Positions 1 to 64,000 of a DNA stretch of 64,000 bases are shown piece by piece. The number at the start of each line of letters is the position of its first letter. The stretch's first letter is position 1. The notes under the pieces were generated by a model, which searched no databases, was not told the DNA's origin, and saw nothing but the letters and a program-made list of their open reading frames with translations. The position numbers and the translations under genes were made by a program. The stretch comes from Candidatus Poribacteria bacterium (GTDB lineage Bacteria > Poribacteria > WGA-4E > JAJDTR01), in the NCBI GenBank assembly GCA_965222225.1, contig CBDCTK010000002.1, positions 1,568,001 to 1,632,000 on the forward strand, in the 5' to 3' direction.

Positions 1-1
1 G

Positions 2-3000
2 ATGGATATCAACGGCCAGGTCGTCTGGAGCGGCGAGGTCGGCATTGAATCCGGCAAAATTTACTACTACTACTACGAAATTGAACTCAGCACCCCGGTG
101 CCGCTCGTACTCGGCGAAGGTGGCGCCACGATGCTGTCGCGCTATGTGGTTCCCGATCCGCGCAACCTTCAGATTGAAGACCGCGGCATGATCGACGCCA
201 TCTTCACCATGCAGGTGCAGGACGCCATAGCGCCGTTCCTCAATCCGTTTCTCGAGGCAATTTTGGCAGGCCAGGATATCTCCACCGTAAACGTTGAGGA
301 TATCCTCACGGGCGAAAATCTCGGGATGTTGCTCGGCGCGCTCACCGGCGCGAGCTATCCCATTTACATGGATATCATGACCTCCATGAATCCGCAGATG
401 GTGTCGGTGTTTACCGTACCCATGTCAACCGAGGATCAATCCGTCTGGTACACCACAATCGACCTCTCGACCATTCAGGATGGAATGCACACCGTTGACG
501 CCAACGCGTTCGATTCGGAGGGCGTCCAGATTGATAACCGTCCTGTCTTCGGCAAAGCCTTTATGCTGGATCGGACCGCGCCGGAGATCGATATTTCGGT
601 CGATAACGGTCAAAACTCCGGCATGTACATGCGGGACGACGGTGTTCTAATCACTACCGGATTGATAACCCCCGACCCGAACCAGATGGCATCCCTGATG
701 CTGAACGCCAGTACCATGGACAGCACAGAAGATTTGGGCGACTTCATGTTCCAGATTATCCGCTACGGCGGAGATCCCTCCGCCCAGATGGCGAACGCTT
801 GGGTGCCGCTGCTCGACCCGACCATTGTGCCTATGCTTGACGGGCTTTCGCTGAACACATTTGACCAATTCATCGCTTCCGCGTTTAACGACTTGTTGAC
901 GCTGAATGCTTTGGCAGGTCTACCCGCCGGCATGTTGCAGCCGTTCGAGATGATGATTCGGGGAATGAACAACGACCCCGCGCTCATCGTCGGCGAATAC
1001 GGTCTACGCGCCGTCGCGATGGATGATGTTGGTAACCTTTCGTCCTATACCGCGCCGATTCGCGTGAATATTGTGCCGCCGGATCGCGATCAGGCGCTTA
1101 TCGCGAATATCAACATTGGCGATTGCAACAAAGACGGCGACTTGGAAGATCCTTTCGAGAGTCAGGCACCCGGGGAGACCACAATCTTCGCCAATACCCG
1201 TAGCCTCACCTTGACTGTCGAAACTCCGAATCGCACGCCGCACCCGTTGACCGGCATTGTCGTCCAGTATAAAACCGCGCACGGCACTGGAGCGTGGAAG
1301 GATATAGCGACAATCGACGCCCCTGGCGATGTAGAATGGAATATCGCCGATGTCAATGCACTGATTGACGGCGGCGGCGATGACCCGCACATCTACGTGC
1401 GGGCCGTGGCGACCAACGCCCTCGCCATCTCCGATCCCGATCCGGCAGCCCCGACAGTCAAACTTGACGCCGGTGTCTGCCCCGTCCAGCCGGAGCATGT
1501 CGCTGTCAATATTGTACCCGCCGGAACGAACGATGAGACTGGCGGTTACTGCGGAATTATAACTGTTTACGGTTATACCGCCGCACGCACCATTCCCGAT
1601 CTCGCTTCCGTCCGGTTCGATTTGACGATGGCCGACGGCTCCTCCATCACAATCGGCGAAGCCACCGAATCCTGGGTATTCACCGAGCTACCGACCAACG
1701 ATCTGGTTATCGTCCTCGGAGACCTCTTGAACCTTATCCTTAATGAAGGAATGGGATCATCCGCGCCGGAAGCCACATACCGAAAATGGTCGATTACTTT
1801 CAACACGGCATCGCTCGTAGATTCGCTCGATGCGCCGTATGTCGTTAGCGCGACCATGATTGGCGCCGATGGCATGGAATACGTGCCCATCGCTGGCGGA
1901 ACCGATGACTTCCTCCTGCATAACGGGGATGTGGAAGTCGGTACTACCATTACTGCGGTAGCCGATGCATACGGTACGCTTGAGATGACCGACGGCGGCT
2001 ACGTCCAACTCGGCGGTATCACCGCCGGTGGGTATGATACGCCAGTCGCTATATTGACGGCTGATCCCGCCGCGCCGGATTGGAGAGTCGACGGGATCAG
2101 CCTCGTCGCCCACATGCGGAACGACGATGGATCCAAGGGCGGCGCTGTAGATGTCGGTGAGGTCACCGTTGAGGAAACCGTCAGTGTTGACATGGCGGAC
2201 ATGACCAAGGACAGCAGCAATAAGATTTACACAATCACTATTACCGACCTGAGCGTGCTCGGCGCCGGAGGCGACTATGTGCTCCAAGTTTTGGCGCACG
2301 ACTCCAAAGCCGCGCCGGATGTCGAAGCGGAAGATCCCGCGCTCGGCGTTGCCGCCAATGTCGATAACTTTACGCCTCCGCCGAACATTACCATTGACGG
2401 CAGGGGCGGGGGAATGGGCCTCGCCGACTTTATGGCGGCTCACCCCCTCGGATACCGCATCGCCATGTCGGACAACAATATGTTCCCGTTCTCGATGAAT
2501 GCGCCCGGCGTACTCATGGGTGATATCACGGTTCAGATTGATGGCGGAACGTTGGCTGACGATTTGGTGATGATTGACGGCGCGCGGCACGACTTTAGTA
2601 TCGTCGCCAGCACCTCGACCACCGGTGAGGGCGATCGCCCCGCCAGTGGTACTGTTACCAAGCGTAACGGCAGCGTCGCGTTTGATCTCGTGAATCTCGC
2701 TATTGACCGTATACCGCCGGTAATCAGCGTCCTGACGCCGACCGAAGATGCCGAGGTCAGTTCGCTCCCGACAATCCACGCCATTTACAACGATGGCGCG
2801 GGATACGGGATCGCCGTTCTCTCGGACGATGCGCTGGATGTCGCCGCGAATGTCGAGATCCTCGTCACACGCTTGAATCCGCCGAATGAAAGCGCGATTC
2901 CCGTCAATCAGGACGAGCTTGACGACGCTGATGCCGAGGTCGTCTACTCCCCCGACGATGCGCTTGTCGGCGGCGCCTATCGCACCGATGTCTCCGTCAC

Positions 3001-5980
3001 CGATAAGTGGGGCAACAGAAGCACCGCCGCCGGTGAGTTCACCGTGGTCGGCACGCTTCCGTCCGTCACAATCCTGTCGCCGATGGAAGGCAGCCTGTCG
3101 GAAGACGGTATGCCGCTTGTTAGCGCGGTGATAACCGGAACCGGAACGTTGGATGTCGTCTTTATGATTAACGGTGAGGCGATGGATGCCCAGATGGACG
3201 GTAAATATCTGAGGTATACGCCCGAATCGCCGCTAGCGGAAGGCGAACACTCCGTGTCTATTCAAGTCGGCGATGCCGACGGCAAAATGGCGGATGCCTC
3301 CGTAATCTTTACGGTCGACTATCCGGAACCTGATATGACACCGCCAGTCGTCACACAGGTCAGTCCGCAGGGAACCGTATGGGGAGCTAACGTGACACTG
3401 TCTGTAACGGCTGTCGACGACCAATCCGGAGTCGCAAGCGTATCTATCGCCCTTGACGGCGGGGATGCGGTCGAAGGCGCCAGCCGCGACGTGGAAGGCC
3501 TCACGCTCGGTCAGCACACCGCTACCGCTACCGTCACCAATGGCGACGGGTTCTCCGACGAATACAGTTGGACGTTCTCGATTGCACTTGATGTGGAAGC
3601 GCCAACCATCGCGACGACATCGCCGCTGGGTGTTGTGCGAACAACTACACCGACCGTAACCGTTGGAGCTACCGATCTATCCGGCATCGCCTCGATTGAA
3701 ATCGCTGTTACGAATAGCAACGGCGACGCGGTTGATGGCGATACGGCTATGGACGAGAGCGGAACCGCCGCATCGTTAGTCCCGGCAGGCGGCTTGGCGA
3801 ACGATACCTATTCTGTTGCCGCCGTAGTCACTGACAACGCGGGCAACGTCGCGAGCACCGGTTGGAGTTTCACCGTTGAACACAGCTACGACACCACGGG
3901 CCCGAGCATTGATGTTTACTCGCCGCAAGGCGTTGTTCGCATCGATATGCCGACAATCGGCGTAACTGCGTCTGATGTCAGTGGCACCGCAGAGCAGGGA
4001 CTGTCGGGCATAGCGAGTATAGCAATCTCCGTGGCAGCTAGCGACGGCACTGCGGTCGGCGGTACGTCCGAGTATGACGGCGCATCGTCTGCTAGGTTCA
4101 TCCCGAATGCCGGCTTGGCGAACGATACCTATACGGCTACTGCTGTTGTCACCGATAATAGTGGCAATGAGACGAGTGCCGCCTGGAACTTCACCGTGGA
4201 AGTTGTCATGGATGAAATGTCGCCAATCATCAACGCGACATCGCCGCAGGGCACCATCCGCACCAACAGGCCGCGGATAGATGTATCCGCCACGGACGAT
4301 ATGTCCGGCATTGCGTCTTTCGTCATTCGCGTCGTGCGCAGCGACTTCGTCCGAATAGATGGCAATCTAACCTACGAGGGTGGCACCAAGGCGTCCTTGA
4401 CCCCTGCCAACGCCCTGAGAAACGATACCTACTCCGTGGCTGTCGATGTCACCGATAAGGCAGGCAATGTGACGAACGTGAGCTGGAGTTTCACCGTTCA
4501 AGTTGATGCTACGCCTCCGGTGTTTGGCACCAACTCCCCCATGGGAATCGTCAGGGACGACATGCCGAGAGTCAGCGTGTCTGCGATTGATGATGAATCC
4601 GGTGTCGCGAGCATTGAGATTCGCGTGCTCAACAGCGCCTTCCAGAGAATCGGCGGTCCGCACACCTATGAGGGTGGTACCGCCGCTGCCTTTGTCCCGG
4701 AGCGAGCGCTGCCTAACGGTACCTATACGGTTGGCGCGACAGCCACCGATAAGGCGGGGAACAGTTCGGACGCGACGTGGACCTTCGCTATCGAAGCCGA
4801 CCACACGCCGCCGACCGTCAATTCCACGTCGCCGCAAGGCATCATTCGCGACGACACGCCGCGTGTCAGCGTCTCCGCAACGGACGACATCTCCGGTATC
4901 GCGAGCATTGAGATACGTGTCCTGAACAGCGCGTTCGTACGAATCGCAGGACCCACCACGTTTGAGGGCGGTACCGTCGGCTTCTTCAACCCGACGAGTC
5001 CGATGAGGAACGACACCTACACTGTTGGTGTGAAGGTGACCGACAAAGCCGGCAACACCACCGACGCCGATTGGGTCTTTACAATCGAAGTCGATGAGGT
5101 GCCTCCGACTATCGGCGACACGGCACCGCACGGCATAATTCGCACGGCGCAGCCTCGGGTAACCGTATCCGCGACCGACGACTTGTCCGGGATCAGGAGC
5201 TTCTCGATTCGTGTGGTTGACGCCGCGTTTAACCGCGTCGCGGGACCCACAACCTTCCAAGGTGGAACCTTCGCGAGTTGGTCGCCGTCCGCCGGCATGG
5301 CTAACGGCGTTTACTCCGTAGGCGCGGATGTGACCGACAAGAGCGGAAATGTCGCCAGCACGGGCTGGAGTTTCACCGTCGAAGTGGATACCGTTGAGCC
5401 GAGCATCGTGCATACCTCGCCAGCGGGCAGTGTGCGCCCGGAGAATCCAATCATCTCCGTCTCCGCCACGGACAATCTGTCGGGTATCGCGAGTATCGTA
5501 ATCTCGTTGAGAGACAGCAACCAGAGCGCTGTTCCAGGTCGGACGGTCTTTGAGGGTGGCACGATTGGAACCTTTGTCCCGTTAGGAGCGTTGGACTACG
5601 GAACGCACTATGTTGGCGTCAGAGTCTCGGATAAGGCGGGTAACGTTGCGAATGCGACGTATAGCTTTACCGTCGAATCAGCGGACGGTGTCGCCGTGCT
5701 GAATGCGAGAAACTTCCCGAACCCCTTCGCCGGTGCGACAAAAATTGCGTTCACGTTGACCCGAAGCTCCGAGGTCAGTATCGAAATCTTTGATATTTCG
5801 ATGCGTCCTGTTTGGAACATGAGTCGCAGGACGATCCAGGCGACAAAAGAGCACGTCATCGGATGGGACGGTACAACCACCGGCGGCGAAAAGTTGGCGC
5901 GAGGTGTATACTTCTGCCAGATTATGGTACACGATAGCCTCAACCCGCAATACGCCATCCTCAAGATGGCAATCAAGTAA
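2..5980 (+). CDS. Giant secreted/surface protein with tandem Ig-like (Big-type) repeats and C-terminal T9SS type A / FlgD-Ig sorting domain (5' end probably outside the window)
   Basis: 1992-aa acidic ORF open from the window edge; ~98-aa repeats DxxPPxI..SPxG..SAxDDxSGIASI..TDKAGN..WxFTVE; C-terminus NFPNPF...IEIFDI...WDG...GEKLARGVYF...KMAIK. Confidence 0.85.
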   Translation: MDINGQVVWSGEVGIESGKIYYYYYEIELSTPVPLVLGEGGATMLSRYVVPDPRNLQIEDRGMIDAIFTMQVQDAIAPFLNPFLEAILAGQDISTVNVEDILTGENLGMLLGALTGASYPIYMDIMTSMNPQMVSVFTVPMSTEDQSVWYTTIDLSTIQDGMHTVDANAFDSEGVQIDNRPVFGKAFMLDRTAPEIDISVDNGQNSGMYMRDDGVLITTGLITPDPNQMASLMLNASTMDSTEDLGDFMFQIIRYGGDPSAQMANAWVPLLDPTIVPMLDGLSLNTFDQFIASAFNDLLTLNALAGLPAGMLQPFEMMIRGMNNDPALIVGEYGLRAVAMDDVGNLSSYTAPIRVNIVPPDRDQALIANINIGDCNKDGDLEDPFESQAPGETTIFANTRSLTLTVETPNRTPHPLTGIVVQYKTAHGTGAWKDIATIDAPGDVEWNIADVNALIDGGGDDPHIYVRAVATNALAISDPDPAAPTVKLDAGVCPVQPEHVAVNIVPAGTNDETGGYCGIITVYGYTAARTIPDLASVRFDLTMADGSSITIGEATESWVFTELPTNDLVIVLGDLLNLILNEGMGSSAPEATYRKWSITFNTASLVDSLDAPYVVSATMIGADGMEYVPIAGGTDDFLLHNGDVEVGTTITAVADAYGTLEMTDGGYVQLGGITAGGYDTPVAILTADPAAPDWRVDGISLVAHMRNDDGSKGGAVDVGEVTVEETVSVDMADMTKDSSNKIYTITITDLSVLGAGGDYVLQVLAHDSKAAPDVEAEDPALGVAANVDNFTPPPNITIDGRGGGMGLADFMAAHPLGYRIAMSDNNMFPFSMNAPGVLMGDITVQIDGGTLADDLVMIDGARHDFSIVASTSTTGEGDRPASGTVTKRNGSVAFDLVNLAIDRIPPVISVLTPTEDAEVSSLPTIHAIYNDGAGYGIAVLSDDALDVAANVEILVTRLNPPNESAIPVNQDELDDADAEVVYSPDDALVGGAYRTDVSVTDKWGNRSTAAGEFTVVGTLPSVTILSPMEGSLSEDGMPLVSAVITGTGTLDVVFMINGEAMDAQMDGKYLRYTPESPLAEGEHSVSIQVGDADGKMADASVIFTVDYPEPDMTPPVVTQVSPQGTVWGANVTLSVTAVDDQSGVASVSIALDGGDAVEGASRDVEGLTLGQHTATATVTNGDGFSDEYSWTFSIALDVEAPTIATTSPLGVVRTTTPTVTVGATDLSGIASIEIAVTNSNGDAVDGDTAMDESGTAASLVPAGGLANDTYSVAAVVTDNAGNVASTGWSFTVEHSYDTTGPSIDVYSPQGVVRIDMPTIGVTASDVSGTAEQGLSGIASIAISVAASDGTAVGGTSEYDGASSARFIPNAGLANDTYTATAVVTDNSGNETSAAWNFTVEVVMDEMSPIINATSPQGTIRTNRPRIDVSATDDMSGIASFVIRVVRSDFVRIDGNLTYEGGTKASLTPANALRNDTYSVAVDVTDKAGNVTNVSWSFTVQVDATPPVFGTNSPMGIVRDDMPRVSVSAIDDESGVASIEIRVLNSAFQRIGGPHTYEGGTAAAFVPERALPNGTYTVGATATDKAGNSSDATWTFAIEADHTPPTVNSTSPQGIIRDDTPRVSVSATDDISGIASIEIRVLNSAFVRIAGPTTFEGGTVGFFNPTSPMRNDTYTVGVKVTDKAGNTTDADWVFTIEVDEVPPTIGDTAPHGIIRTAQPRVTVSATDDLSGIRSFSIRVVDAAFNRVAGPTTFQGGTFASWSPSAGMANGVYSVGADVTDKSGNVASTGWSFTVEVDTVEPSIVHTSPAGSVRPENPIISVSATDNLSGIASIVISLRDSNQSAVPGRTVFEGGTIGTFVPLGALDYGTHYVGVRVSDKAGNVANATYSFTVESADGVAVLNARNFPNPFAGATKIAFTLTRSSEVSIEIFDISMRPVWNMSRRTIQATKEHVIGWDGTTTGGEKLARGVYFCQIMVHDSLNPQYAILKMAIK
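3590..5680 (+). repeat. Seven intragenic tandem Ig-like domain repeats, the last five with an exact 294-nt period
   Basis: Repeat starts at 3590, 3890, 4211, 4505, 4799, 5093 and 5387. Confidence 0.85.
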
Positions 5981-5986
5981 TCACAA

Positions 5987-6029
5987 CGCTTAACCCCTGT
6001 CCCCCATGAGGGGGCGCAGGGGTTGAGCG
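5987..6029 (+). terminator. Strong GC-rich hairpin after the giant gene (mRNA stabiliser or partial terminator; no U-tract)
   Basis: CGCTTAACCCCTGTCCCCC-ATGA-GGGGGCGCAGGGGTTGAGCG. Confidence 0.6.
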
Positions 6030-6148
6030 CCGCATTAGTATTTACGCATTAACCTTTTCAATGCTGCACCAGGCCTAAATATCTTCTTTTCAATCTTGAC
6101 AACGTTAAACACGACGCGCACACAAATTACTCTACAAAGGAGAACAAC

Positions 6149-7117
6149 ATGATTCAGATGAAGCCGAAATTGATGCTGGGGTCATTCCTGGTTTTAATTG
6201 CGCTACTGGCTTTCGCTCCAATCTATTCTGCCAACGCCGTTGACGCTGCTCCATACCTGCGGCTGGGGGCGGGCGCCCAATCCATAGGTGTCGGCGGCGC
6301 GGTCACCGCAACGGTTGATGATGCCACCGCAACCGTCTGGAACCCCGCAGGTTTAGCTTCGGTGAAGAATACGACGTTTACCGTTTCCACGTTCAACATG
6401 GGGTACGACGCAAGACAGAGTTTCCTCGGTATCGCCAAAAACCTGGGCAACGGCTCGATAGGTTTCGCTGTCTCGGGTGTTACCGTCGATGGTATTGAAA
6501 ACCGTGACGGAAACGATATTAGACGTGGGACGTTCCGACAAAACTCAAACGCGATTTCACTCTCGTACGGACACATGTTCGACAATTTTAGCATCGGCTT
6601 TGGCGTCGGCGCTCTCACGGATGTGTATAGTTTCGATGCCGAGCGCATCAATGGATTTCGTGGCGCCGATATCGGATTCATCGGCCAACGCGTCCACACG
6701 ACCGACAGCGGAAAAGAAATTCCAATCTTCACCTACGGACTCGCCATCCGCAACCTCGGAAGTTCGTATAGCGGTTCGCACAGCGAAAGCGCCGTGCCCA
6801 TGCTTGTAGATGCGGGCGTATCATTTAAACTGCCGCGTAAGGGCGCAAAGGTCACCTTCTCGTTTGATGTCCAGCAGGAGTACGTGGAGCTGGACGAATC
6901 AACCACCAGCGCACGCATCGGCGCGGAATACAAGATTTCAAAACGATTTGCGATTCGCGGCGGGGCGCGAGGCACACAAGACCACCAGAGTTTGTTCGCG
7001 GGCTTCGGTGTCAATGTCGGTGCACTCCAAGTCGATTACGCACTCCAAGATGCGCCGGCAAGTCGGCTGAGCGACTCGGGCACGACGCATCATGTATCGA
7101 TGTCCTATAGTTACTAA
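6149..7117 (+). CDS. PorV/PorQ-family (FadL-like) outer-membrane beta-barrel protein
   Basis: RBS AAGGAG; signal peptide; YLRLGAGAQSIGVGGA...ATVWNPAGL motif; C-terminal VDYA...HHVSMSYSY. Confidence 0.8.
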   Translation: MIQMKPKLMLGSFLVLIALLAFAPIYSANAVDAAPYLRLGAGAQSIGVGGAVTATVDDATATVWNPAGLASVKNTTFTVSTFNMGYDARQSFLGIAKNLGNGSIGFAVSGVTVDGIENRDGNDIRRGTFRQNSNAISLSYGHMFDNFSIGFGVGALTDVYSFDAERINGFRGADIGFIGQRVHTTDSGKEIPIFTYGLAIRNLGSSYSGSHSESAVPMLVDAGVSFKLPRKGAKVTFSFDVQQEYVELDESTTSARIGAEYKISKRFAIRGGARGTQDHQSLFAGFGVNVGALQVDYALQDAPASRLSDSGTTHHVSMSYSY

Positions 7118-7161
7118 TACTAATGAACGGGCAATACTATAACAGTAAGGAGAACCACCTC

Positions 7162-8001
7162 ATGAAAGCAATGAAATCTGCCGTGAGTTTAGGACTTATC
7201 CTCTTTCTCTGCGTGTCGTTGAGTGGTGTTCTGTTGGTGTTGGACGCCTCGGCGAAAATCACGCCGAAAGAGACCGATGTCCCCACGGGATTCTACGCCA
7301 TTCAAAAAGGCGATACGCTATGGCACCTCGCCAAGAACTATCGGAATGATCCCCTATTGTGGCGGGAATTCGAGAAATATAACATCTTCACCAATCCGCA
7401 CCTAATCTACCCGAAGGAAAAACTCCAAGTGTCCGCGATGTGGGGGTTCCCCGGTGTCGCAATGCCCGAGCCGCCGGCAATGGTTGCCGAAATGGCAGCA
7501 AAGTCTGACTTGGATATGCTTAGAGCGAATTTTGAAGCCCATCTCATGAGCACGGCAGCCTCCCTTGAGGAAATCGGTGCCGAAGTTTCCGAAATTCACC
7601 AAGAGATTCACGGCATTCAGGAATCCATAACGGGACTGAAAAGCGCGATGGACATGGGCGGTGAGTCGCTCTCAATGGCGAACATGGAGAACTCGAAAGC
7701 CATCGCCGGTCTGAACGACTCCGTAATGGGTATCGGTAAGAAGTTCAAAGCGCACATCATGGAGATGGAGACGGCACACATGGAGCACGTCAAGCACGGC
7801 GAGCACATTGACGGTCACCTTGAGAATATTGAGAAGACGCTCGCCGGAATGAAGGCAGTGCAAGACGATACCCCCGGAAAGGTCGACAAGATTCTCACTC
7901 CCCCGGCGAAGAAAAAGTACAAAACACGTCCGATCGCCTTCCTGACAGCATTGGTTGGCGGAGCCGCGTGGGTAGCCGTGAACTCTCTCGGCGATCGCTA
8001 A
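7162..8001 (+). CDS. LysM peptidoglycan-binding protein with coiled coil and C-terminal membrane anchor
   Basis: RBS AAGGAG before ATG 7162; signal peptide; LysM motif YAIQKGDTLWHLA...NPHLIYP; heptad-rich middle; hydrophobic C-terminus. Confidence 0.8.
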   Translation: MKAMKSAVSLGLILFLCVSLSGVLLVLDASAKITPKETDVPTGFYAIQKGDTLWHLAKNYRNDPLLWREFEKYNIFTNPHLIYPKEKLQVSAMWGFPGVAMPEPPAMVAEMAAKSDLDMLRANFEAHLMSTAASLEEIGAEVSEIHQEIHGIQESITGLKSAMDMGGESLSMANMENSKAIAGLNDSVMGIGKKFKAHIMEMETAHMEHVKHGEHIDGHLENIEKTLAGMKAVQDDTPGKVDKILTPPAKKKYKTRPIAFLTALVGGAAWVAVNSLGDR

Positions 8002-8024
8002 TAACCGAACCGGCACAAACGACC

Positions 8025-8067
8025 AAAAAGCAGGGCAAATGCTCAACGGCATCCGCCCTGCTTTTTT
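8025..8067. terminator. Rho-independent (bidirectional-type) terminator
   Basis: AAAAAGCAGGGC...GCCCTGCTTTTTT. Confidence 0.8.
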
Positions 8068-8102
8068 CGTTTCAACATTCTATAGTCATCTATATTCATA
8101 TT

Positions 8103-8262
8103 GTAGTATGTAGGGTGCGATCAACCGAGCGATCAAGGAAGCGAATAGCGACCGCGATAGAGATCTTCTAGCGAAGGATCAAGTAGTATGTAGGGTGCGC
8201 ACTGCGCACCAGCCTTTGAAAGCCCTAGCGAAGGATCAAGCGATCAAGCGAGTGCGATAGAA
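8103..8262 (+). repeat. Cluster A of mini-hairpin repeats (GATCAA..GCGATAG) with a GTAG-REP
   Basis: Complete unit at 8131, several truncated GATCAA starts, REP at 8190-8210. Confidence 0.9.
8190..8210 (+). repeat. GTAG-type REP palindrome (other copies at 9188-9208, 13179-13199, 16464-16484)
   Basis: GTAG-GGTGCGCA-C-TGCGCACC; all four copies are followed by AGCCTTT. Confidence 0.8.
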
Positions 8263-8379
8263 GATTATGATAAAAATCCACGCCCTCCACCGCCCTTCTA
8301 ACACGCGTGCTATTGCGCACCTATCAAACGTGCACACATCACGTCTGTCACTGGCAACTAGACCCCAACCACTGCCATT

Positions 8380-8961
8380 ATGTCCCAACTTGAATACATA
8401 GTCGATCGCCTAACCGAACTTTCGGGCGACCGAATCAGCGAAATTGGTGAATCCATGAGGACCGGTTTGGGCTGGGTCGGCGCTAACACACTCGTCCTGC
8501 TCGCGGACAACGAGAAATGCCAATTTCACAGCGCCTCTGGTTGGCGGCGAGCATCGCGAATAATCGGCTTGGCACGCCAACTCGGAAAGCCCCTGCTCCT
8601 ATGGAATCTATCTTTCCACAACGACGCTCGGCGAACCCCAAACCTCGGTACGGAACGGGCGGCTCGAGACGCTCAACAGCACATCGTTCAATTTCCCTCT
8701 GCCATTGTTAGCGTTATTGAAGGCGCCCAAAAAAGAGACTTCTCAGCAGTCGAACTTGCTTTACCGGACGGTATCGTCTTTGTCGATGGCGCCGAAACGC
8801 TCTGGGGACACCTTACGATTTCACCGAGAACCATCGTTGCGAGCAGCGCTGAGGGAATTGCGTCGGGCATTTCAGGGCTGTTAGCCGAAATTGCATCAAT
8901 ACCCGCGAACGAATTAGCTTCTCAACGCAGGACGCGCCTCGCCTCAATCACCTTATCCTAG
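8380..8961 (+). CDS. Hypothetical protein resembling a degenerate acetyl-CoA carboxylase carboxyltransferase alpha (AccA)
   Basis: GWRRASRIIGLARQLGKPLLLW resembles AccA GYRKALRLMxxAERFxxPIITF; the C-terminal ELASQRRTRLASI resembles the AccA tail; the GEGGSGGA motif is absent. Confidence 0.45.
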   Translation: MSQLEYIVDRLTELSGDRISEIGESMRTGLGWVGANTLVLLADNEKCQFHSASGWRRASRIIGLARQLGKPLLLWNLSFHNDARRTPNLGTERAARDAQQHIVQFPSAIVSVIEGAQKRDFSAVELALPDGIVFVDGAETLWGHLTISPRTIVASSAEGIASGISGLLAEIASIPANELASQRRTRLASITLS

Positions 8962-9054
8962 GTAAGCGCCGCAATCAGCAAACAAACTACTCTTCTGTAC
9001 CTCTTGCAACCGTTGTTTTTCCCTTTAATTCCATGTCAATCTATGATAACCTTA

Positions 9055-9467
9055 AAACCTGTTTGAAAAGTACAGTTTGTAGTATGTAGGGTGCGATCAA
9101 CTGAGCGATCAAGGAAGCGAATAGCGACCGATCAAGCGAGTGAATAGCGAGGGCGATAGAAATCCCTTAACTCGACTCAGGAGATTTGTAGGGTGTGCAC
9201 TGCGCACCAGCCTTTAAAGCCCCACCGCGGGATCAAGGGAGCGAATAGCGACTGCGATAGATATCCCTTTTAAAGCCTGGCTGAAAAATACAGTTTGTAG
9301 GGTGCGATCAAAGGAATGAATAATGACTGCGATCAACCGACTGAATAGCGAGTGCGATAGAAGTCCGATAGAAGATCCCATAGGTATGAATCAGCCAACA
9401 ATGAAAACATGGAAAAACGTCCTCAAACTCTCAAAATGGCTTTGCCACCGATTATTCAAAGAGTCCC
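9055..9467. mobile_element. Non-autonomous MITE (IS5-like ends) carrying REP and mini-hairpin repeats (cluster B)
   Basis: TTA|AAACCTGTTTGAAAA ... TTATTCAAAGAGTCCC|TTA; subterminal sequence homologous to 10236-10828; a second left end near 9272. Confidence 0.65.
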
Positions 9468-9540
9468 TTAGATTTTAACGTAACGCGCATAATATATTCT
9501 GCCACGCACCATGTAACCCATTACCAACCCCTATTTCTCC

Positions 9541-10170
9541 ATGATTGAAAAAAACTTCCGGCCCTTCGTCAAGAAAATCCTACTTCCCATTGCGAAAGGC
9601 CTAACGGCAATTGGAATTACCGCGAATACGATCACACTCCTTGGTCTTTTAGTGAACGTCATCGCCGCATTCTTTTTGGCAACAGGACGATTCGTAGTGG
9701 CGGGAATCCTAATACTGTTCGGCGGGAGTTTCGATGCGATTGATGGCGTTGTTGCCCGCGTCAGCAACAAGGACGAATCCAACGCCTCCGGAGCACTGTT
9801 TGATTCCGTAATCGACCGCTATGCGGAAGCCGTTGTCTTTGTGGGCGCGATGATTTACTTCTATCACCTTTCCCACCTGCTAGGCGTGGTCTTGGTCTTC
9901 GCTTCCGTTATCGGATCTATTCTCGTAAGTTATGTCCGCGCCAGAGCCGAAAGCCTCCACGTCGAATGCAAAGTTGGTCTGATGCAGCGCCCGGAACGAA
10001 TCGTCCTCTTGGCGCTCGGCGTCCTCGCCCAAGGCATAATCATAAGATACTTCTCTTGGGAGTCCAACGGCATCATCCTCGTATGCGTATTTGCCATCCT
10101 TGCGTTAACGGCTCACATCACCGCGCTCCACCGCCTCGTCTTCTCTTATTCTCAGCTCAACAACCGATAA
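9541..10170 (+). CDS. CDP-alcohol phosphatidyltransferase (PgsA / PI-phosphate synthase-like)
   Basis: ANxIT; DAIDGVVAR...GALFDSVIDRYAE; SYVRARAE; RPER. Confidence 0.9.
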   Translation: MIEKNFRPFVKKILLPIAKGLTAIGITANTITLLGLLVNVIAAFFLATGRFVVAGILILFGGSFDAIDGVVARVSNKDESNASGALFDSVIDRYAEAVVFVGAMIYFYHLSHLLGVVLVFASVIGSILVSYVRARAESLHVECKVGLMQRPERIVLLALGVLAQGIIIRYFSWESNGIILVCVFAILALTAHITALHRLVFSYSQLNNR

Positions 10171-10235
10171 CCGTTGCAGGTTGGGAGCGGTGATCGTCAA
10201 ATCGCCGATTTCATCTCTTGCCGCCCTCCGCCTTA

Positions 10236-10828
10236 GAACCTGTTTGAAAAGTACAGTTTGTAGGATCAACCGACTGAATAGGGAGGGCGATCAAGCGAGT
10301 GAATAGCGAGTGCGATAGAGTTTTTCAGGTGTATAGCAACGCCGAATCGCACAAATCAAAGCACCAGAGTGCGATCAACCGACTGAATAGGGAGGGCGAT
10401 AGTCTTGTAGGATCAAGCGAGTGAATAGCGAGTGCGATAGTCTTGTAGGATCAACTGAGTGGATAACGAAGGCGATAGTCTTGTAGGATCAACTGAGTGG
10501 ATAACGAGGGCGATAGTCTTGTAGGATCAACCGACTGAATAGCGAAGGCGATAGTCTTGTAGGATCAACCGACTGAATAGGGAGGGCGATCAAGGGAGCG
10601 AATAGCGACTGCGATAGAGTTTTTCAGCTGTATAGCAACGCCGAATCGCACAAATCAAAGCCCCAGAGTGCGATCAAGCGAGTGGATAGCGAGTGCGATA
10701 GAAATCCTACCAGCCTTTGGAAATCCCATAGATATCCTACAGGTATGTAGCAGCCAAAAATGAAAACATGAAAACCCTTTTCTACAAATGCTCAAAAATA
10801 GCTTTACTATCTATTTTTCAACAGGCTC
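10236..10828. mobile_element. Non-autonomous MITE (IS5-like ends, TTA target duplication) filled with mini-hairpin repeats (cluster C)
   Basis: TTA|GAACCTGTTTGAAAA ... TTTTTCAACAGGCTC|TTA; no ORF; 10 repeat units inside. Confidence 0.75.
10373..10617 (+). repeat. Tandem array of the mini-hairpin repeat, 38-bp period
   Basis: GATCAA at 10373, 10411, 10449, 10487, 10525 and 10563, joined by the invariant linker TCTTGTAG. Confidence 0.95.
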
Positions 10829-10837
10829 TTACACAAA

Positions 10838-13042
10838 CTACCGGTTCCACAAGTATCCCAGCTTGAATACGATCACTCGGTTTTCCAGTCGCAGCATGTC
10901 CGCGTCCTTCCGCCACCCCTCATTATATCCGACAAATAAGTTGCTCTTTGGGCTGTACTCCCACCCAAACAGAAAACTCACCAAATAGTCTTCAGTAATC
11001 TGTAAATTAGCAAATGCAGTATGTTCGCGAGCCGCCTGCGTGAAGACACGAAAGAACACATCTCTAGTGAACAGATAAGTACCCCGGAAAGAACCTACGA
11101 GGAATCGTCCATCAATTTTCCGCTGTTCATCTAAGCTCTGGGCAAAACTTCCGCGGAGGTCAATCGTAAAGTTGCTTCGTGGTCGAACAGTAGCGGCAAG
11201 AGAGGCTACCCGCTGTAAACCAATGGTCTGTTGCGCGAAGTTGTAGTAATCCGATACGTTAAACCTTAACGATCCGGCAATAGGCTTGGAACGGTTTGTG
11301 TCAATATCCACCGCGAAATAGTTCGCGCCAAAGATGTTTGTCAACTCAATCTCCCTGCTGTGTTCGTACACTGCGCGAATGCGGTTCAAAAAAAACTCGG
11401 TAAACACCAGTCCGGTGGTTAATTTCACATCCGCTGCGACCAAATCCTCCGCAAAGTCCCGAGCGAGCCCTAGTGTAGGATGGCCGCGCTGCCATTGTAC
11501 GAAATAGTCGTTTGTATAAAGCGTCTGAGAAACCCCGCTCCCCGCACCGAAAAACGGACGCCAGCGATTGTCAGTGCGGGCGCTATACGTCGCCTCGGCA
11601 TCCAGCCGTTGCCATCCTCGATACGGCTCCTTCTCGAGGAATCCTGTTTCATTCGTTTCAAACCGAGGTTCGACACGCTCCAACTCCGCCTTGATATCCC
11701 ACAAATAATCACGCTTGGCAAAATTCAAAATGTAGGCGCTCCCGCCCGCGATTCCGTCTGAATGCAGGCTGCGCGCGACCTGTCCCGTCGCATGATAGGT
11801 CTTGCCAAGCGCCAGACTCATGTCTGCGCCGACGACCCGACTGTAGCCATCGCCGTGTTCCCGATTTGTGAAGAGCATCCCAACGTTGGAGCGCTTGAGC
11901 ACATCGCGCTTCACCCGCACTGCAGAATACCATGCTTCCTCCTTGGATCTTGACGGTTTCCCGGCTTCTAGTTCATCAAAACTCCCGGTTAGAGCCCCGA
12001 GTACACCAATCGAATAACGGCTAACCTTGCCCGTCATTTTTCCGCCCCACAGAATGTCGCCAAGACTTCCAATGCGACGGCTAAAAAACAGGTCGAGCGG
12101 TGTCTCAAAAAGGCTGTTGCCCTCAACGAAAAACGGACGCTTCTCCGGAAACCGCGTCGGAAATCGGGTGAGATTAATTTCCAGCTGATCCGCCTCTACC
12201 TGCGCGAAATCGGGGTTCAGCGTGAAGTTCGTCCTTAGCGCACCCGATACGCTGTACTGCACGTCAATCCCTGTGGCCAACTGTCCCGCGACAGGCTGCG
12301 CGTGAGTCTTCGACGAGCCGCCCAGAGCGTAAGGTATGATTTCAAACGATTTCCCGGTTTCAATCCCGGAAAGCCCGACGAGGTGACCAAGATCGGACAT
12401 GCGTGTCCTAGCCCCGGCTTGTGTCATCTGTTTCCAGATAGTAATTTCGGACTTCCTGCGATTCAACCGTTCAATGTCGAATCCCCACACCTGCTCATTC
12501 GTATCGGGAAACCGAAAGTTAGCGAACGGAATCTTAAATTCCGCTGTCCAACCGAGGTCGTCAATTTGCGACTCCACCCACCAGACACCGCGCCAACTTC
12601 CATCAATTTGGGCGTCATCGTAACGATAGTTGTCCTGTTGGATACCGCTCGGAGTTGTGGCAAACTTATAACCCGTACGGTGGTCATGGTGGGGATCGAT
12701 AAAGAACGAGATGAGATCGGAAACGTAAATGTTGCCTCGCCGCGTGATGCGACTCACAATCTTGGCAGGCTCGGAGTCGTAACACCGGAACGCGACGTAG
12801 AGGTTGTGACGATCGTAGGCGATGTAGGCGACGGTTTCATCGGTCGCGGATTCACCGCGTCTCGGCTCTAGCTGGATGAACCCGGAGATGGGAGTTGCCG
12901 CATTCCAAGCGAGGTCATCTAGGCGGCCATCTATTATCGGAGGCGGGGTGTCTTCTAAACGGTATGCTGTAATGAGGTGCGATCCCAAGCCGTCTGTATG
13001 GCCCCAAAGCAGAGACGGGAAAAGGAGCAAAGCAAGAATCAT
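10838..13042 (-). CDS. Carbohydrate-binding family 9-like / DUF5916 outer-membrane protein
   Basis: Signal peptide; PIIDGRLDDLAW, AYDRHNLYVAF, GWTAEFKIPF, TLNPDFAQVEAD, FPEKRPFF; beta-barrel-like C-terminus. Confidence 0.85.
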   Translation of the reverse strand: MILALLLFPSLLWGHTDGLGSHLITAYRLEDTPPPIIDGRLDDLAWNAATPISGFIQLEPRRGESATDETVAYIAYDRHNLYVAFRCYDSEPAKIVSRITRRGNIYVSDLISFFIDPHHDHRTGYKFATTPSGIQQDNYRYDDAQIDGSWRGVWWVESQIDDLGWTAEFKIPFANFRFPDTNEQVWGFDIERLNRRKSEITIWKQMTQAGARTRMSDLGHLVGLSGIETGKSFEIIPYALGGSSKTHAQPVAGQLATGIDVQYSVSGALRTNFTLNPDFAQVEADQLEINLTRFPTRFPEKRPFFVEGNSLFETPLDLFFSRRIGSLGDILWGGKMTGKVSRYSIGVLGALTGSFDELEAGKPSRSKEEAWYSAVRVKRDVLKRSNVGMLFTNREHGDGYSRVVGADMSLALGKTYHATGQVARSLHSDGIAGGSAYILNFAKRDYLWDIKAELERVEPRFETNETGFLEKEPYRGWQRLDAEATYSARTDNRWRPFFGAGSGVSQTLYTNDYFVQWQRGHPTLGLARDFAEDLVAADVKLTTGLVFTEFFLNRIRAVYEHSREIELTNIFGANYFAVDIDTNRSKPIAGSLRFNVSDYYNFAQQTIGLQRVASLAATVRPRSNFTIDLRGSFAQSLDEQRKIDGRFLVGSFRGTYLFTRDVFFRVFTQAAREHTAFANLQITEDYLVSFLFGWEYSPKSNLFVGYNEGWRKDADMLRLENRVIVFKLGYLWNR

Positions 13043-13056
13043 CGGTTACGGGTTAT

Positions 13057-13277
13057 TGTAGGCAGGATCAAGCGATCAAGCGAGTGGATAGCGAGTGCGA
13101 TAGAGATTCTTCCTCTAGTATGTAGTGTGCGATCAACTGAGCGATCAAGGAAGCGAATAGCGACTGCGATAGCTATATGTAGGGTGCGCACTGCGCACCA
13201 GCCTTTGGGGTTGAGTTCTTCTAGGGTGCGATCAACTGACCAAAAATCGCTTTGGCACCGATTATTCAAACAGGCTC
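13057..13277 (+). repeat. Cluster D: mini-hairpin repeats, a REP and the right end of the MITE
   Basis: Units at 13074 and 13143; REP 13179-13199; ATTATTCAAACAGGCTC|TAA. Confidence 0.85.
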
Positions 13278-13347
13278 TAAAGATTACTTCAAACGAAACA
13301 TCTTTCCTGTTTCCAGTTTTCTGAAGCACATGTGTTTCTCTTCCGCT

Positions 13348-14262
13348 TCATTTTTTCCGCGTTACCTCGGCTAACAAAGCCTTCATTCCGTAAAGGCGAT
13401 TCTCCGACTGCTCAAACACAATCGACCGCGGATCAGCAATCAAATCACCCGAAATCTCGTACCCCCGGTGCGCAGGCAAACAGTGCATCACCAATGTGTC
13501 GTGTCCTTCCATGATTGCCTTATTCAACTGATACGGCTGCATCAACTCAATCCGACGCTGTTTTTCGTCTTCAAATTCAGGATTCCCAAAGAACTCCATA
13601 TCCACCCAAGTATCAGTATAAACTACATCACTTTCAGCTATAGCTTCGCTGAGACAATCTGACAACCTGCACAACCCCGTCCGACATGCCTCTGCAAGCA
13701 GTGCTTCGTCAGCCGCCGCCGGATTTGTAATCGGCGCCACAATCGTAATCTCCATGCCAACCTTCATCCCCGCCGCAATAAGCGAGTTACACACATTGTT
13801 ATGGATCCCGACATAGGTGAGTTTCACTCCCTCTATCCGTCCTAGTCTTTCTTGGATGGTCATCAGATCCGCCAATATCTGGGTAGGGTGATACCGATCG
13901 CAACATCCGTTGATTATTGGAACCGATGAGACTTCCGCTGCCCGGATTACGTCCGCATGATTTAGTAGCCGCGCTAGAATGACATCAACATACGCTGATA
14001 ATACGCGAATTTCATCATGGAAGTCCGTCAAGACAAAATTTGTCACTCCCCAATCCAAGAAGAAGGCGTGCCCCCCTAACTGCGTCATACCCACCTCGCC
14101 GGCACAGCGAGTTCGAGTCGATGTCTTCTGAAATAACAGCGCGAGGCTTCGGCCGCGCATCAGGTCTTCAAACTTCTCCGGGAAACGCTTAATTTCGATG
14201 CTTTTCTCAACAACATCAAGGATATTTTCTCGCGTCCAGTCCTTGAGTGAAATCAAGTGCAT
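13348..14262 (-). CDS. argF: Ornithine carbamoyltransferase
   Basis: KTSTRT, HPTQ, YTDTW and HCLP motifs. Confidence 0.9.
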   Translation of the reverse strand: MHLISLKDWTRENILDVVEKSIEIKRFPEKFEDLMRGRSLALLFQKTSTRTRCAGEVGMTQLGGHAFFLDWGVTNFVLTDFHDEIRVLSAYVDVILARLLNHADVIRAAEVSSVPIINGCCDRYHPTQILADLMTIQERLGRIEGVKLTYVGIHNNVCNSLIAAGMKVGMEITIVAPITNPAAADEALLAEACRTGLCRLSDCLSEAIAESDVVYTDTWVDMEFFGNPEFEDEKQRRIELMQPYQLNKAIMEGHDTLVMHCLPAHRGYEISGDLIADPRSIVFEQSENRLYGMKALLAEVTRKK

Positions 14263-14623
14263 AACTCTTCTCCAAAGATAAACAATGAAAAATGTCGAAA
14301 AGCCTATTTAATCAGTCTACAATCCATCTTCGCCGTTCTTTTTCTTTCTCAAATTTCTAGGCTCAATACTTCGTTACGATTAGTCCGATTTCCACATCTG
14401 TTAATGTATTCTGCCCCAAAATAGATCAATGTTGGCAAACAGATGCAGCCGCTGTCCGCCAACATTGAGTTCAATACACGTATCACTGTCTTAGTTCATA
14501 GTCCAACTACCGACCGCTGGTCGATGTTTGGTCAGTTGCGTAGTCCTCATTGTATCATGTTCCCGACAAAATGCCAAACAAATACGAGCCTTGGGCAAAT
14601 AAACCTCGTGTTCCTGCCGCTGT

Positions 14624-15430
14624 TTATCCACTCCGTTTCAGTCTTCCCGTTCGTTTCGCATACTGTTCCCCCAAATGGAAAATCCAAAAACCGAGCGGGA
14701 TTGTTATGATGCCAATTATCAGCAGCAAAATGAGGTTGCCCGCTTGGTCGGCAATCGACGAATTATCAAGCATTGCTGCCCGAATGGACCTAAGCGCATA
14801 CGTCGCAGGGGAAATTCGAGATAACGGTTGAATCCATTCCGGCAATACCTCAATCTCGTAGTAGACGCCGGAAATCAGCAAAACAACGGATTGGAGGATT
14901 CCCGTTGCTGCCTGACCCTTTTCGGGCGAAAGCAGTGGAAAAATCGCCGCCATCAAGCCGATCCCGATAAAGGAAACGCTCGCGATGAGCACAGTCACTG
15001 CCAGCGTCAACCAATTGGCGTGACTTAGATCGATGTGCTCTCTGAAAAAGAGTGGCATCACCGCCAACACAATCCCTGTCCGCAACAGACCATACAGAAT
15101 AGCAAAGAGACACGAGCCGACAAGATGTGTGATGCGGTAAATAGGTGCCATAAACGTGTACTCAATCGTGCCCTCCCAGCGTTCCCATGTTATGGCATCG
15201 CTTACCTCTCTCATCATAATTGAAAGGAATCCCCAAATCAATGCGCCGATCACCAAGTAAAGCACGTCTTTTGCGGAGCCGCGCCCGACCATGATTAACC
15301 CAATCGTTAATGCATTGACGATTGAATAGGTGAAAAAGAGAATCTCCCAGTTGAGATACCGCTTGAGAAGATTGAAATTGCGTTCAATGAAAGCATAGGA
15401 AACCACAGTTTCACGTTTGATATCGAACAT
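14624..15430 (-). CDS. ABC-2 type exporter permease
   Basis: Multiple TM helices; ERWEGTIEY; SGVYY..LPEWIQ. Confidence 0.9.
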   Translation of the reverse strand: MFDIKRETVVSYAFIERNFNLLKRYLNWEILFFTYSIVNALTIGLIMVGRGSAKDVLYLVIGALIWGFLSIMMREVSDAITWERWEGTIEYTFMAPIYRITHLVGSCLFAILYGLLRTGIVLAVMPLFFREHIDLSHANWLTLAVTVLIASVSFIGIGLMAAIFPLLSPEKGQAATGILQSVVLLISGVYYEIEVLPEWIQPLSRISPATYALRSIRAAMLDNSSIADQAGNLILLLIIGIITIPLGFWIFHLGEQYAKRTGRLKRSG

Positions 15431-15433
15431 TGT

Positions 15434-16285
15434 CTACTCCACATCCTCCGCCAAATCTTTTCCGGTAAGCTCGATAAACACATCCTCAAGCGTAACCTGT
15501 TTGTCTTGCATGCTAATCTGGGCTTTGAGTTCCTTCGCCGTACCCGTGGCGATAAACTTGCCCTTGTCAATAATTGCAATGTGATCGCATAGGGATTCGG
15601 CTTCGTCCATATCGTGCGTAGTCAATAACACAACAACATCGTGCTCTTCCCGAATCTCATTAATCAACCGCTGTACATCGCGTTTCGATTTTGGATCTAA
15701 GCCTGTGGTGGGCTCATCAAGCAGCAGCAGAATCGGCGAGGTAAGGAGTGCGCGAGCGATAGCAATCTTTTGTTGCATGCCTCGTGAAAGATCTTCCATC
15801 GACTCATTCATCCGAGTAGAATCAAAGCCAAGCCGAACCAGAATCTTTTCAGCCTTGCCCCGAGCTTCGCCTGCCGAGAGATCGTAAAGCCGCGCGGCAT
15901 ACAGTAAGTTCTCTGTCGAAGACAGCCGCTTGAAAAACGAGGCCTCCACAGAAACCCGGTTAATCATCTGTCGAAACTTGAAGCTGTCGTTGACTACATC
16001 GTATCCAAGAAAGCCAATCTGCCCGCTATCAGGAAGTAGCAGTGTAGAAATCAATCGAATCAGAGTCGATTTTCCAGATCCATTGGCGCCGAGGATACCG
16101 TAAATTTCTCCCATTCCAACCTGAAACGAAACATTGTCAACTGCTTTGATGACCTCCTTCTCCCGTCTTAACTGATGACGGATTTTCTGGGAGAACGTCA
16201 ATTTACTATCTTGTGGGTACGGTTTCTTCCGGTAGAAATGTTTAACGAGTCGGTCAACTACCAAACCGTTTGATGTAATTATCAC
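15434..16285 (-). CDS. ABC transporter ATP-binding protein
   Basis: GANGSGKS, LSRGMQQ, LLLLDEPT, TTH. Confidence 0.95.
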   Translation of the reverse strand: MIITSNGLVVDRLVKHFYRKKPYPQDSKLTFSQKIRHQLRREKEVIKAVDNVSFQVGMGEIYGILGANGSGKSTLIRLISTLLLPDSGQIGFLGYDVVNDSFKFRQMINRVSVEASFFKRLSSTENLLYAARLYDLSAGEARGKAEKILVRLGFDSTRMNESMEDLSRGMQQKIAIARALLTSPILLLLDEPTTGLDPKSKRDVQRLINEIREEHDVVVLLTTHDMDEAESLCDHIAIIDKGKFIATGTAKELKAQISMQDKQVTLEDVFIELTGKDLAEDVE

Positions 16286-16368
16286 AATATTCCTTTAGCC
16301 CGTCCCTTCATATTTGAGATATGCAGGTTTCCTTTCCGACTAACCACTAATCTCGACTTTGTACATTT

Positions 16369-16597
16369 GTAGGATCAACTGAGTGGATAACGAAGGCGAT
16401 AGTCTTGTAGGATCAAGTGAGTGAATAGCGAGTGCGATAGAGATCCCCCGCCCACCATTTCTTGTAGGGTGCACACTGCGCACCAGCCTTTGAGAGTGCC
16501 AGCGGCGATCAAGCGAGCGAATAGCGACACTGCGATAGAGATCCCCTGCGATCAAATGAGTGAATAGCGAACGCGATAGAACTCCCATAGAAATCCC
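16369..16597 (+). repeat. Cluster E: mini-hairpin repeats with a REP
   Basis: Units at 16373, 16411, 16507 and 16550; REP 16464-16484. Confidence 0.9.
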
Positions 16598-16970
16598 AAA
16601 AGGTTGGAGAGTGTTAGAAACCCCCGGCGACTTTTTCCGATACATCGGGTTGGGTGAAACACAAGTTCTAGTCTATAAGGAAGACTTTTTCAATGGTCAA
16701 CCAAAAAGACCGGATAGTTAAAATCTCACCGGCTTTTCTGGAACGCTTGATTGACACCGTCTGTTATACTGCTTAAATGTACAAAGTCGAGACAATCGTT
16801 AGTTCACTGTCATTGTTCTTTGTTAATCAGTATTGCAATCCCTCTCGCGTTACGCATCATGCAGTATTTCTTTTTCACTTGACAGATAAGCAACCAAGTA
16901 TGTATAATTGCGCAGAATCGCAGTCATAGTGCGAACCAAAGCATATTGACAAATACTAAAGGAGGATAAG

Positions 16971-17255
16971 ATGGCTGACAAATTGTCGAAGCAAGATGTC
17001 ATTAGCAGTGTTGCTGATGCAACAGGTTTGACTAAGAAAGAAGCAGGCGACGCAGTTGACGCCGTCGTCAACACTATCAAGAATGCCCTCGCTGAAGGAA
17101 ACTCGGTGGGGCTAATTGGGTTTGGCTCTTTTGAGGTAAAGACCAGAGCGGCTCGCACAGGACGTAACCCGCAGACAGGCGCAGAACTTGATATTCCTGA
17201 AAAAAAAGTCCCATCCTTCAAGGCTGGTAAAGAGCTAAAAGACGCTGTCGCGTGA
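16971..17255 (+). CDS. hup: HU family DNA-binding protein
   Basis: GFGSF...[12 protein letters not shown]...[14 protein letters not shown]; RBS AAGGAGG. Confidence 0.97.
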
Positions 17256-17790
17256 TGTCCGTTTGACAGTTACCGGATTTTGGACGCCTTGATTTGCTTG
17301 CGAGCATTTCCCGCGCGCATGTTAAGGCTTCCAATATCTTGAGTGGCTTGGCTCCAAGGTGTAAACCTCGATCTTCATCAAATTCATCAATGTCCTAAAA
17401 CTATCACGCAAAAGCGGTAATGTAGACGTGATTCAATTATCCCATCATTATACTTCCATTCAATCTTTCATTTCAAGCGAATCCTTCGACGATAGAGGTT
17501 CTCTGTTTCCCAAAAGCGGGTGAAATTCTGGTTCGATAGATCGTAAACGCTGCCACTGTCAGGCGTTTTCTTGATGTGCGGCAAATGATAATTACTTGGA
17601 ATCGGGAAGGTGCGGATGTCTGGAGCGTGAAACAAACCTACATGTCGCCGATTTCTGGTAGCTTTCCGTTGAAACGTCCCGACTGCCGCCGTATTTAGAA
17701 TGCCTCGGCGCGTACAGTGGGTGTGGTTCAGGGTTCGTCGGTTGTCGCTGATACGACAACCGAATCTGACTCCATCACAGGAGGTCATTA

Positions 17791-18843
17791 ATGTTACTTC
17801 GAGCTCGAGCCCCCGTGCGCATTGATTTTGCTGGGGGCTGGACCGATGTTGCCCTATTTACAGAGGAGTCCAAAGGGCTAGTTGTAAACGCTGCAATTAA
17901 TATTTATTCCTTCGCTACGATTGCGTGCAATGACGGTCGGATTGAGAGCGACTTGCCAGGAAAACAACCTGATTCCAAAAGCGGTGTTCGACTATATTCA
18001 GCGGATTTTGATGTCCACGTTGAAACACCAGATGTGAATCAGCTTGAGTATGACGGCAACATTGACCTCGTGAAAGCGGCATTACGCATGATGCTGGGAA
18101 AAGGAGACGGATTCAGCCTTTCTACCCAATCAATTGCACCACCGGAAAGCGGACTCGGGACCTCGGCTGCAATGGGAGTTGCGTTAGTCGGCGTGGTTAG
18201 TGCGTTCAAAGAGTCCCCACTGCTGTCTTACGAATACGCTGAATTAGCAAGTTCAATTGAACGCCACGAATTAGGGATTCTTGGCGGCAAGCAAGATCAC
18301 TACGCTAGTACGGTCGGCGGAATCAATTTCATGGAGTTTATGGGCGAAGAGGTGAAGACTTCTAGCCTGAAAATCGCGCCTGACGTCTGTAATGAGCTAG
18401 AGAAAAATCTCGTCTTATGTTACTCGGGTAAATCTCGTCCATCTGGAAATATCCATCAAAATGTGACCGATGCGTACTTGAACAAAGAAGTGAAAACGCG
18501 GACAGCGCTTAGAAACATGAAAGACATAGCCCGTGTTGCCAAAACCGCGCTCATGGACGGCAAATTGTCAAATTTCGGTCAACTACTAAATGAGAATTGG
18601 GCAAATCAAAAATGTCTTCACCCTTCAGTGACGAATGAGCATATCGACGGCCTCTTCAATACTGCGCTGAGTCACGGCGCCATCGGTGGAAAGGCGTGTG
18701 GTGCCGGTGGGGGCGGATGCCTTGTGTTCTATTGCGAACCGGATCGAGAACATCGTGTCCGTCAAAAGCTCGAAGAGTCGGGCGCGAAAATCATTGACTT
18801 CAACTTTGACTTCGGTGGACTGCAGACGTGGCGAGTCAATTAA
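17791..18843 (+). CDS. GHMP kinase (HddA-like sugar-phosphate kinase)
   Basis: APVRIDFAGGWTD, PPESGLGTS, GGKQD, GAGGGG. Confidence 0.9.
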   Translation: MLLRARAPVRIDFAGGWTDVALFTEESKGLVVNAAINIYSFATIACNDGRIESDLPGKQPDSKSGVRLYSADFDVHVETPDVNQLEYDGNIDLVKAALRMMLGKGDGFSLSTQSIAPPESGLGTSAAMGVALVGVVSAFKESPLLSYEYAELASSIERHELGILGGKQDHYASTVGGINFMEFMGEEVKTSSLKIAPDVCNELEKNLVLCYSGKSRPSGNIHQNVTDAYLNKEVKTRTALRNMKDIARVAKTALMDGKLSNFGQLLNENWANQKCLHPSVTNEHIDGLFNTALSHGAIGGKACGAGGGGCLVFYCEPDREHRVRQKLEESGAKIIDFNFDFGGLQTWRVN

Positions 18844-18925
18844 ATCCGTACCGTCTGATTCTGTTACCCGACTAGTTCCGTTGACATCGGAGTCCTCACA
18901 CGTGAAGAAAAACTATCAGATTAAT

Positions 18926-19924
18926 ATGGTAGACACAGACCTAAAAGCTGCCGAATTCCTCACCAAGGCACGTACAAAAATCTTGGAGGAATTAAAGAAG
19001 CAGATTGTCGGTCAGCAGAACGTCATTGATGAACTCTTAATCTCCCTGTTTTCTCAAGGACACTGTCTGCTTGTCGGGGTGCCTGGATTAGCAAAAACAC
19101 TACTGATTAACAGCCTCGCCCGGATTCTCGATCTTGAATTTAATCGCGTCCAATTTACACCCGATTTAATGCCCTCTGACATTATCGGCACGGACATTAT
19201 TCAAGAGGATATCGAAACGGGAAGGAGATCGTTTCGGTTCATTAAAGGTCCTGTTTTCTCAAACATATTACTCGCAGATGAGATTAATCGTACTCCGCCA
19301 AAAACGCAGGCCGCGCTGCTGCAGGCTATGCAGGAGTACAAAGTATCGGCAGGTGGAACGACTTACGGTTTGGACCTTCCCTTCTTCGTGTTGGCGACCC
19401 AGAATCCAATCGAACAGGAAGGAACATATCCGCTTCCGGAAGCACAGTTAGATCGCTTTATGTTCAACATTTATATTGACTATCCCGATAAAGAAGATGA
19501 AAAACAGATAGTCATGGCGACAACCTCCGCCTACGATCCCGAATTAGAACACGTGCTGACTGGAGAGGAAGTCTTGCGCTTGCAGAAAATCGTGCGCAAA
19601 GTGCCAATTGCGGAGTCGATTGTAAACTACGCTGTCGAATTAAGCCGGAACTCTCGACCCAACACGCCAGAGGCGCTCAAAGAGATTAAAGACTGGGTGA
19701 ATTGGGGGGCGGGCCCTCGTGCCTCACAGCACCTTGTGTTAGGTGGGAAAGCACGTGCAATCATGCACGGCCGCTATCATGTCTCCTGTGACGACATAAG
19801 AGCTGTCGCGAAACCCGTCCTACGCCACCGGATCTTAACAAATTTTAACGCCGAGGCGGATGGAATCACGAGCCTTGATATTATCAATCGCCTGCTAGAA
19901 ACTACCAAACTACCGGACTCTTAG
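18926..19924 (+). CDS. MoxR-family AAA+ ATPase
   Basis: GVPGLAKT, QFTPDLMPSDI, LADEINRTPPKTQ, ATQNPIEQEGTYPLPEAQLDRF. Confidence 0.95.
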   Translation: MVDTDLKAAEFLTKARTKILEELKKQIVGQQNVIDELLISLFSQGHCLLVGVPGLAKTLLINSLARILDLEFNRVQFTPDLMPSDIIGTDIIQEDIETGRRSFRFIKGPVFSNILLADEINRTPPKTQAALLQAMQEYKVSAGGTTYGLDLPFFVLATQNPIEQEGTYPLPEAQLDRFMFNIYIDYPDKEDEKQIVMATTSAYDPELEHVLTGEEVLRLQKIVRKVPIAESIVNYAVELSRNSRPNTPEALKEIKDWVNWGAGPRASQHLVLGGKARAIMHGRYHVSCDDIRAVAKPVLRHRILTNFNAEADGITSLDIINRLLETTKLPDS

Positions 19925-20005
19925 GCGAGCGACGCAGTAGTTTTCAGCCTTTGTGTGGAGCGTTTCTGCACCAACCAATTTTTTTTTCGAATACATGATA
20001 TTCCT

Positions 20006-21367
20006 TTGAAAGTCGCAATTATCGGCACCGGTTACGTTGGGCTAACAACCTGCCTCGCCATGGCTTACCTAAAGCACGAAGTTGTAGGCGTGGACAAAGA
20101 TCCAGACAAGCTCAGTTTGTTACGTCAAGGAATAAGTCCCATCCACGAAACCGGCGTCCAAGCACTTCTCCATCAAACTACTGAGAATATCTGTTTCACC
20201 GATGACTTGAAAAGTGCAGTAACCGATTCCGAAGTCATCATGATCGCTGTCGGTACTCCACCGAAGCAGGATGGTGAAGCCGATATCCGCTATGTGGAGG
20301 AGGCCGCAGAGGAAGTTGCTTGCGGTCTGGAACCGAATCGGGAGTATGTCATCGTTATAAAATCAACTGTTCCAATTGGTACTAATCGCCGTATTGCGCA
20401 CTTGGTACATTCCGCGCTTGAGCAGCGCGATGTCAAAACTAACGTGTATTTTGCGTCTAATCCGGAATTCCTGCAGGAAGGTCTCGCATTGCGTGGCACA
20501 TTCTACCCGGATCGCGTTGTTGTCGGTACGGATCGACCTGAAGCTGTTGATGCCATGCGGCGGCTACATGAACCAATCCTCGAGCGCACTTTTGAACCCC
20601 CCAGCTTCTTGGCAGCCCCGGACGACGAGAACCTGCCGCCCTTAATCGCAACGGACGCCACAAATGCCGAGATGATAAAATATGCGGCCAACACCTTCCT
20701 AGCGCTTAAAATCAGTTTCATCAATGAGATAGCGGGGCTTTGTGAACGAGTTCAAGCTGATGTGACAGAAGTAGCGCGTGGTGTCGGATTGGACTCTCGC
20801 ATCTCTCACCGCTTCCTCCAAGCCGGTGTTGGGTGGGGTGGTAGTTGCTTTCCAAAGGACACTGCCGCACTTCTAAGGGTGGCTTCAGAATACGGTTATT
20901 CGATGCCAATTATTGAGGCCGCACGTAAGGTCAATCAGCGACAGCGTACATTAATCGTTGAGAAACTACAGCACGCCCTCAAAATCCTACGCGGACGAAC
21001 AATTGGAATCTTGGGGCTCGCTTTCAAACCCAACACAGACGATGTTCGCGGGGCTCCTGCATTGGAGATAATTCGACTGCTGAGCGAGCAGGGGGCTTAC
21101 GTCCGTGCTCACGATCCGGTAGCGATTCCGCATGCCCGTGGAGACCTTGAGGACATTGAAATAGAATTTGTGGAGGATGCGTATGCAGTATCCGTCGCCG
21201 CAGATGCGGTGGTGCTCATAACTGATTGGAACGAATACCGCACACTCGACCTCCGCATATTAGCGAAGCCTATGAGTACCCCCATTCTAATTGATGGCCG
21301 CAACATCTATTCGCCAGACGAAGCCCGTGATGCTGGATTGCAGTACATGGGAATTGGTCGAGGATAA
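20006..21367 (+). CDS. ugd: UDP-glucose/GDP-mannose dehydrogenase
   Basis: IGTGYVG, KSTVP, SNPEFL, GWGGSCFPKD, AFKPNTDD; start codon uncertain. Confidence 0.9.
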   Translation: MKVAIIGTGYVGLTTCLAMAYLKHEVVGVDKDPDKLSLLRQGISPIHETGVQALLHQTTENICFTDDLKSAVTDSEVIMIAVGTPPKQDGEADIRYVEEAAEEVACGLEPNREYVIVIKSTVPIGTNRRIAHLVHSALEQRDVKTNVYFASNPEFLQEGLALRGTFYPDRVVVGTDRPEAVDAMRRLHEPILERTFEPPSFLAAPDDENLPPLIATDATNAEMIKYAANTFLALKISFINEIAGLCERVQADVTEVARGVGLDSRISHRFLQAGVGWGGSCFPKDTAALLRVASEYGYSMPIIEAARKVNQRQRTLIVEKLQHALKILRGRTIGILGLAFKPNTDDVRGAPALEIIRLLSEQGAYVRAHDPVAIPHARGDLEDIEIEFVEDAYAVSVAADAVVLITDWNEYRTLDLRILAKPMSTPILIDGRNIYSPDEARDAGLQYMGIGRG

Positions 21368-21443
21368 CATATCCAGCCCAATCTTGTTTTCATATTTCCA
21401 CGCATTACGCGTGGCTCTTCATTTCTTTTGATTTGTATCGATT

Positions 21444-22025
21444 ATGGAAGATTTCACGCCTACTCTTCAAGAGCCACGTCCATTCGACTCAAATTGTCAA
21501 CGCTACTGTCCAAGAAATCCCTTCCCTTCTTATCGCCATATACCCGGTGTAACTCCACACCCGATTAAAGATCCGGCGGGCCACAGTTACGGCAGTGACG
21601 AATCGACAAGACCTCAAGTCTTATCCCCTGAATCTTGGCGAACCAATGAGGATTATCTCTACGGCGTGGATCTTTATAACTTCGCCTACTGGTGGGAAGC
21701 ACATGAGGCGTGGGAGGGGCTATGGCATCATGCCGAGGACGACTACCGTTTATTCTTACAAGGATTGATTCAAATCTCCGCCGCTCTAATTAAACACCAC
21801 ATGCGGATGCCAAGACCTGTGCGTACGCTTTCCACCGCCGGGTCTGACAAGTTGCGAGAAGTATCCTTAAAGTTTAAACCTCCTACGGAAACCTATGTGG
21901 GCATAAACCTGAATGAGTTCTTGTCTCGCCTTGATGTCTTCTTTGGCCCATTCCACTTCGATTTTGTCTCCGAAGAGGCCTATACATCTACAACCGTCAA
22001 CCCCCAGATTCAGCTAGTTTTCTAG
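21444..22025 (+). CDS. DUF309 domain protein
   Basis: GVDLYN..YWWEAHEAWEGLW...LQGLIQ. Confidence 0.85.
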   Translation: MEDFTPTLQEPRPFDSNCQRYCPRNPFPSYRHIPGVTPHPIKDPAGHSYGSDESTRPQVLSPESWRTNEDYLYGVDLYNFAYWWEAHEAWEGLWHHAEDDYRLFLQGLIQISAALIKHHMRMPRPVRTLSTAGSDKLREVSLKFKPPTETYVGINLNEFLSRLDVFFGPFHFDFVSEEAYTSTTVNPQIQLVF

Positions 22026-22192
22026 TCTCTATCCCTCTCGTCTTCTTGTCTTTCAATTTTCCTTCCTCTAACCATCGGCCACTCGCTACCGCCTGTTCCA
22101 CGAATCATGTACCATGCTTTTCTCTTGACCGTTTCATAATGCTTGGATATAATCCACTCCAAGTTTCCCCAGTTTCGTTCGCGCAATATAGT

Positions 22193-23623
22193 ATGAAAAT
22201 GCACGAGAAAAACCTAACCACCGAGCAACAAGCCGCCCTACGCCGTATCCCGTCCATCGAAAAACTATTGGCTCAAGATGGATTCATGACGTTGCAAGAG
22301 AAGTATTCCCGCAACTTAGTGACAGATATCCTTCGCTCCGTTGTTACCGAATCAAGAAGACGCATCTTCGACGAAGGTACAAGTTTCGATGGCATTGACG
22401 AATCCACGTACCTTCAACTCGTCCGCAGTAAACTTCACGAAATAACTACTTCAACGCTTCGTCCGCTTGTCAACGCCACTGGAACAATTATTCACACAAA
22501 TCTAGGGCGATCGTTGCTGAGTGAATCGGCTAGGGAAAACCTCTGCCAAGTTGTAGTCAACTACATAAACCTCGAATACGATTTGAAGACTGGTGAACGC
22601 GGTCACCGTGACCACATCACTGAACCACTGTTGCAGCGATTGACCGGGTGTGAGGCATCGACCGTCGTCAACAACAATGCCGCGGCGGTGCTTCTGACCC
22701 TGAACACGCTAGCTCAAGGTAAAGAAGTGATTGTGTCGCGTGGTGAGCTGATCGAAATCGGCGGTTCATTCCGAATTCCTGACGTCATGGCAGCGAGCGG
22801 CGCCATCTTGCGGGAGGTGGGCACGACTAATCGAACGCATTTGAGGGACTATGAAGTTGCGATTGACGAAAACACGGCGCTCATCCTAAAGGTGCACCCG
22901 AGCAACTATAAAATCGTCGGTTTCTCCTCAACGCCGGATATAGCAGAGATTACGGAGCTCGGACGTCGGAGGGGAATACCGACCATGGAGGACCTCGGCA
23001 GTGGATCGTTAATTGACCTGACACGCTATGGTCTTCCCCGTGAGCCAGTCGTCCGCGAACGGATTGAAGCAGGAGTTGAAATTGTAACTTTCAGTGGAGA
23101 CAAATTGCTTGGAGGGCCTCAGGGAGGGATAATCGTCGGCAAGGCTAATTTGGTACAGCAAATTCGGGAGAACCCCCTCATGCGGGCGCTGCGCGTTGGA
23201 AAACTGACACTCGCCGCCCTTGAAGCAACTCTGCGGCTCTACCTTAATGAGGACTGCCTTCTTCAGGAGTTACCGATGTTGAGTTGTTATACTCGAACGC
23301 TTGAAGAACTTCAAACTGTTGCAGAAGAGTTGACGGCGAATCTTCGTCGAGTCTTTGGGGAGACCATCCGTGTTACAATCGGAGAGAGTCGAGTTCAAAT
23401 CGGCAGCGGATCCTTGCCCGTAGAGACATTGCCCAGTCTAGCAGTTGTCTTGGAATCGCAACAGATGTCAGCCGAGTATCTCGCAGCACAGTTCCGCGCT
23501 CAGCGGACGCCAGTCATTGGACGTACGCAGGATGGCAAGTTTTGGTTGGATGTGCGAGCGATAGGAAAAAATCAACTCAATTGGGTTATTGAGGCAGCTC
23601 AGAGTATAGCGTGTGCCAAATAG
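22193..23623 (+). CDS. selA: L-seryl-tRNA(Sec) selenium transferase
   Basis: NATGTIIHTNLGR, VNNNAAA, SRGELIEIGGSFRIPDVM, FSGDKLLGGPQ. Confidence 0.97.
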   Translation: MKMHEKNLTTEQQAALRRIPSIEKLLAQDGFMTLQEKYSRNLVTDILRSVVTESRRRIFDEGTSFDGIDESTYLQLVRSKLHEITTSTLRPLVNATGTIIHTNLGRSLLSESARENLCQVVVNYINLEYDLKTGERGHRDHITEPLLQRLTGCEASTVVNNNAAAVLLTLNTLAQGKEVIVSRGELIEIGGSFRIPDVMAASGAILREVGTTNRTHLRDYEVAIDENTALILKVHPSNYKIVGFSSTPDIAEITELGRRRGIPTMEDLGSGSLIDLTRYGLPREPVVRERIEAGVEIVTFSGDKLLGGPQGGIIVGKANLVQQIRENPLMRALRVGKLTLAALEATLRLYLNEDCLLQELPMLSCYTRTLEELQTVAEELTANLRRVFGETIRVTIGESRVQIGSGSLPVETLPSLAVVLESQQMSAEYLAAQFRAQRTPVIGRTQDGKFWLDVRAIGKNQLNWVIEAAQSIACAK

Positions 23624-23721
23624 AGATTCACGCTATCCGCTCGTTATTGCCTAAGTAAGCGCCGCTGTGGCATAATCGGCTTCCGAATTTTCAATCTTCC
23701 AGGTCTGATAAACGTAGCATT

Positions 23722-25638
23722 ATGCGACACGTCATTATTGGTACAGCCGGGCACGTCGATCACGGAAAATCTGCCCTAATACACACTTTGACTGGCATTG
23801 AAACCGATCGGCTCAAAGAGGAAAAGGAACGTGGGTTGTCGATTGAGTTAGGGTTTGCCTACTTCAATCTGCCCGATGGTTCGCGAGCCGGCATCGTTGA
23901 TGTTCCAGGCCATGAGAAGTTTATCCGAAATATGCTCTCCGGCGCGTACGGAATGGACATCGTGTTGCTTGTTGTTGATTCCAAGGAAGGTGTTCAAGAG
24001 CAAACACTGGAACATCTGGAGATTCTTGACCTCCTCGGGCTCTCAACAGGAATTCTCGTGATGACCAAAGTCGACCTAGTGTCGCCAACTCAGTTGGCAG
24101 AATCATCCGAGATGGCGCAAGAGATGCTAGTCGGCACAGCGCTTGAAGGAATTCCGACTGTCCACGTGTCATCACTCACCGGTCAAGGCTTGGATGCACT
24201 CAAAAACTTGATTGTACAAAAGGTGAATGCCGTTGTTGAACTGGGACAAGGCGATGGGATCCCGCGCCTATATGTGGACCGTGTGTTTACGATGCAAGGA
24301 TTTGGTGCTGTCGTCACTGGTACATTGATTACCGGGGACATTCATCGTGAACAACGCCTTGTTGTCCTTCCCCAAGGGCGAGAGGTGCGTGTGCGCGGGG
24401 TACAGGTGCACAACGAATCGGCAGATCGAGCCCATGCGGGGCAACGCACCGCACTAAACTTGTCCGGTATTTCCGCTGACGACATTGAGCGGGGTGATAT
24501 AATCTGTCCAGTCGGTATCTCGAAGGTGACCGACAACATTGACGTATCGCTCCGTGTCTTATCCTCGTTCCCGCGTTCGCTTGAACACTGGACACGCCTA
24601 CGATTCTATCTTGGCACCACTGAGACGTTTTGTCGCACAATTCTGCTTGTCGATGAAACTGTGAAACGAGGCAAGACGGCGCAAATCCAACTCCGTTTGG
24701 AGAGGCCCATTCTCACCTTCAGAGGCGACCGATTCATCGTGCGTGACTTTTCAGCACAGCATACGGTCGGCGGCGGACAGGTCATTAATCCGTTTGCACC
24801 GCGACACAAGCGGTTTACGGAGGAAACTTTAGAGGTTTTGGATGAGTGGGAGAGTGCGGACGATACTGATGTCATCAGCTTGGTTCTGACGCATAACCGT
24901 GACCTGTGCATACCACAGGATTACCTGCACTACTATCTCTCCGGTTCTCACACTACCTTGGAACAGAATTTAAAGGTGCTTGAATCAGATCAGAAGATTG
25001 TCCGTTGGAGTGGTGGGACGCAGTTGATCTCGGCAGTGAACCGCACAGAAGCAGCTCAGGAAACCCTTCTTGGTGCACTAAGAGACTTTCACGAACAGAA
25101 TCCGCTTGCCCCTGGCCAGAATGTCGCGCAGTTACAACGGCAGATAGGATTGGATGGTACAGCCTTTGAAAGAATTGTAAACCACCTGATTCAAGGAAAA
25201 CAGGTTATCAAGGATGGTAATCTCCTCCGCATGGCGGCGCACCAAATTCAATTCTCGGCGGAGGCGGCGGGAGTAAAAGACCAAATCGAGGAAGCATTGT
25301 TGAAAGCAGGATTGAATACGCCCAATTTAGGAGAGCTAGAAACGCAATTTGGCGGATATCCGCCCCAACTAATCCAGAAGACGTTCTACGCCTTGTTAAA
25401 TCTTAACCGGTTTATCAAAATCGCGGACGGGTACTTCATCCATGCGGATACACTTAAGAAATGCCTCAACTTACTTACCAATTACCTGCGAGAAAATGAA
25501 ATAATCACTGTCGCTGAATTTCGTGAACTTGCAAAGACTTCTCGCAAATTTGCAGTACCTTTTCTCGAATACTGCGATGGTCAAGGCATCACAGTCCGAG
25601 TGGATAATCATCGTCGTTTGCGGAAGTCGGCAAAATGA
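23722..25638 (+). CDS. selB: Selenocysteine-specific translation elongation factor
   Basis: GTAGHVDHGKS, DRLKEEKERG, DVPGHEKF; C-terminal winged helix SRKFAVPFLEY.D. Confidence 0.97.
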   Translation: MRHVIIGTAGHVDHGKSALIHTLTGIETDRLKEEKERGLSIELGFAYFNLPDGSRAGIVDVPGHEKFIRNMLSGAYGMDIVLLVVDSKEGVQEQTLEHLEILDLLGLSTGILVMTKVDLVSPTQLAESSEMAQEMLVGTALEGIPTVHVSSLTGQGLDALKNLIVQKVNAVVELGQGDGIPRLYVDRVFTMQGFGAVVTGTLITGDIHREQRLVVLPQGREVRVRGVQVHNESADRAHAGQRTALNLSGISADDIERGDIICPVGISKVTDNIDVSLRVLSSFPRSLEHWTRLRFYLGTTETFCRTILLVDETVKRGKTAQIQLRLERPILTFRGDRFIVRDFSAQHTVGGGQVINPFAPRHKRFTEETLEVLDEWESADDTDVISLVLTHNRDLCIPQDYLHYYLSGSHTTLEQNLKVLESDQKIVRWSGGTQLISAVNRTEAAQETLLGALRDFHEQNPLAPGQNVAQLQRQIGLDGTAFERIVNHLIQGKQVIKDGNLLRMAAHQIQFSAEAAGVKDQIEEALLKAGLNTPNLGELETQFGGYPPQLIQKTFYALLNLNRFIKIADGYFIHADTLKKCLNLLTNYLRENEIITVAEFRELAKTSRKFAVPFLEYCDGQGITVRVDNHRRLRKSAK

Positions 25639-25668
25639 ACACCTGTGATGTCTTGATATGTGTCCGAT

Positions 25669-25762
25669 GGGAGGGGATAGGGTCCGGTGGCTCTACTGGT
25701 CTTCAAAACCAGCTTGTCCATGCAAGTGGATAGGTGGGTTCGACTCCCACCCTCTCCCGCCA
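25669..25762 (+). tRNA. selC: tRNA-Sec (anticodon TCA)
   Basis: 8-bp acceptor GGGAGGGG/CCTCTCCC plus GCCA; 6-bp D stem with 4-nt loop; CTGGT-CTTCAAA-ACCAG; long variable arm; GTGGG-TTCGACT-CCCAC; directly after selB. Confidence 0.97.
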
Positions 25763-25809
25763 TGCAGATTTCTCGAGAGCGTTGGTAATAATCGCGTATG
25801 CGACGCCCC

Positions 25810-27753
25810 TTAATGGTCGAGGTTTTCGATTAACACCGGATCCACTGGCTCGGGGAGATCAAAGCAAAAGATGCGTGAGTAGAAGTACAACTCTACGTCA
25901 AGGCAGCGCTTGATATTCTCTGCGCGGCGAAAACCGTGTTGTTCCCCTTCAAACGCAACGTATGCGACAGGTAGGCCCTTCTCCCGTAACGCCGCAATCA
26001 TCATCTCTGCCTGATTTGGCGGGACAATTTTATCCTCAAGGCCTTGAAAGAGGATAACCGGGCAAGACAGCAGATTTGTGAAGTGAATCGGTGAGCGCTC
26101 TAGATAGAGATTGCGGCAGTTCGGGTAAGGACCAACCAATCGATCTAGGTAGCGCGATTCAAACTTGTGGGTATCAGTCACCAACGCTTCAAGATTACTG
26201 ATGCCATAATAACTGGCTCCAGCCTTGAAGATGTCATGGAACGTGAGGGCGCACAGCGTAGTGTAGCCCCCAGCGCTACCCCCGTTTATTGCCACTCGGC
26301 GCACATCAACCTCGTCGCGATCGATAAGGTACCGAACACCGGATACACAATCGTTAACATCGACAATTCCCCACTTGCCGTCAAGTCGCTCCCGATATGC
26401 GCGTCCATAGCCGGTGCTTCCACCGTAATTCACATCAAGCACCGCGAAACCGCGGCTTGTCCAATATTGTACAGTCAAATCAAGTGCGGACGAAGTGGCA
26501 CCAGTCGGACCGCCATGGCTCTGGACAAGGATTGGCGGACGCTCCTCTGGCGGAGCGACATAATCTCCGTTCTGTGACGGGTAGAAGAAGCCGTGCGCCG
26601 TCAATCCGTCTTTGGTCGGAAACTCAATTGCTTCAGGGATGGACAAATAACGAGTGTCAATTTCAAGCGTATTTGAGCGGCGTAACACTTCAATCTCATG
26701 GCTAACGAGATTGAGTTCCACTATTGAACGTGTCATCGTCGGGGAGCCGGCGCCAAATACGACCCGTCCGGTGCCAACCTGCAGACCTGTTCGAGACATA
26801 TCGGTATAGGGGATCTCGATCTGTTCAAGTCGATGCATTTCCGTGCCGAGGCGACCGAGTTCCCAATTCCCCCGCCGATTGTAGATGCAAATAATACTCT
26901 TGGCGGACTCAAATCCGTAAGTGCACAATCCAAATTCCCAGTGTGGTATAGCGAATTCGGCGTCTGTTTCATAGAGAGGCTCAACACGTCCATCACGCCA
27001 TCTGTAGAGGTTCCACCATCCTCCTTGGTCGGAGATGAAATGCAAAGCACCCTCAGGCGACCACCCTGGCTGCAATGTAGACACATCAATCCCGCCACTG
27101 ATGCAACGGCTTTCCGTCAATGTACCGTCTGCATTGAACTGTGCAGTCCACAATTCGGTACCATCCCACGGCATGTTCGGGTGATTCCAACTTATCCACG
27201 CAACCTGAGAACCGTCGGGAGAGAGTCGAGGGGACGAGTAGAAATCAGCGCCCGAGACTAGCACTTTAACATCCTGCCCGTCGTTGAGTCCCACACTCAC
27301 GAGCGTGTTAATTGCTTCGCGGTCGGGTAGGGAATGATCTTCGCGCACGCAGATTAGGTTTTCGCGATGACTATCAATGATGCTATCAGCGTAACGCATT
27401 TCACCTACTGGCGTAATTGGCTGAGGAGCCGTATTGCCTGTTTGCCGGTAGATACGCTGATCCTCAAAGTTTGAGAAATAGATTATGCCGTTTGTTACTG
27501 TGTATGCCCCGCCGCCGTATTCATGCACACGACTGCGGACATTGAACGGGGCAATTGTCATATCGGTGGCGTGTCCATTGGATGTACGACGGACGATAAC
27601 GTAGCGTCCACCCGCCTCCGGCCGCATTTCAACCCAGTACGTGTCATCGCCGTCAATGGCAATCTCCCCAAACCGAATTGCTTCTGACACAATAACGTCG
27701 GAGGTGATTGGCGATTTCCATGAGCCATAGGACGAAACTTCCTGTCCACACAT
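25810..27753 (-). CDS. S9 family (prolyl oligopeptidase / acylaminoacyl) peptidase
   Basis: YGSWKSPI, HGGPT, GGSAGG, GLEDKIVP, EQHGF. Confidence 0.95.
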   Translation of the reverse strand: MCGQEVSSYGSWKSPITSDVIVSEAIRFGEIAIDGDDTYWVEMRPEAGGRYVIVRRTSNGHATDMTIAPFNVRSRVHEYGGGAYTVTNGIIYFSNFEDQRIYRQTGNTAPQPITPVGEMRYADSIIDSHRENLICVREDHSLPDREAINTLVSVGLNDGQDVKVLVSGADFYSSPRLSPDGSQVAWISWNHPNMPWDGTELWTAQFNADGTLTESRCISGGIDVSTLQPGWSPEGALHFISDQGGWWNLYRWRDGRVEPLYETDAEFAIPHWEFGLCTYGFESAKSIICIYNRRGNWELGRLGTEMHRLEQIEIPYTDMSRTGLQVGTGRVVFGAGSPTMTRSIVELNLVSHEIEVLRRSNTLEIDTRYLSIPEAIEFPTKDGLTAHGFFYPSQNGDYVAPPEERPPILVQSHGGPTGATSSALDLTVQYWTSRGFAVLDVNYGGSTGYGRAYRERLDGKWGIVDVNDCVSGVRYLIDRDEVDVRRVAINGGSAGGYTTLCALTFHDIFKAGASYYGISNLEALVTDTHKFESRYLDRLVGPYPNCRNLYLERSPIHFTNLLSCPVILFQGLEDKIVPPNQAEMMIAALREKGLPVAYVAFEGEQHGFRRAENIKRCLDVELYFYSRIFCFDLPEPVDPVLIENLDH

Positions 27754-27845
27754 ATGCCTGCATCCTTTTCTGACTGAAGATTTCTCGGCTCTTCAATGGC
27801 TGCACAATCACGAATACGTGTTTGTACTGTGTGTGCGGGCGCCTA

Positions 27846-28316
27846 TTATGGTGGACCGCCCCTCTCCGCCAAAGACATCAGTTCTGATTCGGACAGAGCG
27901 AGATCGATGGGCTCCGAAACGGGTTGCGTCACTTTGTAAGGTGTCTTCGCATAGATTTCAACAACGTTGTCGTCCGGGTCGTAGAAGTAGATTGAAAAAG
28001 CAATCCCGTGAGTAACGATGTTCCGAATGCGCACTCCCTCCTGTTTAAGGAGTTCGTGAAACTGTTTCAAAGCGTCAAGGTCTTCGACGATGAAGGAGAT
28101 CTGTTGAACTACCTTTGCGCCCGGTGCGACATCTCTGCCAGTACAGAGAGCGAGTTCGTGGTGTTCTTCATCCGGCTGTGCGCTCAGGAAAGTCATCTGT
28201 CCGTCTGGGGATTCGTCCGTGATGACGAGACCAAGGATTCGAGTATAAAAATCTTTCGATTTCTGCAAATCGGTGCAATAAAGCCCTACATGCCCTAGTG
28301 CTTTGACAGATGGCAT
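27846..28316 (-). CDS. VOC (glyoxalase/extradiol dioxygenase-like) family protein
   Basis: LGHVGL..DL..S..FY..ILGL; SIYFYDPDDNVVE. Confidence 0.9.
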   Translation of the reverse strand: MPSVKALGHVGLYCTDLQKSKDFYTRILGLVITDESPDGQMTFLSAQPDEEHHELALCTGRDVAPGAKVVQQISFIVEDLDALKQFHELLKQEGVRIRNIVTHGIAFSIYFYDPDDNVVEIYAKTPYKVTQPVSEPIDLALSESELMSLAERGGPP

Positions 28317-28402
28317 ATCGTCCTTCCTTTGTAAAATATCAGCTAGATTCGTTAGTGGAAGGTTCCTCCGTAGTGAAGCAGCACACCATCGAAAAGTTGG
28401 TG

Positions 28403-29068
28403 TTAGTCTGTCCTTGAGTTGGGGGTTATGCCGCCTAAGGCGCCAATTGATTCCATAATCATTCGGCTCATGCTGTTGTACATGAGGCGTTTATCTTCGA
28501 TCTTCCGGGACTCACTGAAATCTATCGGAGGTCCAAAGTGTGTTGTAAGCTTTGCTGGTCTAATCCATTTTGACCGTCGCGGCATAAGGTAATTCGCTCC
28601 GGAAAGATAAACAGGAATTGCAGGAACATCTGCGTTCTGAATGATGAAACTGACGCCATCACGGGCTTTGCCTAAGTTGCCATCTTTGCTACGCGTACCT
28701 TCGGGGAAGATTAGCACGGCATGCCCCTCCTTCAGGAGAGAAATCGTATGCTTTAATGCCCTGCGGTCTGCCGTGCCGCGTTTTACCGGATAAGCGTTAT
28801 GTAATGCAAGTAGTTTTCCGAGTAAGGGAACATTAAATATGCTATCCCGTGTCATGAAATGGAATTCGCGCCTAGCCGTAATTCCCACAATAAACGGATC
28901 GAGATAGCTAACATGGTTCGACAACAGTAACACGCCACCCTCACGAGGGACATGCTCGTTGCCGTGTGCTTCGAGTTTGAACAGTCCGGTTAGAGCGGCG
29001 CCTAGGCATCGCTGAGTCCACCGGTACGGCACAGAATCCGTCAAAAAACTAAACTGCTGGTATCTCAT
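28403..29068 (-). CDS. plsC: 1-acyl-sn-glycerol-3-phosphate acyltransferase
   Basis: NHVSYLD, IFPEGTRS; overlaps the cmk stop codon. Confidence 0.88.
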   Translation of the reverse strand: MRYQQFSFLTDSVPYRWTQRCLGAALTGLFKLEAHGNEHVPREGGVLLLSNHVSYLDPFIVGITARREFHFMTRDSIFNVPLLGKLLALHNAYPVKRGTADRRALKHTISLLKEGHAVLIFPEGTRSKDGNLGKARDGVSFIIQNADVPAIPVYLSGANYLMPRRSKWIRPAKLTTHFGPPIDFSESRKIEDKRLMYNSMSRMIMESIGALGGITPNSRTD

Positions 29069-29730
29069 GAAAGCGCTTCTATCTGTTTGATAATGAATTC
29101 TACAACCTGATTCAGCGTCCTGTCAGTGGTGTCAACGATGATTGCATCATCGGCGGGCCGTAAGGGGCTATGTGCACGGGACAGGTCCTTTTCGTCTCGC
29201 GTCCTAATCTCCTGTTCAATCTGTTCGATTGTGCACGCAATCTTTTTGGTTTGCAACTCAAGAAAGCGCCGCTTCGCTCGTTCCTGAACAGACGCATCTA
29301 AGTAAAATTTGACCTCTGCATGCGGGAAAACTACCGTGGTCACGTCTCGCCCTTCAACGACAATTCCGCCGTCTTTCCCAATCCGGCGCTGTTGCTCTAC
29401 CATCGCATTGCGCACCTCAGGAATCCTCGCAATGTCCACTACTGCTTTATCAATTTCCGGTGTATGGATCAGGTCCGATACATCTTCGCCATTCAGTAGC
29501 GTAATCTTACCATTGTCGGCGAAGTCAATTCGGCAGCCGTGCGCGAGTTCTATGAGTTTCTTAACATTTGTGCACGGTACCTTCGCTCGAACCTCAAGTA
29601 GCGTTACTGCTCGGTACATTGCCCCCGAATTGAGAAACAAGTAACCCATCTTCTCGGCAATCCGTCTCGCCACGGTACTCTTTCCGGATCCCGCGGGGCC
29701 ATCCATAGCGATGGTCAAAGATTTACGCAT
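29065..29730 (-). CDS. cmk: Cytidylate kinase
   Basis: DGPAGSGKST, SGAMYR, VEGRD, RDEKDLSR..SPL. Confidence 0.95.
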   Translation of the reverse strand: MRKSLTIAMDGPAGSGKSTVARRIAEKMGYLFLNSGAMYRAVTLLEVRAKVPCTNVKKLIELAHGCRIDFADNGKITLLNGEDVSDLIHTPEIDKAVVDIARIPEVRNAMVEQQRRIGKDGGIVVEGRDVTTVVFPHAEVKFYLDASVQERAKRRFLELQTKKIACTIEQIEQEIRTRDEKDLSRAHSPLRPADDAIIVDTTDRTLNQVVEFIIKQIEALS

Positions 29731-29975
29731 TTGTCCTTCCGTTCATGGTAACGGAATCTCAATAGTTATTGCCTTCGAAATCTAGAAATTGTAGAGAGGG
29801 CGCCCGTGTAGTTACACACGGACCTCCATTCTACCGTCATATTTCTCTAAGAAATCAAAGCTATGCCATTATATCACAGGCTCGTCGGTGGTGTAACTGC
29901 AAAATTCTGTCGACGTTGTAGTTGTACTGCAAGAAGTGGAAGAACAGAATCGCTAATTTGTTCGTCACCTACGTG

Positions 29976-31709
29976 TTAGATTCTAAAAATCTCCCCCAGT
30001 CGACCGCCGAGTGCTCGTCCGGCGCCTATCAGGCATCCAATCAGTATCACCATCCCTACTACCCCAAGTGCACTAGCAATGTATTCCCCTCCGACAGGAC
30101 GCTGTGAGAGACTCCATATAGCTTTGGTAATAGGGCTGTACTCATCTCGCATCGCAAGCACCAGGCTATCGCTCACTTCCAACATGGAGAACGAAAAAAC
30201 CAGAATCGATCCGGCAATTAAATTCGCGATAATAAGTGGAAACGTAATCTTGTAAAGCGTGCGTGCCGGGTTGGCACCCAGATTCTGTGATGCCTCCTCA
30301 TACGTGACACTTGTCTGTTGTAGTCCGGCATAAATTGAGCGTAGCATGTATGGCAAGCGTCTCACTGAGTAACTAACAATCAACAACAGCGTAGGGTTTT
30401 GGCGTGGATCGATGACGGTGATTATGCTCTCCGGCATGTGGCGAAGTACAGGCGACGTATCTGCAAAACTACCCACGTAGCCGAAAGCAAGTACGATACC
30501 GGGGAGTGCTAATGGCAACATCGCTAGCGCATCAAGCAGGTTGCTAAATGGCAGACGTTTGCGGGTGAGTAGATAAGCAATCGCTATTCCCATCGCAAGT
30601 GCGAGTAGCGTGCTGAAGATACTGTATTTGAAACTGTTCAGAATGCTAGGAAGTGTATCTTCATGTGTAAAGACTGTCAGGTAATGCTCGATTGTATAGC
30701 TCTTAGGCAAAATGCTCAACCGCCACTGACTGGCGTCGGGCGTTAAAGAAACTAGCACAACACTGATATGCGGTAGCAACGCCACAAAGGTCAGTCCGCC
30801 GCCGAATAAGTAAATTGCTGTACACATCCGCTTGTTCGCAGTAATTTCACGAGAGCCAACATGTCCGCGTCCAATCATCTCATAATTTCTGCCGCCTGTC
30901 CACCGCTTGGACAGATAGAAGGCCGACGCTGTTAGTACGACTATCAATACCACTAGTGCGTATCCCATCGGATTAACATTTGCATCGGTAACTTGCCGGA
31001 AAATCCGCACAGCAATGACTTCATTGTATTCGAAAATCAGGGGTGTACCCAAATCTGTGAACGACCAGATAAAAACCAGAATGGCACCAGCAAAATAACC
31101 GGGCATCATGAGTGGGGCTGTCACCGTCCGGAAGAGTTTGAATCGCGATGCTCCCATGTTTTCTGCCGCTTCCTCTAGACTTGGATCGATATTCGCCAAC
31201 GCGGCAGCAACGCTGAGATACATAATCGGATAAAGATGCAACGTTGCCATTAGTACCACAGCCCAGAAACCGCCGCCAAACCAGTCAACTGGTTGGCTAA
31301 GATTAATAACTCCTATCTTTGATAACAACATGTTCACACTGCCGTACAGTCCAAAGAACATCTTCATGCCGATAGCGCCGACAAAAGGGGGCATAATCAT
31401 TGGCACAAGAATCACCCCCTGCATCAACCTACGCCCAGGGAACCGATAGCGAGTAAAAAAATATGCGAGCGGTAAGCTCACCAAAGTCGTCGTCAACGTT
31501 ACGAACACGCCAAGCTTGAAACTGTTAATCACTAATGCGCGGGTGTTTGCATCCGTAACCATCAACTGAAAATAGGTGAGCGTAAAACGGCCATCAATCC
31601 AGAAGGCAGCTTTGAAAATGTAGAGCAGGGGATATATCAGAAAAGCAACAAAAAAGAGAAGAATCGGGGATAGGATGATGTGAACGGAGTATTTGCTGTT
31701 CCGAATCAT
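29976..31709 (-). CDS. Iron(III)-type ABC transporter permease (two EAA loops)
   Basis: LEEAAENMGA and YEEASQNLGA; many TM helices. Confidence 0.9.
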   Translation of the reverse strand: MIRNSKYSVHIILSPILLFFVAFLIYPLLYIFKAAFWIDGRFTLTYFQLMVTDANTRALVINSFKLGVFVTLTTTLVSLPLAYFFTRYRFPGRRLMQGVILVPMIMPPFVGAIGMKMFFGLYGSVNMLLSKIGVINLSQPVDWFGGGFWAVVLMATLHLYPIMYLSVAAALANIDPSLEEAAENMGASRFKLFRTVTAPLMMPGYFAGAILVFIWSFTDLGTPLIFEYNEVIAVRIFRQVTDANVNPMGYALVVLIVVLTASAFYLSKRWTGGRNYEMIGRGHVGSREITANKRMCTAIYLFGGGLTFVALLPHISVVLVSLTPDASQWRLSILPKSYTIEHYLTVFTHEDTLPSILNSFKYSIFSTLLALAMGIAIAYLLTRKRLPFSNLLDALAMLPLALPGIVLAFGYVGSFADTSPVLRHMPESIITVIDPRQNPTLLLIVSYSVRRLPYMLRSIYAGLQQTSVTYEEASQNLGANPARTLYKITFPLIIANLIAGSILVFSFSMLEVSDSLVLAMRDEYSPITKAIWSLSQRPVGGEYIASALGVVGMVILIGCLIGAGRALGGRLGEIFRI

Positions 31710-31971
31710 TTAGTAACCTACAAACCTCGTAAATTCTGCCTGTATCGATATTCTAACCGACTTGATACTTCGACATCCTGGCGGAAACCGTCTCAAAGTT
31801 GTTTTCTCAAAAATGTTCATAGCCAAGATTATACAGGAACTGGTGATAATTATAATTCTGCGCAAATCGCATAAGCACTGGCGCAGTCATCCATCAGTTA
31901 TTTCGTAAACAAGACGGGGCAAATCTTCTATTTGTCCCCCCTAAATACCACTTCACTTCACCTATGCCAAT

Positions 31972-32760
31972 CTATTTCCCTCTACTTCTAAACGGCGTTC
32001 TCAACATTCCCAAAATAGTCTGCCACTTCAAGTCGTCAAATTCAAGCAATCCGAACTCAATTGCTCCCACATCCTCACGTCGGCGGAACGTACACGCCAA
32101 TCGATCCCAAAACGAAAAAACACTCGAGTAGTTAGAATCCGTTTCAAATTGAATTCGAGAGTGGTGCACCCGGTGCATGTTGGGAGACACAATGATTGCT
32201 CTCAGCAACCGATCCCATCTTTCAGGCAAATTGACGTTGCTGTGATGAAATTGAATTACTGGTAGCAACATCACTTCGTACAGAACCAACTGCCACAATT
32301 CAAGGCCTAACAAAGGGATTACCCCAAGTCTCAATATTGACGAAAAAATCAGTTCGCCGGTGTGAAATCGCGTGGCTGACGTGACATCCATCTCACGGTC
32401 ACTATGATGCATGCGGTGAAATCGCCAGAGAAACGGAATCTTGTGATTGGCGCGGTGCCAAAGATACATCCAACCGTCGAACAAAAGGAGCGCTATCCCT
32501 GTTTCTATTGTCGGTGGCAAATCCAGAAGATTCAAGAGTCCAATTTTCTGGTTATTATCCCAAGGGGCAACCACCGCCATGATTCCATATAACATCAAGG
32601 CAATGACCGTCGTGTTGAATAGCGCAATGACTATGTTTCTACCAGCGTGCTTCAGGCGATTCCCATGACGTTCGCGGTATAAAGGTAGCCATGTTTCTAA
32701 ACACCAGAGAAACGCCAAAACAGCAATTGCCAGCACTGTTTTAAGAGTGATGTCCATCAT
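31972..32760 (-). CDS. Sterol desaturase / fatty acid hydroxylase family protein
   Basis: His boxes YLWHRANH, HRMHHS, FHHSN, HRVHHS. Confidence 0.92.
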   Translation of the reverse strand: MMDITLKTVLAIAVLAFLWCLETWLPLYRERHGNRLKHAGRNIVIALFNTTVIALMLYGIMAVVAPWDNNQKIGLLNLLDLPPTIETGIALLLFDGWMYLWHRANHKIPFLWRFHRMHHSDREMDVTSATRFHTGELIFSSILRLGVIPLLGLELWQLVLYEVMLLPVIQFHHSNVNLPERWDRLLRAIIVSPNMHRVHHSRIQFETDSNYSSVFSFWDRLACTFRRREDVGAIEFGLLEFDDLKWQTILGMLRTPFRSRGK

Positions 32761-32876
32761 TGTCTGCCTTCACGACAATCATCTAGGTTGAGGCATACAA
32801 AATCCCGAATCAACCTGCGCCGCGATTAGTTAGCCGTGTTGTTTCAGCGCCGGAGTGTCGCTCTCGCCGTTAATAC

Positions 32877-33803
32877 TTAGCCGAGATTCGTTTCCATGAG
32901 GTTACTTACAATGTCATCGATCGATGCGAACAAAGAGAGGTCTACCCACTCAATCCGAGGATCGCCACGGAACCATGTCAACTGACGCTTTGCAAACTGG
33001 CGGGTGTTCTGTTTAAGCAGTGCAACTGCTTCAAACAACGTTAGTTGCCCGTCAAGGTAGTCGATAATCTCTTTATATCCAAAACTACGCAAGGCAACGC
33101 AATCGGGCGGGTAACCCGCATCGAGAATCCTTTTGACCTCCTCAACCAAACCGACCTCCATCATTCGGTCGGCACGGGCTTCGATCCGATTATAAAGTTT
33201 CCCCCGAGGTATGTCCAAACCGAAAGCACGAAATTCATAGCGCGCGTCAGTGTTTTTCCACTGCACTTGAAGCTCCGAAATTGGCTTGCCTGTTAGTTCG
33301 TAAACTTCTAGCGCCCGAATGATTCGAACCATGTCATTGGGATGGATACGCGCAGCGGAGTCGGGATCGCACTGGTGCAATCGTTCATGCAATGTAAAAG
33401 CACCGTTCTCAGCCGCCTCCCGCCGAAGCTGTTCACGAGTCGTGAGATCGGCGCCAGGGCCGGGAAAAAGACCATCAACCAAAACGCGAAAGTATAAACC
33501 CGCACCGCCTACAACCAGTGCCGGTCGGTGCTGCTCTCGGATATCCGCAAGCGCTGCGTCACCGAGCCGTTGATAATCCGCAACGGAAAAAGGCTGATCG
33601 ATGTCGGCACAATCAATTAAATGGTGTGGTATTGCCTGCTGTTGTGCCGGCGTTGGCTTTGCAGTGCCGATGTTCATTTGGCGGTAAAGTTGTCGCGAAT
33701 CGAGAGAAACAATCTCGGCATTAATCCGCTGCGCGAGTCGGATAGCGATTTCGGTTTTTCCAATGGCGGTGGGACCAAGGATGAATATCAACGGAGAGTT
33801 CAT
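32877..33803 (-). CDS. miaA: tRNA dimethylallyltransferase
   Basis: GPTAIGKT, DSRQLY, IGTAKP, TRQFAKRQLTWF. Confidence 0.97.
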   Translation of the reverse strand: MNSPLIFILGPTAIGKTEIAIRLAQRINAEIVSLDSRQLYRQMNIGTAKPTPAQQQAIPHHLIDCADIDQPFSVADYQRLGDAALADIREQHRPALVVGGAGLYFRVLVDGLFPGPGADLTTREQLRREAAENGAFTLHERLHQCDPDSAARIHPNDMVRIIRALEVYELTGKPISELQVQWKNTDARYEFRAFGLDIPRGKLYNRIEARADRMMEVGLVEEVKRILDAGYPPDCVALRSFGYKEIIDYLDGQLTLFEAVALLKQNTRQFAKRQLTWFRGDPRIEWVDLSLFASIDDIVSNLMETNLG

Positions 33804-33833
33804 AGAAATGGGATTGCGCCAAGAACTAGTTTC

Positions 33834-34550
33834 CTATTCTTCGGTTCGCTCGATCGTCATCGCGCAACGGAATCCAAAATCGCTAAACTGTTTCTCAGGT
33901 GCAAGGCTACTTCGAGCCGCGCACCGTGCGAATCTCACACGGTGACGCCAGGAACCTCCTCGCGCCACACGGCGCTTGCCATGTCCTGGTCCTTTTGGAT
34001 TACGACACGGCGAAGTCTCATAATATCGTGCATCGTATGCGTCTGCGCACCACTCATGGACGCCCTCCGACATGTTGTACAAACCGTAGCCGTTCGGTCC
34101 CTCTGTCCCAACCGGTGCAAGTAGTGAATTTTGTCCGCCGAGCGAATCGGCTGGCAGTTCATTTCCCCAAGGATATTCCTGTCCTTCCAGTCTGCCGCGC
34201 GCGGCCTTCTCACGTTCCGCCTCCGTTGGCAGGCGAAACAGTTTGCCAGTCAGGCCTCGAATCCATTCACAATAAGCAATTGCGTCATACCAACTTGGCC
34301 CGACCACGGGTTGGTCAGGGTGTCGAAACTTTGAGCTACCCCAAACCGGAGGGGGACGGCGCCCAGATGCCTGCATGAATAAGGAATATTCTTTATTAGT
34401 AATTGGCAGCGTTGCCAATGCGAAACTGTCAATCCATACACGATGTACCGGTGCCTCGTTAGCCGCGCCGATTTTACTTCCCATCAGAAATTCGCCCTCA
34501 GGAATAACAACCGTCTTCGGTTCGACAAATTCATGGGTTGGTAACAGCAT
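33834..34550 (-). CDS. Formylglycine-generating enzyme (SUMF1/FGE-sulfatase) domain protein
   Basis: GEFLMGS, RLPTEAE, NGYGLYNM, RGGSW, GFRC. Confidence 0.9.
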   Translation of the reverse strand: MLLPTHEFVEPKTVVIPEGEFLMGSKIGAANEAPVHRVWIDSFALATLPITNKEYSLFMQASGRRPPPVWGSSKFRHPDQPVVGPSWYDAIAYCEWIRGLTGKLFRLPTEAEREKAARGRLEGQEYPWGNELPADSLGGQNSLLAPVGTEGPNGYGLYNMSEGVHEWCADAYDARYYETSPCRNPKGPGHGKRRVARGGSWRHRVRFARCAARSSLAPEKQFSDFGFRCAMTIERTEE

Positions 34551-34553
34551 ACT

Positions 34554-35894
34554 TCACTCCATTGCATAACCCTTCAACCTGTATTGCAACGCCCGTAGAC
34601 TTATACCCAAGATTTCTGCCGTTCTCGTGCGGTTGCCACTCATGCGCTCAAGTGTTTTAAGAATAAGCTCCTTCTCCATCTCTTTCATTGTCATGCCGAT
34701 AGGTATGTCGTTGTAGGTTCGCTTCTTCAAGGATTGAATTTCATCGGGAAGATGCTTCGGCAAGACAACTTCTCCCTCTGCAAAAAGAACTGCTCGCAAA
34801 ATTGAGTATTCCAATTCGCGTACATTGCCAGGCCAATCATAATGCATCAGAAGATTTCTCGCTTTCTGATTGATAAACCGAACTGGTTGACTATGAGTTT
34901 CACTGTGTTTTCGCAAAAAATATTCGGACAGAATTTCAATGTCTTGCCGTCGCTCTCGCAGCGGGAGGAGTTGAATTGGTATCATATTTAATCGATAGTA
35001 GAGATCTTGACGGAATAATCCATCTTCAATTGCTTGACGCAAATCGTGATTAGTAGCCGCAATAATTCGAACCTTCACACGAATAACATGCGTTCCACCG
35101 ACACGCTCAATTTCCTGCTCCTGAGTCGCACGAAGCAACTTAGCTTGCAGTGCCACTGGCATGTCTCCTATCTCGTCGAGAAAAAGCGAACTTCCATTGG
35201 CCCGTTCAAATTTCCCCATTTTTTGGTAAATAGCCCCTGTAAATGCTCCTCGCTCGTGGCCAAAAAGTTCGCTTTCCAAAAGATTAGCCGGGATGGCAGC
35301 GCAGTTCACAACAACCATCTCTTTATCTGCATAAGCGCTATTTTGGTGAAGCGCACGTGCGACGAGCTCCTTGCCTGTGCCGCTTTCCCCATGAATGAGC
35401 ACGGTAGAATCTGTGCCAGCCACTTTCTCGATGACCTTCAAAACCTCCACAATCTGTGGACTTTCTCCAATTATCTCCTCATAACTATGGATAAGTTCAT
35501 CTCTTTCGCTCTGTTTCGTCGCACGGTGGTGTTCAAGCGCCTTGTCGACCTTCGCCTTAATAAGTTCCGACTTGAACGGTTTTTCCAGAAAATCATATGC
35601 TCCAAGTTTAGTGGCCTCAACCGCCCGCTGAATTGAGCCGTGTGCGGTCAACATCGTCACCAGTAGTCCGGGATATCTCCGGTGAATTTGTGCCAGCGTT
35701 TCCAAGCCGTCCATACCTGGCATTTGGATGTCTAATAATACTAGATCCGGCAGATCTCGATCGATCTGTTCCAGAGCAGCGTTCCCACTGGACGCAGTAA
35801 TCACTTCGTAGTGGTCCATTTCTAGCCGATCTCGTAAGATCGTAACTGTGTCGGGTTCGTCATCAACGATGAGTATTTTCTCGAGTTGATCCAT
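34554..35894 (-). CDS. Sigma-54-dependent response regulator (NtrC family)
   Basis: Receiver VDD...D..MP; GESGTGKE; ESELFGHERGAFTGA; Fis-type HTH. Confidence 0.95.
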   Translation of the reverse strand: MDQLEKILIVDDEPDTVTILRDRLEMDHYEVITASSGNAALEQIDRDLPDLVLLDIQMPGMDGLETLAQIHRRYPGLLVTMLTAHGSIQRAVEATKLGAYDFLEKPFKSELIKAKVDKALEHHRATKQSERDELIHSYEEIIGESPQIVEVLKVIEKVAGTDSTVLIHGESGTGKELVARALHQNSAYADKEMVVVNCAAIPANLLESELFGHERGAFTGAIYQKMGKFERANGSSLFLDEIGDMPVALQAKLLRATQEQEIERVGGTHVIRVKVRIIAATNHDLRQAIEDGLFRQDLYYRLNMIPIQLLPLRERRQDIEILSEYFLRKHSETHSQPVRFINQKARNLLMHYDWPGNVRELEYSILRAVLFAEGEVVLPKHLPDEIQSLKKRTYNDIPIGMTMKEMEKELILKTLERMSGNRTRTAEILGISLRALQYRLKGYAME

Positions 35895-36040
35895 CGATTA
35901 CCAGCCATCTGATTAGTAATTTGGTACGTAGGCTGAACTTACCCCCATCCTTTAGACAGCTATGAAGGAGATTTAAGTAATAAAATCCGACTAATTGTGG
36001 TCCGATTTCAACGCCTGAAGTTATTGGAAATACACCTCGT

Positions 36041-36076
36041 GGGTATCTCTACCGCACTCGCTATCCGCTCGCTTGC
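36041..36076 (-). repeat. Single mini-hairpin repeat inserted near the IS3 orfB 3' end
   Basis: Minus strand CAA GC GA GC GGATA GC GA GT GCGGTAGAGATACCC. Confidence 0.85.
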
Positions 36077-36344
36077 TGGTGTACGGTAGTCGAGCGATTG
36101 ATGGAGTCGCTCTTGGTTATAAAAGTTGAAATAGTCTCTCAATCGACGATGAGTTGTGTTCATTGAGTCATAGTCGTTGAGATAGACCTCCTCGTACTTG
36201 ACGCTGCGCCAAAGCCGCTCAATGAAGATGTTGTCAAAATAGCTGCCTCTGCCGTCCCAACTGATGGCAATGTTATAGGCTTCAAGTCTACCAGTAAACG
36301 CGTCAGAAGTAAATTGACTTCCTTGGTCGTTGTTGAATATCAAC

Positions 36345-36379
36345 GATCAAGTGACCGAATAGCGAGCGCGATAGAGATC
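36345..36379 (+). repeat. Single mini-hairpin repeat inserted in IS3 orfB
   Basis: GATCAA GT GA CC GAATA GC GA GC GCGATAGAGATC. Confidence 0.9.
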
Positions 36380-37548
36380 CGCTTGATTGACTAAGGGCTC
36401 GTTCCAGAGCCGACAGACAAAAGAATACGTCAAGTGAGTTGGAAAGTTCCCATGACAACACGTAACGGGAAAACCAATCCATTACTGCTACCAGATAAAC
36501 GTAACCATTGCTCAAGTGAATATAGGTTATATCAGTTGCCCAGACGTGATTCGGTCTGTTGATACTTAATTCCGTCAGCAGATAAGGGTACATTTTCGAC
36601 GGTTTGCCCATACCGGAGGTCTTGGGCTTGGGATAGATGGCAGCTAATCCCATCTTTCGCATTAATCTTGCTACCCGTTTCGGATTGACGACATATCCTT
36701 GGGAACGAAGCCATTTCGTTAATTTAGGCAGCCCGTAGAACGGTGTCTTGGTGTACTGCTCATCTAACAGACTCATATAGAGCAGGTTTTGTGGCTACTC
36801 TGTTGCAGGACGATAATAGTATGAGGCTCTGGACAAGCCTAAAAGCTCGCATTGTCTCACAACCGACAATGAACGGCACTCCTGTTCAACAAGCTGCCGT
36901 TTGTGTTCAACGGAGGCGTTGAGGTTTTTTTTGAAGCCAGTCCAGTTCTACCTTCAACTGATCAATCTGGCGATAGAGATCTGCCACTAACTCGTCATTG
37001 TCAGAGACCATTTTTGAGCGCCCGTTGGTAAACAGTTGAGGTAATTCCTCAAGAACCTGTTTTTTTCATAGGCTGACTTGCGCTGGATTAACACCGTATT
37101 CACTGGCAATCTGAGCGGTAGTTTGCTGATTCTTAATGGCTTCAAGAGCCACTTGTGCTTTGAATCGGCCATCGTGCTGTTTTCTGTGGGACATGGTGGA
37201 GAAACTCCTTTCTTTTTCTTGGCGTTTCCGAGCCATATTTTCGCCCAGATGATGACCATTTTGCCAGTCGGAATGATCTCTTATTCAACTGTCTAGTTTT
37301 TGGGGGTAATTGCACCTTGCATGCGGAGCAGCGAGTTTGAGTTTAAAACGCCAGCGCATGATGTCCGACAATTAAGCTGCTTCAGCACATTCAAAGGTTC
37401 CTAGCGGAGCAATCCCTTATACGGATTCTTTGCTCCGCGAAGATAATCTTCAATTTGTAATCAAAGATTGCTGTCACAAGCTAGGTTGGTAAGGTCCTTT
37501 ATGGTTTCCGATTGAAATACTCAGCCATTTTTAGTAGGCTTATATTCC

Positions 37549-38040
37549 TTACGATAATCTGTTGCCGGGGTCGGTTGACTCAGATGTGCGCAACGGGAGA
37601 GACTCATCTTCCCGCTCTTCTCTAACAAGGGAGGCCCGATTTGCAAGCGTCAGCAAAAACCATCCAAGTAGTCCCGCACTAGCTCCAGCGATGGCGGCTA
37701 TCCATGCGCCTTTTGCCGTTGTAATTTTATTGAGAGTTTTCTGATCGACCTCGAACGAAATGTCCTTAGGATTGCGCACCGCGAACCGTCTCCGATCACC
37801 TTGTTGGCGGTATTCGATGGTAGGTGCGGTATCGCCGCCAATTTCAATTTTACCTTTCCAGGCTGGTGCATTGACTTTAAGCGCGCTTTCGCCTGATTTG
37901 CCCTTCCAGACAGCTTTAGCTCCCTTGGTACCACTTTCATCCTCAATCTCTTCAACCTGGGTCCGTGCCAGCAAACAATCCGAGATTTTCAGTGCTGCCT
38001 GTTTATAATTTGATAGCGACAACACCCAATTTTCTAACAT
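37549..38040 (-). CDS. Hypothetical protein with one C-terminal TM helix
   Basis: RBS GGAGG; 163 aa; hydrophobic AWIAAIAGASAGLLGWFLL. Confidence 0.6.
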   Translation of the reverse strand: MLENWVLSLSNYKQAALKISDCLLARTQVEEIEDESGTKGAKAVWKGKSGESALKVNAPAWKGKIEIGGDTAPTIEYRQQGDRRRFAVRNPKDISFEVDQKTLNKITTAKGAWIAAIAGASAGLLGWFLLTLANRASLVREEREDESLPLRTSESTDPGNRLS

Positions 38041-38250
38041 GATAATCGTTCCTCCACGGTTTGAGGTAAGGTAGTATCTAGCGCCGTTATAACGGCTACT
38101 AGCTTAAGAGTACGTCGGAAACTGTCTAGTCAGTAAAGTCTGTCCACATCTTGGGTTGATTGGAAAGTTTCTGTTGACACTTGTACTATCGTGTGCTAGA
38201 CTTGAGACTGCCATCATAGATGTATTGTCTTTGGCGCAAGGAATTGTCCA

Positions 38251-38907
38251 ATGAACATTGATTCAATCGAAGTCCCGTCGGAACAGGAATTGCCGCTTTT
38301 CCCACTGCATGCCGTCCTTTTCCCCGGTGGCATCTTGCCGTTGCACATCTTTGAAGAACGGTATCAGTTGATGATTCAACTGTGCTTGGAGCATGAATCA
38401 CCTTTTGGCGTTGTTCTTATTAAAGAGGGAACAGAAACCGGCGAACCTGCCAAACCACATCTTGTTGGGACAGCCGTGCAGATTCTTGAGGTAAATCGAT
38501 TGGACGGCGGTCGGATGAACCTCATGACATCCGGGCAGTACCGATTTGAGATTCTAGAAAATCAGTACAATCTTCCCTACCTAGTAGGCCGTGTTCGAAT
38601 TCCAAACGTGCTGGATCTAGACGTAAATGATGATTTTGAGCCGATTGCATCGGAAACACGAGAACTATATCGGGATTACGAAGCCTTGTTAAGACAACTG
38701 TTTTTCGAGTGGGAACCTCCGAAGGTAATTCCTGAAAATCCGCGCCATTTGGCATATCAAATTGGTGTTAGGCTGCACATTTCCCTTGAAGAGAAACAGC
38801 AACTGCTGGAAACCTTCCCGCTAAATCAGCTTCTTGCCGGAGAGGCCACGCTCCTAAAAAGAGAAAATCAGCGATTGAGAGCGCGGGTTATCGCTCAAAA
38901 TAATTGA
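38251..38907 (+). CDS. LON peptidase substrate-binding (N-terminal) domain protein
   Basis: LPLFPL..VLFPG..LPLHIFEERY; FGVVLI; EKQQLLE. Confidence 0.92.
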   Translation: MNIDSIEVPSEQELPLFPLHAVLFPGGILPLHIFEERYQLMIQLCLEHESPFGVVLIKEGTETGEPAKPHLVGTAVQILEVNRLDGGRMNLMTSGQYRFEILENQYNLPYLVGRVRIPNVLDLDVNDDFEPIASETRELYRDYEALLRQLFFEWEPPKVIPENPRHLAYQIGVRLHISLEEKQQLLETFPLNQLLAGEATLLKRENQRLRARVIAQNN

Positions 38908-39217
38908 AAGATTCAAAGTTGCGCTGGTACGCAGTGTTCAATTAAGATGTTCTCTGTCTGAGTGAATCACGTCTCGAAGGATACACACCAAACGCGACGT
39001 TATTGTTCGTGGCACGAAAGTTGCCGACGATAAGCCACTTATCTGGCTTCATTCGTGTCTTCCTAATATCATCAATCCATTAAATGGCACTTGCGCATCG
39101 GCATTCTAGCGCGTTCGAGAGAATGCCGTGCTGGTTTGACGTTGCAGTTTGCCCTCCCAAATATTACCTGGATAGCGCTTGTCGCGCACCAATCTTTTCT
39201 AGCACAAACTGAGTACC

Positions 39218-39832
39218 ATGCGACTTCATTCATCTCTACATCAGTTAGCGCAAAACACGGGAGTGCAGATTGTTAGGCGAGATTTCGTCTATGTCAGTAA
39301 TTTGCTGTCTTTGACTAGACTTGCTCTAGCACCTTTCATTTTTCTTAACATCGTTCATTATGAGCGGGCTATCGCGTTGACATTAGGCGGTCTAGCCGTG
39401 TTGTCTGATCTGCTTGATGGTCACATGGCTCGGAGGTTGAAGTTGCCCTCTGATTTGGGAAAAATCCTCGATCCTATAGCAGACAAGATCGTGATCGGTG
39501 CCGCGCTTTCCGGACTCGTCTACTCAAAGCATTACGATTTTCCCCTGTGGGTATTTGTGATCGTTGTCATAAGAGATGTTTTTATAGTCGTCGGTAGTAT
39601 CTATCTCGCATATCAAATCCGTTTCGTCACGCGGTCCAATCGATGGGGAAAGTGCGCTACTGTATTCCTTTCAATTGCTTTGATTCTTTACATTCTAGAT
39701 CTTGTCGGAACAATTTCGTTCTATGTACTCTGCGTTGGGATTGCTTTCATCGGTATATCAAGTTGGAGCTACTCCCGGCGGCTAATTAGACTTCTTCAAG
39801 CCGATGTTCCTCAGCAAAGGAAATTGGTGTAA
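39218..39832 (+). CDS. CDP-alcohol phosphatidyltransferase (PgsA / cardiolipin synthase-like)
   Basis: NLLSLTRL; SDLLDGHMAR...LGKILDPIADK. Confidence 0.9.
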   Translation: MRLHSSLHQLAQNTGVQIVRRDFVYVSNLLSLTRLALAPFIFLNIVHYERAIALTLGGLAVLSDLLDGHMARRLKLPSDLGKILDPIADKIVIGAALSGLVYSKHYDFPLWVFVIVVIRDVFIVVGSIYLAYQIRFVTRSNRWGKCATVFLSIALILYILDLVGTISFYVLCVGIAFIGISSWSYSRRLIRLLQADVPQQRKLV

Positions 39833-39939
39833 TCCACAAAATTTCGAGTCACCGTTTTGACTTTACCGTAGCGCGAGTCACAGACCGTGATGCACAGGTC
39901 AACCTAGTGATTGATGCATCTGATTCAGGAGAATTGAGC

Positions 39940-40458
39940 ATGCCACAACGGCTAAGTGTACCCGACATCGCTAGCATCATTGGTGTTGAGGAGGATATCA
40001 TAACGAACGCATTGGCCCGCGAAGATGACGATCTCAAACCTTACTTGTATATTGAACCGGTGATAGCATCCCAAGGTGACGAGTCGCTTGAAGCACTATT
40101 TGGCGGAGAGAAAAAGGAGGCAGAAGAACCCCATACTGCGTTCATGCTAAGTATCGATGGGTTATCCATTCTTATCACAAAACTTGCCTTCAATATTCCA
40201 ACGTCAGACCTAATTGAGAACTTAGCTTGCCAAGTGCTGCATCTCGCCGTTTTGCAGGAAGATATCGCCGAATTAAAACGCGAGAATCAGGAGCTTCAAT
40301 TTCAGAATGAAGAACTTCAACGGAGTATCAAAGAGGTCCAGACTGAAACTCTGAAACTAAAATCAGAAGTCGCAGAAGCGGCTAAAACTCAATCACGCGG
40401 ATGGTTTAGTGGTTTGTTCGGAGACGAGAAATCGCGATCGCAATCAAGCAAGGATTAG
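39940..40458 (+). CDS. Hypothetical protein: N-terminal HTH-like segment, coiled coil, amphipathic C-terminus
   Basis: RBS CAGGAG; LSVPDIASIIGV; heptads LKRENQELQFQNEELQ; RGWFSGLFG. Confidence 0.7.
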   Translation: MPQRLSVPDIASIIGVEEDIITNALAREDDDLKPYLYIEPVIASQGDESLEALFGGEKKEAEEPHTAFMLSIDGLSILITKLAFNIPTSDLIENLACQVLHLAVLQEDIAELKRENQELQFQNEELQRSIKEVQTETLKLKSEVAEAAKTQSRGWFSGLFGDEKSRSQSSKD

Positions 40459-40473
40459 AGGAGGTGCTGTTGC

Positions 40474-41244
40474 TTATGCGCTCTGCTCCGGATGAATCCT
40501 TTCCAATGCTTCGATAGTTTGAACGCCCTGACGTCCATCAGTTCTAGGCGTTTCTCGGTTGTTAACACAAGCGAGAAAATGCCTGCACTCAACCATCAAC
40601 ATATCTTCCTGATTTTCAGGGGCGAGAAAGTCCCATAGTAGGGAGTGAAGTTGACCGTCGGGTGTTCTTGTTTGGAGCTCGAAAGTCCTTTGATTGACCG
40701 TTGCTTCCGAGGAGGCGTCAAGTTTGAACTGAATCATGGGCACTTTCAGGGCAATTGCCAATGCAACGCAGTGCACCCCCATATCCCAGTAGGCGTTAAG
40801 ATACTTCTCAGGTGTCGTTGTTTTCAGGAATTTTCCGTGTGCGGAAACTGTTTCACCGGGCAACGCGCTAAGTTTGGTAAAACCGGTTGAGTAGCAAAGG
40901 ACATGACCAACCATCAAGACACAATCGGAATCTTCCGCCAACTGCGTGAGGTGGTGTGCTTCCTTTGACGAAAGCGCCATGGGTTTCTCAAGAAACAAAT
41001 CTTTCTTTGCCTGTAACACCCGTTCTCCGACTTCTGCGTGTGTCTCCGAAGGGGTGGCGACGACGACAGCATCACTCTCCTCTATTAACTGATCGATGTC
41101 CTCAGCAAAACGCAAATTAAGCTGTTGAAGTACATCGCGATTCTGATGTCCATAGACGAGGTGGAGTCCACCAAGATGATGGAATTTGTGCAGTAGGGTT
41201 TTACCCCACCGTCCGGTGCCAATCATTGAGATTCTTGGCTTCAT
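40474..41244 (-). CDS. Gfo/Idh/MocA family oxidoreductase
   Basis: IGTGRWG, ATP..H, EKPMA, MVGH. Confidence 0.9.
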   Translation of the reverse strand: MKPRISMIGTGRWGKTLLHKFHHLGGLHLVYGHQNRDVLQQLNLRFAEDIDQLIEESDAVVVATPSETHAEVGERVLQAKKDLFLEKPMALSSKEAHHLTQLAEDSDCVLMVGHVLCYSTGFTKLSALPGETVSAHGKFLKTTTPEKYLNAYWDMGVHCVALAIALKVPMIQFKLDASSEATVNQRTFELQTRTPDGQLHSLLWDFLAPENQEDMLMVECRHFLACVNNRETPRTDGRQGVQTIEALERIHPEQSA

Positions 41245-41458
41245 CAGTCTCCTCCCACGTTCTCTTCAAATCGAATTACTGTGCTGATTATAGCATAGCA
41301 AACAGTGCTTTATCCACTCTTTTGGTCGTTGGTACGACACATCCGCACGGGAGCAACGGCCAAAACTTTATTGAAATATACGCCTTGGCTGTGAACAAAC
41401 CATGCATGGCTGAGAAGCAATTCCATAACACCTAAACCTATACCTAACTTTCGTTGAT

Positions 41459-42043
41459 ATGCCAAAGCGTTCTCGCCACCAGATTATCGCCATTATAACG
41501 TTCGTTTTTGGGCTTGGATTTCTGTATCAGCCCAATTCTGTATTACTCAAGGGTATTGCCTTACCGCTTTTGACCATTACATCGATTTTATCAGCAAGTT
41601 GTTTTTCTGCCAAGTGGGTCGTGGAGATTATTGCAGGTCTTGGGCTAATTACTGGAATGGGGTTCCTGTTTGTGAATGTTCCAGGTGCTCTTCGCGGTTC
41701 CGCTTTCCACCTAATCTATGCTAGCGCAATCGCTTTTAGCATGACAACACGCTGGCGAAAGCAGATGGCAATTCTCGGCGGAACTATCCTAGTCATCGGC
41801 TTTGTTTTCCTCTATCAGCCTCTTAGTTTTCTGCGGAGCACAGCTCTCTATCTTATCCTATTAGGTATGACTTTGTTTGCAATTCTTGCGAGGCGAAAAT
41901 GGTGGGTGGAACGGATTTCCATCAGTACGATTGCATGCGGTCTTATCTTTCTCTGTCAACCGTTTCAGGAGATACTTTACCAGACAGGTTTTCAAATCCT
42001 ACTCGGCGGTTTAACTGGATTTGTTATTGTTGCCCATCGATAG
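41459..42043 (+). CDS. Integral membrane protein (about 8 TM, internally repetitive)
   Basis: Hydrophobic 194-aa ORF with a recurring GxxFLxQP motif. Confidence 0.75.
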   Translation: MPKRSRHQIIAIITFVFGLGFLYQPNSVLLKGIALPLLTITSILSASCFSAKWVVEIIAGLGLITGMGFLFVNVPGALRGSAFHLIYASAIAFSMTTRWRKQMAILGGTILVIGFVFLYQPLSFLRSTALYLILLGMTLFAILARRKWWVERISISTIACGLIFLCQPFQEILYQTGFQILLGGLTGFVIVAHR

Positions 42044-42059
42044 AGAAAGTCTCTATGTT

Positions 42060-43223
42060 CTAAATTTCCTCAATTTGCTTTTGCCTTAACCAGATACTCG
42101 TTTCCACTACGCTACAAACGCCAATCACCACGGCACAAAGAATGTACGGACTGTTAACTCCTAGTCCTGAATCCGCCAATACCCCACCGAAAAATGGTCC
42201 AAGCAATAAGCCACTTCCCAGAACAGCTTCGTGGCCACCACTCTTGTTGCCCTTATCCGGCTGTGCATGCAAACTATAATACATGCTGCTGAAGTAAGTA
42301 ACAGCTCCAGATAGACCAATTACCGCGAAGGCACACGTCCAATAAAATCCATGTGGCATAAGTCCGATTGCCAAGAAGGCGATTATTGCGAGTAACTGGG
42401 CGCCAATCAACGGGGACAATCGATAATGCCACCGTGCGGCTTGATTTGTGCCTAACCATAGGAAGCCAATCAGTTGTGTTGCTCCCAACACCAGTATTAA
42501 ATTTCCATAAGCTATTGCGGGAATGCCGGCCTCGACTGTCAGTTTCGGCGCGATATGTCGAACGATTCCGAGCGAAAACCATGAAGCAAAGTTAGCAATC
42601 CGCGCTATTTTTAGATGGATGTGGTGTGCAGTATGAGGAGGCGCTTCAATTAAAACAGGGTGTTCCGGCGAACGTAGGTCTTTACGATTTGCGATTATTT
42701 GAGATTCAAGAGTAATCCAATTGATTAGACTAAATCCGCCCGCGAAATAGAAAGCAAGGACTGGGCTGGTTCCTTGATAAAGATAACTGGAAATCATCGG
42801 ACCAATTGTAATCCCAACGGTCCAGAACAGATTAAAGGTCGTAATGCGTCCAATCAAATCTCCTGCACCTTCTCGTTCAGCTAGCCACGCTTCATAGGTG
42901 GGCCAAAAAAGTGCCATACCGATACCACTGCACGGAAAAACTATCATGAGATATAGCTTGCGCGTACAGAATGGGAGCAGAATACTTACGGCGGCGAGTG
43001 TAAGGCAGGCAATGGTGAGGACGCGAAGTCGTCCAACCCTATCTGAAAGACGGCCAAACGGAATTGCTAGTAGCACGAAGACGCCCGTGCTGATTGCGGT
43101 CAGAATGCCTAGAAACGTAGAAGAAAAGTGGAGGTAGTTTATGAAAAAAGCGGCGTTCGTAAGGATACTACTGATGCTAGCATCCATTAGAAGCGCAGGG
43201 AGATATGCACCGTACTTGCGCAT
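42060..43223 (-). CDS. MFS transporter
   Basis: GRLSDRVGR motif A; about 12 TM. Confidence 0.92.
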   Translation of the reverse strand: MRKYGAYLPALLMDASISSILTNAAFFINYLHFSSTFLGILTAISTGVFVLLAIPFGRLSDRVGRLRVLTIACLTLAAVSILLPFCTRKLYLMIVFPCSGIGMALFWPTYEAWLAEREGAGDLIGRITTFNLFWTVGITIGPMISSYLYQGTSPVLAFYFAGGFSLINWITLESQIIANRKDLRSPEHPVLIEAPPHTAHHIHLKIARIANFASWFSLGIVRHIAPKLTVEAGIPAIAYGNLILVLGATQLIGFLWLGTNQAARWHYRLSPLIGAQLLAIIAFLAIGLMPHGFYWTCAFAVIGLSGAVTYFSSMYYSLHAQPDKGNKSGGHEAVLGSGLLLGPFFGGVLADSGLGVNSPYILCAVVIGVCSVVETSIWLRQKQIEEI

Positions 43224-43526
43224 GAATGTTTGTTATCTTCGCATGAGATAGGTCCGGCCGCCAATCACACCCCATCTGGGGATTCCCATTAGCTCGATTC
43301 TGTGCTTTTAAGACGAATAACAGGCGGTGAAAATCGAACGTTAAAGATTAGCAGGTGAGATTTTGATTATCCAGTTTTCTTGATTGACCATTGAAGAAGT
43401 TGCCGAACGTTTATGACCGGTTGGAGAGAGTTGGAATAGGCTTTGCAATATGTCAAGAAATCGCTAGTCATTAAGCGGGTATGCTTCCCTATAGGCCAGT
43501 AATGTACAAAGTCAAGCCTAGTCACT

Positions 43527-44198
43527 CTAATCTTCCACATGGCGAAGCGCCAGCGTAATGATTTTAACGGCCCGATCTATCGGTATTAAGCTAGTATTAA
43601 TGACGAGGTGATATAGTGTCGCATCCGTCCAGGCAGCGTCGTGGTGATGCTTTAGATAATGTGCACGTCCTTTGTCGATGGATAGAATCTTCTTCGCGGC
43701 TTCAACATGGGTTAGAGAATCTGCTGCCATTACCTGTTTGCAACGATCTTGAATTGTCCCAACGAAGCGAACGTGAAGCGTTTGCTCTTTTGAAGCAAGG
43801 ATCCTTTGACTACCTCGACCAACAATCACAACATCGTCCCGCCTCCAGAGTTCTTCGACAACTTGATGAAAAAACGCCGTCACACTTTCAGGATCTAATC
43901 TTGGTTCGTTTTCAATAGGTCCGATTGACCAATCAAGTGGCATAGTCGGCGGATAATAGTACGGAAACTCGGCAACGACCAAAGGTTGTGCGACAAACAG
44001 CTTTTTCAAGAAGGTGTGCAGTCCGTGTTCATCCTTTTCATCGTATTGACGGATTTCGTCTTCAGTCGTATTGGCAATACGCGCGACATCGGCGAGGATG
44101 TCTTTATCAAAATAACTATAACCGAGTTCTTTCGCTACTTCTTGAGTAATCTCTTCACCACGACTTCCGTATTCTCGCGAAACGGTGATTACCGCCAT
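43527..44198 (-). CDS. Cytidylate kinase-like family protein
   Basis: VITVSREYGSRG, VIVGRG, YHLVINTS. Confidence 0.9.
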   Translation of the reverse strand: MAVITVSREYGSRGEEITQEVAKELGYSYFDKDILADVARIANTTEDEIRQYDEKDEHGLHTFLKKLFVAQPLVVAEFPYYYPPTMPLDWSIGPIENEPRLDPESVTAFFHQVVEELWRRDDVVIVGRGSQRILASKEQTLHVRFVGTIQDRCKQVMAADSLTHVEAAKKILSIDKGRAHYLKHHHDAAWTDATLYHLVINTSLIPIDRAVKIITLALRHVED

Positions 44199-44342
44199 GG
44201 GAGTTTTCTCCTTCGCAATATCGGTTAATAGGTTCTTGAGTTATGCACCTCATTTGTTAATAACGACATCGAATGTATTACGTATTATGCGGTTGACTTA
44301 TTCTTTATGGCGTGGCAATTCTAATCCTGGTCGAATTAGGAC

Positions 44343-45356
44343 CTACTTGGAAGTCCAAAGTTCCACAATTTCGTTGCGTCTCGCAGATTCGGAAAGAACG
44401 TCACAGACGTGCATCGTGTCGGTTGCATCCTTGATGAATTTAGGTTCAAGCTTCCCGGACTGCACGATTCTCGAGAACCGTTCAATCATGTTTACCTCTT
44501 GGATTGTGCTTTCGACTTTGTGTTCGGCAACTTTTCCTGTCGCATTGTGTATCCAGAATCTTGCAGATTCTGCTTTCCAAGGAATGACAAAATCGTCGCA
44601 TATCAGCGAGGCATTGGTCCCTGCTATTTCGAACCATTTTCTGCTACCGGTGTCAAACGCGCAATCAAATGATGCCATCCGTTCGCCTTCAAACCAAAGT
44701 AGCCCCGAAAAATTCAAGTCGACGCCAACTTCGTAACGTGCGGTTGCGAAAACTTGGGCCGGGAGATCGCCGAATGCCCAAAGAATAGCGCGAACACAAT
44801 AATATCCTAAATCGCTGAGACTACCACCCGCAAGTTCTTTCTTAGCGCGAATGTTGTCATAAGGAATTGTGTCCCAGTTAAATGAAAACCCCGAGGTCAC
44901 TCGACGTAACTTTCCTAATGTCCCATCCTCTATGATTCGCCTCATTTGAGGTGTACGATCATGATGTACCCACATGACGCCATCCATCAATTGTACGCTA
45001 TTCTCTTGACATGCCTTCGCCATCGCCATGCATTCTTCCACGTTTGCCGCCAACGGCTTCTCACACAACACATGTTTGCCACATTCAGCGGCTTTGATTG
45101 TCCATTCGGCATGAAGTGTTGGTGGGGTGGGGAGATAGATTGCATCAATTGACTCATCTTCCAAAAGCTGTTCATAGCTGCCGTATGCCCGCTCAACATC
45201 ATGCGCAGATGCCCAATTCTCTGCTCGCTCTTTTGTTCGACTAGCGATTGCCACAAGTTCGGCGTTACTAGCAAGTTTTATAGCGCGGCATACTTTGGTG
45301 GCGATTTTTGCAGTGCCCAGAATTCCCCAACGTACATTTTTTTTCGGTTCTGTCAT
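44343..45356 (-). CDS. Gfo/Idh/MocA family oxidoreductase
   Basis: RWGILGTAKIA, KHVLCEKP, GGSLSDLGYY. Confidence 0.92.
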   Translation of the reverse strand: MTEPKKNVRWGILGTAKIATKVCRAIKLASNAELVAIASRTKERAENWASAHDVERAYGSYEQLLEDESIDAIYLPTPPTLHAEWTIKAAECGKHVLCEKPLAANVEECMAMAKACQENSVQLMDGVMWVHHDRTPQMRRIIEDGTLGKLRRVTSGFSFNWDTIPYDNIRAKKELAGGSLSDLGYYCVRAILWAFGDLPAQVFATARYEVGVDLNFSGLLWFEGERMASFDCAFDTGSRKWFEIAGTNASLICDDFVIPWKAESARFWIHNATGKVAEHKVESTIQEVNMIERFSRIVQSGKLEPKFIKDATDTMHVCDVLSESARRNEIVELWTSK

Positions 45357-46114
45357 TTTATTAAGCTTTTTCCGCAATCGACATCCGAAGATCCAAGCTA
45401 TGGGTTTGATTACCATGATATTTCATTGTACTGGCACTAGCGCGCGCCGATGTTACACCAAACTGTGCAATTAGTCAAGCAAATTACCGTCCAAATTTCC
45501 AACTTGATTCGTCGTGAAGTATCAACAGAAATGCCGGCAACCCAATCTGTCTCTTGCATAACCTGCTTAGAAATAGCACAACGTCCGATGTCCATCTATC
45601 TTGTCCCCACTTGTCTGCGGATTGTGTACTATCAAAAAAGTCTGTACTGAAGTTTAGGTACTTTGTTTGTGCCTGGACGTATCTCTGCTATAAAGAGATA
45701 ACAATGGAGGTTTCCACTCTTCATCGCAATCCAGACCCATCAGGCACCGAGAAATTCCGCTCTCTGACATTCCCACTGAACTAAAACTGAACTAATCAAG
45801 AAGAAGCGTTCGACTGCGAATTCCTAATCCTAGGATTCCAGCATTAGCCTCAATGGGTTCCCATCAATGGTACAATGGAAATTTCAAACAGATGACTTGT
45901 CGAATTTAAACGGTTGCTGTCCACGTAATAGTTGGCAACCTATGCAAAATCTGCACCCTCCACCTAGGATTTGCACCTTTAATTTTCGCAATTATGACAA
46001 TGTTTGCCCTTGACTGCTCGTCCACTAGCGGCTTCACGAATCCAATTCTCACTGGTATGTTTCTTGCTCGTCTTGCTAGTAGAGACGCATTTTACCAGAG
46101 AAAGGAAGAAAGGT

Positions 46115-46681
46115 ATGCCACTAGAATTGCGGCGGAAAAGCGTTCATCTGATTGGCCTCATCGTGCCGATTTTCTACATATTCATTGAAAGATATCAAGC
46201 TGTAATTGCTGTCGGCATCCTTGTGTTCATTGCGCTTCTGATTGAGTTGTTTAAAACTCTATGGCCCTCGTTCAGGGTTGTGTTCTACCAAGTCTTCACA
46301 CCGCTGCTCCGTTCACACGAACGAAGTGGCGACATTACAGGTGCGACGTATTTTCTTATCGGTGTTTTCCTACCCATTCTTCTCTTCCCTAAAAACCTCG
46401 CTATTGTCTGTATTTTCTTCATGATCTTTGGCGACATGGCTGCCGCGCTAATCGGAAAGAAATGGGGGCGGACAACGTTATTTTCTCGAAAGAGTCTAGA
46501 AGGTAGCCTCGCCTGTTTTCTTGTATGTATTCTGATTGCGCTTGTCAAGTTCAATCCAGCGGTGGCAATCATCGGGGCCTTAGTAGCAACGGTGGTTGAG
46601 GTTATCCCAACTAAGCTTGATGACAATTTGACAATGCCATTGCTCTCTGGCTTGGCGATGTATCTTGTTCTCAGCAGTTGA
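46115..46681 (+). CDS. Phytol/dolichol kinase-like (CTP-dependent lipid kinase / cytidylyltransferase family)
   Basis: ELRRKSVH, GDMAAALIG, KSLEGS, DDNL. Confidence 0.88.
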   Translation: MPLELRRKSVHLIGLIVPIFYIFIERYQAVIAVGILVFIALLIELFKTLWPSFRVVFYQVFTPLLRSHERSGDITGATYFLIGVFLPILLFPKNLAIVCIFFMIFGDMAAALIGKKWGRTTLFSRKSLEGSLACFLVCILIALVKFNPAVAIIGALVATVVEVIPTKLDDNLTMPLLSGLAMYLVLSS

Positions 46682-46923
46682 GGCGGATATCCACATTTTT
46701 GCTAATCTGTTCTAATAACCCACCTCGGTTCTTCGTTTTCCTATTTGTCCAGCCTTCAGCTACACACGGGACGTAATACCCCCTTAATAATTCCTTCCTT
46801 TTCCATTATCATTTTTCGAAATCGTGTGCTAGAATATGCATTTATCGTTGAAGGATATCTTACATCAACGCTGATGATACCTATATTTTGTTGATGGTAC
46901 AGTCCGTAGTTTCTTAAAATTCT

Positions 46924-48042
46924 ATGGCAGCAATTGAACTAAGAAATATCACCAAACGCTTCGGAGATGTTATAGCCGTTGATGACCTAAGCCTAGAAAT
47001 TCAAGATCGAGAGTTCTTAGTTTTCTTGGGCCCCTCCGGCTGTGGAAAGACAACAACACTGCGATCAATTGCTGGCCTTGAACAGCCCGAAACAGGGGAC
47101 ATCCTAATTGATGGAATACGGACAAATCACTTACGCCCGGCAGACCGAGATGTCGCCTTTGTGTTTCAGTTTTATGCACTCTATCCGCATCTGACAGTTT
47201 TGGATAATATTGCATTTCCACTCAAGGCAGTGAAGTTAGGCCAATCTGAAGTTCGCAGACGGGTACGGGAAGTTGCCCATCTCTTACAAATTGATACGTT
47301 GTTGGACCGAAAACCCACGCACCTGAGCGGCGGAGAGATGCAACGGGTGGCGCTTGGAAGGGCGATGGTGCGCCGTCCGAAAGCGTTTTTGATGGATGAG
47401 CCGATGGCGAACCTTGATGCCAAACTCCGCGTCGACATGAGATCTGAACTTAAACGTTTACAATACGAACTTGGCACAACGACAATTTTTGTCACGCACG
47501 ATCAGGTTGAAGCAATGTCAATGGCGGATCGGATTGCGATAATGCACATAGGGATACTCCAACAAATTGGCTCCCCTCAAGAGGTCTACAACAAACCACA
47601 GAGCTTATTCGTTGCCGGGTTCATGGGTAGCCCATCAATGAATTTAATCCGTGGTACTATTCAGTCGGCTGGTAGTAGAACCTTGATGCGACTAAATCAT
47701 ACAGATTTCTCGTGGGAACTTTCCGACGAGCAGGTTGCGAACCTCGGCAGCGAACTTCCAGACAACGAACTGGTTTTTGGAATTCGACCAGAGCATATCG
47801 TGGTTTCCAAAGAATCTGTCGAAGGAAGAATCAAGGCAGTCGTACATTTGGTGGAGTTGCTTGGCTCCGTGAATATCATTGATATTTTCCTTGGCGAAGA
47901 TTCGGAGACAACAAATCTCATTACGCTCAGAGTCCGAACACACCCAGCATTCCATGTTGAGGCAGGACAACCCGTTTGGATGGATTTCGACGAGGAACAT
48001 GTTCATTTCTTTAATCCCAAAACGGGACGAGCTATTTGTTGA
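46924..48042 (+). CDS. Sugar ABC transporter ATP-binding protein (MalK/UgpC-like)
   Basis: GPSGCGKTT, LSGGE, MDEP..NLD, VTHDQ, TOBE-like C-terminus. Confidence 0.95.
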   Translation: MAAIELRNITKRFGDVIAVDDLSLEIQDREFLVFLGPSGCGKTTTLRSIAGLEQPETGDILIDGIRTNHLRPADRDVAFVFQFYALYPHLTVLDNIAFPLKAVKLGQSEVRRRVREVAHLLQIDTLLDRKPTHLSGGEMQRVALGRAMVRRPKAFLMDEPMANLDAKLRVDMRSELKRLQYELGTTTIFVTHDQVEAMSMADRIAIMHIGILQQIGSPQEVYNKPQSLFVAGFMGSPSMNLIRGTIQSAGSRTLMRLNHTDFSWELSDEQVANLGSELPDNELVFGIRPEHIVVSKESVEGRIKAVVHLVELLGSVNIIDIFLGEDSETTNLITLRVRTHPAFHVEAGQPVWMDFDEEHVHFFNPKTGRAIC

Positions 48043-48093
48043 TTTATGGGTGGAGATTGGAGGAACTCTTCTAGAGGTGAAAGGAAACAGGGA

Positions 48094-48942
48094 ATGACCA
48101 AGATTCCATGCCGAATGGCAGCACTAGACCTAGATGGAACACTTCTCAATAGTAACCACGTCGTTACTAACCGAAACTGCTCAGCGTTGCGAGAACTGTC
48201 GAAGGAAGGGGTTGTCGTCGTGTTAGTTTCCGGAAGGATGCATCAATCGATTCTACCAATTAGTAATCAGATTGGATTGGAAAACCCGATTATTTCATAC
48301 AATGGAGGGATGGTAAAACACGCGAAAACCGGGGAAGTATTTCATCACACACCCATTGCGAGTGCGACGGCAATGGATTTGGTTGACTACTGCGATGAAA
48401 GAGACCTACATCTCAATTTTTGTCTGGAAGATCAACTCTATATTAAGATGGAAAATCCTTGGAGCGAACTTTATGAGAATCGGACAGGGGTGCGTGCTAC
48501 CGCGGTTGGAGACCTTCGAAAATTAACGGGCGGGGAACCAACAAAGATGCAAATACTCGACACACCTGAAAACGTTGAGCACTTACTCATTGACTTTCAA
48601 AGAGATTTTGGAGATCGGTTTTACATTACCCGCACGCAAATCGAATACATTGAATTCATGAATCCGCAGGTTTCCAAGGGGCCGGCGTTGAAGGCCTTAG
48701 CGACTCAGGCAGGTATTTCTATGGACGTCGTTGTCGCTTTTGGCGATGGATATAATGACGAGAGTATGATGGCTGCCGCAGGTTTCAGTATTGCTATGGG
48801 AAATTCTGTTGATGAATTGAAAGAATGTGCGGATTATATTGCCGAGTCAAACGACAATGACGGCGTCGCTCAAGCAGTTGAGCGTCTACTGATCGGCGGG
48901 AGCACGGCGTTTCATGGCTTTGATGGGGATACTCGCGGTTAG
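48094..48942 (+). CDS. Cof-type HAD-IIB hydrolase
   Basis: DLDGTLL, SGR, SKG, FGDGYND..M. Confidence 0.93.
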   Translation: MTKIPCRMAALDLDGTLLNSNHVVTNRNCSALRELSKEGVVVVLVSGRMHQSILPISNQIGLENPIISYNGGMVKHAKTGEVFHHTPIASATAMDLVDYCDERDLHLNFCLEDQLYIKMENPWSELYENRTGVRATAVGDLRKLTGGEPTKMQILDTPENVEHLLIDFQRDFGDRFYITRTQIEYIEFMNPQVSKGPALKALATQAGISMDVVVAFGDGYNDESMMAAAGFSIAMGNSVDELKECADYIAESNDNDGVAQAVERLLIGGSTAFHGFDGDTRG

Positions 48943-49161
48943 CGCCATTGATGTTCCGTCACGTTGAAGTTCAATATCAATGTCTTCCGAGGGGAATTCA
49001 AAATACTCCGCAAGGAGTTGTGTGAGTTTCGCCTGCAAATCACTCATAATAGCCTCGTCTGCACCGACCCTATCTTGAATTAAGATCAACTGCAAGCGAT
49101 TCTTGGCGACCTCCTTACTCCCACGCTCCTGATGTAATAGTCGCATCAGTTTTCGAAACAT
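48886..49161 (-). CDS. minE: Cell division topological specificity factor
   Basis: SKEVAKNRLQLILIQDR; follows minD. Confidence 0.92.
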   Translation of the reverse strand: MFRKLMRLLHQERGSKEVAKNRLQLILIQDRVGADEAIMSDLQAKLTQLLAEYFEFPSEDIDIELQRDGTSMALTASIPIKAMKRRAPADQ

Positions 49162-49175
49162 GTCGGATTCTCCTG

Positions 49176-49970
49176 CTAGCTGCGGCCGATAAGCTTGTTC
49201 ATTAGTTGACCAAACCAGTTTTCCGACTTGAATTCTGGTATCGGTATATCCTCACCTTCGAGCCGCTTTGCAATACGATTGTAGGCTTCACCTGCGTATG
49301 AGGCATGACTATATGCCAAAGGCAATCCGTGGTTAGTTGAAACGATTACCTCCGGATCCTCCGGGATGACGCCGATCAAGTCTATTGACAGGATGTCAAT
49401 GATATCCTGTGGATCCATCATGTTTCCTGCTTTCACCATCTGTGGAGAGAGCCGGTTGATGACCAAATTCATTTCTTCAATGTGCATGTTCTGCAGCAGG
49501 CCGATTATTCGATCTGCATCTCGAACTGCCGAGATCTCGGGAGTGGTGATAATCAACGCCTCGTCTGCACCGACCGCGGCATTTTGGAAGCCCTGCTCAA
49601 TTCCTGCCGGGGAATCGATGAGAACATAATCAAAATCCTCTTTTAGCTCCTTACCGATTTTTATCATCTGCTCGGGCAAGATGTCCATTTTGTTATTCTT
49701 TTGGGATGCCGGCAAGAGATTTAATGCTTTAACGCGTCGGTCTTTGACTAATGCCTTTTCAATGCTGCATGTACCATCAATCACGTCCATTGACGTGTAA
49801 ACAACTCGGGCTTCCAAGCCCATAATTACATCAAGATTCCTAAGCCCCACATCACCGTCAACCAAAACGACCTTTTTGCCTAACATTGCGAGTGCTGTTC
49901 CCAGATTAGCTGTGGAAGTGCTTTTGCCCACTCCTCCTTTCCCGGAGGTTAATACAATCACTCTTCCCAT
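49176..49970 (-). CDS. minD: Septum site-determining protein MinD
   Basis: TSGKGGVGKST, GLRNLD, DSPAGIEQGF, VRDADR; C-terminal amphipathic helix. Confidence 0.97.
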   Translation of the reverse strand: MGRVIVLTSGKGGVGKSTSTANLGTALAMLGKKVVLVDGDVGLRNLDVIMGLEARVVYTSMDVIDGTCSIEKALVKDRRVKALNLLPASQKNNKMDILPEQMIKIGKELKEDFDYVLIDSPAGIEQGFQNAAVGADEALIITTPEISAVRDADRIIGLLQNMHIEEMNLVINRLSPQMVKAGNMMDPQDIIDILSIDLIGVIPEDPEVIVSTNHGLPLAYSHASYAGEAYNRIAKRLEGEDIPIPEFKSENWFGQLMNKLIGRS

Positions 49971-50021
49971 GCTTTCACAGCCCTCCTTCTCTGCTTGCCG
50001 GATGTATTCTAGATACCATGT

Positions 50022-50783
50022 TCATTCTAAATGCGATTGTGAAAAAGCGACAGAACTTCGCTGCCCCACTTGGGCTAGATGATTAAAATCGGTGAATTCT
50101 TCAACAACCACAGCGACATTATCCCGTATCCGTGCGAACTCAACTTTATTTCCTTGTGTTCGCTGATTTGAAGGTGGACGGGAAATGAAGCGTGCGATTC
50201 TCAACTGCGTGGGTACGAGACTTAGAGCAATAATCACAGATGAAATGTCGCCCAAAGCGCCAGCATGTGCAATGCCGCGCAGGGTTCCGAGGACAATAAT
50301 ATCCCTAGCTGCAATAATCTCCGCTCCTGGATTTACGTCTCCAAGAATGACGACATTGCCCTCAAGGAAGCGTTCGACCTGTCCTGAGCGCAATGTTTGT
50401 CGGATGAATAGTGTTTTCTCCTCTTCCGCTGGCAAAAAATATCCACCGCTCTGAGGGGTTGCCTTGTGCAGAGCCGGGGTGCCCACAATCGGTGAGTCTT
50501 CCTGCGTCCAAGGCATATCATTGGATTTACCTATTAGTTGTTTGATTTCAAGGCCGTAGGTATCCTGAAGCAATCGTTCCAATCGGCGTAACCCCTGAGT
50601 GTCCATCGATCCACCACCGAGATTGATAGTTACTCCTGTTCCGGCAAGCGAATCGCCCAATTTCTCCATCCGTTTTTCAATGCGTGGGATAATTTCCTCT
50701 ATATTAGCTTCCGGATCAACAAACAGGTGCAAGCCATCGCGAAAACCTTTGAGTTCGACAATCGGTCGTGGAATATCTTTCAT
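50022..50783 (-). CDS. minC: Septum site-determining protein MinC
   Basis: TLRSGQ, GDVNPGAEIIA, LRGIAHAG, PTQLRIA. Confidence 0.95.
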   Translation of the reverse strand: MKDIPRPIVELKGFRDGLHLFVDPEANIEEIIPRIEKRMEKLGDSLAGTGVTINLGGGSMDTQGLRRLERLLQDTYGLEIKQLIGKSNDMPWTQEDSPIVGTPALHKATPQSGGYFLPAEEEKTLFIRQTLRSGQVERFLEGNVVILGDVNPGAEIIAARDIIVLGTLRGIAHAGALGDISSVIIALSLVPTQLRIARFISRPPSNQRTQGNKVEFARIRDNVAVVVEEFTDFNHLAQVGQRSSVAFSQSHLE

Positions 50784-50800
50784 TTTCGCCTTATGTGAAA

Positions 50801-52096
50801 TCAATTGATTGCCTCAATATAGGGCTTTTCAACTTTCGCTAGCACATAAGGGCCTTCGGGTATTACAGCAATCTGAGCGTCATTTCCATGTTTGGCAAAC
50901 ACTTGATCGACTCCTTCTTTGAGACGCTGAAGCGGTTGCACGAAAAGGTGCTGTTGTTGTTCAAGGGGGATGCCCTCTGTGTAGAAGTAGATATCAGCTT
51001 TTCTTGCAACCTTCGCTAGTTCCTCAAGTTGCCACTGATCAATCACGAAATTTTCTGGCTGGTAGATGTCCTGAATAAATTCGTCGAGATTTTGCGTTTC
51101 AAAAATCAGATTGGTAAACGGCTTGCTACCGATACCTTGACTACATTCGGCCATTAGGATAATACTCCCGTTTGGCTTTACAACTTCTGCAGCCGTCAAT
51201 AATCCTTTAATTGCTTGATAGAAAGTGGTGTCGAGCGGGTACCCGGCACTTGAAACAATTACCAGATCTGCGGGGTAAGGCAACGTTGCAGTTACTTGCT
51301 TCTCTACGAATTCACAGCCTGCCCTATGCGATTCAACCAACTCACCAGCAAATACCCCCGTAATCTGTCGTTTATTATCTATCGCAACATTAAGGTTAAA
51401 GTCAACTCCTGCCATGAGCGCGATTTCGGTTGCTTCGATATGGAACGGGTTATCATCCAAGACTCCTACAGATGCGCTCGGATGTTCAAGGATTTGGGGA
51501 CCGTGCATTACTTTCATCGTTTCTACTGAAGTAATACCGGGACAAATTGCTTTACGTCCTCCCGAATATCCCGCCATCAAATGCGGTTCAATTAACCCTG
51601 TGGTAATCTTTACGTCGGACTCTAGGTACGTCTTATCAATATGGACAGGCGTTCCATTCCTCGTTAATCCTAAATATTTATGAGTCTCTGGTTCGTCAGA
51701 CAGGTGATTGACAATCCGATAGTTGCTCATGATGCCAACCCCGACCATTTCTTCCAATTCTTTCTCAGTGCTCGGGCGGTGAATACCTGTCGCGACTAAG
51801 ATAACAATCTTCTCTCGCGGGATGCCTTGCTGTTCAAAGGTTTTCAATATCGGCGGTAGAATTACCTGATTGGGGACAGGGCGTGTGATATCGGAAATGA
51901 TGATACATGCGGAAGATCGATCTTCTACCAACTGGGCTAAGGGTAATGAATTGATTGGCGATTCTACAACTTCGCGGACCGCAGCCTCTGGATTTCGAAG
52001 TGGATTTTCATGTTGGATAGTAAGAATCCCAGCTAGATTCTCGTCTGGGACGTCAACATCCAAGAATCCGCGTCCATATCTCATACCAATTCGCAT
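50801..52096 (-). CDS. larA: Nickel-dependent lactate racemase family protein
   Basis: SDITRP, ATGIHR, EPHLMAGYSGGRK..CPG, GYPLD..YQ..K. Confidence 0.88.
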   Translation of the reverse strand: MRIGMRYGRGFLDVDVPDENLAGILTIQHENPLRNPEAAVREVVESPINSLPLAQLVEDRSSACIIISDITRPVPNQVILPPILKTFEQQGIPREKIVILVATGIHRPSTEKELEEMVGVGIMSNYRIVNHLSDEPETHKYLGLTRNGTPVHIDKTYLESDVKITTGLIEPHLMAGYSGGRKAICPGITSVETMKVMHGPQILEHPSASVGVLDDNPFHIEATEIALMAGVDFNLNVAIDNKRQITGVFAGELVESHRAGCEFVEKQVTATLPYPADLVIVSSAGYPLDTTFYQAIKGLLTAAEVVKPNGSIILMAECSQGIGSKPFTNLIFETQNLDEFIQDIYQPENFVIDQWQLEELAKVARKADIYFYTEGIPLEQQQHLFVQPLQRLKEGVDQVFAKHGNDAQIAVIPEGPYVLAKVEKPYIEAIN

Positions 52097-52433
52097 CGTT
52101 AGCTTCTCCGTAGAACCTCCAAGCCGAAACCTTATATCATAGTCCCTATCATTATAAACAAAATCATTAACTCATGGCAACACTTTTTTGTGGAAGATGC
52201 AGGAGAATCGCATCGGATTTCAATTGTAAATCCATTTCCACGTCGACTTAGACCGAGAGTGGAACGAAAAGAGAGGAGCGGAGGGAAAATCGGCGATGGT
52301 GCGGAAGGCCTTATCACTTAAGAAAAACGTCTTGACAAAACGAATGGAATAGGTCAGAATCAAAGAAGTTGTGCGATACGTGCAGAAAATCCTTTCGATT
52401 CAGATTCTCAATTCGCAGAGAGGGAGCAAAGTC

Positions 52434-52820
52434 ATGCAACGAATTGAAATCACCACGAAACCAAACGGCGCAGGACGCAATTGGTTGGAAGTAGGTTGTT
52501 TTGAGACCGATGGATTCGGACGGAAGGAATGGGTCAAAAAGGATGTGCCACACCAGGATCGGCGTTTGAAAGCGGACCGTCGTTATTCTGACCGAGCCGA
52601 GACTATCGATTGGATATTGTTGGTGCCAGACAATTATCCATTAACGATTATTAAAATGAACTACGATCGTTTAAGCCCTAGAAAGGTTGATGTAATCTGG
52701 GAACCAAAAGCCACGTCTCAAGAAGAACTAAATAGCGAAGATGAAATCAAGCGCATTTTCGAGCTTGCCCAGGGGAATGACGAACTGCTGGTACTACTGA
52801 AAAAGGTGCTCAATCGGTAA
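52434..52820 (+). CDS. Hypothetical protein
   Basis: 128-aa ORF with a purine-rich RBS; no motif recognised. Confidence 0.55.
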   Translation: MQRIEITTKPNGAGRNWLEVGCFETDGFGRKEWVKKDVPHQDRRLKADRRYSDRAETIDWILLVPDNYPLTIIKMNYDRLSPRKVDVIWEPKATSQEELNSEDEIKRIFELAQGNDELLVLLKKVLNR

Positions 52821-52880
52821 ACAGATATGAAATGATACCAAGCATGGGACGCAAAATGCAATGCTTGAAAACGAGTGGAG

Positions 52881-53909
52881 ATGATGAATCCAACCCATCT
52901 TGTCATGAAATATGCCGATCTTTGTGAAAGAATTGCCCGAATTCCACAGGTCGATCTCGGACACTTTCCGACGCCGTTGGAAGATTGTCCGCGTCTATCT
53001 GAAAGATTGGGCGGTCCCCGTATCTTGATTAAACGAGAAGACTGTTCAGGTCTCGCGCTTGGTGGAAACAAGGTTCGACAGTTAACTTTCACAATAGGCG
53101 AGGCTGTACATCAGGGGGCGGACACAATAGTGCATGGAGCAGCATCGCAATCCAACCATTGCCGTCAAGCTGCGGCGGCATGTGCTCGACTCGGTCTGAA
53201 ATGTTATCTTCGCCTTGCACGCGATCATAAGAGTGTTGTACAGGGCAACCTACTGCTAGACCATCTCGCAGGAGCTAATGTTGAAATAGTTGATGTTCCA
53301 TTCGGCGATGAATTGCATGCAGTCAAGGAGGCGTTAGCGGAAGAATTGAAAGCCGAAGGATTGAAACCCTATGTTGTCGGTGGGCCGCATGCCGCGGCGC
53401 TGGCCGCAGTCGGTTTCACGTGGTGCATGACCGAAATCTACCAACAACAGAAAGCCTTGGGAATAGAGGCGGATTGGATTTACGCGGCCTCGGCAGGTGG
53501 TACACAGGCAGGGCTAGTCCTCGGGTCTAAAGCGTTAGGAATGAAAATAAAACCCTTTGGCGTTGCTCCACTTAGTTGGGATAACCGGATTGAGCGTATT
53601 CAACAAGCAGCGAACGCCGCTGCCGCGATTCTGGACCTGGATGTAGTTATTGGCGATGATGAAGTGAGAAACACCGATGCCTTCGTAGGACAAGGTTACG
53701 GTATGTTAACACCTGAATGCGCTGAAGCAATCAGATTGGTTGCACAAACGGAAGGCATCTTTTTGGATCCGGTATATTCGGGCAAGGCGATGGCCGGGTT
53801 AATTGACCACGTTGTGCGTGGACAACTCACCTCTGATGACACCGTGATTTTCCTTCACACGGGAGGCACGCCTCAACTGTTTGTCTACAATGAGGAATTA
53901 TGTGCTTGA
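52881..53909 (+). CDS. D-cysteine desulfhydrase / ACC deaminase family PLP enzyme
   Basis: PTPLE, KRED..GLALGGNKVR, QSNH, LDPVYSGKA, HTGG. Confidence 0.92.
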   Translation: MMNPTHLVMKYADLCERIARIPQVDLGHFPTPLEDCPRLSERLGGPRILIKREDCSGLALGGNKVRQLTFTIGEAVHQGADTIVHGAASQSNHCRQAAAACARLGLKCYLRLARDHKSVVQGNLLLDHLAGANVEIVDVPFGDELHAVKEALAEELKAEGLKPYVVGGPHAAALAAVGFTWCMTEIYQQQKALGIEADWIYAASAGGTQAGLVLGSKALGMKIKPFGVAPLSWDNRIERIQQAANAAAAILDLDVVIGDDEVRNTDAFVGQGYGMLTPECAEAIRLVAQTEGIFLDPVYSGKAMAGLIDHVVRGQLTSDDTVIFLHTGGTPQLFVYNEELCA

Positions 53910-53935
53910 AGTTTAACTGACACGAGGAATAATAG

Positions 53936-55318
53936 ATGAAGAGAATAATCTTAGTCTTAGTTGCATTTCTTGCCGTGCAGAATTCCGCTTACGTTAATGG
54001 CAATACGCCACCAAGTTTTGAATCAATCCAATTTACGCCTATAGAACCGGCGCCGGCACGTGAGGCGAGTGTACTGACCGCTACCCCTGCAGGCTGGAAG
54101 GACGTGGACGGAGACGCCGAACAGTATCTGTATACTTGGTATAATCAGAATGGTCCGTTACGAGGGACGGTTGATTTCTCGAATGAGCAAAAGGAACAGT
54201 ATCCGGGCATTACTCCAGTGGATTTTTCATCACCACTGCCGCTACCTCGCGATCTAGAATTAACGGTGCGGGTTGCAGGAGTACAGAAAGGCACAGTAAA
54301 ATTTACCAGTCCGAGCGGAGTCGAGACGGTACGTAGTATTCCCGAAGATGAAGGGAGCAACATCAATGACAATTTCACTGTCAGTCTGGAGGAAGTCGGA
54401 GAGTACACAGTTACGGAGACTCTTCAGGCGATAATTCGATCGAAAGAAGGGCTGTTACCGTTCGAGCTGCAAGCAGGGGAACGCCAATTCAGTTGGACTT
54501 ATCTCAATCCTGTTCCCGGCGAAAGGCTCTATCGTTACATGACGCGGGTGCATCAAATCACTTTGACGGCTACCGGCGATTTGGCGGCTGACCTCGACAT
54601 TGCCAACCCCGGCGCAGTAGTTGTGGTTAACCTAGTCACCCAACGGGTAATTCTTCCCGGCTCAACGCTGAAAATCGACATTGATTACCAACTGGCATTT
54701 TCCAAGTATTCCTCTCTCACTCTGGCAGATACATCCGTCACCGAACGTAGCCTCTCAGGCGCCAACTTTGATGCCGGTGACGAGGTATATGTCATAATTA
54801 CCCCATATGATGGGAAGGATCGTGGTAATTCTGTTGAGAGCGACCGGATTCAAATCTTTAACACCCCGCCAACATTGAGCGGCGTTGAGGTTACCACGGA
54901 TGTGGAGCCGTCTGCAATACCAAACATTCTCACCGCTCTAGCGCGTGGATGGTCTGATGATGATGAAGATGCGGAACAAATTAGGTATCAATGGCACAAA
55001 CAAGATGATCCCATACTAAATGCGACGGAGGCAATCCTAACACGAAAATTTAGCGAGGGAGAGGTATTGTTCGTTGAAGCCACTCCTTTTGATGGTGTAG
55101 AAGACGGGGAAACTGTCAGGAGTACTAGTATCATTATTCCAAGTGGAGCTAAGTCCACAGACATAAACGGAGATGGCGTGGTCAACATTCTGGATTTGGT
55201 CTTCGTTGCGAATAACTTAGGAATGCAGGTCGTAGAGGGAACCAATTCTAGTGCCGACGTGAACAAAGACGGTGTGGTAAACATCCTAGATTTGGTGGCT
55301 GTCGCTGCTGATTTTTGA
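53936..55318 (+). CDS. Secreted protein with two Ig-like domains and a C-terminal dockerin type I pair
   Basis: Signal peptide; two NTPP..GW.D.D.DAEQ..Y.W..TP[YF]DG units; DINGDGVVNILDLV and DVNKDGVVNILDLV. Confidence 0.85.
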   Translation: MKRIILVLVAFLAVQNSAYVNGNTPPSFESIQFTPIEPAPAREASVLTATPAGWKDVDGDAEQYLYTWYNQNGPLRGTVDFSNEQKEQYPGITPVDFSSPLPLPRDLELTVRVAGVQKGTVKFTSPSGVETVRSIPEDEGSNINDNFTVSLEEVGEYTVTETLQAIIRSKEGLLPFELQAGERQFSWTYLNPVPGERLYRYMTRVHQITLTATGDLAADLDIANPGAVVVVNLVTQRVILPGSTLKIDIDYQLAFSKYSSLTLADTSVTERSLSGANFDAGDEVYVIITPYDGKDRGNSVESDRIQIFNTPPTLSGVEVTTDVEPSAIPNILTALARGWSDDDEDAEQIRYQWHKQDDPILNATEAILTRKFSEGEVLFVEATPFDGVEDGETVRSTSIIIPSGAKSTDINGDGVVNILDLVFVANNLGMQVVEGTNSSADVNKDGVVNILDLVAVAADF

Positions 55319-55406
55319 GAGAGCATATATTCGTCAATGAATCGTGTTACACGGCGCACCGCTCCCGCGGATTGACAGTCCCATCGGTCAAAACTTGAAT
55401 TCTGGC

Positions 55407-56483
55407 TCACTGGCTTTTGGGATGATGCCACCGGCGTAATGAATCTGATGCCGACAACCCGGCTTCTTGTCCCAACGCAAAAGCTGTTGCGATAAGATTG
55501 CGCTCTCCCGACACAATGTCACCTGCAGCGAACAGCCCAGGAATCGGATTGCCGTGAGAATCAAGTAGTTGTGCATCATCGTTGGTGATAATTAGCCCGT
55601 CCTCGTCTTTTTGATAATCCCAACCTTCAAGAAATTCCGTATTCGGGATTAACCCTTCATCGACAAGAAAACCGTCAAAATACGCCTCACTTCCGTCTCC
55701 CAATTCAAACCCCATCAGATTCGTCTTCTCGCCAATGTGTCTGAGAATCTTCGTCTCAATGATGTTGATGCCCCGCTCTTCGGTTTGCCTTAGGACTTCG
55801 GGTGACATTCCATGGGGACGACCATTCGTCAGAATTGTAATCTTATCGGTGAAATCTTGTGATCCGAACGCTACATCATATATGTAGTCACCAACACCGA
55901 CGATGGCGAGATGTTCACCAACGTGCAAATGCCCATCGCATCGGATGCACACGTGCCATCCCTTCCGATTGCCAGCGTAACGAAATACAGCAACATACTG
56001 TTGGTACAGTCGTTCAGCCTCGGGTTGGAACTCGATATCGGGCCAGCGATCATCAAAACCCGATGCAACCACCACAGTTCGAGATTTAAAGTGTTCAATC
56101 TCAGTTGACTTTCCTTTCTTACGTGCAGTGGTGGAGGCTTCAATGTCAAAACCGTCTCCTTCCCTCTTCAATTTAGTAATCAAGCCGTCGCGGATTTCAA
56201 TTCCTGTTTTGCGTTTCTCTCCGCGGATAGCGACGTCAGTCAACGGACGTCCTTCCATCCATTTCATCAATTCCTTGGCAAAATGCGGTCCGGTGACGCC
56301 TGGAAACACAGGCGCGTCCTCAATTTCGACAGACTTTGACCAGTATGCCCGCCCGCGGCTAAAACTCACTTTCCCAGCGTGAAGGACCAATACGTGTCGT
56401 GTTTGATGACTGGCGGAAATCGCCGCTTGGGCGCCCGCCGGGCCCGCGCCAATAACGGCGACGTCGTAAATAACTTCTGGCAT
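55407..56483 (-). CDS. Thioredoxin reductase-like FAD/NAD(P) oxidoreductase
   Basis: IGAGPAG, CIRCDG, GLFAAGD. Confidence 0.88.
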   Translation of the reverse strand: MPEVIYDVAVIGAGPAGAQAAISASHQTRHVLVLHAGKVSFSRGRAYWSKSVEIEDAPVFPGVTGPHFAKELMKWMEGRPLTDVAIRGEKRKTGIEIRDGLITKLKREGDGFDIEASTTARKKGKSTEIEHFKSRTVVVASGFDDRWPDIEFQPEAERLYQQYVAVFRYAGNRKGWHVCIRCDGHLHVGEHLAIVGVGDYIYDVAFGSQDFTDKITILTNGRPHGMSPEVLRQTEERGINIIETKILRHIGEKTNLMGFELGDGSEAYFDGFLVDEGLIPNTEFLEGWDYQKDEDGLIITNDDAQLLDSHGNPIPGLFAAGDIVSGERNLIATAFALGQEAGLSASDSLRRWHHPKSQ

Positions 56484-56606
56484 TGTGAATTAACTCCTCT
56501 TTCGAAATAGTTGCGCTGTTTGTGGAAGTTCAGATTATCGAATCTTCCAAGGGCGTCCTAAATTGGCCTCAGTGTAGCACTCGTCGACAATGTGCGCCAT
56601 CTCCGA

Positions 56607-57632
56607 CTATGCATCAAGACGGTAAACGCGAGTAGCAGTATCATGAAACATGGCGGTGCGTTCCGAGTCCGAATAACCTGTTGATAGCCGTTTGAAGGCA
56701 TTGTACATTACGTTATAAGAAAAGGATACTTTGTCAACCGGGAAATTGCTCTCGAACATGCATCGATCCGGTCCGAACTTCTCAACACAGTAATTCATAT
56801 AAGGGCTCATCAATTCGGCAAGTTCTTCCGAGCCGATTGGCTTTGCACGCGTATGCCAATCAAAGCCAACTTGTGGCATCCCCATACCACCAAGTTTTAC
56901 GTTGATGTTAGGGCATTCGGCTACGGCTTCGATGCCGGTGCGCCAAGTGGCAAGCACCTCAGCCTTCCGATTAGCGTACGGGCCGACGCCTAACACTCCT
57001 CCAATGTGATTTAGAATAATCGTCAAATTTGGAACTGCCTTAGCAAAATCGACCAACTCTAGGAGTTGTGGAAAATACAACCAGGCCTCCAAAGATATCC
57101 CCATACGCGCTAGTATCCGGGCCCCGGTGCGATAGGCGCTCGACTCCAACTGACCTTTAATATTGGAACGTGCCCTATTTGCGAACTCCGGATGAGGATC
57201 CCACGTAACAGAGTGACGAACACCTCGGAACCTGTTCGGACTAGCCGATTGTAATGCCTCGAGCACCGGCTCAACTCGATCGCCCAGATTCAAGTCTGCA
57301 CTGCCAACAATACCGGCAGCAACTCGACTAGAGCCGTACAATCCACTTGCACTGGCAGCGGCGAGTCCTTGTACGAATTCAACCTCCCCGACGGGACGCA
57401 TTTCCTGCGGTCCGTCTGCACGGTACATTGCACCCGCCTCAACAAACACAGTGGAACGCACGTTATGGCCGCTGTTAATATCGGCGATAAGTTCGTGAAG
57501 AAGATATCGATGATAGGGAATACGGTCAGTGCGAAAGTCCCAGTTGTGGTGGTGGGGATCGCAGATGGGGAGCTCAGGTTCCAAAGTCGGTTCTTGTGTT
57601 AAAGCAAGCCAATTATTATCTCCGAATGGCAA
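56607..57632 (-). CDS. Amidohydrolase_2 family protein
   Basis: DPHHH, IILNH.G, MFESNFPVD; RBS GGAGG with TTG start. Confidence 0.92.
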   Translation of the reverse strand: MPFGDNNWLALTQEPTLEPELPICDPHHHNWDFRTDRIPYHRYLLHELIADINSGHNVRSTVFVEAGAMYRADGPQEMRPVGEVEFVQGLAAASASGLYGSSRVAAGIVGSADLNLGDRVEPVLEALQSASPNRFRGVRHSVTWDPHPEFANRARSNIKGQLESSAYRTGARILARMGISLEAWLYFPQLLELVDFAKAVPNLTIILNHIGGVLGVGPYANRKAEVLATWRTGIEAVAECPNINVKLGGMGMPQVGFDWHTRAKPIGSEELAELMSPYMNYCVEKFGPDRCMFESNFPVDKVSFSYNVMYNAFKRLSTGYSDSERTAMFHDTATRVYRLDA

Positions 57633-57832
57633 GTTGCACCTCCATTTCCGTAGTCGGTAGTCACATCATATCACCACCGATTAGGTAATACACTTAATAA
57701 ATGACCGCCACTGCCGTCGATAGCAATACTGTGGGCGGGTGAGTTTTCTTAATCAAGAGTGAACATCCACTGAAATGTATTGTTGGTTGTCCTTTGTTAT
57801 AATGAGATTGCTGCTTATTGGTCTATGATGTG

Positions 57833-59983
57833 TTACGGAACGACTTCTGCAAGGTGAGCTGCAATCAAGACAAGATCGAGAATATTGATAATCCCATCAC
57901 CGTTGGCATCCGAGTTCGAATTTGACGGTTTTCCGAGTTGGGCGGCGACTGCGACCAAATCAAGCAGGTTGACAATCTTATCTCCATTCACATCGTAGAT
58001 TGCTGATCGATCAATAGTCACGAACCCATCGCTATAGACTTCAACAGTAGAATTTCTGAAGTCTCTAACGCTCGCGCCAAGATAGTATTTGCCTTCTTCA
58101 ACTGCGCTTGTGTCCCAGTTCCAACTAGAAAGGCCCGATGAAATCTGTGATTGAATCTCCACAGAATCGCCCAAGATCTGATCGGTGTCATAGAATAGGC
58201 CAATCGTAAAATCGTCCCCATTCAGATCAAATGCATTCCACGTAATCTCAAAGGTATCGCCTGCTACGGCGCCCTCGTTGGTAGGAGAAGTAAATTGAAA
58301 CGTAGGGGGGAAGTTTGGGCGAGAGAGCGTATGATGATTTGCGTAGATTTCCTCCAGTTCCTTTAACATCGGAAGATTCCGTTGGCGCCACGCCATTGCA
58401 ACGTCTGTGATGTTTTGCGGAGTATCATTCACAAAGATTTCCCAGAATGAATCTAACGCATCGCTGATGTTGTCATCGTCAACATCTGGGGCGAGATCGA
58501 TTGAGTCTAGTGTGTCAAATATATCCCACAGAATACTCGCGATAGTTCCTTCAACTATCTCGCCTCTGACATTCCGACCTGCTCCATTTACGTGTCCTGT
58601 CCACCACTGATTGGATTCAATATTCGGGGAATCTCTATCCCGAAATCCCGTAACGTTCAGGGCGTTATTGTCCACTGCGGCTTCCACAAATTCTGCCCAA
58701 CCTTCGTAGAATGCAAAACCTAAATTCGACACGGTCTCCACACGGTGCACACCAGGGTAATTATCTAGTGGCAAGACATCAAAATTGTAGCCATACGCAG
58801 CGGTCATCACCGCATGGGCATATTCGTGGAACATTATAATGCGTAGCCATTGGTGTTCCCCAAAAGCAATAGCAATCTGTTCCCGCATCGTTTGTTTCCT
58901 GCCATCGTCCATATAATCGAAATTGTAGTAAGAGATACTATATGGGCCGGGCCATACAACCTGTATGGGTCTGTCTCGTTCCCAACCCAATCGGTTGTAA
59001 AGAAAGGCGTGTGCATCTTGGATCGTGTTGAAAATGTGTCCAATCCCGCGATCTAAATGGGAATCATCAATGACTAGATTGATGACGGTTTCACCATCTG
59101 GGACATCGCTAACCGTTTCAGATTGCAAGGTGTACGTTTGGTTCATGTCATTCGATATTGAGAGCACGGAATTGTCAAATTTTAGAACAACATAGAGATT
59201 ACGGGGGCTACCATCGAGAAGGGATGGATGATTCAGACTATCGAAGTTGTACTTGCCTTGTTCATCGCCAAAGGTGCGACCGATAAGAGTGCTGCCAATA
59301 GTTTGATTCTCTAGGTACAATTGGATTTGGGGCCTTTGAACAGGCAATTCAATGAGCTCGTTATCGTCAAAATAGGAAATCGATCCTCGAATTATCAGGG
59401 TGTTATCAATCTGAGCGGATATGGATGGTAATTGGACGTGGGTTTGTAGCGGTAAGCTTCTGACTTCTTCATTGAAAGGCTCGGATCCAATTTCCGCACG
59501 GTTTGGAGTCACGAGAAGATACGTATAAAAATGTTGTACGATTCTTTTGCCATCAGCGGATGTGGTATAGATTGATGCTTGAAGTGGATAATTCCCAGGC
59601 GCTTTTATTCGCAGGCGTACACTGTATCGTTGTTCTGCCTCCTTGGACGGGAAATAAACATCGTCAAATTGATTCGGTGACTCCGTGACAATACCCCGTG
59701 GCGGACGAAACAGAATTCGGGCATGGACGGATTCGACGAGATTGGAGTGGATTGAGAGAACAAGGGTCGCACTGCCCCCAATTCGAGGCGCTCTCGTCAA
59801 ATACAACCTGCCATCAAATGATTTGAGACGGTGCCTTTCATGGGCGTTTCCAAAGGGGGAGGTGTGTTCACACAACAGGATGGCAAGGATCAAGAAATGA
59901 ACTAGCCGAGGGAAAATGGGAGATGTTGTGAGATGCCCAGAACTTAACAGGGATTCGGCGTCGAAATGCTTATGTTCTTTCAC
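57833..59983 (-). CDS. Secreted putative zinc metalloprotease with C-terminal dockerin pair
   Basis: HEYAH plus downstream EGWAEF; DVNGDKIVNLLDLV and DANGDGIINILDLV; GTG start overlaps the upstream stop. Confidence 0.8.
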   Translation of the reverse strand: MKEHKHFDAESLLSSGHLTTSPIFPRLVHFLILAILLCEHTSPFGNAHERHRLKSFDGRLYLTRAPRIGGSATLVLSIHSNLVESVHARILFRPPRGIVTESPNQFDDVYFPSKEAEQRYSVRLRIKAPGNYPLQASIYTTSADGKRIVQHFYTYLLVTPNRAEIGSEPFNEEVRSLPLQTHVQLPSISAQIDNTLIIRGSISYFDDNELIELPVQRPQIQLYLENQTIGSTLIGRTFGDEQGKYNFDSLNHPSLLDGSPRNLYVVLKFDNSVLSISNDMNQTYTLQSETVSDVPDGETVINLVIDDSHLDRGIGHIFNTIQDAHAFLYNRLGWERDRPIQVVWPGPYSISYYNFDYMDDGRKQTMREQIAIAFGEHQWLRIIMFHEYAHAVMTAAYGYNFDVLPLDNYPGVHRVETVSNLGFAFYEGWAEFVEAAVDNNALNVTGFRDRDSPNIESNQWWTGHVNGAGRNVRGEIVEGTIASILWDIFDTLDSIDLAPDVDDDNISDALDSFWEIFVNDTPQNITDVAMAWRQRNLPMLKELEEIYANHHTLSRPNFPPTFQFTSPTNEGAVAGDTFEITWNAFDLNGDDFTIGLFYDTDQILGDSVEIQSQISSGLSSWNWDTSAVEEGKYYLGASVRDFRNSTVEVYSDGFVTIDRSAIYDVNGDKIVNLLDLVAVAAQLGKPSNSNSDANGDGIINILDLVLIAAHLAEVVP

Positions 59984-60705
59984 CGATACTTCATTGATGC
60001 CCATGTTGTTGCTAGTTTACCAATCGGTTGCACCGCGGTTTGAGGCCCGCTTTCAGCGATATCAAAATCTATCAGTTCGAAGATGACACCACTCGAATCG
60101 GTTGCTTTAACTAAGCCGATATCCGGAGCTAACCACATAGAGTTGGTCAATTCCAAATCTGCAATCGGTAGATTTAAGGTGATGTTCTGTTTAATATTCA
60201 AACAATTCTGGAAAGTACCTGCGGGCGTAGCCACATCCTCAATTGCGACAACCTCCGCCCGATTCGTCGATCGTACCTTCCCCACGACGGCAATCTCAGC
60301 GTCGCTTTGAACCGTCCAAGTCGAACCGAGATCTGCCGGAATTGGGAGAAAAACCTGTGGCGGTGAGTAATCAAATGTCACTTCCCCTATGATGGCGATG
60401 GCGACAACAGATCGGAAGAGTTTTATTCCGTCGGCTTCCGATTTCACCAAAAGTTTGTTGATGTTGCCATTTGTGTCTTCTTCAATAAGTCTAAGTTCTT
60501 CGCCATTGATTATCTCCGGACCTTTGATTGTAACAGTCCTTAGGTTCATTTTGTCAAGGCTCTGCAAGGTCCACTGGTTTCCGATGTCATCTGGATAAAA
60601 GTTCCGGCTATAACCCGTTGTGCTGAACCAAAGTGCCAGTGCGAGTGTGAACAGAAAATAGAACTGTATCCGGTGTCGGTATAATGTCAGGAACGGTGAG
60701 TTCAT
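59980..60705 (-). CDS. Secreted hypothetical protein with C-terminal AVxPxGKLATTW motif
   Basis: RBS GGAG; signal peptide; TPAGTF..C, WLAPDIGLVK; tail AVQPIGKLATTWASMKYR. Confidence 0.8.
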   Translation of the reverse strand: MNSPFLTLYRHRIQFYFLFTLALALWFSTTGYSRNFYPDDIGNQWTLQSLDKMNLRTVTIKGPEIINGEELRLIEEDTNGNINKLLVKSEADGIKLFRSVVAIAIIGEVTFDYSPPQVFLPIPADLGSTWTVQSDAEIAVVGKVRSTNRAEVVAIEDVATPAGTFQNCLNIKQNITLNLPIADLELTNSMWLAPDIGLVKATDSSGVIFELIDFDIAESGPQTAVQPIGKLATTWASMKYR

Positions 60706-60788
60706 GATTTTTCTCCAATTGTACCTGCTGCACAGTTTGCAACGAAGATTAATAGTAGGAATTAAGCACATCGCGAGTCTCCACAGTT

Positions 60789-61304
60789 CTAGCTTGCAAA
60801 CCAATATCCTAGCAGAATACCAACGCTAACTAACACGGCAGTAGCTCCGAATACTCCTAGTACAAGTTTCCATCTACGCGGTCTTTCAAGCTCTTCCTGT
60901 CGAGGTGGGTTCCAAAATTTTCCTACTTTGCCAGCTGTATCTCGCCATCGCCGGCGTTGACGCGAACGTGTGGCGGAATTACCCTCCCAGATTTCTTCTC
61001 TCTGACTCCGAATTTTTTGAATCATCTGCTGCGAGTTACTATAATTATTTGCTGAAACTGTGTTCCCACTATTTTTGCGTGCAATACCTTTCGCATTCAA
61101 CCGTGTTTGCTCAGATGGCCCCACACTCGCTTGTGAAGAAACCGTAGTCGGTTGGTTCTCATCCAAGCTGTCCGAATTGTCCGGCACTTTTTCCAAACTC
61201 TCCTCTGGTGCGGCACTTGGAGGACGCTTTCCTGCCCACATAGCCCGACGCTGTTCTTTGTATTTTTCTTCAAGTTTCTTTCTTTCCTCTTCGGTAAACT
61301 CCAT
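60789..61304 (-). CDS. Hypothetical protein with C-terminal TM anchor
   Basis: Charged, low-complexity body; hydrophobic C-terminus. Confidence 0.7.
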   Translation of the reverse strand: MEFTEEERKKLEEKYKEQRRAMWAGKRPPSAAPEESLEKVPDNSDSLDENQPTTVSSQASVGPSEQTRLNAKGIARKNSGNTVSANNYSNSQQMIQKIRSQREEIWEGNSATRSRQRRRWRDTAGKVGKFWNPPRQEELERPRRWKLVLGVFGATAVLVSVGILLGYWFAS

Positions 61305-61307
61305 ATA

Positions 61308-61691
61308 TTATCTCCGATCGATTTGCTCTAGTGTTACTATCTCCTCGTTCTTGACTTGCTTGAAGTTTGTCGCGTCTCCGAGGAGTTTACCGACAACGTT
61401 AACGGCGCTCGCTGGTCGGATCTCGTTCCCCCGACTCATTGGCGTGGGCCCGAAGAAGATACAGAATGCTTTACCGGGGGGCCAATACGCAATGTCGCCA
61501 AGTTCCACGATGTCTTGTTCGTTCTCGAGTTCTGCGTCCACCGGGATAGAGAAGTAAATCTCGTCTTCCCACGCGTTCCCTGCGGCAGTGATTGGCAATG
61601 CCTCCCATATCTGCGCCGCCGTACGTGAGTTATTAAGTTCAGCGTCCATCACGATGGATTCAGTCGTAATTCGCACCGTCTGTTGCGCCAT
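61308..61691 (-). CDS. Cyclophilin-like fold protein (DUF369/TM1367-like)
   Basis: TA..IWEALP, W.DEIYF, GDIAYWPPG.AFCIFFGPTP. Confidence 0.9.
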   Translation of the reverse strand: MAQQTVRITTESIVMDAELNNSRTAAQIWEALPITAAGNAWEDEIYFSIPVDAELENEQDIVELGDIAYWPPGKAFCIFFGPTPMSRGNEIRPASAVNVVGKLLGDATNFKQVKNEEIVTLEQIDRR

Positions 61692-62070
61692 GTGAAAGAC
61701 CTCCTATTAACTCGCCACGTATGTGGGACAACGCTGTTTCTTAGTTCTTCCTCAACCAAAATGCCCCGGTTTTGACATTGACTTTTCATCGTCATCTTGC
61801 AATAATATATGGTGTTATTCTATCATACACATCAGGTATTCTCAATATAGAAACAGTATTCGCACCATGGCCTACGGCCTTGTTGTCCGTCAATGTCTAG
61901 ATGTCGCACAACAGTCGTGGAAGAGCAAGCGCCAAAGTGAACATCAGCTGCAAACACGTCCGTGTTTTTGATTTTTTTAAGACAAAAGAGTATTTGACTT
62001 GAGCAATCGCTCGGTGCGATAAACTTACATGGAGTGATACTCATAGGAAATGGCTTAACTGAGGTTTGTT

Positions 62071-63078
62071 ATGGAATATAAATCGCTGGGACGAGCGGGA
62101 GTCAAGGTCTCCGAGATTTGTTTGGGAACGATGATGTTTGGCGGTCCAACGGATGAATCAGATTCGGTTCGAATGATTCATCGCGCACTTGATGCAGGTA
62201 TTAATTTCCTCGACACTGCAAATGTGTACAATGATGGTGAATCGGAGAGGATTGTGGGCAAAGCAATTCATTCGGTACGTGACGAGGTGGTAATTGCCAC
62301 CAAGGTGTGTGGTCCCGTGGCGGACGGTCCCAACCAGTCCGGATTAAGTCGCTATCACATAATGTTTCAGGTTGAGGAAAGCCTGCGGCGACTTGGTACG
62401 GATCGAATCGATGTGTACTATCTGCATCGCCCCGATCCAACTACGCCGATTGAAGAATCGCTGCGAGCATTGGACGACTGTGTAAGACAAGGCAAGGTGC
62501 GTTACATCGCTTGCTCAAATTTCGATGCGTGGCGAGTTTGCGAAGGCCTATCAGTTAGTGAACGAATGAACCTAGAACGCTTTGCGTGTGTACAACCCCT
62601 TTATAACATTGTGAATCGAGACGTAGAAGTGGAATTGTTACCGCTGTGTCAGCAGCGCGGTTTGGGCGTTGTTCCGTACAGCCCACTGGCGCGTGGCGTG
62701 CTGTCTGGAAAGTATCGTCCGGGGCAGTCGCCTCCAGACGGATCGCGAGCTGCCCGACGCGACCTTCGTATCCTACAGACTGAACTTCGTGAAGAAACCT
62801 ATGAGGTGGCACAACAGCTCATCCCGTTGGCAGAAGCACACAACAAAACGCTGACCCAGTTTGCATTGGCATGGGTGCTGGCGAACCCCATCGTTACCTC
62901 CGTCATCATAGGTCCAAGGACGATGCAACAACTTGATGATAATCTCGAGTGTTTAGACTGTGTCTTGAGTGACTCGGATGAAGACGCGATTAACCAACTC
63001 GTCCCTCAAGGCGAGCATACTGGTAAAGGGTATAATGACCCGGCGTACCCCGTGCTGGGGCGGCCGATTAGAGCATAA
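62071..63078 (+). CDS. Aldo/keto reductase
   Basis: LGTMMFG, FLDTANVY, SLRRLGTDRIDVYYLH, GKVRYI, YSPLA. Confidence 0.95.
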   Translation: MEYKSLGRAGVKVSEICLGTMMFGGPTDESDSVRMIHRALDAGINFLDTANVYNDGESERIVGKAIHSVRDEVVIATKVCGPVADGPNQSGLSRYHIMFQVEESLRRLGTDRIDVYYLHRPDPTTPIEESLRALDDCVRQGKVRYIACSNFDAWRVCEGLSVSERMNLERFACVQPLYNIVNRDVEVELLPLCQQRGLGVVPYSPLARGVLSGKYRPGQSPPDGSRAARRDLRILQTELREETYEVAQQLIPLAEAHNKTLTQFALAWVLANPIVTSVIIGPRTMQQLDDNLECLDCVLSDSDEDAINQLVPQGEHTGKGYNDPAYPVLGRPIRA

Positions 63079-63147
63079 GTCCAAATTCTGCCACGTGGAC
63101 GAACAGCAATCAAATCGGAACAACGCTCGATACAAAATGGGGATCCA

Positions 63148-64000
63148 ATGTTAGAAAAATTATTCCGTTTACAAGAAGCAGGAACCACACTGAAACGTGA
63201 TATCGTAGCAGGCTGTACGACATTCGCGACACTCTCGTATATTATCTTTGTCCAACCGGCAGTGTTATCCGCGGCAGGAATGGATCCCGGCGCAGTAATG
63301 ACCGCGACATGTATCACTAGCGCATTTGCAATGGTGTTGATGGCGTTCCTCGCCAATTATCCAATTGCTCTTGCACCGGGAATGGGACACAACGTCTTTT
63401 TCACCTACACCGTTTGTGTTGCCTTGCAAGTCCCGTGGCAAACTGCACTTGGCGCTGTTTTCATTGCCGGGGCATTCTTTATTCTGTTTGCGTTTGTCGG
63501 TTTGCGGGAAAAGGTAATGGACATTCTGCCAGTTTCGTTCAGGAATGCCATTCCTGCCGGAATTGGATTACTCATCGCACTTGTGGGCTTGGAATGGTCG
63601 GGACTCATCGTTCAACACCCGGCAACCTATGTCACCCTCGGCAATCTGAAATCGCCACAGGTGCTACTATCGCTGGTCGGTATCGGCATTATGGCGGTCC
63701 TGTTTGCCTTGAACGTGCGAGGTGCTATCTTGATCGGAATTCTCGCCTCAACGGTTGTTGGACTCATTACCGGAATGGTGACATTTCAAGGCGTTGTCTC
63801 TGCTCCGCCCTCTATGGCACCGACCTTCTTCAAGCTGCAGATTCCGAACATTTTCGTACAACCTGAGCTAATCTCAATAATCGTCATATTTATCTTCCTC
63901 GATTTATTCGATACCGTTGGAACATTGATTGGGGTTACCCAACAGGCGGGGTTAATGGTCGATGGCAAGCTGCCGAAGGCACGACAAGCGCTGCTATCTG
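63148..64000 (+). CDS. NCS2 family (AzgA-like) purine permease, 3' partial; absent from the supplied ORF track
   Basis: Manual translation from ATG 63148: MLEKLFRLQEAGTTLKRDIVAGCTTFATLSYIIFVQP...NYPIALAPGMG...AGIGL...DLFDTVGTL. Confidence 0.92.
   Translation, partial: MLEKLFRLQEAGTTLKRDIVAGCTTFATLSYIIFVQPAVLSAAGMDPGAVMTATCITSAFAMVLMAFLANYPIALAPGMGHNVFFTYTVCVALQVPWQTALGAVFIAGAFFILFAFVGLREKVMDILPVSFRNAIPAGIGLLIALVGLEWSGLIVQHPATYVTLGNLKSPQVLLSLVGIGIMAVLFALNVRGAILIGILASTVVGLITGMVTFQGVVSAPPSMAPTFFKLQIPNIFVQPELISIIVIFIFLDLFDTVGTLIGVTQQAGLMVDGKLPKARQALLS

Follow-up and report, generated by a model that had tools for sequence, protein, structure and literature searches.

A covarying mini-hairpin repeat family in a Candidatus Poribacteria genome and its plausible link to HUH enzymes

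The DNA analysed here, called the window, is a 64,000-nucleotide stretch (GCA_965222225.1, CBDCTK010000002.1:1568001-1632000) of a Candidatus Poribacteria MAG, a sponge symbiont. The pattern GATCAA-NN-GA-NN-GRATA-NN-GA-NN-GCGATAG, searched at up to two mismatches, matches the window 21 times, always on the + strand. Twenty of the matches lie in 8131-16579 and one lies at 36345 (Table 1). None of 100 dinucleotide-preserving shuffles yielded any match to the pattern. When up to three mismatches were allowed on the 28-nt head, 22 copies were obtained, and the added one, at 36051 on the - strand, is degenerate. The first-pass annotation of this DNA had counted about 24 copies, which is slightly high. 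The excess is made up of a copy with a 2-nt indel (16507-16538) and truncated heads, for example at 8242-8258.

Table 1. Mini-hairpin heads and associated features in the window.
Position	Strand	Feature
8131..8160	+	Head GG/GC/GC/CC with a single mismatch to the scaffold; truncated head 8116-8130 before it
8190..8214	+	Intact GTAG-type REP (second family); elsewhere the empty site of a mini-hairpin insertion
8242..8258	+	Short head without loop and 3' arm; 11-nt internal deletion between direct repeats
9130..9159	+	Head with tail AGAAATCC
9231..9260	+	Head
9306..9360	+	Two heads (9306, 9331) in 25-nt tandem register, GCGAT in common; head at 9306 follows left half of GTAG REP
10264..10318	+	Two heads in 25-nt tandem register
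10373..10617	+	Seven-head array: six at 38-nt period via TCTTGTAG, last pair at 25 nt; stem variant differs in every unit; unit 10525 a mispaired mosaic
10672..10707	+	Head and tail, immediately 3' of hairpin module AGCCCCAGAG(T)GC
13074..13103	+	Head
13143..13172	+	Head; GTAG REP 13179-13203 close downstream
16373..16446	+	Two heads 38 nt apart; tail of the second is AGAGATCC
16507..16544	+	Copy with 2-nt insertion in 3' arm, and tail
16550..16596	+	Head with tail AGAACTCCC, then a second tail ATAGAAATCCC without a head of its own (trace of nesting)
36345..36380	+	Isolated head and tail

The head is about 29 nt long and has an invariant scaffold, ATCAA-NN-GA-NN-GRATA-NN-GA-NN-GCGATAG. On one strand it gives a small hairpin whose stem is built of two 2-bp Watson-Crick/G.T steps alternating with purine-purine (G.A) steps. 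Genome-wide, 559 strict and 1,092 relaxed copies were found. In the strict copies, 2164 of the 2236 pair positions are Watson-Crick or G.T, and all pairs are intact in 496 of the 559. The strict core contains 174 distinct variants, and 628 of 696 positions remained paired when only distinct variants were counted. Within the window, an earlier hand count of 85 paired positions out of 92 became 77 out of 84 in the pattern search at up to two mismatches. The mispairing at 9331 and 10525 was seen as it had been described.

Covariation was analysed with an alignment of 150 copies picked on the scaffold alone, 16 from the window and 134 from other Poribacteria genomes. In this alignment 97.7% of the cells were paired versus 79.5% in shuffles, and none of 500 shuffles equalled it. 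Two-sided changes amounted to 254 cells versus 46, and the covariation score was 0.58 versus at most 0.119 with the partners slid. Separately, mutual information reached 0.75, 0.94, 1.14 and 0.41 bits for the four predicted pairs and stayed at or below 0.21 bits for any other two columns drawn from the eight N positions and the loop purine. Taken with the distinct-variant count, these results indicate that shared descent cannot explain the pairing. The proposed base-pair covariation of the four variable dinucleotides withstood the shared-descent check. The sole other value above 0.21 bits, 0.41, was found between two neighbouring tail columns. G.T cells (239) far outnumber A.C cells (20), so folding takes place on one strand only. 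Covariation and this asymmetry support the view, already taken in the first-pass annotation, of a family selected for structure and folding on a single strand. The description 'strand-specific' is correct for folding and for local orientation but not genome-wide, where 602 copies are on the + strand and 487 on the - strand (1089 copies).

The basal ATC/GAT stem and the G.A pairs are beyond covariation testing because they are invariant. As for the fold implied earlier, its 2-bp steps are borne out by covariation, but the hairpin is thermodynamically weak alone. It was the predicted minimum in two of six RNA folds (-4.5 and -6.3 kcal/mol), and none of four sense-strand DNA folds returned the hairpin that covariation supports. 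In one genome, the common pair types occur in 75 of their 192 combinations, which is near combinatorial saturation.

The size of about 30 bp given previously describes the head, whereas the full mobile unit is 35-36 nt long and consists of the head and a short tail that differs between lineages. Exact 30-mer 'empty sites' for 67 of the 1092 copies were located at other places in the genome. The most frequent deleted lengths are 36 nt (17 copies) and 35 nt (14 copies), and the boundaries are mostly unshiftable and without duplication. In the 31 empty-site cases of 35-36 nt there is no target duplication, and the common target is only a 3' G or GCG. The insertion point is 3' of G, often GCG, and about 90% of copies have G at -1. 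Among the targets are GTAG-headed hairpins of three kinds, two further hairpins and the loops of other mini-hairpins, the last with 12 nested insertions of 36 nt. CRISPR repeats are also interrupted within their hairpin, after GCG. One LRR/GHL15 protein carries an in-frame coding insertion of 11 aa that is missing from three paralogs and seven congener homologs. One coding insertion is apparently 33 nt long, and the left boundary shifts by one base from one target class to another. The overall result indicated that the unit inserts as a discrete piece in or beside other hairpin-forming sequences.

According to crude ORF-based gene calls, 1015 of 1089 copies are intergenic. They occur in all four kinds of intergenic region, and between co-directional genes 359 copies are sense versus 319 antisense. 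Orientation was compared with local GC skew in one genome using the same crude calls, and a Spearman coefficient of -0.79 was obtained. The negative-skew strand carries 351 of 481 clusters (p 1.6e-24) and is the folding strand for about 70% of copies. GTAG REPs are biased with the same sign (87 of 117). The orientation thus tracks replication-linked strand asymmetry and not transcription. The mostly intergenic location, the balance of sense and antisense copies and the orientation following GC skew argue for a DNA-level rather than an RNA-level element. Among neighbours within 500 bp, 296 of 389 are co-oriented and do not form inverted doublets. Inverted-pair composites do occur, for example in a CRISPR array.

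High copy numbers were found in 14 of the 176 Poribacteria genomes searched. They are confined to two genera of different families, and none of 29 other genera has such numbers. Turnover is visible in a syntenic 4.8-kb region, which holds 15 copies here versus 0-8, differently placed, in eight congeners. No Rfam match at E<=1 was obtained for 7500-17500 of the window on both strands, in agreement with the earlier statement that the family was not recognised.

The mini-hairpins are linked to GTAG REPs. Those that lie no more than 60 nt from GTAG-REP halves share the orientation of the latter at ratios of 162:7 and 87:8. GTAG occurs within 14 nt upstream of 237 of 1089 copies (22%) versus 2.6% of random 14-mers. 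A 5' GT[AG]G foot is missing in the other 852 copies, and the invariant 5' sequence is GATCAA. It had been suggested that the responsible enzyme is not encoded in the window. Indeed, no Y1 HUH gene was found there, and six Y1 places (five by PF01797 and one by a protein query) lie on the contig outside it. A HUH/RAYT gene flanked by the motif, as had been expected, was seen at some loci but not at others. A DHLH/YIHYNP RAYT gene (L176) of genome G015 lies between inverted mini-hairpins, in the densest among the clusters listed for that genome. A RAYT fragment (L131) in G000 is also flanked by inverted copies, and a RAYT-fragment locus of that genome has 17 mini-hairpins per 10 kb, the 99.5th percentile. 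However, the same RAYT clades in g6 and G003 are flanked by hairpins other than mini-hairpins. For the P0001-type Y1 gene, mini-hairpins lie within 300 bp at all six genus g1 loci examined, with constant geometry; the background is 896 of 4111 genes (22%). Since Y1 genes lie in repeat-rich DNA generally, proximity is weak evidence. The further expectation of co-occurrence failed when three Y1 lineages (P0001-type, DHLH/YIHYNP-type and DHIH/YCYxNP-type) were profiled in 41 genomes, as none of them tracks the motif. All three are found in genera without it (g3, g6, g9). Of the four g4 genomes carrying 114-128 copies, two gave no match at a strong E-value to either the P0001-type or the DHLH/YIHYNP-type. 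No cognate enzyme for the mini-hairpin was found among these three lineages.

REP, BIME and REPIN repeats with their RAYT (TnpA-REP) Y1 transposases form 'REPtrons' in E. coli, Pseudomonas and Stenotrophomonas, according to the available text of PMC6006769 and PMC3116915. Like them, the mini-hairpin is a short, high-copy, mainly intergenic hairpin with compensatory stem changes, and several repeat families and several Y1 genes share one genome. The mini-hairpins form mosaic clusters with other modules and concentrate around RAYT genes, one of which is bracketed by inverted copies. Their orientation is linked to skew with the same sign as that of the host's own GTAG REPs. The available part of PMC6006769 describes a conserved 5' GT[AG]G tetranucleotide at the hairpin foot of canonical REPs. 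The mini-hairpins have no such general foot (GTAG is near 22% of copies), and their weak stem of 2+2 canonical pairs broken by conserved G.A differs from the long GC-rich palindrome of REPs. In addition, the stem pairs are near saturation, the neighbours are mostly co-oriented singlets rather than the inverted doublets of REPINs, and no RAYT lineage co-occurs with the mini-hairpin across the 41 genomes. A second comparison is with the single-strand 'peel and paste' transposition of IS200/IS605 elements (IS608, ISDra2), given as background in the available text of PMC6006769. The active-strand bias of the mini-hairpin is opposite in sign to the replication bias of IS200 elements and is not towards the lagging-strand template, as far as the available text of PMC3971601 describes the latter. 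Like these elements, the mini-hairpin is presumably recognised as a hairpin on one strand, and it is coupled to replication asymmetry. Its insertions, which show no target duplication in the empty-site cases, lie 3' of a short sequence that amounts to no more than G or GCG. On the other hand, the mini-hairpin has one hairpin and not two different subterminal ones, it encodes no transposase, and its target is degenerate.

The nearest analogue in design is the group of cyanobacterial small dispersed repeats (SDRs). Elhai et al. are said to have described SDR1-8 of Nostocaceae in 2008 as 21-27-nt units that have a common fold maintained through compensatory changes, and an RNA intermediate was reportedly proposed for them. 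Like SDRs, the mini-hairpin is very small, its head repeats at a 25-nt period, its secondary structure is kept by compensatory changes with all four pairs covarying, and it inserts within its own copies. Its orientation, in contrast, argues for DNA. The available text of PMC4390886 states that SDR5 inserts precisely between the third and fourth bases of HIP1, namely after GCG, and insertion of the mini-hairpin is likewise precise and very often after GCG. SDRs have been reported only from Nostocaceae, as far as the available text of PMC5861425 goes. The likeness noted in the first-pass annotation holds for design but not for the host, which belongs to another phylum and whose 5.6-Mb contig, with 117 copies of HIP1, is not enriched in it. 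When plasmids, cyanobacterial ones among them, were searched with blastn, only chance hits (E = 7) were obtained.

On balance, the repeat is probably a non-autonomous ssDNA module of the REP/BIME class that a Y1 HUH (RAYT-type) enzyme moves, and it is plausible that the mini-hairpin is the substrate of a HUH enzyme. The substrate reading is favoured by clean insertions without duplication, skew-tied orientation and clustering at RAYT loci, and disfavoured because no profiled Y1 lineage tracks the motif. The absence of the GT[AG]G foot in most copies, the co-oriented neighbours, the bias opposite to that of IS200 and the weak hairpin also speak against the REP/BIME-class reading, as do the one-base shift of the left boundary and the 33-nt coding insertion. 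Several of these points would suit mobile DNA moved by a different enzyme, an unrecognised nuclease, recombinase or integrase common to both genera, which would recognise the G.A-punctuated hairpin and paste it into other extruded hairpins. The failure of all three Y1 lineages to track the motif, a target defined mainly by hairpin context and a 3' G and less by any fixed tetranucleotide, and the sign of the replication bias relative to IS200 (available text of PMC3971601) fit this possibility. A dedicated factor distributed like the motif is suggested by the scaffold, which is identical in two genera belonging to different families and was not found at high copy number in 29 others. We nevertheless consider a non-Y1 enzyme unlikely, as no candidate emerged from the ORFs next to the densest cluster, which gave Cas1, a weak Cas5-like match and a dehydrogenase, and the GTAG-REP co-orientation, common skew bias and RAYT-locus clustering are simplest with REP machinery.

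An RNA route of the kind reportedly proposed for SDRs is quite improbable. Transcripts would fold into the tandem-G.A hairpin and either be copied back into DNA or serve as signals at the RNA level, for instance for protein binding or processing. The very small, self-nested design with compensatory stems is SDR-like, and G.T tolerance and tandem G.A steps fit RNA and DNA alike. RNA-library contigs include the region, which is no proof that it is transcribed, and being assembled they give neither strand nor level. However, the copies ignore the direction of flanking genes, follow GC skew, occur in all four intergenic kinds and lack an Rfam match in 7500-17500. It is very doubtful that the repeats are chromosomal sites under host selection, bound for instance by a nucleoid, replication or repair protein, and that they multiply through recombination and slippage instead of transposition. 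The strictly kept scaffold across two genera and the replication asymmetry tied to orientation would agree with such sites, and the 25-nt and 38-nt arrays and neighbour mosaics show that slippage and recombination do happen. Against this stand exact 35-36-nt insertions at unrelated targets, self-nesting, and CRISPR and coding invasion, all of which look like selfish insertion. Mini-hairpins are also wholly missing from syntenic spacers in congeners, and most Poribacteria do without high copy numbers.

In the preferred reading of a REP-class module, a Y1 HUH endonuclease/transposase of the RAYT or IS200 kind would act in trans on DNA exposed single-stranded at replication. The protein would bind the folded single strand and read its scaffold and shape rather than the identity of the stem pairs. 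If it is blind to that identity, any paired stem combination would be transposition-competent, and the family may have drifted towards combinatorial saturation in this way. The mini-hairpin would thus be a very small mobile-like element, akin in kind to the known bacterial REP repeats.

The repeat called here the mini is a covarying hairpin of about 35 nt with the head GATCAA-NN-GA-NN-GRATA-NN-GA-NN-GCGATAG and a tail. Its variable stem bases are N1 to N8 in order. The first-pass annotation had described this repeat from the window, and 21 matches at two or fewer mismatches were recovered there against none in 100 shuffles. All 21 are on the + strand, and truncated heads and one mini with a 2-nt indel are also present. 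Five intergenic spacers, bounded by ORFs on both strands, hold all of the window minis except the one at 36345. The genome of the window (G000; two contigs, 50% GC, the window lying on the 5.6-Mb contig C2) contains 559 copies of the strict 25-nt core (315 on the + strand and 244 on the - strand) in 174 variants, and 1,092 copies when three scaffold substitutions are allowed. The observation is confirmed, and the genome-wide evidence is much stronger than that of the window alone. The first-pass annotation had asked whether an already described REP or Rfam family would match, and no Rfam family matched the mini region of the window at E ≤ 1. No description of the mini was found in the main texts of the literature on Poribacteria repeats, and a blastn search of plasmids with the mini gave chance matches only.

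The proposal that the variable bases covary as base pairs held across the genome. In the strict copies of G000, 2164 of the 2236 stem positions are paired (Watson-Crick or G.T) and 496 of the 559 minis are fully paired; when each distinct variant is counted once, 628 of 696 positions are paired. Mutual information peaks at the predicted pairs (N1:N8, 0.75 bits; N2:N7, 0.94; N3:N6, 1.14; N4:N5, 0.41) and does not exceed 0.21 for the remaining combinations among the eight N positions and the loop purine, same-arm neighbours included. Beyond these, only two adjacent tail columns rise above 0.21, with 0.41 bits. Three or four pair types are used in large numbers at each of the four pairs, and 75 of the 192 combinations of common types occur in G000 alone. 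The two stems assort almost independently. Therefore, inheritance from a few founder sequences cannot give the pairing pattern. The same was obtained with an alignment of 150 copies picked by scaffold alone, 16 from the window and 134 from other genomes: paired cells were 97.7%, a value that none of 500 shuffles reached (79.5% paired in shuffles), doubly changed cells were 254 against 46 in shuffles, and the covariation score was 0.58 against 0.119 or less with slid partners.

G.T cells outnumber A.C cells by 239 to 20. Therefore, the written strand alone can fold, in agreement with the one-strand fold proposed earlier. T is almost absent at N1, N3 and N7 and A at N2, N6 and N8, while N4 carries pyrimidines and N5 purines; these position-specific alphabets indicate that T is avoided immediately 3' of both GA steps. 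The ATC/GAT foot and the G.A steps are invariant, so that covariation neither supports nor contradicts them. An outer GGATC/GATCC stem joining 5' flank and tail is unsupported (mutual information ≤ 0.05). By nearest-neighbour models the predicted structure is marginal: the mini hairpin was the minimum in two of six RNA folds, at -4.5 and -6.3 kcal/mol, and was returned in none of four sense-strand DNA folds, with energies of -1 to -3.6 kcal/mol for the sense strand (n = 4) and -0.2 to -1.6 kcal/mol for the antisense strand. This marginal predicted stability suggests that the hairpin may form on a protein.

The insertion unit was defined by an empty-site test, in which candidate intervals were removed for each mini and the joined 15 + 15 nt flanks were sought elsewhere in the genome. 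An empty site was found in G000 for 67 of the 1092 minis, with deleted lengths peaking at 36 nt (n = 17) and 35 nt (n = 14); lengths of 38 nt and 41 nt arise from tandem duplication. As a sequence, the unit is [A]TCAA...GCGATAG with the tail AGATCC(C) or NAAATCCC. It inserts without target duplication, its boundaries are mostly unshiftable, and about 90% of minis have a G immediately 5' of ATCAA. The targets are collected in the table. Tandem heads have a 25-nt period with a shared GCGAT, or a 38-nt period linked by TCTTGTAG; array neighbours carry different stems, with occasional mispaired mosaics. One contig from an RNA library carries a 35-nt insert at 8206^8207, but this contig may derive from a paralogous REP. 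The interpretation in the first-pass annotation is partly supported: the mini is a structure-selected hairpin element of one strand, inserting as a 35-36-nt unit.

Features of the window and of G000, with mini targets and Y1 HUH proteins (window positions unless a locus or contig is named)
Feature	Position	Detail
Minis, + strand	8131-16579	20 copies
Mini, + strand	36345	1 copy
GTAG REP	8190-8214	
GTAG REP	9188-9212	
GTAG REP	13179-13203	
GTAG REP	16464-16488	
Module ATGAAAACATG...GGCTTTGCCACCGATTATTCAAA...	9390-9470	~80-100 nt; near gene ends, in congeners too
Same module	10740-10830	
Same module	13240-13290	
CRISPR array adjoining cas1	L249 8500-10800; C2:~2705500-2707800	densest mini spot in G000, 30 copies in 10 kb
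LRR/GHL15/dockerin protein	L204, C2:3736587-3738572	in-frame sense mini, residues ~543-553
Mini target: GTAG REP		TGCG^CACC; four different stem variants inserted
Mini target: two other GTAG-headed hairpins		at start or inside loop
Mini target: perfect palindrome		apex
Mini target: one further hairpin		loop end
Mini target: GRATA loop of other minis		12 cases
Y1 protein P0001		165 aa; DHIH / WQ / YIKNQEAHH signature, subclass 1.2 of Quentin et al.
Two RAYT-like Y1 proteins		
RAYT pseudogene		
C-terminal RAYT fragment		inverted minis on both sides
Clade-B RAYT fragment		sixth place, via protein query

Minis have also entered a CRISPR array and a protein. At L249 the CRISPR repeat is 37 nt long and recurs about every 73 nt. 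Several repeats are interrupted within their hairpin by blocks with a + mini at one end and a - mini at the other, among them a 240-nt unit that occurs four times. Three paralogs and seven homologs in congeners lack the 11-residue insert of the L204 protein. The TAR codon of the mini loop ends ten or more other ORFs.

The orientation of the minis was compared with genes and with GC skew. Crude ORF calls place 1015 of 1089 minis outside genes; these occupy 660 of the 4110 spacers, and all four kinds of spacer are represented. Of the minis between co-directional genes, 359 are sense and 319 antisense. Locally, orientation is shared by 76% of neighbours at distances up to 500 bp. In 250-kb bins of G000, mini orientation follows local GC skew with a Spearman coefficient of -0.79. 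With the elements masked, the folding strand is on the negative-skew strand in about 70% of minis and in 351 of 481 clusters (p = 1.6e-24), a sign opposite to the effect expected from the mini's own G-richness. The GTAG REPs, a second and canonical repeat family, have a matching bias in G000 (87 of 117), and the genes favour the positive-skew strand (1722 of 3057). The replication-strand bias of IS200 elements, as far as PMC3971601 describes it, is opposite to that of the minis. We take this to reflect a DNA-level, replication-linked process that the minis share with the REPs and that does not simply repeat the IS608 rule; the minis are probably handled as single-stranded DNA. Along C2 the GC skew changes sign about eight times over 5.6 Mb and the repeat orientation flips along with it, a pattern suggestive of numerous inversions or assembly joins located at repeats.

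The minis turn over in position and are narrowly distributed. A syntenic 4.8 kb holds 15 minis in G000 against 0 to 8 in eight congeners, at other positions and with other stems; two of the eight have none, and short spacers. Matching pieces of the stretch are about 70-87% identical between the congeners and G000, and the spacers are remodelled. Among 176 Poribacteria genomes, high counts are confined to the genus of the window (g1; 289-765 copies of the 28-nt pattern in 10 of 10 genomes) and one genus of another family (g4; 114-128 in 4 of 4). The head is identical across both genera; the tail differs, being mostly AGTCTT in g4. Low counts in single genomes of two other genera, g6 and g9, were set aside: in the top two (G066 and G146) most of the blasted mini loci are 86-99.7% identical to G000, and the G000-like contigs (C72, C83 and C116 of G066; C61 and C362 of G146) are, judged by this similarity, probably mis-binned contamination. 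A cyanobacterial origin of the minis was also rejected. The cyanobacterial motif HIP1, with 117 copies on the large contig, shows no enrichment, and all 80 loci listed in a public species-genome scan were from Candidatus Poribacteria MAGs. The GTAG REP was considered as an obligatory carrier. It has the canonical GTAG head, a compensatory CG/GG stem variant and about 140 exact copies in G000, and minis close to GTAG-REP halves mostly point the same way as the half (162:7 and 87:8). However, the g4 genomes have their 114-128 minis with zero or one GTAG REP. Therefore, the GTAG REP is not the mini carrier. Its likely partner is a diverged RAYT clade of g1, whose gene is flanked by inverted GTAG REP copies in congeners (L184, L185).

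The first-pass annotation had inferred that the minis are the substrate of an enzyme encoded outside the window, and had named HUH enzymes as known readers of strand-specific hairpins. In favour of a HUH enzyme, inverted minis with 34-nt arms, 91% complementary, bracket a Y1 gene of the DHLH/YIHYNP type in a further Poribacteria genome (G015), in the densest cluster among the minis listed (8 of 100 within 9 kb). Five minis lie within 1 kb of the orthologous gene in G027, joined to the clade's GTAG-headed motif at GCG^ATCAA. On the other side, no profiled Y1 lineage tracks the minis. Five places in G000 match PF01797. In the 41 genomes profiled, the P0001, DHLH/YIHYNP and DHIH/YCYxNP types all occur in genera without minis too, and the P0001 and DHLH/YIHYNP types gave no match of strong E-value in two mini-bearing g4 genomes. 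In the non-mini genera, other hairpins flank these Y1 genes as inverted copies. The P0001 type was weighed as the cognate enzyme, its geometry with minis in g1 being attractive. However, the mini beside the gene follows AGCCCCAGCGGGG, a hairpin of the gene's own flank; this hairpin occurs mini-free in g3 and g6, and the g4 loci are without minis. The P0001 type was kept as one candidate. At the loci with the subclass 1.2 signature (L160, L164 and L165 of g6 and g3; L127 of G000), inverted hairpin copies AGCCCCAGAGGGGCGAT... / CGCTCCAGCGGAGCGAT... flank the gene, which is a REPtron-like arrangement; in the account given in PMC6006769, subclass 1.2 is generally without terminal secondary structures. 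The clade-B fragment, 22 kb upstream of the window, lies among 17 minis per 10 kb (99.5th percentile), and the window's own cluster has 20 per 10 kb. When the ORFs next to the densest cluster were searched for an enzyme, they proved to be cas genes at the CRISPR array. A HUH assignment is likely, and our best guess for the putative mini enzyme is a RAYT-type Y1 protein.

The mini is a REP/SDR-class miniature repeat. Minis share copy number and location with REPs but lack a general GT[AG]G foot, the inverted doublet as the usual unit and the co-occurrence with a RAYT lineage. The likeness to the cyanobacterial small dispersed repeats (SDRs) is by their descriptions: Elhai et al. in 2008 reportedly gave for these a size range, nesting, compensatory changes and a proposed RNA intermediate. 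In the way they work, the minis resemble REP/BIME modules and the SDRs. Unusual in the minis are the G.A-punctuated two-step stem, the near-saturated stem diversity, the preference for hairpin targets and the restriction to two genera. As described in the part of PMC4390886 on SDR5, this repeat inserts between bases 3 and 4 of HIP1, and the passage of PMC5861425 on SDRs has them not found outside Nostocaceae. A bolder reading is speculative and in our judgement unlikely. The minis would form a distinct class of ultra-small (35-36 nt) mobile DNA, the first SDR-like one outside cyanobacteria, whose G.A-punctuated hairpin alone would be read by a dedicated putative enzyme common to two sponge-symbiont genera, perhaps by transfer. 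Integration would be guided by structure, with extruded hairpins as the targets (REPs, loops of the minis themselves, CRISPR repeats), so that minis could disable CRISPR arrays and decorate proteins. Stem diversity would be kept by selection, for example as escape from recombination between copies, and not by drift.

For annotation, minis inflate intergenic spacers, split CRISPR repeats, can add 11 residues to a protein and break short-read assemblies, the assembled contigs of all four sequencing runs examined ending at minis. If the main reading is true, the mini would belong to the smallest bacterial units known to insert as a discrete piece. With 21 scaffold positions fixed and four base pairs free provided they are paired, it would also show, as a natural experiment of unusual clarity, which features an enzyme of single-stranded DNA reads. 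A phenomenon of the SDR type, reported only from Nostocaceae, would be extended to an uncultured phylum of sponge symbionts. Complete long-read genomes now exist for Poribacteria, and the movement of such tiny elements would be testable with a few candidate Y1 proteins and a 29-nt oligonucleotide.

Follow-up and report, generated by a model that had tools for sequence, protein, structure and literature searches.

Single insertions of a 34–36-nt hairpin repeat in an IS3-family element and its relatives in Candidatus Poribacteria

A short repeat is a discrete mobile entity in Candidatus Poribacteria. It inserts alone and can point either way within the insertion sequence (IS) that receives it, and its ends are fixed to about 1 nt. 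Insertion produces no target duplication, replaces 0–3 target bases and follows no target consensus. The window, which is the whole 64,000-nt stretch of DNA that was analysed (C2:1568001–1632000 of genome G000), contains a decayed IS3-family element that carries two copies of this unit, designated A and B. Copy A is an insertion private to this IS copy and splits the catalytic domain of the transposase. Copy B is an older insertion, carried by the IS lineage through transposition and decay to MITE-like derivatives.

The host element occupies positions 35933–37314 on the minus strand and is 1382 bp long, compared with 1312 bp in intact homologs. It was aligned with 20 full-length homologs from ten related genomes. 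Intact homologs have a 125-aa orfA open frame that overlaps a 285-aa orfB open frame. In homolog L122 a profile search identified HTH_Tnp_1 in orfA (30.8 bits) and HTH_21, rve (72.5 bits) and rve_3 in orfB. The window copy retains an orfA remnant of 56 codons (37066–37236, minus strand), which ends at a premature TGA (37066–37068) where homologs encode tryptophan (..AQVSQWKKQ..). The N-terminal part of orfB has an in-frame TAG (36795–36797, minus strand) and reads ..YYYRPATE-stop-PQNLLY.. where homologs read ..PVGESPQNLLY... The remainder of orfB lies in two minus-strand fragments on either side of copy A, both of which were recognized by profile search. The upstream fragment (36303–36776) matches HTH_21 and a partial rve domain (profile positions 1–64 of 102), and this open reading frame terminates ...ALSQSSGSLSRSLFGHLIV... 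The downstream fragment (36008–36343) begins (M)IFNNDQGSQF, matches rve_3 and continues across copy B into a tail of foreign sequence. Eight consecutive A residues in the overlap of the orfA and orfB frames (36925–36932, minus strand) are likely the site of an IS3-type −1 frameshift.

The termini of the window IS are TGCAATTACCCCC...GGGGGTAAGTTCA. Those of the family are TGTAATTACCCCC...GGGGGTAAGTTCA, which are of the TG...CA type, and the terminal inverted repeats align. In genome G005, 6/6 IS copies are bounded by 3-bp target duplications. The window IS is flanked by AGG and GCC and so has no target duplication. No second full-length copy of the IS was found in this genome. The host element shares with the IS3 family an HTH-containing orfA, an rve-containing orfB, overlapping frames with an A run and TG...CA ends, and its homologs share the 3-bp duplications. 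The window copy departs from the family in being a relic that has acquired two unit insertions as well as two nonsense codons and that lacks a target duplication. As a broken IS, this relic IS3-family host is ordinary.

Copy A, GATCAAGTGACCGAATAGCGAGCGCGATAGAGATC, is located at about 36345–36380 on the plus strand and is antisense to the transposase. The initial annotation placed both copies in a minus-strand IS3 element with a frame break at copy A, and the sequence and open reading frames agree. The orfB frame breaks exactly at copy A, within the rve domain. This copy is missing in 20/20 full-length homologs, which read ...SQSSPLIFNNDQGSQF at the site. The alignment gap spans 34 columns, which together with the homolog reading gives a true net insertion of 34 nt. 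With 31 nt removed, as in the initial annotation, the frame is open again but one codon too long. At the empty sites the sequence is ...TCGAGT to the left of the insertion point and CCGTTA... to the right. GATC is absent from them, so it is neither the target nor a duplication. With copies A and B both removed, the window IS aligns colinearly with homologs, which read ...ALRQSSPLIFNNDQGSQF... and end ...LDYRTP(Y/C)EVYF(Q/R).

Copy A has its nearest sibling at C2:2948042, a fully paired unit with 1 nt of difference. Sponge metagenomes from several studies cover 70–96% of the locus. Sequence bearing copy A was also found in contigs of other public runs. X14 has 0 differences, a 175-nt contig (X1) has 2, and a 603-nt contig (X18) that covers both A and B has 14. 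Copy A is thus not very recent. An X16 contig, in which 41 nt are replaced by 7, is a homolog lacking A; none of the contigs listed for that run spans the copy A locus.

Copy B is located at approximately 36043–36077 on the minus strand, in the sense orientation. It adds a net 35 nt and converts the last 7 orfB codons into a 23-codon tail, and the C-terminus reads ...YRTPASERIASAVEIPTRCISNNFRR. Copy B is missing in 17/20 homologs and present in L119 and L120, both from G005, and in L131 from G003. Since A is absent in 20/20 homologs and B in 17/20, both are real insertions. This comparison with uninterrupted IS copies upholds the initial annotation, as does the removal of 35 nt at B, which restores the typical ending seen in the homologs. 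Compared with L121, also from G005, L120 contains B as a clean insertion. The four B copies share GCGGTAG (not GCGATAG), an A[G/C]CAA head and identical variable bases. Given these common atypical bases and variable positions, all four came from one event. It had been proposed that insertion took place after the IS arrived; this fails for B, which was inherited, being present in L119, L120, L131 and the MITE-like derivatives.

L119 and L120 carry B yet are otherwise intact. Their orfA is open and only the tail of their 301-aa orfB is altered, so B leaves the catalytic domain untouched. The idea that the unit can disrupt larger mobile elements is supported by A, which divides the rve domain, but "break" is too strong a word for both copies. 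Because the window IS also has the TGA in orfA and the TAG in orfB, its inactivation cannot be assigned to the hairpins.

Copies A and B form an inverted pair of 36 nt that is 81% complementary, far above chance. Their 23-nt core has 10 matches in the window at no more than 3 mismatches, compared with 0 in 100 shuffles. Short inverted words of 5 and 6 bp bracket both copies. No GTAG-type REP flank was present within 30 nt upstream of A or B, in agreement with the earlier view that the unit inserts without REP or MITE flanks.

Three more insertion sites were found in IS copies of G003. Site S1 (L131 and L135) is in orfA and holds a sense unit that adds 34 nt; GG was replaced, and the 30 nt on either side are identical to L132. 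Site S2 (L131 and L135) is a clean antisense insertion of 35 nt with a 3-nt repeat at the junctions. Site S3 (L131, L132 and L135) is antisense and also adds 35 nt. A sixth site was found at window position 36665–36673 in the X18 contig, which comes from another sample, and there 7 nt are replaced by 40. The inserted pieces end alike, (A)TCAA...AGATCC(C). The five IS insertions are single units of a discrete 34–35 nt without donor flank. Clearly, the unit is itself mobile, as first proposed from A and B, and the G003 sites and the X18 site bear this out.

No target duplication was found at the five IS sites. A GATC- or GCGAT-like target had been suggested, but neither word occurs at the junction in any of the five empty IS sites (0/5). 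The five sites have no common target word, and their left flanks end CC, CG or AC. No similarity between target and unit was detected at these 5 sites; the longest common word was 4 nt, a length reached by 77–87% of null windows. The relatives are 74–90% identical to the window, and their intergenic DNA is unalignable for a synteny-based comparison of filled and empty sites.

The sites also shed light on the MITE-like derivatives of the IS in this genome, which have a B-type unit directly before ...CCCACGAGGTGTATTTCC. One derivative (C2:738054–738426) has a 3-bp duplication (GTT). Its IS left end is broken exactly at S1 and is joined to the B site via one hybrid unit. The IS-to-MITE conversion thus appears to have occurred by recombination between two directly oriented units, such as those present in L131.

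The unit is 34–36 nt long and has the sequence (G)ATCAA-NN-GA-NN-GAATA-NN-GA-NN-GCGATAG-AGATCC. The genome was searched with the pattern ATCAA-NN-GA-NN-GAATA-NN-GA-NN-GCGATAG, allowing no more than 3 mismatches at the fixed positions. The pattern matched 1054 times, compared with 0 times when the genome was reversed. G precedes the unit and A(G/A)AT(C/T)CC follows it, and many copies start with GATC and finish with GATC. Pairing occurs at the four variable pairs in 94.1, 93.5, 95.5 and 96.1% of copies, compared with 52.0, 52.8, 49.7 and 79.1% expected if the positions were independent. There are 256 different 8-nt combinations at the variable positions. Among 610 distinct sequences 91.3% of the positions are paired, compared with a mean of 58.7% and a maximum of 60.9% in 1000 shuffles. 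Sliding the 3' partner by 1–3 positions gave pairing of 22–55%. G.T accounts for 12.5% of pairs and A.C for 3.0%. Because G.T is tolerated and A.C is not, the pairing belongs to one strand.

The paired bases form two 2-bp helices with GA opposite GA between them and an AA opposite GC mismatch below. DNA folding gives a weak structure of −1.3 to −3.7 kcal/mol. Folded as RNA, copy A reaches −5.4 kcal/mol with a z-score near 0, and its minimum-energy fold is exactly the structure derived from covariation. Shuffled sequences fold at least as stably as the hairpin, whether as DNA or as RNA. This weak fold suggests that a partner, probably a protein, reads it. No Rfam match was obtained at E values up to 1 in window positions 8000–17000.

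A pattern scan of 185,579 species genomes found at least 98 stretches, and all 80 loci among the matches listed are from Candidatus Poribacteria. Copies were then counted at the order level in 61 genomes, allowing no more than 1 mismatch. The unit is present in 10/10 genomes of genus g1 with 495–1132 copies each, and in 4/4 genomes of genus g4, which belongs to another family, with 180–202 copies each. G059 has 17 copies, G010 has 2, and G041 and G043 have 1 each. No unit was found in 43/61 genomes of the order.

The other 20 units of the window lie between 8129 and 16587 on the plus strand. They are clustered between genes, and many occur nested or within a GTAG-type REP hairpin. The same association holds genome-wide. 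GTAG occurs within 30 nt upstream of 356/1051 chromosomal units, with a peak at −10, compared with 6.7% of 3000 random sites. The GTAG-flanked units occupy the apex of GTAG-type REP hairpins, and such REPs also flank RAYT genes. A paralogous empty site was identified for 129/1051 units. In these comparisons single units add 33 to 36 nt and 0–3 loop bases are replaced. Many of the events are nested in other units, and the nested forms have GCGAT at both junctions. The insertion point is in the loop of a perfect stem of at least 5 bp in 23% of 99 distinct empty sites, compared with 5.4–5.8% of random sites. A given unit variant is found repeatedly in one REP type. Much of the copy number thus comes from composites of REP and unit that were amplified whole, and independent insertions are therefore far fewer than 1054.

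Units are mostly intergenic. About 66–70 of 1051 are in called ORFs, a figure that rests on rough ORF calling. In a 2419-codon ORF this genome (G000) has 72 additional in-frame nt compared with the relatives searched, all of which are empty (5/5); the G005 flanks are 99% identical. The 72-nt insertion begins directly after native GGATCAAG. This genome yielded no donor for its non-unit half (36 nt). A second gene has a 37-nt unit, adjoining native GAATAGCGAGCG, in place of 133 nt that G003 and G005 have. The third case concerns a multi-copy gene, which has gained 36 nt by insertion. The native junction sequence already matches the unit in two protein genes, over 8 nt and 10–12 nt. The first two gene cases suggest that native sequence resembling the unit can act as a seed from which units are copied in.

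The orientation of the units follows GC skew. Regions of negative skew contain 390 plus and 162 minus units, and regions of positive skew contain 188 plus and 311 minus units (odds ratio 0.25, p = 4e-27). When the units were grouped into 640 clusters the odds ratio was 0.21 (p = 1.5e-19), and singletons gave p = 5e-11. The orientation split does not differ between ++ and −− gene pairs. Skew correlates with gene-strand bias (rho 0.41), and unit bias correlates with skew (rho −0.51) and not with gene bias (rho 0.08). The structured strand is mostly on the C-rich (lagging-sequence) strand. In the window 21/22 units are on the plus strand, and the exception is copy B, which arrived with the IS. 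Because orientation tracks skew and not genes, these results point to a DNA-level process linked to replication and argue against an RNA function. The bias could also arise from selection after insertion.

Five Y1_Tnp matches were found in the genome. The best is a gene of 157 aa that scores 65.8 bits with the IS200 model and 30.6 bits with the REP-transposase model, below the cut-off of 80. It has a Y...Q..HH motif, which according to a passage in PMC6006769 is that of subclass 1.2. In every genome examined, a different hairpin, ..GCCCCAG(A/C)GGGGCGACAGGTGTATAG.., lies on both sides of the 157-aa gene in inverted orientation. A second type, of about 190 aa, is truncated in G000. GTAG-type REPs border both this type and a RAYT interrupted by TAG. 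Homologs of the 157-aa, approximately 190-aa and TAG-interrupted RAYT types also occur in unit-free genomes. Units are found near Y1 genes only in unit-bearing genomes, where they are inside the REPs of those genes. A cognate RAYT was sought among four Y1 types (157-aa, approximately 190-aa, TAG-interrupted RAYT and 247-aa) and rejected, as each has its own REP or none and a distribution unlike that of the unit. TnpB was not found in the enzyme search. There was one weak reverse-transcriptase match in the genome (27.5 bits).

How might such a unit move? Its active form may be a folded single strand of DNA, since the variable pairs co-vary and G.T but not A.C is tolerated. The hairpin is probably too weak to hold together unless a partner stabilizes it. 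Insertion would be coupled to replication, as orientation follows GC skew and not transcription. The catalyst would most likely act in trans, and the best candidate may be one of several HUH/Y1 (RAYT or IS200-like) enzymes of these genomes, although none of the Y1 enzymes was tied to the unit. The absence of a target word, the occasional loss of target bases and a structured strand that is mostly the opposite one are unlike HUH/Y1 transposition and count against this explanation. We regard the account as a whole as reasonably probable, that is, a mobile folded unit specific to certain members of Poribacteria, with A private and B inherited, replication-coupled insertion and a catalyst supplied in trans. 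A bolder version is rather unlikely. It holds that the unit is a self-contained 34–36-nt DNA element of a single hairpin, smaller than any transposon of known mechanism, whose folded strand would enter the nascent lagging strand at replication forks with no target duplication, target word or cognate flanking transposase.

The main competing explanation dispenses with a dedicated transposase. New copies would arise while the lagging strand is synthesized, through template switching or copying seeded by microhomology, or else through gene conversion from the approximately 1000 existing ones, and the nascent strand would fold, loop out and be fixed in the next round of replication. The location of the structured strand mostly on the lagging-sequence strand fits this scheme, as do junctions that are slightly imprecise with 0–3 target nt replaced, the nested forms with GCGAT at both junctions, the 3-nt junction repeat at S2 and the failure to find a cognate enzyme. 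The protein genes fit it as well, with 72 nt added after native GGATCAAG in the 2419-codon ORF and 133 nt exchanged for a 37-nt unit by native GAATAGCGAGCG. Given the native junction matches in these two genes, homology-seeded copying explains them better than transposition, and such seeded-looking insertions keep the template-switch explanation alive. However, the five IS insertions are discrete pieces of 34–35 nt with the same ends and no donor flank, whereas copying from random donors should often bring donor flanks along. Their targets have no similarity to the unit, and the extra 36 nt in the 2419-codon ORF have no donor in this genome. Template switching as the general mode of spread is therefore somewhat unlikely.

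Insertion of a reverse-transcribed RNA copy is improbable. Covariation with a G.U-type wobble is typical of RNA, the minimum-energy RNA fold of copy A is the covariation-supported structure, and the genome has the weak reverse-transcriptase match. Yet unit orientation tracks GC skew regardless of which way the neighbouring genes run, Rfam yielded no match in the unit region, and the RNA fold is no better than that of shuffles, with a z-score near 0. Cutting and re-ligation of the unit at GATC sites, in the manner of a restriction fragment, is highly improbable. Many copies do begin and end with GATC, and one nested unit (u4643134) is located at the GATC apex of a palindrome, but GATC is found at the junction in 0/5 empty IS sites and the net gains are 34–35 nt, not 31. 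That the IS-borne copies are ancestral IS sequence lost elsewhere is hardly credible. B is common to several IS copies and MITE-like derivatives, as that reading would have it, but intact homologs in at least 6 genomes lack both copies, are colinear and have the typical C-terminus. In addition, approximately 1000 units lie outside the IS, and A is unique to this IS copy. Our preferred reading remains a folded unit mobilized in trans during replication.

How the smallest bacterial repeats, such as REPs and the cyanobacterial small dispersed repeats (SDRs), spread is still unsettled. Poribacteria provide a second, unrelated lineage in which a unit of approximately 35 nt inserts alone, on the basis of filled and empty IS sites, covariation and replication-tied orientation. 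The case gives testable predictions as to the active strand, the enzymes to try and the junctions expected. It also bears on genome evolution in sponge symbionts, through disruption of genes and IS elements, in-frame additions to large genes and apparent IS-to-MITE conversion. If true, insertion of a folded strand during lagging-strand synthesis would depart from the IS200/IS605-RAYT paradigm and would explain REP-like and SDR-like spread. In the literature searched, nothing on such repeats in Poribacteria (REP, MITE or RAYT) was found.

The unit resembles REPs and REPINs in several respects. It is likewise a short imperfect hairpin present in hundreds of copies, mostly intergenic, lineage-specific and patchy in distribution, in genomes with Y1/HUH genes. 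Its stem also has a mismatch, A-A opposite G-C, and a passage in PMC3733652 states that the corresponding stem mismatch is required for RAYT cleavage of E. coli REPs. REPs inside genes are known as well, according to the same source. In contrast to REPs, the unit consensus has no GTAG (GT[AG]G) tag, and the GTAG found upstream is part of the host REP. None of the RAYT genes examined has the unit as inverted flanks, the arrangement of a cognate REP. Single REPs are usually held to be immobile remnants of doublets, according to PMC3116915, whereas here single units insert and not inverted doublets. The unit is a passenger in true GTAG-type REPs in this genome.

The unit has in common with the IS200/IS605 family the lack of target duplication, the recognition of a hairpin and a link to the replicating strand. 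HUH/Y1 transposition, as outlined in sections of PMC6006769, involves precise insertion beside a fixed target of 4–5 nt, with the active strand on the lagging-strand template. The unit differs in having no fixed target word, one hairpin in place of two end structures and no TnpB found. Its strand polarity is opposite to the lagging-template rule of the IS608 type, as given in those sections of PMC6006769. Classification of the unit as a MITE was rejected, because it makes no target duplication, is only 34–36 nt long and has no ends of a parent IS.

The closest parallel is provided by the SDRs. Elhai et al. are said to have described SDR1–8 in 2008 from Nostoc punctiforme and relatives, with lengths of 21–27 nt. 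These repeats reportedly have a structure with compensatory changes, are self-nested, occur inside larger repeats and minitransposons, and were argued to be mobile alone. An RNA route is said to have been proposed for their spread. The unit is likewise very small, supported by covariation, nested in itself and in larger repeats, and singly mobile. It differs in its occurrence in Poribacteria, its length and, probably, its sequence. As all 80 loci among the matches listed are from Candidatus Poribacteria, it is not the cyanobacterial family by host. Its replication-linked orientation speaks against an RNA route such as that reportedly proposed for the SDRs. SDR5 inserts precisely into the short palindrome HIP1, between bases 3 and 4, according to an excerpt of PMC4390886. 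The insertions of the unit into IS elements are documented by filled and empty homologs, and they follow no fixed target. The unit is an undescribed variant among the very small mobile repeats.

A MITE-like derivative of 373 bp, related to the decayed IS3-family element in the window (35933-37314, minus strand), lies at G000:C2:738054-738426 on the chromosome of the source genome and carries a GTT target duplication of 3 bp. The element is built from the left end of the IS up to S1, the mini-unit insertion site in orfA of the G003 IS copies, followed by one hybrid mini-unit and then the right end of the IS from the site of copy B, one of the two mini-units in the window element. This order suggests that recombination between two directly oriented mini-units produced a mobilisable MITE. 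A further mini-unit was found on a contig from the public sequencing run X18, where 40 nt have taken the place of 7 nt within the N-terminal portion of orfB, the transposase gene, at the equivalent of window 36665-36673. This IS is a divergent copy from another sample.

Insertion also proceeds in the other direction. The flanks of loci L120-L124 in the related genome G005 show that mini-unit clusters hold several intact IS3-family copies as insertions; the copy at L124, for example, is inserted between ..GCGATAGC and AAATCC... Thus the IS and the mini-units are nested in each other, both ways. The right-hand neighbour of the window IS, an intact gene of 446 aa (34554-35894, minus strand), appears from its sequence to have a receiver domain (...DDEPD...), a GESGTGKE Walker A motif and a C-terminal HTH, and is read from these features as a putative sigma-54-dependent response regulator.

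Mini-units also occur inside protein genes. A 2419-codon ORF (locus L211; G000:C2:2917913-2925169), with a mini-unit at 2921273, has gained 72 nt in frame, comprising the unit and 36 further nt with no donor found in G000, immediately after a native GGATCAAG. The site is empty in the G005 orthologue, whose flanks are 99% identical, whereas the two genomes share only ~75-86% identity over most of their length. In the gene at G000:C2:2964239-2966155 (locus L212), a 37-nt unit stands where G003 and G005 have 133 nt. The lost stretch, which codes for ..EEKFGITSQ..GIASGSLAE.., adjoins a native GAATAGCGAGCG, and the ORF is still open despite the replacement.

Five mini-units form a tandem array at window 10374-10560 with a period of 38 nt and the spacer TCTTGTAGG. 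Simple recent tandem duplication is ruled out because adjacent units differ in their variable stems, the co-varying paired bases. Over the whole chromosome, the cumulative GC skew curve shows many reversals and no two-arm pattern, suggesting that this repeat-rich genome contains many inversions or rearrangements, or else assembly joins.

A RAYT-like gene of ~190 aa (motifs NH.H, WQ and YI.NNP) is whole in G001, G003, G005, G006 and G008. G000 has a 73-aa C-terminal remnant (G000:C2:3560268-3560486; locus L153/L178) with mini-units at both its ends. An IS200-like Y1 gene of 157 aa (G000:C2:3080258-3080728; locus L149/L154, homologs L155-L177) possesses the Y...Q..HH motif, and in every genome examined a REP-like hairpin (..GCCCCAGNGGGGCGACAGGTGTATAG..) forms inverted arrays on both sides of it. 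The relevant table entry in PMC6006769 gives REP as 'no' for subclass 1.2, the subclass with this motif, so the gene and its flanking hairpin may represent a REP-Y1 pairing not yet described.
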